In this document: positions 1 to 32,000 of the stretch, piece after piece
How the letters are laid out: each line of letters begins with the position of its first letter
Position numbering within the stretch: the first letter of the stretch is position 1
DNA from: Promethearchaeia archaeon
GTDB taxonomy: Archaea; Asgardarchaeota; Lokiarchaeia; Sigyniarchaeales; SOKP01
DNA: 32,000 nt
Direction of reading: 5' to 3'
Assembly: GCA_046497275.1 (NCBI GenBank)
Contig: JAWOFX010000032.1
Span: 1-32,000 of the forward strand
Translations under genes and position numbers: made by a program
Notes under the pieces: model-generated
Database searches by the model: none
Seen by the model: the letters and a program-made list of their open reading frames with translations, nothing else
What the model was told of the DNA's origin: nothing

Positions 1-1103
1 TTATTGTTCCAAATACCTGGATTTTCTTCTATTGCTTCAAGAATTTGTAAGGTTAATTCACTTTTTTGTAATTTCAAGTCAACATTCGAGAGTGGATTTT
101 TATTATAGTAAGGAATGAACATCACATAATTTCCAACACGCTTCTTTTTAATTACTCTATAAGTTTCTAAAATATCAAGATGCCAAACCAAATTCCCAGG
201 CGCTAGATCTGTTTTTCTTAATAACTCATTGAAGTGAATTCCAGGTTTTTCTAAAATTAAATCAATAATCTTACTGCGATTTTCATTCTCAAGAACTTCT
301 TCAATTTCTAATCGATGTGCACCTTTATCAATTGAAGTTGTACGCCTTTTAATATGCTTGATATAATCCTTTTTAGATAAAACAATTAAAATTCCCACAA
401 AACCTATTGCTATGGGAATTAAGATCCATAGCCAATTATAACTCGGAGGATTTTCAGGTTTTTCATTAACCTCATAAATAGTAAAATAATATACTTCTTC
501 TTCCTCAAGACTTTCTATTTCTCCATTTATATAATTAACACCTTCTGACTCTGACTCATATGTCGATAATAATTCAGGATTCCCGCTTATTTCACCTTTA
601 TAATATCCAATCGAGAAATTATCTTCAGTTTGAAATCCGAAAATGGGAGATTTTATGAATTTAAAAGATAATTGTGAGATGCTGGTATTTGATTTGATTT
701 TATAAAAACTATTATATTGAAATCCTAAAATTAAATCTTGAAAACTAGGATTTTCTGGTAAATTTTCTAAAAATCCCTCTATATCAAAAATTGCTGTAAA
801 TTCTAATTCTACGTCTTCATTGTTATCGATTTCAAGTGAAATTTGTCTGGAAGTTATTAAGGGGTAAGAAAGATTAAAATCTAAATTTAAAATTGTATAC
901 ACATTTGTAGAGATGTTAAAATTAAAACTTAAGTCATAAGGCAGATAATCATAATAGTAAGATAGGTTAAAATAATTATCTGGTTGAATTGATATATAAT
1001 ATGGAGGAGGACCATCAGCTTTGGCATCTTTCGGAATTGTAAGAAATATTCCGAATAAAAGAACTAATAATATTAGGTATTGTTTTCCATTTTTTTTCTT
1101 CAT
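1..1103 (-). CDS. Membrane-anchored winged helix-turn-helix transcriptional regulator (3'-truncated by the window edge; absent from the ORF track)
   Basis: Manual translation from ATG at 1103: MKKKNGKQYLILLVLLFGIFLTIPKDAKADGPPP (signal-peptide-like), then an acidic beta-rich region, a TM helix WLWILIPIAIGFVGILIVL, and GAHRLEIEEVLENENRSKIIDLILEKPGIHFNELLRKTDLAPGNLVWHLDILE (ArsR/MarR-like wHTH). The 5' and 3' parts were translated by hand and are in the same frame; no stop was seen before position 1. Confidence 0.85.
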   Translation of the reverse strand, partial: MKKKNGKQYLILLVLLFGIFLTIPKDAKADGPPPYYISIQPDNYFNLSYYYDYLPYDLSFNFNISTNVYTILNLDFNLSYPLITSRQISLEIDNNEDVELEFTAIFDIEGFLENLPENPSFQDLILGFQYNSFYKIKSNTSISQLSFKFIKSPIFGFQTEDNFSIGYYKGEISGNPELLSTYESESEGVNYINGEIESLEEEEVYYFTIYEVNEKPENPPSYNWLWILIPIAIGFVGILIVLSKKDYIKHIKRRTTSIDKGAHRLEIEEVLENENRSKIIDLILEKPGIHFNELLRKTDLAPGNLVWHLDILETYRVIKKKRVGNYVMFIPYYNKNPLSNVDLKLQKSELTLQILEAIEENPGIWNN

Positions 1104-1238
1104 ATGAGTTATTAGAATTATTATAAACGGTTAAATTATAATACTTATTAAAATAGTAAATTATCTCCTTTTAAGAATATAGGTATGTTTTTTTCCATCT
1201 AATTTCATTATTTAAGACACTCAGATAAGAATTATTAG

Positions 1239-1250
1239 AAAAAAAAAAAA
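1239..1250 (-). terminator. Oligo(T) terminator candidate (T12 on the minus strand)
   Basis: A12 run on the + strand, 13 nt past the stop of the minus-strand CDS 1264-1827. Archaeal intrinsic terminators are U-tracts. Confidence 0.5.
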
Positions 1251-1263
1251 TTAAAATTATTTA

Positions 1264-1827
1264 TTACAAACTTAACGTCACATTGAATTGTATTGGACCG
1301 ATTTCTGTTGGACCATATACAGGTACATCATTAAATGTTATTTCAATTTCAATTAGGAGAGATATGTAATAGGTTCCTTCCTCTATAGAAATCTCATCTG
1401 GTCCAAGTATCATATTAACGTTCAATCCTGCACTTTTTAAATCTTCAAGAGTTATTGGTCCGAGTTGTATGGTTTGACTTGAGGGTGTTGTGATATTCAA
1501 ATATATCTTGAGGTCAATATAAGCGCTATATACACCGGATCCAGAGGTACTAACATGTCCATTAAATTTTCCGAAGAAATAACTATATGGATCGATTCTT
1601 TGTTGCTCAGCTTGTAGTGTGGTAACTCCCGTCGGTAAACTTTGGTCTAAATTATAAGAATCATCTGAATCTGATATACTTGATGAGTAAAGGTCAGTTG
1701 AGCTCATACCCATAGAAACTTGAATACTATCGACTCCAATTCCATACATAAAAACGGGAATTAATGCAATCACAGAAATAATTGCTACAACAGCAATGAT
1801 CCCACCAATTGTTTTTTTTGATACCAT
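1264..1827 (-). CDS. Hypothetical membrane-anchored/secreted protein
   Basis: 187-aa ORF with one N-terminal hydrophobic helix (IGGIIAVVAIISVIALIPVFMYGI), a Ser/Asp-rich linker and a beta-rich C-terminus. Confidence 0.75.
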   Translation of the reverse strand: MVSKKTIGGIIAVVAIISVIALIPVFMYGIGVDSIQVSMGMSSTDLYSSSISDSDDSYNLDQSLPTGVTTLQAEQQRIDPYSYFFGKFNGHVSTSGSGVYSAYIDLKIYLNITTPSSQTIQLGPITLEDLKSAGLNVNMILGPDEISIEEGTYYISLLIEIEITFNDVPVYGPTEIGPIQFNVTLSL

Positions 1828-2135
1828 TTTTTGATCACTTTTTATTAAAATTACTTATTCTTTTAATACTGATTTTATTTAAAAAGACTTAAGGTGCACT
1901 TTTTTCCACCTTATCTCTAAGATATCTTTAGTTAAAATAGTAAATTCATATTTTAAAATGATTTTTCTAAAATTTATAAATTGAAAAACACTATTATGTG
2001 AAGAATAGATATTAAAATTAACGATTTGGTTCTTTAATAACGATTTTTTTATTCTAATAATTCAAAATCAATACATAAAAAATATTTTAAAGCATTCTTT
2101 TCAATTATTAACATATAAAAATTAATTTGCTAATC

Positions 2136-3482
2136 ATGTCTAAGAAATTTTCTCGAAATCCCATTAAAGGAATGGATGACTATTTCCCTTCTGATATGCG
2201 TGTATTTAATTATATAAATAAGAAATTAAGAAATATTGCTGAATTGTACTGTTATGAAGAATATGATGCACCTATTCTCGAAGCTATTGAGATTTTTGAA
2301 GCTAAAACATCAGATGAATTGGTAAATGAACAATCATTTATTGTGGAAAAAAAAGAAGGAGAAAGATTGATCTTAAGACCAGAAATTACACCACAACTTG
2401 CTCGTATGGTAGCAAAAATAAGTCAAGAAAAGAAAAAACCAATAAGATGGTATTCTAACCCAAGATTATATCGTTATGAACAACCTCAAAGAGGAAGAAA
2501 GAGAGAATTTTATCAATTTAATGTGGATATATTAGGAGAAGATACTCTTTATGCAGAATTAGAGATCTTACAGATTGTTGTAGATTTTCTCACAGATTTT
2601 GGAGCAACTTCCGATCAATTTCAAATATATTTTAATAATCGCAGATTTGTGGATGCAATCTGTGAAATCTTATTAGAAGTACCTAAACAAAAGATTTCTC
2701 AGATCTATTCAATTTTAGACAAAGCGGACAAAATGGAAGAATCTGAATTTGAAAAATACCTCATTGATTCATTTGAAAGCGAATCCATTATCCAAGGTAT
2801 TAAAAAACTAAAGGATGCGGATGATTTAGATGAACTCTTAGCGAATTTTGATGATATTCCATCTGAATTTTATGATAGTAAAGGATATCAAGAATTAAGA
2901 AAATTAACACGATTAATTGAAAGTTCTGAAATATCAGAATATTGTTCATTTTCCTCAGGAGTAGTTAGAGGGTTAGATTATTATACGGGAACGGTATTTG
3001 AAGTATATGATATGGGAGATGAGAATATTAGAGCTATATTTGGAGGAGGAAGATATGATGATCTTCTTTCAATCTTTTCTGATGAAGAGATGTCTGGAAT
3101 TGGTTTTGGCATGGGTTTATTAATGTTAGAATTATTCCTTAGAACATATAATTTATTACCAGAAGATCTTGAGGAACCAGATTATTCTAAAATCATATAT
3201 ATTGCTACTCTTGATGAAGAAGTTGCTCCTTATGTATTTAAAATCTCTAATATCCTTCGAGATCAGAATATTCCTTGTATAATTGATTATCGTTTTGAAA
3301 ATCTTGGTAATCAATTGAGTAAAGCAAATGATCTTGGAGTAATGATAACCTTAATTATTGGTCCTAAAGAAATGAAAGAACGCAGAATCACTATTAAGAA
3401 TATGGTTTCAGAGGAGCAAAAAACAATTGAAACGGAAGAACTGGTTCAAGAGATTATCCAAACACTAAGCAAATTATCATAA
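2136..3482 (+). CDS. hisS: Histidine--tRNA ligase
   Basis: Motifs KGMDDYFP, LRPEITPQLAR, YRYEQPQRGRKREFYQ, RGLDYYTG, GGGRYDDL, GFGMG and a C-terminal anticodon-binding domain. ATG at 2136 preferred over TTG at 2127. Confidence 0.97.
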   Translation: MSKKFSRNPIKGMDDYFPSDMRVFNYINKKLRNIAELYCYEEYDAPILEAIEIFEAKTSDELVNEQSFIVEKKEGERLILRPEITPQLARMVAKISQEKKKPIRWYSNPRLYRYEQPQRGRKREFYQFNVDILGEDTLYAELEILQIVVDFLTDFGATSDQFQIYFNNRRFVDAICEILLEVPKQKISQIYSILDKADKMEESEFEKYLIDSFESESIIQGIKKLKDADDLDELLANFDDIPSEFYDSKGYQELRKLTRLIESSEISEYCSFSSGVVRGLDYYTGTVFEVYDMGDENIRAIFGGGRYDDLLSIFSDEEMSGIGFGMGLLMLELFLRTYNLLPEDLEEPDYSKIIYIATLDEEVAPYVFKISNILRDQNIPCIIDYRFENLGNQLSKANDLGVMITLIIGPKEMKERRITIKNMVSEEQKTIETEELVQEIIQTLSKLS

Positions 3483-3587
3483 ATTTGTATTTAAATCTGA
3501 GAAATCACTTTAAATTACATAGTTTATTATTGCTATTTTTATTAATTTCATTTAAAAAATATTTGTTAATAAAAATTTGAACTTATA

Positions 3588-4520
3588 ATGAATTTTATTC
3601 GAGATTTATTAACTTCTATTAGTGAAAAGGAATCTGTAGTATGTATGGGTCTTGATCCAAGATTGGAAAATGAGAATCAAATTCCAAGCTATCTAAAAGA
3701 GCAATATCAAAATACAAATAAAATAATTTTAGAATTTAATAAAACCCTAATTGATAATACTTATGATTTAATTCCTATAATAAAACCACAGATTGCTTTT
3801 TATGAAAAATATGACGCTCTTGATGCCTTAAAAGAAACTATTCACTACGCTCATAAAAAAGATTTATTAGTTCTTCTTGATTCGAAAAGAAACGATATTG
3901 GCACCACCTCAAAGGCATATGCTGAAGCTCAATATGACCTATATAAAGCAGATGCGTGTACCATTAACGCTTATTTTGGGAGAGATTGTATTAAACCATT
4001 TCTCGAATATAATGAGAAAGGGAAGTTCATTCTAGTTAAAACCTCGAATCCTAGTAGCAGTGATTTTCAAGATCTATTTAGTATTAGATTAGATTCCATA
4101 TCTAATCAGACAACTGAAATTAGTGTTGAAGAAATTTCTAAATCTTTAATTCTTAAAAGAAATTACATTCATATGGCGGAATTAGTTCAAAACTGGGGAA
4201 AAAATTTAGAGCAATATCATGATTATCACAATTTAGGTGTAGTTGTAGGGGCAACATATCCAGAAGAGATGAAAATTATAAGAAAAATAGTTAAAAATTC
4301 AATATTATTAATACCTGGTTATGGCGCTCAAGGAGCTAACGCAAAAGATATAAAATTTGGCTTTGATCAAAAAGGTTTAGGTGCAATCGTTAACTCTTCC
4401 CGGGGAATTATGTTTGCTTACACTAAACATAAAAAATACCCTCCCGAAAAATTCGCTGAAGCCGCCAGAGCTGAAATAATAAATATGAGAGATAAAATCA
4501 ATAAATTTATAGTTAAATAA
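3588..4520 (+). CDS. pyrF: Orotidine-5'-phosphate decarboxylase (subfamily 2 type)
   Basis: VCMGLDP, KPQIAFYE, LDSKRNDIGTT (DxKxxDI catalytic motif), GVVVGAT, LIPGYGAQG, VNSSRGI. Confidence 0.95.
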   Translation: MNFIRDLLTSISEKESVVCMGLDPRLENENQIPSYLKEQYQNTNKIILEFNKTLIDNTYDLIPIIKPQIAFYEKYDALDALKETIHYAHKKDLLVLLDSKRNDIGTTSKAYAEAQYDLYKADACTINAYFGRDCIKPFLEYNEKGKFILVKTSNPSSSDFQDLFSIRLDSISNQTTEISVEEISKSLILKRNYIHMAELVQNWGKNLEQYHDYHNLGVVVGATYPEEMKIIRKIVKNSILLIPGYGAQGANAKDIKFGFDQKGLGAIVNSSRGIMFAYTKHKKYPPEKFAEAARAEIINMRDKINKFIVK

Positions 4521-4538
4521 GAATAATTCGTTTTCAAT

Positions 4539-4955
4539 TTAGGTTAAGATCACTACAATAACCGATGTTGTTAAAACAATAGGAATAACAAAAAATATGA
4601 AAATCACAATCGATTTTCCAATCCCTGGTTCATGAATTACATTAATTATATTAATCTCTAGGAAAATTCCAATTATTAATAAGGGAATAAGCATTGCTAA
4701 ATTAGGTCCACTATCATCGAACTCCCCACTGACCCCCATAATGATAAATGGTACACCGATAAAAGCTATTAATCCAACTTGAATGAATAAACTGCCTACT
4801 ACCCATTTCAAATTGGTTCTTTTCTCAGCTTTGGTTATTTTTAATCCTATTTTCAGAAATATTATCTCTGAGGTTATGAATATAATAAGTGCTACAATTG
4901 AAACTATAAGTTCAGGAGGTAATCCTATTTGAAATATCGAATATAGTGATAACAT
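4539..4955 (-). CDS. Hypothetical integral membrane protein (about 4 TM helices)
   Basis: 138-aa ORF made mostly of hydrophobic segments; ATG start. Confidence 0.75.
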   Translation of the reverse strand: MLSLYSIFQIGLPPELIVSIVALIIFITSEIIFLKIGLKITKAEKRTNLKWVVGSLFIQVGLIAFIGVPFIIMGVSGEFDDSGPNLAMLIPLLIIGIFLEINIINVIHEPGIGKSIVIFIFFVIPIVLTTSVIVVILT

Positions 4956-5212
4956 AACTAATTCCCTTATAATAATTTTTTAATTAATACTTTTGTAATT
5001 CTAATTGGATTAAATATTATGAATTTAATTTATAACTGCTTTTTTGAATATTTATATCTTTTTTATGAGATTTCTAATATGGTATTAAGTTATATTTTAT
5101 TTTTTGTTAAAAAAAATATCTTATTTTTTAATTCATAAATATATTTAGAATATGTTTAATTCTCTATTATAATAATAATTTTGAAAGGTGTAATCGAACA
5201 AAAGGGATTTTT

Positions 5213-7183
5213 ATGTCTGAAAATGATCAGACCAAGGAGGAAGAAGCAAAAATTTTCTGTGCTGTCTGTAGATGAGGTATAAATATTTCTGAAATAATAG
5301 ATTGTAATTCTCTTGCCGAATTCTCAAAAAATCTGCCAAATGTTGTTGATGCTGATGAATATATTAGTATGTGTACAGAAGGCGGTGCTGACTTCATCAA
5401 GGAACATATGAAAGAAAGTGGTGCTAATAGACTCGTTGTTGCTGCTTGAACTCCAAAAACTCACGAGCCTGTATTTCAAAGTGTACTTGAGGAGATTGAT
5501 ATGGATCCATCATACCTTGAATTTGTTAATATAAGAGAACATAGCAGTTTTGTCCATAGAAATGATCCAGAAGGAGCTCAAAACGTAGCCGAAGATGAAA
5601 TAAAATCTGCTGTTGCCCGAGCTGCATTACTTGAGAAAATAGAAATAAAAGAAGTAGATATAGAAAAACGAGTATTAATTATTGGTGCTGGTGTCGCAGG
5701 ATTAACCGCGGCTATAGATTTAGCAGAAGAGGGTTACGAAGTTCATTTAGTGGAAAAGAAACCTACTATTGGTGGTAAAATGGCACAATTAGACAGAACT
5801 TTTCCTACAGATGATTGTTCTATATGAATCTTGGGACCAGTAATGCTCGAAGCAGCGAGAACTAAAGGCTTAAACATTCATACTTATAGTACGGTCGAAG
5901 AAGTTGATGGTTTTGTAGGGAATTTCAAAATAAAAATTAAAGAAAAAGCTAGATATACTACTGAGGATTGTAATGGGTGTGGAGCATGTGAAGAAATCTG
6001 CCCCGCGATAGGAGCTAATGAATTTGATGAAGGAATGAGTTCACGCTCAGCTATATATACTGCCTTTTCTCAAGCAGTTCCGCTAGTCGCTCAAATTGAT
6101 ATGGATAGATGCATTAAATGTGGTTTATGTATAGAAGCATGTGAAGTTGATGCAATTGATTTTGATCAAGAAGATAAAATTATAGAGTTAAAAGTGGGAT
6201 CAATAATCGTTGCGACCGGATGGGATGAATATGAACCACCAGAGGGATACTTAGGTTATAAAAAATATCCTAATGTTATCACACAATTACAACTGGAGAG
6301 AATTTTAAATCCTAATGGTCCTACGGTAAGTCATCTTGTCCGTCCATCTGATGGAAAAGTGCCGAAGAAAATATTATTTGTTCAATGTGTTGGATCAAGA
6401 GACTTAAACAAGAATACCTACTGTAGTTCTGGTGTTTGCTGTATGACAACTATTAAGAACTCAAAATTAATTAAACAACATGATCCTGATACAGAAATAA
6501 CTGTTGCATATATGGATATAAGAGCAGCGGGTAAAGATTATGAGGAGTATTTCACTGCGTCTAGAAGAGAGGGAATCAGATATATTCGAACTAATATTAG
6601 TAAAATCGAAGAAGACCCTGTAACTCATAATTTAAAAATTGTTATGCAAAATACTCTTCGAGATTCTTTGGGACTTCAAGAGATGGAATTTGATTTAGTA
6701 GTACTCTCTTGTGCTATGGAACCATCACAAGAAATTCAAAAAATAGAAAAAATGCTTAAATTAGAGACAAGTCAAGATGGTTTCTTTAAAGAATTTCATT
6801 CTCGGTTGAATCCCATCGATACAAAAATACCTGGAATAGTACTTGCGGGCGCATGTCAAGGTCCAAAAGCAATCAATGAGGCTATCTCTCAAGGAAGAGG
6901 AGCCGCATCCTCAATAGCTAAATTAATGAGTCATGATAAATATGAAATCATGCTTATAAGAGCTCATGTGGACAAAGAAAAATGTGCTAAATGTGGTTTA
7001 TGTGAATTAAACTGCGCTTATAATGCGATAAGCCTTTCCGATGATGGAGCCGTAGTGGACGAAATTTTATGTAGAGGTTGTGGATCATGCCTTGCTAATT
7101 GTCCTTCCGAAGCGATAACTCTTAAATATTATAGAGAACCTCAATATGAGGAACAAATAGATGCAATATTAGAAGAGACGTAA
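5213..7183 (+). CDS. hdrA: Heterodisulfide reductase subunit A-like flavoprotein; selenoprotein with 3 Sec (U21, U79, U205), 656 aa
   Basis: One reading frame from ATG 5213 with in-frame TGA at 5273 (CR-U-GINI, normally CHCGxNI), 5447 (VVAA-U-TPKTHE, normally VVAACSP) and 5825 (TDDCSI-U-ILGP, normally DCSxCIL). Also the FAD motif [22 protein letters not shown] and ferredoxin CxxCxxCxxxC motifs. Joins track ORFs 5501-5827 and 5831-7183. Confidence 0.93.
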
Positions 7184-7187
7184 AGAG

Positions 7188-7661
7188 GTGGGTAAAATAT
7201 CAGAAAATAATTTTAAGATTATTAGTTTTATGTGTTGGAAGTGAGGTTACGGTGCTGGAGATATGGCAGGAACTATGCGAGCACAATATCCCGCTACAGT
7301 GCGTCCAATCCGAATTAATTGTACGGGAAGGGTCACTCCAAGTTTAATGATGCGTGCAATAGGAAAAGGTGCGGATGGTATTATTGTAGCAGGATGATAT
7401 GCTGGAGAGTGCGATTTCGAAATCGGTAATTTTATAGCGGAACGCAATGTTAATTATGTCAGAGAGATCTTAAAAACGATGGGGGTTTCTCCAGAAAGAG
7501 TTCAAATGTTTAATTGCAGTGCCGCTGAAGGAAAGAAATTCCAAGAAGAGGTGTCTCGTATTTCAGAAGAAATAAAAAAAATAGGCAGCAGTCCTTTAAA
7601 AGAATCTAAAGATAATAAAGAAAGTGATTCAAAAAAAGGAAAAAAGAATAAAACCGAATAG
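7188..7661 (+). CDS. mvhD: MvhD/VhuD-type [2Fe-2S] hydrogenase/Hdr-linking subunit; selenoprotein with 2 Sec (U19, U70 counted from GTG 7188)
   Basis: FMCWK-U-GYGAGDMAG (TGA 7242), RINCTGRV, GADGIIVAG-U-YAGECDFEIGN (TGA 7395), GVSPERVQMFNCSAAEG. Same frame as track ORF 7479-7661. Start codon uncertain (GTG 7188 or ATA 7197). Confidence 0.9.
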
Positions 7662-7720
7662 GATGATTCTTTCGAACAAATTTTAGTCTAAAGATGACGA
7701 CCTCGCATGGGTTATTCGGT
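7653..7720 (+). promoter_or_regulatory. Eukaryote-like (Loki-type) SECIS element
   Basis: Hand fold: helix I ACCGAAUA(7653-60)/UAUUCGGU(7713-20); non-Watson-Crick core AUGAU(7663-67)/UGAC(7695-98) with tandem G.A/A.G; helix II UCUUU(7668-72)/AAAGA(7690-94) extended by G7674-C7688, A7675-U7687 and C7677-G7686; apical loop starting AAA (7678-80). Lies directly 3' of two UGA-containing genes. Confidence 0.8.
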
Positions 7721-7730
7721 ATGGTTTCAA

Positions 7731-7752
7731 TATTTTTACTTTTACATTTTTT
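7731..7752 (+). terminator. U-rich terminator candidate for hdrA-mvhD
   Basis: TATTTTTACTTTTACATTTTTT immediately after the SECIS hairpin. Confidence 0.4.
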
Positions 7753-7805
7753 ATGATTATAAAAAAATGGTATTTTGTTTTTTAACTGAAGCTTTTCTTA
7801 ATTTG

Positions 7806-8633
7806 TTATTCATGGGGGAGAACATATACTAGTAGGATAATTAGTAATATTCCTGCTATGAAAATTAAAGCTTGAATGACAGACTTTTTAAAATTTTTCT
7901 GTTTTAAGATTTCAGGCATTAATTCAGCACTTGCGAGATATAAAAATCCACCTCCAGAAAATGCTAAGAAAAATAGGTTAAATGTTTCAAGAATCCCAGA
8001 GAGAAATAACGCAAATAAACCTCCTAGTAATGCCACCATAGCACTTAAAAAATTAAAAAATAGCGCAGTTCTTTTTGAAAATCCACCGTATAAAAGGATA
8101 CCGAAATCTCCGACTTCTTGAGGCAGTTCATGGAATAAAACAGCTAAAGTTATAACTATTCCATTTCCAATACCAGTTAAGAACGCGACGATTATAATTA
8201 CACCATCTAAGAAATTATGTAAACCATCACCAATAAGATTTAATAGAGCGAAATTTCTAATTTTAGGTCCTTTCTCCGTTCTCTCTAAACCTTCGGTAAT
8301 CGTATCATAGCAAACATATTCATTTTCTTGTTGGTGAGCATGTCCATGAAACCAATAAATAAAACGCTCTACAACAAAAAAAACAACATATCCTAAAAGA
8401 ATGAAACCAAAAACCCAATATTCAGAAAGAATTCCTCCTAACTCTTCAAGATGATGGATAGATTCGGGAATAAGATCAAATAATGCGGTTGCAAGAATGG
8501 TTCCAGTAGCAAAAGCTACTAAAATAAAAAGAATATTATCAAGAGTTTTTTCCCTGAAAGAAATCATAAATATCCCTACTAAGCTAAGACAACCAATTAA
8601 AAAAATCGCAATAAATCCATATAGTATTTCCAT
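7806..8633 (-). CDS. ZIP family divalent metal transporter
   Basis: About 8 TM helices, His-rich loop HGHAH, signature motifs GDGLHNFLDG and HELPQEVGDF. Confidence 0.92.
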   Translation of the reverse strand: MEILYGFIAIFLIGCLSLVGIFMISFREKTLDNILFILVAFATGTILATALFDLIPESIHHLEELGGILSEYWVFGFILLGYVVFFVVERFIYWFHGHAHQQENEYVCYDTITEGLERTEKGPKIRNFALLNLIGDGLHNFLDGVIIIVAFLTGIGNGIVITLAVLFHELPQEVGDFGILLYGGFSKRTALFFNFLSAMVALLGGLFALFLSGILETFNLFFLAFSGGGFLYLASAELMPEILKQKNFKKSVIQALIFIAGILLIILLVYVLPHE

Positions 8634-8780
8634 TTTAATCAGAATTCAAAATTAGTATTTTTTTAGATCAATTAAAAGATTATATATGAGTAGTTATAAA
8701 AGATTTTTAAAATTTTTATTCATAAAACAAAAATACTCAAAATTGTTTTAATTTTTATTTATGGGTTAATTTAGAATATT

Positions 8781-10100
8781 ATGTTTAGCTTTGGAAAAGA
8801 TCCAGATGAGAAGGCGGAAAAAGACTTTAAAAAAGCAGAACAATTATTTGATGCCCTACAATACAAAAAAGCCGGGAAATATTATACATCAGCTGCAGAG
8901 AACTATTATGAGATTAAGAATTTTGTTTCTGCAGAAGAAGCTTATTTTAAAGCCGCCAATTCTTATTTACAAGAAGAAAGACATATAGAAGTATTAGAAT
9001 CTTTAAGAAAAGCTGCAAACGCTTCACTCAATCAAGATAAATATGAATATGCCAGGACTTTATTCAATAAAGCATTAGAATATTTGAAGAATTTAAAATC
9101 ATCTGGGCAGAAAGATCAATATTATGTTGAACTTTCCTTTTTATCTTATTTATGTTATTTTGTTTTGGGAGAATCAGAGAAAGGATTACAATTATTAAAG
9201 AAAATCCAAAAAAGAGTAGAAGCTAATTATTTTAAGGAAAATTCTTTAATTCATCTTGCAACAAACTTAACCCTCGCTCTTCGGGACAAAAAAGAAATCT
9301 ATACTGAGAAAGTAATTAATAATTTCAAGAAACTTAATCTTAATGAGACAGAACAAAAGTTTGCGAAGATTTTAATTCTATTAGCTAGCATCCAAGTCAA
9401 TATTATTCCTGATTTAATTTTTGATCAAGACACTTATACAACTCGTGAATTAATTGGAATTGATGTAAAAGTTGATGGAAGTTTCTTAGGGGAAATAAAT
9501 TCAAACTCATTTTATGAATTTCAAATTTCTGAATTCCAAATCTCAGAATATAGCCTTGAACAATCAGAAAATTTAACAATTCAAACCAAACCAGACTTAC
9601 CCATTTCTTTAAAACCAAATGAAGAGATAATATTTGAAATTGTGATGAAACCACATTTTCAGGTTGAAGATTGTTTTATAGGTCCTTTAAAATTGACTTG
9701 TATTATAAATGGAAAGTATAAATGTTTTATTGATAATCGAGCTAAGCATAATGTGAATCTTACTGCTCCTCCCACATATCTGGAAGTTTCAGTCGAAAAT
9801 CTAAAACCTCCTCTAATTGATCAAACCTTTCCTCTTGAGATTCTAATAGAGAATAAAAGTGATGGTGAAGCATCCAATCTTAAAATAAATGTTGAATTGC
9901 CAGAAAGTTTAAAATTAAGGAGGGGAACTATTGAAAAGCAGATTTATTCTCTTCGATCAAATGAAAATATCCGTTGGGAAATTAATGCTAAACCTGTAGA
10001 AGCTGGAGATTTTGAGATTAAAGTTAATTTAACGTATGAGGATCCTGATCAACAAAAAATTGAAGAAACTAAAAAATTTGATATCTCAATATTATTATAA
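8781..10100 (+). CDS. Hypothetical protein: N-terminal TPR/alpha-SNAP-like solenoid plus C-terminal Ig-like beta-sandwich domains
   Basis: Repeating A..Y..AA helical pattern in aa 10-150; beta-rich C-terminus (FPLEILIENKSDGEASNLKINVELP...GDFEIKVNLTYED) resembling CARDB/NEW3-type Ig folds. No signal peptide. Confidence 0.7.
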   Translation: MFSFGKDPDEKAEKDFKKAEQLFDALQYKKAGKYYTSAAENYYEIKNFVSAEEAYFKAANSYLQEERHIEVLESLRKAANASLNQDKYEYARTLFNKALEYLKNLKSSGQKDQYYVELSFLSYLCYFVLGESEKGLQLLKKIQKRVEANYFKENSLIHLATNLTLALRDKKEIYTEKVINNFKKLNLNETEQKFAKILILLASIQVNIIPDLIFDQDTYTTRELIGIDVKVDGSFLGEINSNSFYEFQISEFQISEYSLEQSENLTIQTKPDLPISLKPNEEIIFEIVMKPHFQVEDCFIGPLKLTCIINGKYKCFIDNRAKHNVNLTAPPTYLEVSVENLKPPLIDQTFPLEILIENKSDGEASNLKINVELPESLKLRRGTIEKQIYSLRSNENIRWEINAKPVEAGDFEIKVNLTYEDPDQQKIEETKKFDISILL

Positions 10101-10116
10101 ATATTAAATATTCATT

Positions 10117-11421
10117 CTACAGATTTTCTTTTATTACTTTTTTAAAAATACGACCTGTAATTAGAGATTCAGCTAAAGAAAAAGCTGCATTTTTTATTGA
10201 ACGCTTTCTAATAAAGGAATCAAGAAATCTTCTAAAGGAGGATTTAAAATCATTTAAAGAGATAATTAAATCATAATAAATTTCAAGTAATTGATGTACA
10301 TTAAGATTTTTTGGCTTAAAAGCTATTAAAGGGGGAGGTTCTTCAAGCCAGAAGGAATTATTAAATAATCTCTCTTGGGAATATAGTTTTTCATATAGTC
10401 TTGTTCCAGGATAGGGAGTAAGCATTGTTATATTAGGAATATCAATCCCAGAATCGTGAATAAAATCTCGTAATTCATAAATTGATTTTTTAGTGTCAAA
10501 ATCAGAGCCTATAATAAAAGAGCCCATAACATCTATTCCATAATCGTGAATTTTATCTATAATATTTTTATATGATTCCACTCCTCTTTTTAGATTTACA
10601 TTTTTATTGAATGAAGCAAGTGCTTTTTTATTAATTGATTCAAAGCCTAAAAATAGAAATGTACATCCACTTTCCTGAGCTAATCGTAATACTATGTCCT
10701 CATCTGCTATGTTTAATGATGCTTGCGCCATCCATGTTAGATCATAATCTTTAATCAACCGCAATAAATCTATTATTCTTTTTGAGGAGGTTGTTCCCGC
10801 ACCAATAAGATTATCATCTACGATGAATAAATTCTTCCTGTTCAATGATTCTAATTCTTTTTCTATGAAATCTAATGGCTTGAATCTAAACCTACCGCCA
10901 TGAAATCTAGTGACTGAACAAAATTCACAGTTAAATGGACAACCTCTCAATGTTTCGATTGATTCTAAAAAATATCTCTTCTGGAGTAAATCTCTTCTTG
11001 GCAATTTTGAATATTCGAAATTAAAAAACCCAGATTTATACCATTTTTTTAATCTACGTGATTCAAAATCTTTAAGTATTTGCTTCCAGACAAGTTCTCC
11101 ATCTCCTATAACGACTGCTGTACAATATTTTATTGCTTCATTAGGTACAATAGTTGGATGATTACCTCCTAATATTACTGGAATATTTCTTTCAAGAAAT
11201 TTTTTCGAAATTTCATAGGCTATTCTAGCTGTGTACGTATTGACGGTTATAGCAACAAGATCAGCATTATAATTAATTTTTTCAAGATTATTATCAACTA
11301 TTTCTATATCATAATTTTGGGGTATGTATGCAGCTATAGTGGTTAAACTAAGGGGCGGCAATAATCTTTTATTGTATCGTGGATTTGATGGATTTATTAA
11401 TAAAATTTTTTTTTTAACCAT
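10117..11421 (-). CDS. B12-binding radical SAM protein
   Basis: N-terminal cobalamin-binding-like domain (LLPPLSLTTIAA...VILGGNHPT) followed by RGCPFNCEFC (CxxxCxxC). Confidence 0.92.
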   Translation of the reverse strand: MVKKKILLINPSNPRYNKRLLPPLSLTTIAAYIPQNYDIEIVDNNLEKINYNADLVAITVNTYTARIAYEISKKFLERNIPVILGGNHPTIVPNEAIKYCTAVVIGDGELVWKQILKDFESRRLKKWYKSGFFNFEYSKLPRRDLLQKRYFLESIETLRGCPFNCEFCSVTRFHGGRFRFKPLDFIEKELESLNRKNLFIVDDNLIGAGTTSSKRIIDLLRLIKDYDLTWMAQASLNIADEDIVLRLAQESGCTFLFLGFESINKKALASFNKNVNLKRGVESYKNIIDKIHDYGIDVMGSFIIGSDFDTKKSIYELRDFIHDSGIDIPNITMLTPYPGTRLYEKLYSQERLFNNSFWLEEPPPLIAFKPKNLNVHQLLEIYYDLIISLNDFKSSFRRFLDSFIRKRSIKNAAFSLAESLITGRIFKKVIKENL

Positions 11422-11608
11422 TTTACTATGGTGAAAAAATATATTGAATTTTTAACTTACAAATAGATTATTTATTATTAATTTATTATGTTTTGAAAAT
11501 TAAATCTTCTCTGAGATAAATTAAGTTTAAATAATTTATTCCTCTGTCAATAAAATTATAAGTTTGTGTTGTTTTTATTCAAAATAATAAGGAATTTTAC
11601 TATTAAAA

Positions 11609-13178
11609 ATGAGATTAAAAGTAAAGAAAATAAATTTTGAAACAGGTAATACAAAAGATATCGTTTTAAATCATAGAGATGCTGCCAAATTGGGCCAGAA
11701 AGCAGGAGAAAGAGTGAAAATCACTAATATGGCTAGCGACAAATTAAATGATAGATATTGGATTGCGATTATTCAAATTGCACATTCAGACTCAATATTA
11801 TCTAGTGGAGAAATTGGAATTTTTGTTAATACATTAAGAGATCATGAAGAATTAAAGGAAAATAATGAAGTTTCTGTAAAACCAGCAGAATCGCCGGATT
11901 CCTACAAGTTTATAAAAAAGAAAATAAATAGAGAGAAATTGAGTGGAGATGAAATAAATAGAATAATTAAGGATGCCGTTTCAGGGAGTCTGTCCAAGAT
12001 AGAACTCTCTTCATTTATTACAGGTATTCATATTAATGGGATGGATAACGAGGAAATGACCGCTTTAACTCTAGCAGAATCAGAGAGTGGAGAGAAATTT
12101 AACTTTGGACCGGAAGTCTTTGATAAACATAGTACATAAGTTTACAGAATTGTAAACTTAGCTAAAAGGTGGAGTTCCGGGCAACAAAGTTTCTCTGATA
12201 ATTGTTCCCATTGTGGCTGCGGCAGGATTAACAATTCCAAAAACCAGTACAAGGGCAATTACTTCTCCTTCTGGAACTGCAGATTCAATGGAAGTACTAG
12301 CACCAGTGACTTTTACTTCAGAGGAAGTTGAAGAAATAATCTCTAACTTGAAAGCCTGTATAATTTGGGGAGGCAGTCTTGACATTGCTCCCGCAGACAG
12401 TGTTTTAATAGAAGTTGAACGTCCATTACATTTTGATCCGATTGGGTTGATGATACCATCTATTTTGGCAAAAAAACTCTCGATGGGTGTTAAAAAAATA
12501 GTATTAGATGTACCTGTCGGGGAAGGAACGAAATTTAAAACTCCTATGGATGGAAAAAAATTCGCTCATCTTTTTAAGCAGATAGCAGATAATGTAGGGG
12601 TGGTTGCTGATTGTGCTCTCACTTTAGCTCATCAACCGATTGGTCATTGTATCGGCCCTGCTATAGAGGCCCAAGAAGCTTTAACATTGTTGCGTGATTA
12701 TGCCGCGGGACCAAATTCTCTAATTGAGAAATCAACGTCTCTAGCGGGAATAATCTTAGAAATGGGAGGAAAGGCGAAGCCTGATGAGGGGCAATTAATG
12801 GCTAAAGAAATATTAAGATCAGGAAAAGCTTATAAAAAGATGAAAGAAATTATTGAAATACAAGGTGGTAATCCAGAAATTACTCCCGAAGAGATAAAAT
12901 TAGGACCGCATAAAAAAGAGTTTTATTCAAACAAATCAGGGCATATTACAGAAGTTGATAATTCGATAATAAATCAAATTGCGAAGGCAGCTGGATGTCC
13001 TTATTCTAAAACCTCAGGAGTTCAGATTTATAAAAAGCAAGGTGCTATGGTAAAGGAAGGAGATAAAATATTTACAATTTATTCCAGTAGTAATACTAAA
13101 CTAAAACGTGCAGAAAAAATCTATAATAGAACTGGTGGACCTATCATTCTTGGAGGAATGCTTATTGAAAGAATATAA
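11609..13178 (+). CDS. AMP phosphorylase (archaeal thymidine-phosphorylase family); two exons 11609-12135 and 12167-13178, 512 aa if spliced
   Basis: Removing 31 nt restores [44 protein letters not shown], the family signature. The AMP-phosphorylase-type N-terminal extension and C-terminal domain are present, and both halves are free of other stops. Confidence 0.9.
12136..12166 (+). other. Candidate 31-nt bulge-helix-bulge (relaxed HBh'/BHL) mRNA intron
   Basis: A + perfect 10-bp stem TAAGTTTACA/GAAT/TGTAAACTTA (12137-12160) + GCTA + AA. GCUA(12161-64) pairs with exon-1 UAGU(12130-33). The 3-nt bulges are ACA(12134-36) and AAA(12165-67). Cutting after the 2nd nt of each bulge removes exactly 31 nt and restores the frame. 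Confidence 0.8.
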
Positions 13179-13348
13179 TCCAAATAATTCTTAATTTTTT
13201 AGTCTTTTTATTGTTCTTTCTGAAAATTAAATCCTTGAAAAAAAAAAAAAATCCTACATTTAATAAGAACAAATTTTAATATTTTCAAATTATTGCTCTT
13301 ATTTGTATTAATAATCATTAATCATTAATATTTTATACTTCAAAACCC

Positions 13349-14578
13349 ATGGATAATAAACCTTTTTCGCTATTAGTCAAGCCCGCTGGAGCTGATTGTA
13401 ATTTACGCTGTGAATATTGTTTCTATATTGATCATTTGGAGAAGCAAGACTCCAACCCAAGAATGTCAGATAAAACTTTAGAACGGATGATATCAAGTTA
13501 CATGAAAACTGAACAGAATCGAAATTATGCATTTGGTTGGCAAGGGGGAGAGCCAACTCTAATGGGTTTAGAATTTTTTAAAAAAGTTGTTAGATATCAG
13601 CAAGAATATGGAAAAACAGGAGATTTAGTAAGTAATGGTCTACAAACTAACGGAACTCTTATTACCGACGAATGGGCAAGATTTCTTGCCCAATATAAGT
13701 TTCTGATTGGTGTAAGTCTCGATGGTCCTCCAGAACTCCATAATAGTTATCGAAAAACTATAGGTAATCAAAATTCTCATTCTCTTGTGATGAAAGGCAT
13801 TGATAATTTGAGAAAATATGATGTGCAGTATAATATTTTAATACTTGTGAATAATAAAACTGTCTCCCAACCAGAAAGAATTTATGATTATATGAAAAAA
13901 AATAGATTTTATTTCCATCAATATATACCATGCATCGAATTTGGTGAAGATAGTAAACTTCTTCCTTTTTCGATAAATGGAGAACAATGGGGAGACTTTC
14001 TATGCAAAATCTTTGATTTATGGATTCAAAATGATATATATCGAGTCTCTATTAGATTATTTGATTCAATCTTAGAATACTTAGTATATGGAAATACTCA
14101 TGTTTGTTTTATGAATAATAATTGTTGTCAATATTTTGTTGTTGAACATGACGGAAGTGTATATCCATGTGATTTTTTTGTTAGAGATGATCTACTCTTA
14201 GGAAATATTAATACTGATTCTTGGAATCATTTTTTGGAATCTCAAAAATATAAGAAATTTGGAGCAAACAAATCCACATTAAATGAAGAATGCAAAAGAT
14301 GTCCATTTTTAAACATTTGTTATGGAGATTGTCAAAAAAACCGTCCAGGTGATACAAAATCCCCAAAATCATTAAGCATCTTATGTAAAGGTTGGATGAA
14401 ATTCTATTCTCATTCTTTACCATATTTTGCAAAGCTCGCAAATAGAATTCGTATAGAACGAAATCTTCCAAAAAAAGATATGAAAGTACCAACTAAATTT
14501 GGAAGAAATGATCCATGCCCATGTGGAAGTGGAAAAAAATATAAAAATTGTTGTGGATTGAAAATGAAAGATCTATGA
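13349..14578 (+). CDS. Anaerobic sulfatase maturase-like radical SAM/SPASM protein with C-terminal SEC-C motif
   Basis: [39 protein letters not shown] cysteines ([23 protein letters not shown]) and [18 protein letters not shown]. Confidence 0.93.
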
Positions 14579-14645
14579 AAATTAGAAAAAGAAATGATAT
14601 TATAAAAAAATTTAATTCTATGTTTATACAAGATATCCATAAATT

Positions 14646-16148
14646 ATGAGTTTAAAAGCTAAAGAAATTTTAAGTAATTTTCAGAAAGGACATATAGATC
14701 ATGATTCTATGAAGAATTCATTAATCTTTTTGGTAGAACATTCAAATAATATTACTGATAGATTAGAAAGTATTAAAATTATCAATAATCTAAATATAAA
14801 AACTGAGAAGATTTTCCAGACTTTCGAAAATATTCTTATTTCTGATTCAAGCGAAAAGATTCGAATCGTTTGTGCAAAAGTTCTTAAAGATCTTTTTTTA
14901 GAGAAGGCCATAGAGCCCTTAAGTTGGGCTCTTCAAAATGAAAAATCATTAAATTGTATAATCGCACTTATTTCATCTTTAGGGGAAATTGATAATGAGA
15001 AATCAAAAAAAATTTTACTTGCAAAAATTTCTCAAATTGATGAGAAACAATATAAATATAATTTAAAAGAGATTCTCGAAAAAAAATCCTTTAAAAATTA
15101 TACAAATGAAGAATTAGCTGACATTTTAATTAATTATTACATAATATCTACATTAAAATTAAAATTGGGATATTTGAAATTTATACCGAATGAAAAAGGA
15201 GAAATCGTAAAATTAGATATTTCTGGTATAGATAGTCAAGGTTTACGTTTTAAAAAAGTTTCCAATTCTTTACAACAAATTCTTTGTCTTCCCTTATTAA
15301 AAAGTCTTGATGTAAGTAATAATGATCTATTGCAATTACCAATTCAGTTTCCTCAACAAAATTATTTTGAAATATTAGATTTAAGTTACAATAGATTGCG
15401 TTCTTTACCTTCCTCTATAGAATACCTTAAAAATCTTAAAATCTTAGTATTAAAATCAAATAAACTTAAGAGATTACCAGAGACAATTGGATTTTTGAAA
15501 TCTTTGAATAAATTAATTTTAAGAGATAATTTATTGAATTCTATACCTAAATCTATTGGAAATTTACATAAGCTTGCATTTTTAGATATATATCACAATA
15601 AATTAAAAGAATTGCCCGAAACCTTTAATACGTTAATATCCCTCCGTCATGTAGAATTAGGTTGGAATCAATTTGAAAAATTTCCTTCATCTCTTAGAAA
15701 TATAACTAAGTTAGAAAAATTAAGTCTTCTTCGAAATAATATTTCCAGAATGCCCATATGGATTAAAGAATTAAGATATTTAAAATATTTAGAATTATGT
15801 GATAATCATCTGGAAGATTTACCTTATTCTGTTGGAAAATTAAACATATTAGAACATCTGAATCTTCGTAACAATAATATTACAAACCTCCCAAAGAGTA
15901 TAAAAAATCTCAAAAAATTAAAAATCTTAAATTTAAGCTGGAATAGAATTAATATAATTCCTGAGTGGATTTCTGATTTAGAATCTTTGGAAGAATTAAA
16001 TTTATGGAGCAATAACATAAAAAGAATTCCAAAATCCTTGACTTCTTTACCTAATTTAAAAAAATTATATTTGAATTTTAATAACATTTCACCCATTCCA
16101 GATTTTCTTAAAGAATTGGAGCAAAAGGGAGTCCATATTAAAATATAG
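14646..16148 (+). CDS. HEAT-repeat plus leucine-rich-repeat protein (paralogue 1)
   Basis: N-terminal helical region with ENILISDSSEKIRIVCAK; C-terminal 23-aa LRRs of the form LxxLxLxxNxLxxLPxxIxxLxx. Confidence 0.9.
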   Translation: MSLKAKEILSNFQKGHIDHDSMKNSLIFLVEHSNNITDRLESIKIINNLNIKTEKIFQTFENILISDSSEKIRIVCAKVLKDLFLEKAIEPLSWALQNEKSLNCIIALISSLGEIDNEKSKKILLAKISQIDEKQYKYNLKEILEKKSFKNYTNEELADILINYYIISTLKLKLGYLKFIPNEKGEIVKLDISGIDSQGLRFKKVSNSLQQILCLPLLKSLDVSNNDLLQLPIQFPQQNYFEILDLSYNRLRSLPSSIEYLKNLKILVLKSNKLKRLPETIGFLKSLNKLILRDNLLNSIPKSIGNLHKLAFLDIYHNKLKELPETFNTLISLRHVELGWNQFEKFPSSLRNITKLEKLSLLRNNISRMPIWIKELRYLKYLELCDNHLEDLPYSVGKLNILEHLNLRNNNITNLPKSIKNLKKLKILNLSWNRINIIPEWISDLESLEELNLWSNNIKRIPKSLTSLPNLKKLYLNFNNISPIPDFLKELEQKGVHIKI

Positions 16149-16210
16149 TTTATCTTAGATAAAATGTAAATTTAAATTACTTTCAAAACTTAATACAAAG
16201 AGATTATAAT

Positions 16211-17710
16211 ATGGATTTAAAACCACATAAAATATTAGAAAATTATAATTCTGATATTATTAGCAAATCCATTGCTGTTCAACAATTCACTTCTCTCATA
16301 GAGAATAGTGATAATCTAAACTATAGAATAGAAAGCCTTAAATTTCTAATTAAAATAGATGCTAAAAATACTAAAATTTATGATCTAATTGAAAATTTAT
16401 TAATATCTGACTCAAATGAGAAAATTAGATGTACGGCAGCAAAACTAATGAAAGATCATTTTTTAAATAAAGCATTTAGCGCGATGAAATGGTCTCTTGA
16501 ACATGAAACATCAATAAATTGTTTAATTACCATAATTAGGGCATTAGGTGATATAAATACCAAAGAATCTCTTTCTCTTCTAAATAACGATCTTGAAAAA
16601 ATTGAATATTCTTCATTTAAGAGTCATATAGATCAGGTTTTTAAAAAATACCCTCAAATGCACCAAGATGCAAAAATATTAGCTGAGATTCTCAATAACT
16701 ATTATGTTATTAAGTTTTTAGAAAATAAATTCGATAAAATAAGATATAAACTTAAGCGAGCTAAAGTTATTGAACTCGATTTATCAAATATCGGTAGTCA
16801 CGTGTTTGAATATAATGTTTTGAAATCTTTACCCGATTTCGTGTGCTCGTTAAAATCTTTAGAGAAATTAGATCTCAAGTTTAATCGAATAAGGAAATGT
16901 CCAAATAGTATTGGAAATCTTAAGCTTTTGAAATCATTAGATATGAGTTACAATAAATGTAAAACAATTTCTAAAAATATTGGAGAACTTTCTATATTAG
17001 AATTTCTAAATATCAAAAATAACAATTTAAAAGAATTACCTTCCTCTATTGGAAATTTATCAAATTTGAGAAGTTTAAATTTACGCTCTAATAAATTAAT
17101 GCAATTACCATCCTCTATTGGTTCATTATTTAATTTAGAAGAATTAATTCTTCATGGAAATTTATTAAAGGATTTGCCAAAAAGTATGAGTAATTTAAAG
17201 AAAATTAAGATTTTAGAATTAGGTTCAAATAGATTCAGAAATCTCCCAGAATCATTAAAAAGATTGAGATCTCTTAATATATTAGGTTTAGGGGGTAATA
17301 ATTTAACCAAAATACCCAGATGGATCGGAAATCTAAATAATCTAAAGGAATTACATGTTTATGATAATTTCCTAGAACAACTACCTGAGAGCCTGGGATC
17401 TCTTAGTTCCTTAGAGGAATTAACTTTATGGAATAATAATTTGGAAACACTCCCGAGATCTTTTACAAAATTCTCATCATTAAAGCGATTAAACTTGAGT
17501 TGGAATAATTTACAGAAATTACCTGAATGTATCGAAAAAATAAAATCATTGGAAATATTAAGTTTATGGGGTAATAATCTAAAAGAAATTCCGGCATCAA
17601 TAGAAAATTTGGAGAATCTTAGAATTTTAGATCTGAATTTTAATAAAAATATTAAATTACCTACAAATTTGGCTGATTTAGAAAGAAACGGTTTAATAAT
17701 CTACAAATAG
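16211..17710 (+). CDS. HEAT-repeat plus leucine-rich-repeat protein (paralogue 2)
   Basis: ENLLISDSNEKIRCTAAK followed by 23-aa LRRs such as LRSLNLRSNKLMQLPSSIGSL. Confidence 0.9.
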   Translation: MDLKPHKILENYNSDIISKSIAVQQFTSLIENSDNLNYRIESLKFLIKIDAKNTKIYDLIENLLISDSNEKIRCTAAKLMKDHFLNKAFSAMKWSLEHETSINCLITIIRALGDINTKESLSLLNNDLEKIEYSSFKSHIDQVFKKYPQMHQDAKILAEILNNYYVIKFLENKFDKIRYKLKRAKVIELDLSNIGSHVFEYNVLKSLPDFVCSLKSLEKLDLKFNRIRKCPNSIGNLKLLKSLDMSYNKCKTISKNIGELSILEFLNIKNNNLKELPSSIGNLSNLRSLNLRSNKLMQLPSSIGSLFNLEELILHGNLLKDLPKSMSNLKKIKILELGSNRFRNLPESLKRLRSLNILGLGGNNLTKIPRWIGNLNNLKELHVYDNFLEQLPESLGSLSSLEELTLWNNNLETLPRSFTKFSSLKRLNLSWNNLQKLPECIEKIKSLEILSLWGNNLKEIPASIENLENLRILDLNFNKNIKLPTNLADLERNGLIIYK

Positions 17711-17725
17711 AGTGAAGATAATTTT

Positions 17726-19084
17726 ATGGAAAACAAAATTTTTGAAATTTATCAAAAATATAAGAAAAATATTTTAGATAAAAATGGAGCTGTAGATAGA
17801 ATAATATCTCTTATTGAAAATATCCAAAAACATAATGAGAGATATGAAGCTTTAAGGGTTCTTGAGAAAATAAACTTAAAAGATGAACACATCTTTCCTT
17901 TTTTAGAAAGTCTTTTTCTCTCTGATTCGAATGAGAAAATAAGAATTATTGCTGCAAAAATTATAAGAAAAGATTACATAGATTTAGCATATAATCCTAT
18001 GAAATGGGCATTAAATCATGAAACCTCTCCCGAATGTTTAAAAGAAATACATGAAACCTTAATGCAAATTTTATCTGAAATCAAAAATGATGATAACATT
18101 GATTATAGAAAATTTTTAATTGAAGAAATAAGTGATATTAAAGATAAAGAATTTAGAGTAGGCTTTGAGATTTTAAAAGAAAATAAAGAAATAGACACAT
18201 TAAAAAAAGATATTTTAATTAAAATTTTAGTAAATTATTATACATTAGTATATTTAGAAAAAGTTTATTGGCGTGTAAAATATTCTCTCAATAATTTAGA
18301 AATTGTTAAATTAGATTTCATTTTCAAGGGATTGAATTCTATTCCAAATGCTTTGAAATATTTAACTTCTATAAGTTCACTTATATTTAGATATAATCAA
18401 ATAACTTCAATTCCGGAATGGATTGGGAGATTAAAGCTCCTTAAAACCCTAAATCTTAATGTTAATGAACTTCATTCTCTCCCCGAATCCATAGGTCAAT
18501 TAAAAGCATTAAAAGAATTTTATTTATGGAAAAATAATCTTGAAAGACTCCCAAATTCACTTGGAGATTTGGAATATTTAGAAATATTAAATTTAAGATT
18601 AAACTATTTAAGTTATCTTCCTTTTTCGATTGGGAAAATGAAATCTTTAAAAGATCTAAATCTCCACGATAATAAATTAACTGCTTTACCTCCCACAATT
18701 GGAAATTTAAATTCTTTACAAAAGCTAAATCTTAGTTGGAATATGTTAAAAGGACTTCCGGAGACGATTGGAAGTCTTTTTTCACTAGAAACACTTGATA
18801 TAGGAAGAAACGAGTTGAAAGTATTACCTGAAACAATCGGTAATCTGAATAAATTAAACACTCTAATTCTGAGCGAAAATCAATTGAAACATCTACCTAA
18901 TAAAATTGTAGAACTTAAAAATCTAAAGCATTTAAATGTAGCTAGAAATCGTTTAGTTTCTCTACCTGAAGGATTAGATTCTATGCCAAAATTGGAAGAA
19001 TTATATATAAGTGAAAATAGTATAGATTCTTTTTCTTCACTTATTACAAAGTTAGAACGTAATGGGGTTAAGATTTTCTTATAA
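17726..19084 (+). CDS. HEAT-repeat plus leucine-rich-repeat protein (paralogue 3)
   Basis: ESLFLSDSNEKIRIIAAK followed by 23-aa LRRs such as LQKLNLSWNMLKGLPETIGSL. Confidence 0.9.
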   Translation: MENKIFEIYQKYKKNILDKNGAVDRIISLIENIQKHNERYEALRVLEKINLKDEHIFPFLESLFLSDSNEKIRIIAAKIIRKDYIDLAYNPMKWALNHETSPECLKEIHETLMQILSEIKNDDNIDYRKFLIEEISDIKDKEFRVGFEILKENKEIDTLKKDILIKILVNYYTLVYLEKVYWRVKYSLNNLEIVKLDFIFKGLNSIPNALKYLTSISSLIFRYNQITSIPEWIGRLKLLKTLNLNVNELHSLPESIGQLKALKEFYLWKNNLERLPNSLGDLEYLEILNLRLNYLSYLPFSIGKMKSLKDLNLHDNKLTALPPTIGNLNSLQKLNLSWNMLKGLPETIGSLFSLETLDIGRNELKVLPETIGNLNKLNTLILSENQLKHLPNKIVELKNLKHLNVARNRLVSLPEGLDSMPKLEELYISENSIDSFSSLITKLERNGVKIFL

Positions 19085-19108
19085 CAATAAATTCGGAATT
19101 ATCGTTTT

Positions 19109-20866
19109 CTATTGTGTTTTATATAATTGTACAATCTCATCTATAGTTGTTACATCTCTTGATCCTTTATCTTCTCTAAATCTTTGGAATACAGGGAATC
19201 TCATAGAATATCCTAAGGATGAAAACTTTTCGCTGATAGTAATCTCATCACCAATTATTTCAATAACTATTTCTGGGCTCAACCAAGTGTCTGGATTATC
19301 TCCACAAATTACATTTTTTGGTTTATTTGATAATTCATATTGTTTAACTTCATCCATAAGATTAGTCATAATCTCATCAGTCCATCCAGAAGCTATTCTT
19401 GTGAATGCTAAAAATTGATCTTTTTTTGGGTCATAGACAGCACCTATGTAGGTTCCATAGACTCCACTTCTCCTTCCCCTTCCAAAAAATGCTCCAACTA
19501 AGACAACATCAATAGTATCTTTTAATTTTCCTCCTTCTATTCCTTTTAATTTGATCCATAAAAACCCTCTATTTCCCGCTTGGTATATAGAATCTTTGTT
19601 AATGGATTTGGCTATAATTCCTTCAGTTCCTTGATCTCGTGCCTCATTAAAAAAGCCTAATAATTCTTCCGTTGAATTAATCAATTTGGATTTAACTAAC
19701 TTTAATTCATCTCGTGGGATAATAATCTCTTCCAATTTTTCCCTTCTTTCTGGAAGAATTTCATTAATATATTCTTTTTCTTCATATTTAAGTAGATCAA
19801 ATATAAATAAACATACTGGGACTTCTTTTATAGTTTCTTCCACATCATATTTTCTCCTACGTTTACTTAATACTTGAAAAGGAAGCATTTTTTCGTAAAA
19901 AACATCCACCGCAACAACCTCACCTTCAATAATAACATTCTCTGCTTTGATATTACTTCTTATGATTTGACAAACATCAGGATACTGTTCAGTTATATCT
20001 AATAATCTTCTGGAAAATAAAGTGATATTATCACCTTGTTTATGAATTTGAAGTCTTTCACCATCTAATTTGTATTCTCCTATGAAGGGGGTCCCTAATT
20101 TTTTAATTATATCTGTATAAGGAACTCGAGAAGCTAACATCATTCTAATAGGAATACCATACGTAATTTTAATCTTCTTTACAGCTTCCAATCCTCTTTC
20201 GGCTAAAATTTTTGTGATATCCCCTAGATCTGGATGTAAATTATAGGAATATTCAATAATATCTCTATTATCTTTCTTTCCGGTAAAACCAAGAGAAAGA
20301 CCGTCGATGATTGTTTGAGTTGATACTCCAACTCGTAATGTAGAAGTAATTATTCTTAAGAGATATTTTGTTTCCAGAGGACTAATCTTACTTATCAATC
20401 CTCTCAAAATACCCAATTTGGTATCATGTGACCCAGATCCTTCTGTAATAGCTATTTTTTTTAGTTCAGAATATAATTCAGATATTTCTAGTGAATGATT
20501 ATCATTATTTTGTTGAGTATGAAAATCAAATAAAGATCTTTGCTTTTTATTTGAAGAGAGTATAGTTTCAGCCGTAAGACCAATATCTCCTTTTTTGATA
20601 AGAATATTTTTAATCTTTTTTGCAGCAATTCCAGAATGAATAGATAAAGCCTCAATAATCATTTTTTCAGCAATTCCCATTTTCGGGAATTGTTTTATAT
20701 TAGACACTAAATGACCTTGTAGAAGATATATAATCTTCTCTAAATCTTGGAAATCTTCGCTTTCCTTCAATCTCTGAAAGAAATTAGCGAGGATATCCGT
20801 CATTTCAAGACGTTTAGTCGTGTTTTCTAAATTATCAAATAGTTGTGCTAGCTGTTTGAACTTCAT
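19109..20866 (-). CDS. lig: ATP-dependent DNA ligase
   Basis: Motif I EYKLDGERLQIH, IIEGEVVA, FIFDLL, TEGIIAK, WIKLK, and the OB-fold motifs GAFFGRGRRSG and MRFPVFQRFREDK. Confidence 0.97.
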   Translation of the reverse strand: MKFKQLAQLFDNLENTTKRLEMTDILANFFQRLKESEDFQDLEKIIYLLQGHLVSNIKQFPKMGIAEKMIIEALSIHSGIAAKKIKNILIKKGDIGLTAETILSSNKKQRSLFDFHTQQNNDNHSLEISELYSELKKIAITEGSGSHDTKLGILRGLISKISPLETKYLLRIITSTLRVGVSTQTIIDGLSLGFTGKKDNRDIIEYSYNLHPDLGDITKILAERGLEAVKKIKITYGIPIRMMLASRVPYTDIIKKLGTPFIGEYKLDGERLQIHKQGDNITLFSRRLLDITEQYPDVCQIIRSNIKAENVIIEGEVVAVDVFYEKMLPFQVLSKRRRKYDVEETIKEVPVCLFIFDLLKYEEKEYINEILPERREKLEEIIIPRDELKLVKSKLINSTEELLGFFNEARDQGTEGIIAKSINKDSIYQAGNRGFLWIKLKGIEGGKLKDTIDVVLVGAFFGRGRRSGVYGTYIGAVYDPKKDQFLAFTRIASGWTDEIMTNLMDEVKQYELSNKPKNVICGDNPDTWLSPEIVIEIIGDEITISEKFSSLGYSMRFPVFQRFREDKGSRDVTTIDEIVQLYKTQ

Positions 20867-20971
20867 ATCTCTCTATTTGAATTTATTAAATAAAACTATA
20901 AAATCTTATCTAAATTTATATGAAATTCCTAAATTCCTTGCTATTAAAATGTAAAAAAAATAATGAATAAA

Positions 20972-21793
20972 TTATTTTAAGAGTTTATTAAGCTCCACAA
21001 ATTTTTTCTGAATTTCTGTTTTAATATTTTTTGAAACTCCTGAGAATGAACTAGAGCTAAATTTTAAATTTCCATCATAAATAGAAAAAGTACATATCGG
21101 TCCATCCATCATTTCAACAGAATATGTTTCATCATCTTTCCTGGATATCCATATATCATCATAATGGTCTAAAATAGATATGAACACAAATGCAACTTTT
21201 GCTTCAGTTGTTAGATCTTGTGTCTTTTCCTTTTCCTCTTCTATTTTAGGTGCGGTTGCAGTTTTGGGAGAAGGTTTTGGTTTAGTTTCTGTTTCTATTT
21301 TTGGTTGGGGCTTTGGTTGAGGGGTAATTTTCGGTTTAGGTTCCGTTTTTAATTCTGGTTTAGGCTCTGGTTTAGTTTCTGGTTTAGGTATTGGTTTCGC
21401 AACGGCGGGTGCTCGTGCTTCCATATCAAAAGTGATTGCAAAATTATTTAACTCCTTATACTCTCTATTCAAAATCGCTTGAAGTTCTTCATTCATTTCC
21501 GTTTCCTCTTGAACTCTTCCCACTTTGCGTGCATCAATCTCTTTTAATTGTTTAACATCTCTGCCGATAATACTTTTCCCAATACTATATCCGTGTCCTT
21601 TAAGAGATTCTGCTTGTCTTAAAGCAGTTCGTCTAGCAACCAATCCCTGTTTTTGACCGTGCCATAGATATATTGACATTGATGATTCATCAAGAATTAT
21701 AACAGATCTATCAGGTTGGAGTTGATCTTTACTCCATTTAATTGGATCGAGAACTCCACCTTCGAGACAATTGAACATTATAGCGTAATCCAT
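20972..21793 (-). CDS. Gelsolin/villin-like single-domain protein with Pro/Lys/Glu-rich linker and C-terminal domain
   Basis: DRSVIILDE..SIYLWHGQKQGLVARRTALRQA resembles the gelsolin-repeat core (FILD...IYVWxG...ER..A...A); PKPETKPEPKP linker follows. Confidence 0.7.
   Translation of the reverse strand: MDYAIMFNCLEGGVLDPIKWSKDQLQPDRSVIILDESSMSIYLWHGQKQGLVARRTALRQAESLKGHGYSIGKSIIGRDVKQLKEIDARKVGRVQEETEMNEELQAILNREYKELNNFAITFDMEARAPAVAKPIPKPETKPEPKPELKTEPKPKITPQPKPQPKIETETKPKPSPKTATAPKIEEEKEKTQDLTTEAKVAFVFISILDHYDDIWISRKDDETYSVEMMDGPICTFSIYDGNLKFSSSSFSGVSKNIKTEIQKKFVELNKLLK
21245..21410 (-). repeat. Low-complexity coding repeat (PKPE/PKPQ-type linker)
   Basis: Encodes AKPIPKPETKPEPKPELKTEPKPKITPQPKPQPKIETETKPKPSPKTATAPK; boundaries approximate. 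Confidence 0.75.
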
Positions 21794-21983
21794 TTTTTAT
21801 TCCTTCTTTACTGTATAATGGTATAAAATTAAATTAAACTTGAAGATATTTATAATTTAAATAAAAATGAACTAATTTAAGTTTTTTTAGCAAGAAAATG
21901 CATAGTAATCAAAAATTTCAAAACTCTTGAATTCTTTAAATACTTTATAAAATTACGTAATCATAAATAAAAGGTTAAATATT

Positions 21984-22973
21984 TTGACTAAATCAGATAA
22001 ACAATTAAAATTAACAATCCCAAAAGGCAGTTTGCAAGATATTGTCACCTCATTTTTTGAACAAGCTGGTCTAAAATTAAGATTTTCTTCAGATAGAGAT
22101 TATAGACCTTCCATCAATGATCCTGAATTATATGTGAAATTATTACGTCCTCAAGAAATTCCAAATTATCTTATAGGTGAGGATGAATTTGATTTAGGAA
22201 TAAGTGGGAAGGATTGGGTAAAGGAAACTAATGCTGATGTTGAAATTATATTAGATTTAGAAATTGGGGACGTAAAGATTGTGTTTTGTGTTCCAAATAC
22301 TTGGGAAGATGTTAAATCCATCGATGATATATTAAAACAACTCTATCGGGAAGATAAATCATTTCGAATCTCTACAGAATATTTAACGCTCTCTTTGAAT
22401 TATTTGAAGAATAATAAAACATATAAAGAATTATATGGAGATAAAATTCCTCTGGTAATCACTCCTTGGAGAACATGGGGGGAGAATGAAAAAGTCAAGA
22501 TATTTTTATCATTTGGCGCCACAGAAGCGAAACCACCAGAAGAAGTGGATGCAATTATTGATAATACACAAACAGGCTCAACTTTGCGGGCGAACAGTCT
22601 GAGAATTGTTGATGTGATAGATACCTCAACCGCTCTCTTAATTGCAAACAAAAATGCTTTAGAGGATGAGTGGAAACATGAGAAAATCAAAGATTTGAAA
22701 GTTTTATTAATGGGAGTTATCGAAGCTTCCAAAAAACTTCATATTTTTATGAATGTGAAAAAACAGAATTTGGAAAAAATCTTATCAAAATTGCCAGCTC
22801 TAAAACGTCCCACAGTCTCAGAATTAGCAGGTGATAAAGATGGATGGTGTGCGATTAATACTATTATCAAAAAAGAGGAGTTTATTAATTTAATTCCTTT
22901 ATTAAGGAAATATGCACAAGGTTTGGTAGTTCATGAGCCAAGACAAATTTTACCATTAGAAAAAATAAAATAG
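21984..22973 (+). CDS. hisG: ATP phosphoribosyltransferase, long form
   Basis: LTIPKGSL, LRPQEIP, DLGISGKDW, SFGATEAKP, DAIIDNTQTGSTLRAN and a C-terminal regulatory domain with PALKRPTVS. TTG start. Confidence 0.95.
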   Translation: MTKSDKQLKLTIPKGSLQDIVTSFFEQAGLKLRFSSDRDYRPSINDPELYVKLLRPQEIPNYLIGEDEFDLGISGKDWVKETNADVEIILDLEIGDVKIVFCVPNTWEDVKSIDDILKQLYREDKSFRISTEYLTLSLNYLKNNKTYKELYGDKIPLVITPWRTWGENEKVKIFLSFGATEAKPPEEVDAIIDNTQTGSTLRANSLRIVDVIDTSTALLIANKNALEDEWKHEKIKDLKVLLMGVIEASKKLHIFMNVKKQNLEKILSKLPALKRPTVSELAGDKDGWCAINTIIKKEEFINLIPLLRKYAQGLVVHEPRQILPLEKIK

Positions 22974-22984
22974 AAATAATGTGA

Positions 22985-24295
22985 ATGGTTTTAATGGCAA
23001 CTATTAGAAAAATAAATTCAAAAGACATAACTAAGGATAATATCCAAGATTTTATAATTAGAAAATCATTAAAACTGAAAGATATTCAATATGATGTTAT
23101 GCAAATTATAAATGAAGTAATCATTAACGGTGATCAAGCTCTTGTTAGATATACAAAACAATTTGATAAAATATCATTAGACAAAGAAAATATAAAGATA
23201 ACGACAAAAGAAATTCAAGAAGCATATGAAAAAATTGATGAAAGCCTTCTGGATGCGCTCAGATTTGCCAAAAAAAATCTAATTAAATTCCATGAAGCTC
23301 AAGTACATGAAGAATGGTTTATTGAGATTGTTGAAGGAGTAAAAGCTGGGCAGATAAAACGCCCTATAGAATCTGTTGGATTATATATACCAGCTGGGAA
23401 AGCTATATATCCGAGCACTGTATTAATGGCAGCAGCACCAGCAAGGGTTGCAGGAGTAAAGGATATAATTCTATGTTCACCACCACAAAACAATGGAACA
23501 ATCGCTCCAGAAATAATTGTAGCTGCAAAAGAATTTGGAATCGAGAAGATGTATAAGGTTGGAGGAGTTCAAGCCATCGCAGCTATGGCATACGGTACAG
23601 AAACAATTCCAAAGGTTTTAAAGGTTGTAGGTCCTGGCAATAAATGGGTAAATGCTGCCAAACAGTTACTCTCAAATGTTATAGCTATAGACAGCCCTGC
23701 GGGACCATCGGAAATTTTAATTATAGCAGACGATTCAGCTAATTATGAATACATTATAGTTGATTTTATCTCTCAACTGGAACATGATCCTGATAATATG
23801 GCTATATTTGTAACTAATTCTGAGGATCTAATGAAAAAAATAACTCAAAATTTGGAATATTTCGTAAAAAACTCCCAAAGGAAAGAAATCATTCAATCGG
23901 CGTTCCAAAATTCTCTATTAATAATCGCAGATGATATGATGGAATGCATTCGAATAAGTAATATTATTGCTCCAGAGCATCTTGAAATTCTCACAGAAAA
24001 TCCTAAAAAAATATTAAATAATATCAATAATGCTGGAGCTATTTTCCTAGGTCCTTATTCACCTGTTCCTTTAGGAGACTATTCTGCGGGAACTAATCAT
24101 ATACTTCCTACGGGAGGATATGCTAAAACCTATTCTGGACTTAATATATTAGATTTCATCAAATTAATGGATGTATTAGAATGTACAAAAAATGGGTTAA
24201 AAAATTTGAGCAGTTCAGCATTAACAATTGCTCAGTTTGAAAATTTATTTGCTCATCGGGAATCTATTAGAAAACGATTGGAAGATAAATCTTAA
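22985..24295 (+). CDS. hisD: Histidinol dehydrogenase
   Basis: GLYIPAGKAIYPSTVLM, GGVQAIAAMAYGT, GPGNKWVNAAK, AGPSEIL, APEHL, GDYSAGTNHILPT. Start may be 22994. Confidence 0.97.
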   Translation: MVLMATIRKINSKDITKDNIQDFIIRKSLKLKDIQYDVMQIINEVIINGDQALVRYTKQFDKISLDKENIKITTKEIQEAYEKIDESLLDALRFAKKNLIKFHEAQVHEEWFIEIVEGVKAGQIKRPIESVGLYIPAGKAIYPSTVLMAAAPARVAGVKDIILCSPPQNNGTIAPEIIVAAKEFGIEKMYKVGGVQAIAAMAYGTETIPKVLKVVGPGNKWVNAAKQLLSNVIAIDSPAGPSEILIIADDSANYEYIIVDFISQLEHDPDNMAIFVTNSEDLMKKITQNLEYFVKNSQRKEIIQSAFQNSLLIIADDMMECIRISNIIAPEHLEILTENPKKILNNINNAGAIFLGPYSPVPLGDYSAGTNHILPTGGYAKTYSGLNILDFIKLMDVLECTKNGLKNLSSSALTIAQFENLFAHRESIRKRLEDKS

Positions 24296-24342
24296 AACGA
24301 TGTTTATTTAATTTTTACTAACTTTTATTATATGATATTGAA

Positions 24343-25419
24343 ATGGATTTACAAAAATTAATTAGAACTCATCTTAAAGATTTTGAAGCATATGAACCCG
24401 GTGAACAACCCAGAAGCGGAGGATGGGTGAAATTAAATACTAATGAAAATCCCTATCCTCCAATACCAGAAATACTAAATGATATTAAAAATGCTGTTGG
24501 TGATAGAATTAAGTTATATCCAGATCCATTAGCTATCGAACTTAGAAAGAAATTTGTTAATTTATATCTAAAAGATTATGATACGGTAGATGATATCGAT
24601 AATATTTTTGTTGGAAATGGAACTGATGATATATTAGAAGTTATCTTTAAATTATTCATTGAACCAGGTGATAATGTTATTTATTTCGATCCCTCCTATG
24701 GAATGTATAAAACTTTAACACAACTTTATGGAGGAAATTGTATTGAGGTTCCATTAGGTAAAAATTTCTCTTTTCCAGATGATGCGTTCAAAGTTAAAGG
24801 AAAATTATTTATAATTAACTCTCCAAACAACCCAACAGGTCAATCATTTAATAATCATTCAATTCAAAAAACTTGTGAATCTTTCCCGGGAATTGTTGTC
24901 GTCGATGAGACATATGCAGACTTTAGCGAAAAAACAGTATTAACCCTATTAAATAATGTAAATAACCTTATACTAACTCGAAGTTTTTCAAAAAGTTTCT
25001 CACTTGCTTCATTAAGAATAGGCTTGGCTATAGCTAATAAAAAACTTATTTCCTTAATGAATCGTGTTAAATTACCTTATAACGTGAATTATTTAGCCCA
25101 AATTGCTGCCATCTCATGTATTGAAAATAAAGAGAAAGTTTTTAGAAATAATGAAAAAATCATTTCTGAGAGAAAAAGACTCAGAAAAATACTAAATAAA
25201 TATCCCAAAATTTCAGTGTTTCCTTCCGATTCCAATTTTGTATTAATTAAATTTGAAGATAAATCATCCGCAATTAAAATTTTTGAAAATTTAAAACAAA
25301 AAAAAATACTAGTCCGTTATTTTGATAAACCTTCGTTAGCTGAATATATTAGAATATCCATTGGAACGAAAGAGCAAAATAATAAATTTTTATGTGAATT
25401 TGAAAACTTTGTTAAATAA
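24343..25419 (+). CDS. hisC: Histidinol-phosphate aminotransferase
   Basis: KLNTNENPYPP, GNGTDDIL, SPNNPTG, VDETY, RSFSKSFSLASLRIG (PLP lysine); directly follows hisG-hisD. Confidence 0.95.
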   Translation: MDLQKLIRTHLKDFEAYEPGEQPRSGGWVKLNTNENPYPPIPEILNDIKNAVGDRIKLYPDPLAIELRKKFVNLYLKDYDTVDDIDNIFVGNGTDDILEVIFKLFIEPGDNVIYFDPSYGMYKTLTQLYGGNCIEVPLGKNFSFPDDAFKVKGKLFIINSPNNPTGQSFNNHSIQKTCESFPGIVVVDETYADFSEKTVLTLLNNVNNLILTRSFSKSFSLASLRIGLAIANKKLISLMNRVKLPYNVNYLAQIAAISCIENKEKVFRNNEKIISERKRLRKILNKYPKISVFPSDSNFVLIKFEDKSSAIKIFENLKQKKILVRYFDKPSLAEYIRISIGTKEQNNKFLCEFENFVK

Positions 25420-25488
25420 AAATTTGTAAAACTTATAAAAAAATATTTATAAAATTCCACTATTATTTTTTTATAGAGAAATTTTTCA

Positions 25489-26664
25489 ATGTTGGAGTTG
25501 TCAAGAATTTCTAATTTATTTTCAAAAGAAAGTACAATTAAATGTCAGAAGTGTGGCTATAAAATAAGTAGACCTTATCCAAAAGATAACCTTTGTCCTA
25601 AGTGTGGTGCATTTGTCCCAGCAATATTTCAGATTAATGAATTAGAAAAAGGACCGGAGCTTAAACCAAAAGAATTTGAAACTAAAACCTCGTCTCTTTC
25701 TACTAAATTAAAAGGAAAGGTAAAGGTAAAGAAATCTAATATAAAGCATAATTTAGAAGGAAAAAAGATTGAGCTAAAAAAAGGCGAATTTGTTAAACTT
25801 TTTGGTATCACATCTGTTGAACGAACCCCTTTATTTTGTAGTAATGATGATTACTTTTATCTTCTTGAATTGACTAATAATTTAGACTTTATTGCTACTG
25901 GCATTTTAGGAGGTGAATTGGATAAGATGTTGCTTATCCCAGAAGCCTTAGAGGGAAAGGAAAAATGTCAATTTTTTACAAAAGATGATCTTATCTTTCT
26001 TGTGTATGGAATGTTTCCAGATAAAAAGGGAAAATGGCTCTTAGAACAAATGGCAAAATATTATATCGAATTAATTGAAGAAAATGACGTTAATAGTTTG
26101 GATAAGTTTGATAAGTATCAAATAAACATGAAATTTGATACTATATTAAAATTTATCCTTGGAGAATATCTAAAGCTTCAAGATGTCTTTTCTGATCAAG
26201 ATATACCTTATGTGGAAGATAAACTCAGAATAGATTATATTGGATTATCATCTCAATCTATCGGAATCATTTCTTCACTCTTAGATGATTCATTAAATAT
26301 AGATTTTCCGGGAGAATTTGAAGACCCGGAAGAATTGAGAGAAATGCAAGAGTCGATGATTACCGCTAGAATCGAAGCTATTGCTGCAAACACTTTAGGT
26401 AATACAGGATCGGTTCCACGATGGATTGCTGTAAAATTAGGATATCAAAATTATCGTTTTCTAACATTTAAAGAATATGATAATGATTATTTTCTATATA
26501 TGCTCTCTGAAGGAAATTTAGAAAAGATTGATCTCGTTGAGAAAAAAATAGAGCCTTATTTGAAAGAAGTAACTAAAAATCCATTTTCTGGAAATTTAAG
26601 ACCCTTTAATGAGTTAAAATCAAAATTACAAGGCTTTTTTGAAAAAAGTAATGAATTTTCTTAA
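25489..26664 (+). CDS. Hypothetical protein: N-terminal zinc ribbon plus two putative longin-like domains
   Basis: CQKCG...CPKCG, a Lys-rich linker, then two segments whose residue patterns suggest beta-beta-alpha-beta-beta-beta-alpha-alpha order. ORF is solid; fold call is by eye. Confidence 0.6.
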   Translation: MLELSRISNLFSKESTIKCQKCGYKISRPYPKDNLCPKCGAFVPAIFQINELEKGPELKPKEFETKTSSLSTKLKGKVKVKKSNIKHNLEGKKIELKKGEFVKLFGITSVERTPLFCSNDDYFYLLELTNNLDFIATGILGGELDKMLLIPEALEGKEKCQFFTKDDLIFLVYGMFPDKKGKWLLEQMAKYYIELIEENDVNSLDKFDKYQINMKFDTILKFILGEYLKLQDVFSDQDIPYVEDKLRIDYIGLSSQSIGIISSLLDDSLNIDFPGEFEDPEELREMQESMITARIEAIAANTLGNTGSVPRWIAVKLGYQNYRFLTFKEYDNDYFLYMLSEGNLEKIDLVEKKIEPYLKEVTKNPFSGNLRPFNELKSKLQGFFEKSNEFS

Positions 26665-26791
26665 AAAAATTATAGAAAATTATCTGTTTATTTCTTTTCC
26701 TTCTTATTCATATTTATAAAATCTATAACCAAATTATAAATACTATATAATTTTAATTTCATAATAACATCTAAATGAATATGGGATAAAT

Positions 26792-29269
26792 ATGCTTAAG
26801 ATTTCTCAAGATAATGAAGACTTAATAGATTTAAAAAATCGAAATCTCCATTTTGAATATTTTAAAACGGGCGAAAAAAAGGGAAGATTTAATATAAAAT
26901 TTCAAGATTTTGATGGGACATTATGTTGTTTAAAAAATTGTTATTGTTCAATCAACTATTTTAAAAATGGAACCAATATATTGGAAGAATATCCTTCATA
27001 TCTCTTTAATTTTGTATCAACAATAGAAGATATTCATGATAAAAATGGTGAAGGCCTAAATATTACCTTTTCAAGAAAATTTCCAGAGGAAAACAAATTC
27101 GATTTTAAACTTCTTGTAAAAATTTATGATGAAAATGATTTTATACTTTTAACATTAATCGATTTAAAGGATCTAAGTGAGAATTCTCATAAGATACACA
27201 GCATATCTCCTCTTACAATCAAAAATGAAAAATTGTGGTTAACTGGAAATAATTCACCAACGAATCTAAGAAATATTACTTGGTTTAAGAATGGTTGGCA
27301 GAGTTGGAGTCCTTGTAAGTTATTTTTTGGAGAGGAAAAAGATAGAAAAGGACCCCCTCTAAAAGTATTTAAGCGAACATTAGATAACCAAGATTATGAA
27401 ATTGAAGGTAGATTTTATAGTGAATATAATACTGTCATAACAGAAAAGGATTCAAATAATTCCCTTCTTTTGGGTTTTACTACTTTAAATAACCAGTTTT
27501 CACGAGTTATTCTTGATTATAAAAACTATAATAATTTAAAACTTTTGACGGCATTCAGTTGTATGGATGGTGTAAATTTTCACGACTCTACAATTGATTC
27601 GTCTGAAGAACTTTTTTTAACCATTAAAACAAAAAATTTAGCCTATTATGGATTAATTGATTATGCAAAAATCGTTAAAAACCATATTCAAGAAGAGAGA
27701 ATTAATGAGATTCCCATAGGTTGGTGTAGTTGGTATTATTATTTTACTGATATATCCGAAGAGGAAATGATTAAGAATTTTGAAATCTTTAAAAAAAATA
27801 AGGATACATTTCCGATTGATTTTATACAATTAGATGATGGTTATTTCACGAAAATAGGAGATTATAAGGAAATTAATGACAAATTTCCTCATGGTCTTTC
27901 TTGGTTATTTAAAAAATTAAAGCGTGCGGGATTTAAAGGCGGACTTTGGACAGCGCCTTTTCTTGCCGAGAAAGATTCTAACTTGCTTCAAACTCATAAA
28001 GATTGGTTCTTAACCAAAAAAGGCAAAGATAAACTGCTAAAAATTCACTTTAATTGGGGAAAATTTGAATATGGTCTAGACCTCTCAAAAAAAGAAGTTC
28101 TAGATTATTTAAAAGAAGATTTTAAAAATTTTCTCTATGCTCTTGAAGATCCAAGTAAAACTGATGATTCGATCGTAGATTATTTTAAAATTGATTTTTT
28201 GCATGCTGCTACTCCTTACGATGCGGATTATAAAGATAAATCTTTAACACGTGCTCAGCGGTATTACAATGGTATAAAAGCTATACGAGATGGAATAACT
28301 AATGATTCATATTTGCTTGGATGCGGAGCTCCATTAGGTCCTTGTGTTGGATTAGTAGATGCGATGAGAATAGGAACTGATACCGCTCCGAAATGGAAAA
28401 ATTTGGATTGGATTGGTGATAAACTTGGATTTAGTCTATCGAGTTTAAAGCGTGCCCTAATAAATGTTCTTTATCGTTCCTATATGCATACATATTTCTG
28501 GATTAATGATCCGGATTGTTTAATGATAAGAAGGAACGATACAGATTTAAATTTAAATGAAATCCAACTACAATTAACCTTGTTTGGCTTATCTGGTGGA
28601 CAAATACTTATTTCTGATGATATGACAAAACTATCAGAGGAGGAAATAAAGAATGCGAAATTAGTTTTACCTCCATATAATTCTGAATTGACAGATCCAA
28701 TTTTAACAGATGCATTTATTTCAAAACTTCCGACAATTTATTTTTTAGAATCTCAAGAATATTTTGGAAAACGATATCTCTCTGCAATCATTAATTGGGA
28801 AGATAATATGATAATTAAATCTATTTCTGTTTCTAAGATCATTCCTAATTTGTTAAAGGATGAGAAATCATTTTTTATATTTGATTTTTGGAATCAACAA
28901 TTTCTTGGCGAGGTTAAGAGAAATCAAAAAATAGATCTGGAAATTCCATCACATCATTGTGCCTATCTCTCTATTATATATACGAATGAATTAATTAAGG
29001 AAGAACCGATCTTGATATCATCGAATCTCCATATTTCACAAGGATGTTATGAAATTACTGATTTTGATTATGAAGAAGAAGAGGATATGATTACAATAAT
29101 TATAGATTTAATTGGTGAAAGAGAAGGAGATGTATTTATAAGATTACCTCCAGAAAAAGTTATTTCGGGATGTGAATGTCCTTTTTCACTTTTTGATAAA
29201 ATAAATAATATTTGGAAGGTCAGAGTCAGTTTTATCGACAATACGTCTTTAAAAATCTCCCTTTCTTAA
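26792..29269 (+). CDS. Alpha-galactosidase, glycoside hydrolase family 36 (clan GH-D)
   Basis: NGWQSWS, PIGWCSWYYYF, IQLDDGY, GLWTAPF, FKIDFL (nucleophile Asp), LGCGAP, MRIGTD (acid/base Asp), WINDPDC. Confidence 0.9.
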   Translation: MLKISQDNEDLIDLKNRNLHFEYFKTGEKKGRFNIKFQDFDGTLCCLKNCYCSINYFKNGTNILEEYPSYLFNFVSTIEDIHDKNGEGLNITFSRKFPEENKFDFKLLVKIYDENDFILLTLIDLKDLSENSHKIHSISPLTIKNEKLWLTGNNSPTNLRNITWFKNGWQSWSPCKLFFGEEKDRKGPPLKVFKRTLDNQDYEIEGRFYSEYNTVITEKDSNNSLLLGFTTLNNQFSRVILDYKNYNNLKLLTAFSCMDGVNFHDSTIDSSEELFLTIKTKNLAYYGLIDYAKIVKNHIQEERINEIPIGWCSWYYYFTDISEEEMIKNFEIFKKNKDTFPIDFIQLDDGYFTKIGDYKEINDKFPHGLSWLFKKLKRAGFKGGLWTAPFLAEKDSNLLQTHKDWFLTKKGKDKLLKIHFNWGKFEYGLDLSKKEVLDYLKEDFKNFLYALEDPSKTDDSIVDYFKIDFLHAATPYDADYKDKSLTRAQRYYNGIKAIRDGITNDSYLLGCGAPLGPCVGLVDAMRIGTDTAPKWKNLDWIGDKLGFSLSSLKRALINVLYRSYMHTYFWINDPDCLMIRRNDTDLNLNEIQLQLTLFGLSGGQILISDDMTKLSEEEIKNAKLVLPPYNSELTDPILTDAFISKLPTIYFLESQEYFGKRYLSAIINWEDNMIIKSISVSKIIPNLLKDEKSFFIFDFWNQQFLGEVKRNQKIDLEIPSHHCAYLSIIYTNELIKEEPILISSNLHISQGCYEITDFDYEEEEDMITIIIDLIGEREGDVFIRLPPEKVISGCECPFSLFDKINNIWKVRVSFIDNTSLKISLS

Positions 29270-29324
29270 ATAATAAAACAAGTTATAATCTTTTTTTGCA
29301 GTTCTTATTTATTAATATTATATT

Positions 29325-30809
29325 ATGACTCATTTTTTAGAAGATTTTTTAACACCTAAGAGCGTTGCAATTTACGGAGCTAATAATAAAGGAGCTGGAA
29401 TTGGATCAATTCAACTTATGGGTTTAATCATTTCTGGTTTTAAAGGAAATATTTATCCAATCCATTTGAAGTTGGAATCTGTGATGGGTTTTAAAGCTTA
29501 TAAAACCATTTCAGATGTTCCTGAGACGCCAGATCTTGTTATTGTAATTTTACCTCCAAAAATAGTTCCTCAAATTTTTCAAGAATGTGGGGAGAAAGGT
29601 GTAAAGCGAATTGTCTTAATTTCAGGAGGTTTTCGGGAGTTAACAGGAGATCGGAAAAATACTCTCCGGGAAGAGATCCAGAAAATTGCGGAAAAATTTG
29701 GAATTCGATTTATAGGGCCTAATTGTTTGGGTATTTATAATAGCTGGATCTATCCAGAAGATGAAACCAGCGCTTTGAATACGGCAATTTGGGAGAAACA
29801 GCAAAGAGGTTATTTTTCAATTGCAAGCCAAAGCGGAACCTTAGCATCTCATATATTTTTTGATCCTGATAATCTTGATTTAGGAATCAGTAGATCTCTT
29901 TCATTAGGAAATGAAGCGGATATTGATATCGTTGATTGTTTGGAATATTATAAAGAAGATGATAAGACAAAAGTAATCGGTCTCTATATTGAGGAACTAA
30001 AAAGGGCAAAAGATTTTTTAAGATTAGCAAAAGAAATTACTCCTAGTAAACCAATAATTGCCATCTATGTTGGAGGTTCACAAGCAGCTCAGAGAGCTGT
30101 GAAAAGTCACACTGGATCATTAGCGGGTAATGCAAAGATTTACGACGCAGCTTTTAAAGAGGCAGGAGTTATTAAAACGGAGTTGGTGTTAGAATTTTTG
30201 GATTTAGCAAGGGTATTAACTACGGAAATCTATCCAAAAGGTAATCGACTTGGAATAATAACAAATTCAGGAGGACCAGGCGTTATGATTGCAAATCATG
30301 CTGAAAAACAAGGAATAGTAGTCCCGAAATTTTCTGAAGAATTACAAAATCAGTTAAAAGAATATGTGATCCCTACTGCAAGTTTAAAAAATCCTATTGA
30401 TACAACCTTCGATATGAATTTTCAGAATTATTATATAAACATACCCAAAACTCTTATGCAATCAGGGGAAATAGATGCTATAATGATGTATGGAGTATTT
30501 GGATTTCAAGATGTGCTTAAAAACTTATTAAAACATGAGAGAGTAGCAAAATATGAAAACTTCCCTGATCAAGTTAAAAAAGATCTCCCCTTAGAGAAGA
30601 TGCTAGTCTCACCCCTCCTAAAATTATCAAAAAAATACTCAATTCCCGTTTTCTTGATAAATCCGCAAAATTATAATTCTCCTTGGTCTAAAAAAATAAG
30701 AAGTACAGGAGCAATACTCTTTCAATATTGGGATCGCCCAGTAAGATGTATGGCGAAATTGTGTGACTATTCTCAATACAAAAAGAAATTATCTGAAAAA
30801 ATCAAATAA
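29325..30809 (+). CDS. Acetate/acyl-CoA ligase (ADP-forming) alpha-subunit family, CoA-binding protein
   Basis: PKSVAIYGA, IGPNCLG, SQSG, SLGNEADID, SHTGSLAG (phospho-His), TNSGGPGV, NPIDTT. Confidence 0.92.
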   Translation: MTHFLEDFLTPKSVAIYGANNKGAGIGSIQLMGLIISGFKGNIYPIHLKLESVMGFKAYKTISDVPETPDLVIVILPPKIVPQIFQECGEKGVKRIVLISGGFRELTGDRKNTLREEIQKIAEKFGIRFIGPNCLGIYNSWIYPEDETSALNTAIWEKQQRGYFSIASQSGTLASHIFFDPDNLDLGISRSLSLGNEADIDIVDCLEYYKEDDKTKVIGLYIEELKRAKDFLRLAKEITPSKPIIAIYVGGSQAAQRAVKSHTGSLAGNAKIYDAAFKEAGVIKTELVLEFLDLARVLTTEIYPKGNRLGIITNSGGPGVMIANHAEKQGIVVPKFSEELQNQLKEYVIPTASLKNPIDTTFDMNFQNYYINIPKTLMQSGEIDAIMMYGVFGFQDVLKNLLKHERVAKYENFPDQVKKDLPLEKMLVSPLLKLSKKYSIPVFLINPQNYNSPWSKKIRSTGAILFQYWDRPVRCMAKLCDYSQYKKKLSEKIK

Positions 30810-30817
30810 AGGAATTT

Positions 30818-31243
30818 TTATTCTAAATTCTTTATTTCCATTTCATCTTTTAATTCTGTTCTGCCTTTTATGAGAGCATGACTGATATCTAAATTCTTAA
30901 AGGTCAATTTACTATCTTCTGCGACGATACAATAATCAAGTTTAAAGATATCTCCCAGCTTTACATTATCAAATATAATGGAATTGGAAATCTCATCATA
31001 ATCTCCGATCTCACAATTATCACCAATATAGACATTGGGTCCAAGCAAAACATCATCCCCGATAATCACATTCTTTCCTAAAACTACAGGTTCGATGAAT
31101 GTAGGATAATCACCAATATATTCTTCTATATTGTTTTTTATAATATTTCTACTGAGAAAATCTATCAATAAATCGGAACTTATTGCCTCTTGATTTTTTA
31201 TTTTTTTTTTTATATTTTTTAAATCATTTTCCATTTTAATCAC
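30818..31243 (-). CDS. Stand-alone left-handed beta-helix (hexapeptide repeat) protein resembling NDP-sugar synthase C-termini
   Basis: FIEPVVLGKNVIIGDDVLLGPNVYIGDNCEIG...SNSIIFDNVKLG; no nucleotidyltransferase domain. Confidence 0.8.
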   Translation of the reverse strand: MIKMENDLKNIKKKIKNQEAISSDLLIDFLSRNIIKNNIEEYIGDYPTFIEPVVLGKNVIIGDDVLLGPNVYIGDNCEIGDYDEISNSIIFDNVKLGDIFKLDYCIVAEDSKLTFKNLDISHALIKGRTELKDEMEIKNLE

Positions 31244-31290
31244 AAATAATATCGAATTTATATAAAAAGAATTTCATTCAATTAAAAAAC

Positions 31291-31971
31291 TTAAGATTCT
31301 AATGCTTCCAATAATTCATCCACTCCTTCATCAGTTCGAGCGCTTGTTAAGATTATTTTAGCATTAGGATTAATATTTTTGGCATCTTCAACCATCTTTT
31401 CCACATCGGTTTCAAGCCGTTCAGCTAGATCGATTTTATTAATAACTGCGATATCTGACATTTTAAATAAAAGCGGATGTTTCTCCACGACCCACTCCCC
31501 TTCAGTAACTGAAACAACTGTTATCCTTTTATCCATTCCAAGTATAAATTCTGAGGGGCAGATTAAATTTCCAACATTTTCCACAAATATAATATCATAA
31601 TCCGAGATTTTAATATTTTTCAAGACTTTGTCAATATGATATGCATTTAAAGCACATTCTCTCCCTGTGTTTATTTGAATCGCTTTAACATAATCCTTTT
31701 GAACACGATCAGCATCAACTCGAGTAGCAACATCTCCACAAACTACTAAAATCCTTTTTTCGGGTCCCATTTTCTCACTTATCCTCTCTATCAATGCTGT
31801 CTTTCCCGCACCAATCGCTCCTACAAAATCATAAGACTTAATATTGTTTTTTTTGAGATTTTGATTGATTTTTACTGCGATCAAATCATTATTTTTTTCC
31901 ACTTTTTTCTGAGTCTCAACAACAAATTCTCTATCCTCTTTTTTTGCTAATTTTCTGCTTTCAAGCTCCAT
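31291..31971 (-). CDS. hypB: Hydrogenase nickel incorporation GTPase
   Basis: GAIGAGKT, VCGDVATRVDADR, INTGRECALNA, ENVGNLICP, SVTEG..VVEKHP, NKIDL, SART. The frame stays open upstream to the window edge, so the start is uncertain. Confidence 0.93.
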   Translation of the reverse strand: MELESRKLAKKEDREFVVETQKKVEKNNDLIAVKINQNLKKNNIKSYDFVGAIGAGKTALIERISEKMGPEKRILVVCGDVATRVDADRVQKDYVKAIQINTGRECALNAYHIDKVLKNIKISDYDIIFVENVGNLICPSEFILGMDKRITVVSVTEGEWVVEKHPLLFKMSDIAVINKIDLAERLETDVEKMVEDAKNINPNAKIILTSARTDEGVDELLEALES

Positions 31972-32000
31972 TACCCTATCAAACTTTTCTTCCTCTTTTT

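What the first reader, a model, noticed from the sequence alone, without database searches (positions are those of the whole stretch)
12110..12180. Candidate bulge-helix-bulge mRNA intron splitting the active-site motif of AMP phosphorylase
Seen in sequence: the gene reads ...GAT AAA CAT AGT ACA, then TAA, and resumes 31 nt later in the +1 frame as GGT GGA GTT CCG GGC AAC, splitting [11 protein letters not shown]. The insert decomposes as 1 nt + a perfect 10-bp hairpin (12137-12160, GAAU loop) + 4 nt + 2 nt. The 4 nt (GCUA 12161-64) pair with exon-1 UAGU (12130-33: U-A, A-U, G-C, U.G). This leaves two 3-nt bulges, ACA (12134-36) and AAA (12165-67), both ending in A. The outer helix starts with an A.G mismatch and then C12128-G12169 and A12127-U12170. 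A longer exon-exon pairing CCGGAA(12110-15)/UUCCGG(12175-80) plus CUUU(12118-21)/GGAG(12171-74) can clamp it. Established: archaeal splicing endonuclease cuts after the 2nd nt of each bulge around a 4-bp helix; relaxed HBh'/BHL motifs are cleaved by some endonuclease types; the best-known protein-coding example is crenarchaeal cbf5. Inference: those cuts (after 12135 and after 12166) remove exactly 31 nt and give a 512-aa enzyme. A random insertion is unlikely to fit both the motif geometry and the frame. I know of no such intron reported in AMP phosphorylase or in an Asgard mRNA, but I could not search the literature.
Basis: partly seen in the sequence, partly recalled or inferred. Interest (0 to 1): 0.92.

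Follow-up and report, generated by a model that had tools for sequence, protein, structure and literature searches.

The report
tRNA-type mini-intron in Asgard AMP phosphorylase
The only AMP phosphorylase gene of this Asgard (Promethearchaeota) archaeon is interrupted inside its active-site motif by a 31-base hairpin shaped like an archaeal tRNA intron. The same insert is kept, with compensating mutations, in 35 related genomes, so the mRNA almost certainly has to be cut and rejoined before the enzyme can be made.

Summary
Window 11609-12135 and 12167-13178 are two halves of one AMP phosphorylase (TIGR03327 positions 1-165 and 167-500). Removing 12136-12166 restores [12 protein letters not shown] and a 512-aa protein.

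The insert folds as a relaxed bulge-helix-bulge (HBh') motif. Within the same taxonomic family, 35 of 111 AMPase genes read at this site carry an insert at this codon. Its length is 29, 30 or 31 nt, and the downstream frame always follows that length. The 4-bp central helix pairs in 35/35 alleles, with compensatory changes between exon codons and intron. The intron hairpin covaries at 8 of 9 pairs. dN/dS of both exons (0.12, 0.075) equals that of intron-less orthologues.

The genome encodes a crenarchaeal-type alpha/beta splicing endonuclease and two RtcB ligases. At least five other genes in it carry similar ~30-nt inserts at profile-contiguous sites, including RNA polymerase A', EF-1alpha and CdhA.

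Best explanation: an EndA/RtcB-spliced mRNA intron (confidence 0.88). No RNA evidence was available. Only cbf5 and HVO_1309 are published archaeal cases, and no paper on Asgard mRNA introns was found. This scan had already flagged and followed up the same AMPase intron in other Lokiarchaeal genomes.

The parts
11609..12135 (+). Exon 1 of AMP phosphorylase (175 codons plus the first two bases, AC, of the Thr codon)
   Evidence: ORF list and translation. Matches TIGR03327 profile 1-165 and Pfam Glycos_trans_3N.
12127..12128 (+). 5' strand of the weak outer helix h. A12127 pairs with U12170 and C12128 with G12169. A12129.G12168 is a mismatch next to the 3' bulge.
   Evidence: C-G is invariant in 35/35 alleles. 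The neighbouring pair is A-U in 23, G-U in 4, G-C in 2 and unpaired in 6. RNAalifold does not predict this helix, so the motif is HBh' rather than full hBHBh'.
12130..12133 (+). Central helix H, exon strand (UAGU). It consists of the last base of the His codon plus the Ser codon AGU.
   Evidence: Pairs with 12161-64. 35/35 alleles are fully paired. Pair 1 is U-A in 26 and C-G in 9. Pair 4 is C-G in 20, U.G in 14 and U-A in 1.
12134..12136 (+). 5' three-nucleotide bulge ACA. The predicted cut is after C12135.
   Evidence: Unpaired in the MFE fold and in the consensus fold. It is ACA or ACU in all alleles.
12136..12166 (+). The 31-nt intron (predicted excised, probably circularised, segment)
   Evidence: Its removal restores the frame and the [12 protein letters not shown] motif. 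Homologous inserts of 29-31 nt occur in 35 alleles.
12137..12160 (+). Intron helix h': perfect 10-bp stem (12137-46 / 12151-60) with GAAU loop. Contains the in-frame UAA at 12137-39.
   Evidence: Across the alleles 9 bp are 97.1% paired, and 8 of 9 pairs have compensatory double changes.
12161..12164 (+). Central helix H, intron strand (GCUA)
12165..12167 (+). 3' three-nucleotide bulge AAA. The predicted cut is after A12166. A12167 becomes the third base of the Thr codon.
   Evidence: The first base is A in all 35 alleles. The last base varies (A/G/U/C) and always gives Thr (ACN).
12167..13178 (+). Exon 2 of AMP phosphorylase: third base of the Thr codon, 336 codons and the stop
   Evidence: Translation. 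Matches TIGR03327 profile 167-500 and Pfam Glycos_transf_3 + PYNP_C. Matches PDB 4ga4/4ga5 (E 5e-104, deposited as 'putative thymidine phosphorylase'). There is no canonical start codon between the in-frame TAG at 12159-61 and GTG at 12213.
12169..12170 (+). 3' strand of the weak outer helix h (G12169, U12170)
   Evidence: helix 2, 91% of cells paired.
12110..12115 (+). Distal exon-exon clamp CCGGAA, pairing with UUCCGG at 12175-80. It is lineage-specific and not part of the conserved motif.
   Evidence: Present in the MFE fold. Only 62% paired across the alleles (helix 1).

Best explanation
The 31 nt at 12136-12166 are an archaeal bulge-helix-bulge (tRNA-type) intron inside the AMP phosphorylase mRNA of a Promethearchaeota (Loki-type Asgard) archaeon. 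In the primary transcript, four exon bases (UAGU, His/Ser codons) pair with four intron bases (GCUA). This places a 3-nt bulge on each strand, next to a 10-bp intron hairpin, and forms a relaxed HBh' motif with a 2-bp outer helix. The organism's heteromeric (alpha-beta) splicing endonuclease cuts after the second base of each bulge (after 12135 and after 12166). RtcB then joins the exons and probably circularises the intron. The mature mRNA encodes a 512-aa enzyme with an intact [12 protein letters not shown] loop. Unspliced mRNA can only give a 176-aa N-terminal fragment. Shown here: the structure, its conservation and covariation, the frame tracking, purifying selection on both exons, and the presence of the enzymes. 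Inferred: the cleavage, the ligation and their efficiency. The intron was probably present in the ancestor of most of the family and was later lost precisely many times.
For: Structure and product. The fold is significantly stable. The halves are contiguous on the TIGR03327 profile, with one residue restored by the junction.

Conservation. 35 distinct alleles carry the insert at the identical codon, in 10 of 13 genera of the family. It is absent from the deepest genus and from the other families of the order sampled.

Covariation. H is 100% paired with 2 of 4 pairs compensatory. h' is 97% paired with 8 of 9 pairs compensatory. 0 of 500 shuffles reach the observed values, and slid registers fall to 27-46% paired against 87%. 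RNAalifold independently returns H + bulge + h'. Intron-bearing alleles always use the AGY Ser codon needed for pairing, whereas intron-less ones often use UCN.

Frame tracking. Loop-length changes give inserts of 29/30/31 nt. The 336-codon exon 2 stays open in the frame that exact excision predicts, and every allele has in-frame stops or a frameshift if unspliced.

Selection. dN/dS is 0.12 (exon 1) and 0.075 (exon 2) in intron-bearing pairs, against 0.126 and 0.070 in intron-less pairs.

Gene context. This is the only homologue in a 98.9%-complete genome. RuBisCO and a ribose-1,5-bisphosphate-isomerase-like gene are present.

Machinery. Two EndA paralogues are encoded. One is closest to the Aeropyrum pernix entries 3P1Z_B/3AJV_B and aligns through their ..G.PL...KPR.. 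N-terminal stretch. The other has no His at the aligned catalytic position. Two RtcB genes are also present. Asgard EndA is reported as (alpha-beta)2 with the L1 loop that confers relaxed-BHB cleavage (PMC5829648).

Same architecture in other genes of this genome. The halves abut on their profiles: RpoA' 5-77|78-568, EF-1alpha 1-19|20-422, CdhA 6-64|65-565, UbiA/DGGGPS 5-65|67-277, and an MR/MLE dehydratase. In EF-1alpha only the cut after bulge base 2 restores the P-loop Lys (sequence).

Independent assembly. A contig from another sample carries the identical insert.
Against: There is no RNA-level or protein-level evidence. No spliced transcript, circular intron or junction peptide could be looked for. 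The nearest database protein is a truncated 321-aa call, and no near-identical full-length product was found. The outer helix h is weak: an A.G mismatch then 2 bp, not predicted by RNAalifold. The motif is therefore relaxed, and cleavage at the 3' site depends on a broad-specificity enzyme whose activity in this lineage is untested. A genome-wide motif scan shows only a modest excess over frame-shifted controls: 41 against 27-33, and 98 against 69-82 at the -5 kcal/mol threshold but 46 against 37-44 at -6 kcal/mol. Motif plus ORF alone is therefore not diagnostic. The case rests on the comparative data.
Confidence: 0.88

Rival explanations
1. Translational bypassing (ribosome hopping, as in phage T4 gene 60): the ribosome takes off at the Thr codon before the stop-containing hairpin and lands just before GGU, without any RNA processing.
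For: In this genome a stop (UAA) directly follows the Thr codon and lies in a stable hairpin. Bypassing would also tolerate insert lengths that are not multiples of three.
Against: Take-off and landing codons do not match. The codon before GGU is AAA in most alleles and ACN in only 2 of 35. In the alleles whose hairpin begins AAAA/AAAG (about half of the 35, mostly genus g11), no stop follows the Thr codon directly: the frame reads ACA AAA AUU ... and the stop lies in the 3' arm. Bypassing does not predict the strict 4-bp exon/intron helix, its compensatory changes, or the two 3-nt bulges. The same BHB geometry recurs in other genes.
Confidence: 0.04
2. RNA-level excision by something other than EndA/RtcB, such as another nuclease/ligase pair or an unknown editing activity that uses the hairpin.
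For: The outer helix is weak, so the motif is not a canonical hBHBh'. No biochemical data exist for this lineage's EndA.
Against: The conserved features are exactly those that define EndA substrates: a 4-bp helix, 3-nt bulges, and cuts after bulge base 2. They are not needed by any other known system. The alpha/beta EndA with the broad-specificity loop region, and RtcB, are both encoded (PMC5829648).
Confidence: 0.04
3. Disrupted gene. Either it is a pseudogene made by insertion of a small palindromic element, or it is a split gene expressed as two polypeptides (a 176-aa N fragment plus a C fragment started at GTG 12213). Public annotation pipelines in effect treat it this way.
For: Database records-341-aa C-terminal fragments 'hypothetical protein' or 'thymidine phosphorylase'. 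An ORF from GTG 12213 exists.
Against: dN/dS of both halves equals that of intact orthologues although dS is saturated. There are no further lesions in 35 alleles. The 15 codons between the insert and GTG 12213 encode the conserved GGVPGNK loop and have no canonical start codon upstream of them. No other copy of the insert exists in the genome, so it is not a repeat element. EF-1alpha and RpoA' carry the same kind of insert and cannot be pseudogenes.
Confidence: 0.03
4. Assembly or sequencing artefact.
For: The genome is a metagenome-assembled draft of 188 contigs.
Against: The insert is identical in an independent assembly from another sample. Homologous inserts occur in 34 other genomes.
Confidence: 0.01

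Closest known systems
cbf5 (pseudouridine synthase) pre-mRNA intron of Crenarchaeota (Watanabe 2002; Yoshinari 2006; Yokobori 2009, PMC2738675)
   Same: [quoted passage not shown] It is found in organisms with a heteromeric (alpha-beta)2 endonuclease. Its distribution is patchy, and secondary precise losses have been proposed (PMC2738675; PMC10485636).
   Different: A different gene (AMP phosphorylase), a different phylum (Promethearchaeota/Asgard) and a non-homologous intron. Splicing of cbf5 was shown experimentally, whereas here it is inferred. Here the genome carries several further such introns, including in RpoA' and EF-1alpha.
HVO_1309 mRNA of Haloferax volcanii, the second published EndA-processed archaeal mRNA (PMC7714728; summarised in PMC10485636)
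   Same: An EndA substrate in an mRNA. [quoted passage not shown]
   Different: A euryarchaeon with an alpha2-type enzyme. I did not check its position or role. It is not an interruption of a conserved catalytic motif as far as I read.
Non-canonical tRNA introns of Asgard archaea (bioRxiv 10.64898/2026.10.13.758758)
   Same: Same lineage, same splicing motif and enzyme, and many independent gains and losses. ARAGORN finds only 19 tRNAs in this 98.9%-complete genome, which fits heavily interrupted tRNA genes.
   Different: That study covers tRNA genes only. Its single 'protein-coding' mention concerns neighbouring genes used as locus markers. Here the host is an mRNA, so splicing must precede or compete with translation.
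HAC1/XBP1 unconventional mRNA splicing (IRE1 endonuclease; RtcB ligase in metazoa)
   Same: Works alike in outline: a protein endonuclease recognises a local RNA structure in an mRNA, a short intron is removed, and the reading frame downstream changes. RtcB also acts in XBP1 splicing (PMC8718801 abstract).
   Different: A different endonuclease family and recognition motif (my own knowledge). It is a regulated stress switch, and no evidence for regulation exists here.
Phage T4 gene 60 translational bypass
   Same: A short untranslated, hairpin-containing gap inside an ORF.
   Different: It needs matched take-off and landing codons, which was tested here and not met (2 of 35 alleles). It involves no RNA cleavage.

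Membership tests
Archaeal BHB (EndA-type) intron | [quoted passage not shown] | tested here: met
   Helix 12130-33/12161-64 with bulges 12134-36 and 12165-67. H is fully paired in 35/35 alleles with compensatory changes.
Archaeal BHB (EndA-type) intron | Flanking helix h' (the intron side here) | tested here: met
   The stem is 10 bp in this genome. 9 bp are conserved, 97% paired, and 8 of 9 pairs covary.
Archaeal BHB (EndA-type) intron | Flanking helix h (exon-exon side), needed for the strict hBHBh' form | tested here: inconclusive
   An A.G mismatch is followed by only 2 bp: C-G invariant, and A-U/G-U/G-C in 29 of 35 alleles. RNAalifold does not predict it. The motif is best called relaxed HBh'.
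Archaeal BHB (EndA-type) intron | Cuts after the second base of each bulge give a functional product | tested here: met
   In silico only. The frame is restored for 29-, 30- and 31-nt alleles, the junction codon is always Thr, and profile positions are contiguous. The EF-1alpha intron of the same genome discriminates the register, because only this cut restores the P-loop Lys.
Archaeal BHB (EndA-type) intron | Host encodes a splicing endonuclease able to cut relaxed motifs, and an RtcB ligase | tested here: met
   Two EndA paralogues are present. One is closest to A. pernix 3P1Z_B/3AJV_B and aligns through the loop region. The other lacks the catalytic His at the aligned position. Two RtcB genes are present. 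That 3P1Z_B is the catalytic alpha subunit and that this stretch is the broad-specificity loop is my recollection plus PMC5829648, not a test of activity.
Archaeal BHB (EndA-type) intron | Spliced RNA / excised circular intron observed; cleavage in vitro | not testable with these tools
   No transcript data were available. The protein database gave no near-identical full-length product.
AMP phosphorylase (NCBIfam TIGR03327, equivalog) | Full-length match above the curated cut-off (535 bits) | tested here: met
   The halves score 121.1 and 449.7 bits on profile 1-165 and 167-500. Their simple sum, 570.8, exceeds 535, although neither half does alone. The best solved-structure matches are PDB 4ga4/4ga5.
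Programmed translational bypass (gene 60 type) | Identical take-off and landing codons flanking the gap | tested here: not met
   The landing-side codon is AAA, AAG, AAU, AUU or AAC in 33 of 35 alleles, against take-off ACA/ACU.

The most novel reading that the evidence does not exclude
The AMP phosphorylase intron is one member of a genome-wide, evolutionarily dynamic set of ~30-nt EndA-type mini-introns in protein-coding genes of this Asgard family. The statistical excess in this genome is on the order of 10-25, and I checked RNA polymerase A', EF-1alpha, CdhA, DGGGP synthase and an enolase-superfamily dehydratase. On this reading, endonuclease/ligase splicing of mRNA is an obligatory step in expressing essential genes in close prokaryotic relatives of eukaryotes. 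That would imply some way of keeping ribosomes off unspliced transcripts. It would also allow splicing to gate enzyme production, since unspliced AMPase mRNA yields only a 176-aa fragment.
Probability: 0.6. Interest if true: 0.92.

Novelty: new member of a known kind. Interest (0 to 1): 0.82.

Why it matters
Published archaeal mRNA splicing rests on two genes, cbf5 and HVO_1309 (PMC10485636). Here a metabolic enzyme of an Asgard archaeon carries a BHB intron. Covariation, frame tracking and purifying selection across 35 genomes support it about as strongly as sequence alone can.

It is also not alone. Essential genes of the same genome (RNA polymerase A', EF-1alpha) show the same architecture. 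[quoted passage not shown] These organisms would then depend on enzymatic mRNA splicing, which raises the question of how translation is kept from running into unspliced messages.

There is a practical consequence as well. Gene callers split or truncate these genes: 321-341-aa 'hypothetical protein' or 'thymidine phosphorylase' records appear. That distorts metabolic reconstructions and completeness estimates for Asgard MAGs. The many precise losses (at least 10 on well-supported branches) also make this a tractable system for studying how such introns are gained and lost.

Tried and rejected
1. Genome-wide motif + ORF scans. A loose scan (4-bp H, 6 closing pairs, L 18-100, at least 50 codons each side) gave 545 hits against 519-565 in controls with the 3' cut shifted by 1-2 nt, so no excess. 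A relaxed scan with hairpin energy thresholds also showed no clear excess. Only stricter settings gave a modest excess: 41 against 27-33, and 98 against 69-82 at -5 kcal/mol but 46 against 37-44 at -6 kcal/mol. Adjacent genes with intergenic hairpins swamp the signal, so motif plus ORF is not diagnostic and my estimate of 10-25 introns is rough. One version of the scan timed out.

2. Search for products of spliced transcripts. The search for homologous proteins with exon 2 gave no near-identical full-length protein. The closest is a 98%-identical truncated call. This is uninformative rather than negative.

3. blastn-short gave only chance 15-19-nt matches inside coding sequence.

4. Rfam scan of 11500-13300: no family at E <= 1.

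5. Comparison with this genome's tRNA introns through ARAGORN. Only 19 tRNAs were found, and the intron calls were unreliable for defining BHB registers. This was dropped.

6. Shorter open frames (419-431 aa) in genus g8 were checked as a possible second intron site. Those genes match only residues ~93/98-175 of exon 1, with no match to the first ~90 residues anywhere in the fetched loci.

7. The metagenome-contig scan and structure prediction were not used. Neither would discriminate the hypotheses.
Full report
**What is in the sequence**

- An ORF starts at 11609 and reads ...GAT AAA CAT AGT ACA, then TAA at 12137-39.
- From 12168, in the +1 frame, the sequence reads GGT GGA GTT CCG GGC AAC AAA and stays open to 13178.
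- The 31 nt between are: one base (A12136), a perfect 10-bp hairpin (12137-46/12151-60, loop GAAT), GCTA (12161-64) and AA (12165-66).
- GCTA pairs with TAGT (12130-33). This leaves ACA (12134-36) and AAA (12165-67) as 3-nt bulges on opposite strands.

ViennaRNA's MFE structure of 12105-12185 contains exactly this arrangement. It scores -23.7 kcal/mol, z = -4.07, and none of 200 shuffles folds as well.

The two halves hit NCBIfam TIGR03327 (AMP phosphorylase) at profile positions 1-165 and 167-500. They also carry the expected Pfam domains, and exon 2 matches PDB entries 4ga4/4ga5. One residue is missing between the halves. Cutting after the second base of each bulge joins AC to A and supplies it as Thr. 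The result is [12 protein letters not shown] and 512 aa.

**Whose genome it is**

Close relatives fetched from the genome collection are titled 'Promethearchaeota archaeon'. Database homologues are named Lokiarchaeota or Promethearchaeota. The window is contig C171 of a 3.85-Mb, 98.9%-complete MAG with about 28-30% G+C.

**Comparative test**

I searched exon 2 against 41 relatives and then against 135 genomes of the same family, and fetched the loci.
- 111 family genes could be read at this site, and 35 distinct alleles carry an insert at exactly this codon.
- The other 76 family genes, and the 6 from another family of the order that were read at this site, read [12 protein letters not shown] without interruption.
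- Carriers occur in 10 of the family's 13 genera, often beside intron-less congeners (3 of 6 in the window's own genus).

The inserts are homologous and of similar architecture. Their lengths are 29 nt (2 alleles), 30 nt (30 alleles) and 31 nt (3 alleles), and the difference lies in the hairpin loop.
- In every allele the 336-codon exon 2 (323 in one that runs off its fetched stretch) is open in the frame that exact excision of that allele's insert predicts.
- Unspliced, every allele meets in-frame stops or a frameshift. The open frame extends only 2-4 codons upstream of GGV.
- Loop indels that are not multiples of three have therefore been tolerated. That makes sense only if the segment is removed before or during decoding.

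**Covariation**

On the 35-allele alignment (A1) I counted pairs for the proposed structure.
- The central helix H is paired in 100% of cells.
- H pair 1 is U-A in 26 alleles and C-G in 9. The synonymous His codon CAU/CAC covaries with intron GCUA/GCUG.
- H pair 4 is C-G in 20, U.G in 14 and U-A in 1. H pair 3 is G-C or G.U.
- The intron hairpin is 97% paired, and 8 of 9 pairs show double compensatory changes.
- None of 500 shuffles reaches the observed values.
- Sliding the 3' partners by 1-3 columns drops pairing from 87% to 27-46%.

RNAalifold, given no structure, returns the same H + 3-nt bulge + h'.

Intron-bearing alleles always use AGY for the Ser codon, which is required for pairing. 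Intron-less ones frequently use UCN.

The outer exon-exon helix is weak: A.G, then an invariant C-G, then a pair that is standard in 29 of 35 alleles. RNAalifold does not call it. The motif is therefore a relaxed HBh', not a full hBHBh'.

**Not a pseudogene, split gene or artefact**

- Pairwise dN/dS among intron-bearing alleles is 0.12 for exon 1 and 0.075 for exon 2. Among intron-less alleles it is 0.126 and 0.070. dS is saturated at about 1.5-2.
- The gene is the only homologue in the genome.
- The partner enzymes of the AMP pathway are present: a RuBisCO large subunit and a ribose-1,5-bisphosphate-isomerase-like protein.
- Between the in-frame TAG at 12159-61 and the first canonical start (GTG 12213) lie 15 codons that encode the conserved GGVPGNK loop. 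Separate initiation therefore cannot produce a complete catalytic domain.
- A contig assembled independently from sample ERZ781358 differs at 8 of 171 aligned bases, all in the flanking coding sequence. It carries the identical 31 nt.
- No second copy of the insert exists in the genome.
- No Rfam family matches.

**Machinery**

The genome encodes two EndA paralogues of about 200 aa.
- One is most similar to the Aeropyrum pernix endonuclease chains 3P1Z_B/3AJV_B. It aligns through their N-terminal '..G.PL...KPR..' stretch and keeps the H and K of the active-site region.
- The other is divergent and has no His at the aligned catalytic position.

This is the (alpha-beta)2 arrangement. PMC5829648 reports it for Asgard archaea together with the L1 loop, which it links to cleavage of relaxed BHB motifs. 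A 2026 preprint finds two paralogues in 44 of 60 Asgard genomes. Two RtcB ligase genes are present.

**The intron is not alone in this genome**

My own scans and leads from earlier notes of this scan pointed to further ~30-nt inserts with the same geometry. I checked them by asking whether the flanking halves abut on a curated profile.

| Gene | Profile | Positions on either side of the insert |
|---|---|---|
| RNA polymerase A' | NF006336 | 5-77 / 78-568 |
| EF-1alpha | NF008969 | 1-19 / 20-422 |
| CdhA | TIGR00314 | 6-64 / 65-565 |
| UbiA-type DGGGP synthase | NF009523 | 5-65 / 67-277 |
| Enolase-superfamily dehydratase | MR_MLE_C | 14-156 / 161-218 |

DnaG, a ubiquitin-E2-like gene and an ABC ATPase also carry inserts, but the profile evidence is weaker because one half gave no hit.

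In EF-1alpha, only the cut after bulge base 2 rebuilds the P-loop GHIDHG-K-ST. This fixes the cutting register independently of AMPase.

Frame-shifted controls suggest on the order of 10-25 such introns, with wide uncertainty. ARAGORN finds only 19 tRNAs. That fits the heavily interrupted tRNA genes described for Asgard archaea.

**History**

On a maximum-likelihood tree of 117 AMPase proteins, intron presence needs 19 changes, and at least 10 are forced by well-supported branches.
- The deepest genus of the family (g8) and the sampled other family of the order (f2) lack it.
- Early-branching carriers (g13, g5) have inserts resembling those of the window's clade.
- Intron sequence types follow the gene tree.

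The simplest reading is one gain near the base of the family followed by many precise losses, as was proposed for cbf5 (PMC2738675). Lateral exchange of alleles cannot be excluded. A gene tree cannot tell gain from loss by itself.

**Rivals**

- Translational bypassing is disfavoured. The codon before GGU matches the take-off Thr codon in only 2 of 35 alleles. Many alleles have no stop directly after the Thr codon. Bypassing also does not predict the exon/intron helix or the bulges.
- An unknown RNA-excision activity cannot be excluded, but it is unnecessary.
- Pseudogene, split-gene and artefact readings are contradicted as described above.

**Literature**

Nine full-text searches and five papers read found no report of a BHB intron in AMP phosphorylase or in any Asgard protein-coding gene. 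The 2023 review PMC10485636 counts 'at least two archaeal genes' (cbf5, HVO_1309) as TSEN-spliced and expects more. The library misses most subscription journals, so absence is not proof.

**Earlier notes of this scan**

The scan had already flagged and followed up the same AMPase intron in other Lokiarchaeal genomes. It had also flagged similar mini-introns in other Asgard genes: RNase HII in this genome, and gatE, a citG-like gene and RFC elsewhere. I used these only as leads. The counts and tests above are my own.

**Verdict**

Mechanistically this is a new member of a known kind, an EndA-type intron in an mRNA. It sits in a new gene and a new phylum, with strong comparative support, and it is embedded in what looks like a genome-wide set. 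What is missing is any RNA or protein evidence.

Noticed in passing
G000 contig C83:1644-1673 (outside the window): A 30-nt BHB-like insert splits RNA polymerase subunit A' between GHFGH and IELARPV. The halves match NF006336 at 5-77 and 78-568.
   Followed up: partly
G000 contig C83:19113-19144 (outside the window): A 32-nt BHB-like insert lies inside the P-loop of EF-1alpha (GHIDHG | KSTMMG). The halves match NF008969 at 1-19 and 20-422. Only a cut after bulge base 2 restores the Lys.
   Followed up: partly
G000 contigs C46:5373-5403, C111:36425-36457 (-), C141:3106-3136 (-): Similar ~30-nt inserts occur in CdhA (TIGR00314 6-64 | 65-565), a UbiA-type DGGGP synthase (NF009523 5-65 | 67-277) and an enolase-superfamily dehydratase (MR_MLE_C 14-156 | 161-218).
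   Followed up: partly
G000 contigs C136:3748-3776 (-), C79:2989-3023 (-), C59:8286-8317 (+): Inserts of 29-35 nt occur in DnaG, a ubiquitin-E2-like gene and an ABC ATPase. They were noted by earlier readers. I confirmed the sequences, but profile contiguity could not be shown because one half of each gave no hit.
   Followed up: partly
whole genome G000: ARAGORN finds only 19 tRNA genes, 9 with called introns, in a 98.9%-complete genome. This suggests most tRNA genes are too interrupted to be recognised.
   Followed up: no
window 14646-19084 (+): Three tandem paralogous genes of about 450-500 aa have C-terminal leucine-rich repeats (LRR_14, LRR_8).
   Followed up: no
window 13349-14578 (+): A radical SAM/SPASM protein carries a C-terminal SEC-C metal-binding motif, directly downstream of AMPase.
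   Followed up: no
G000 contig C171:33274-34092 (-), just beyond the window; and C130:2533-5384: A second, weaker RuBisCO-large-like gene lies about 20 kb from AMPase on the same contig. The stronger RuBisCO hit sits about 1 kb from a ribose-1,5-bisphosphate-isomerase-like gene on C130.
   Followed up: no
public protein records (P0003, P0011, P0023, P0050 and others): Gene callers annotate the C-terminal exon of intron-bearing alleles as separate 321-341-aa proteins named 'hypothetical protein', 'thymidine phosphorylase' or 'AMP phosphorylase'.
   Followed up: no
L051 (G103:C128) and L129 (G103:C103): One relative's assembly holds two AMPase copies, one with and one without the intron. They fall in different subclades, so this is probably a strain mixture or contamination (9%) rather than a transcript.
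   Followed up: partly
L023, L024, L069, L070 (genus g8): The AMPase homologues of the deepest genus match only residues ~93/98-175 of exon 1. They appear to lack the ~90-aa N-terminal domain, and they have no intron at this site.
   Followed up: partly
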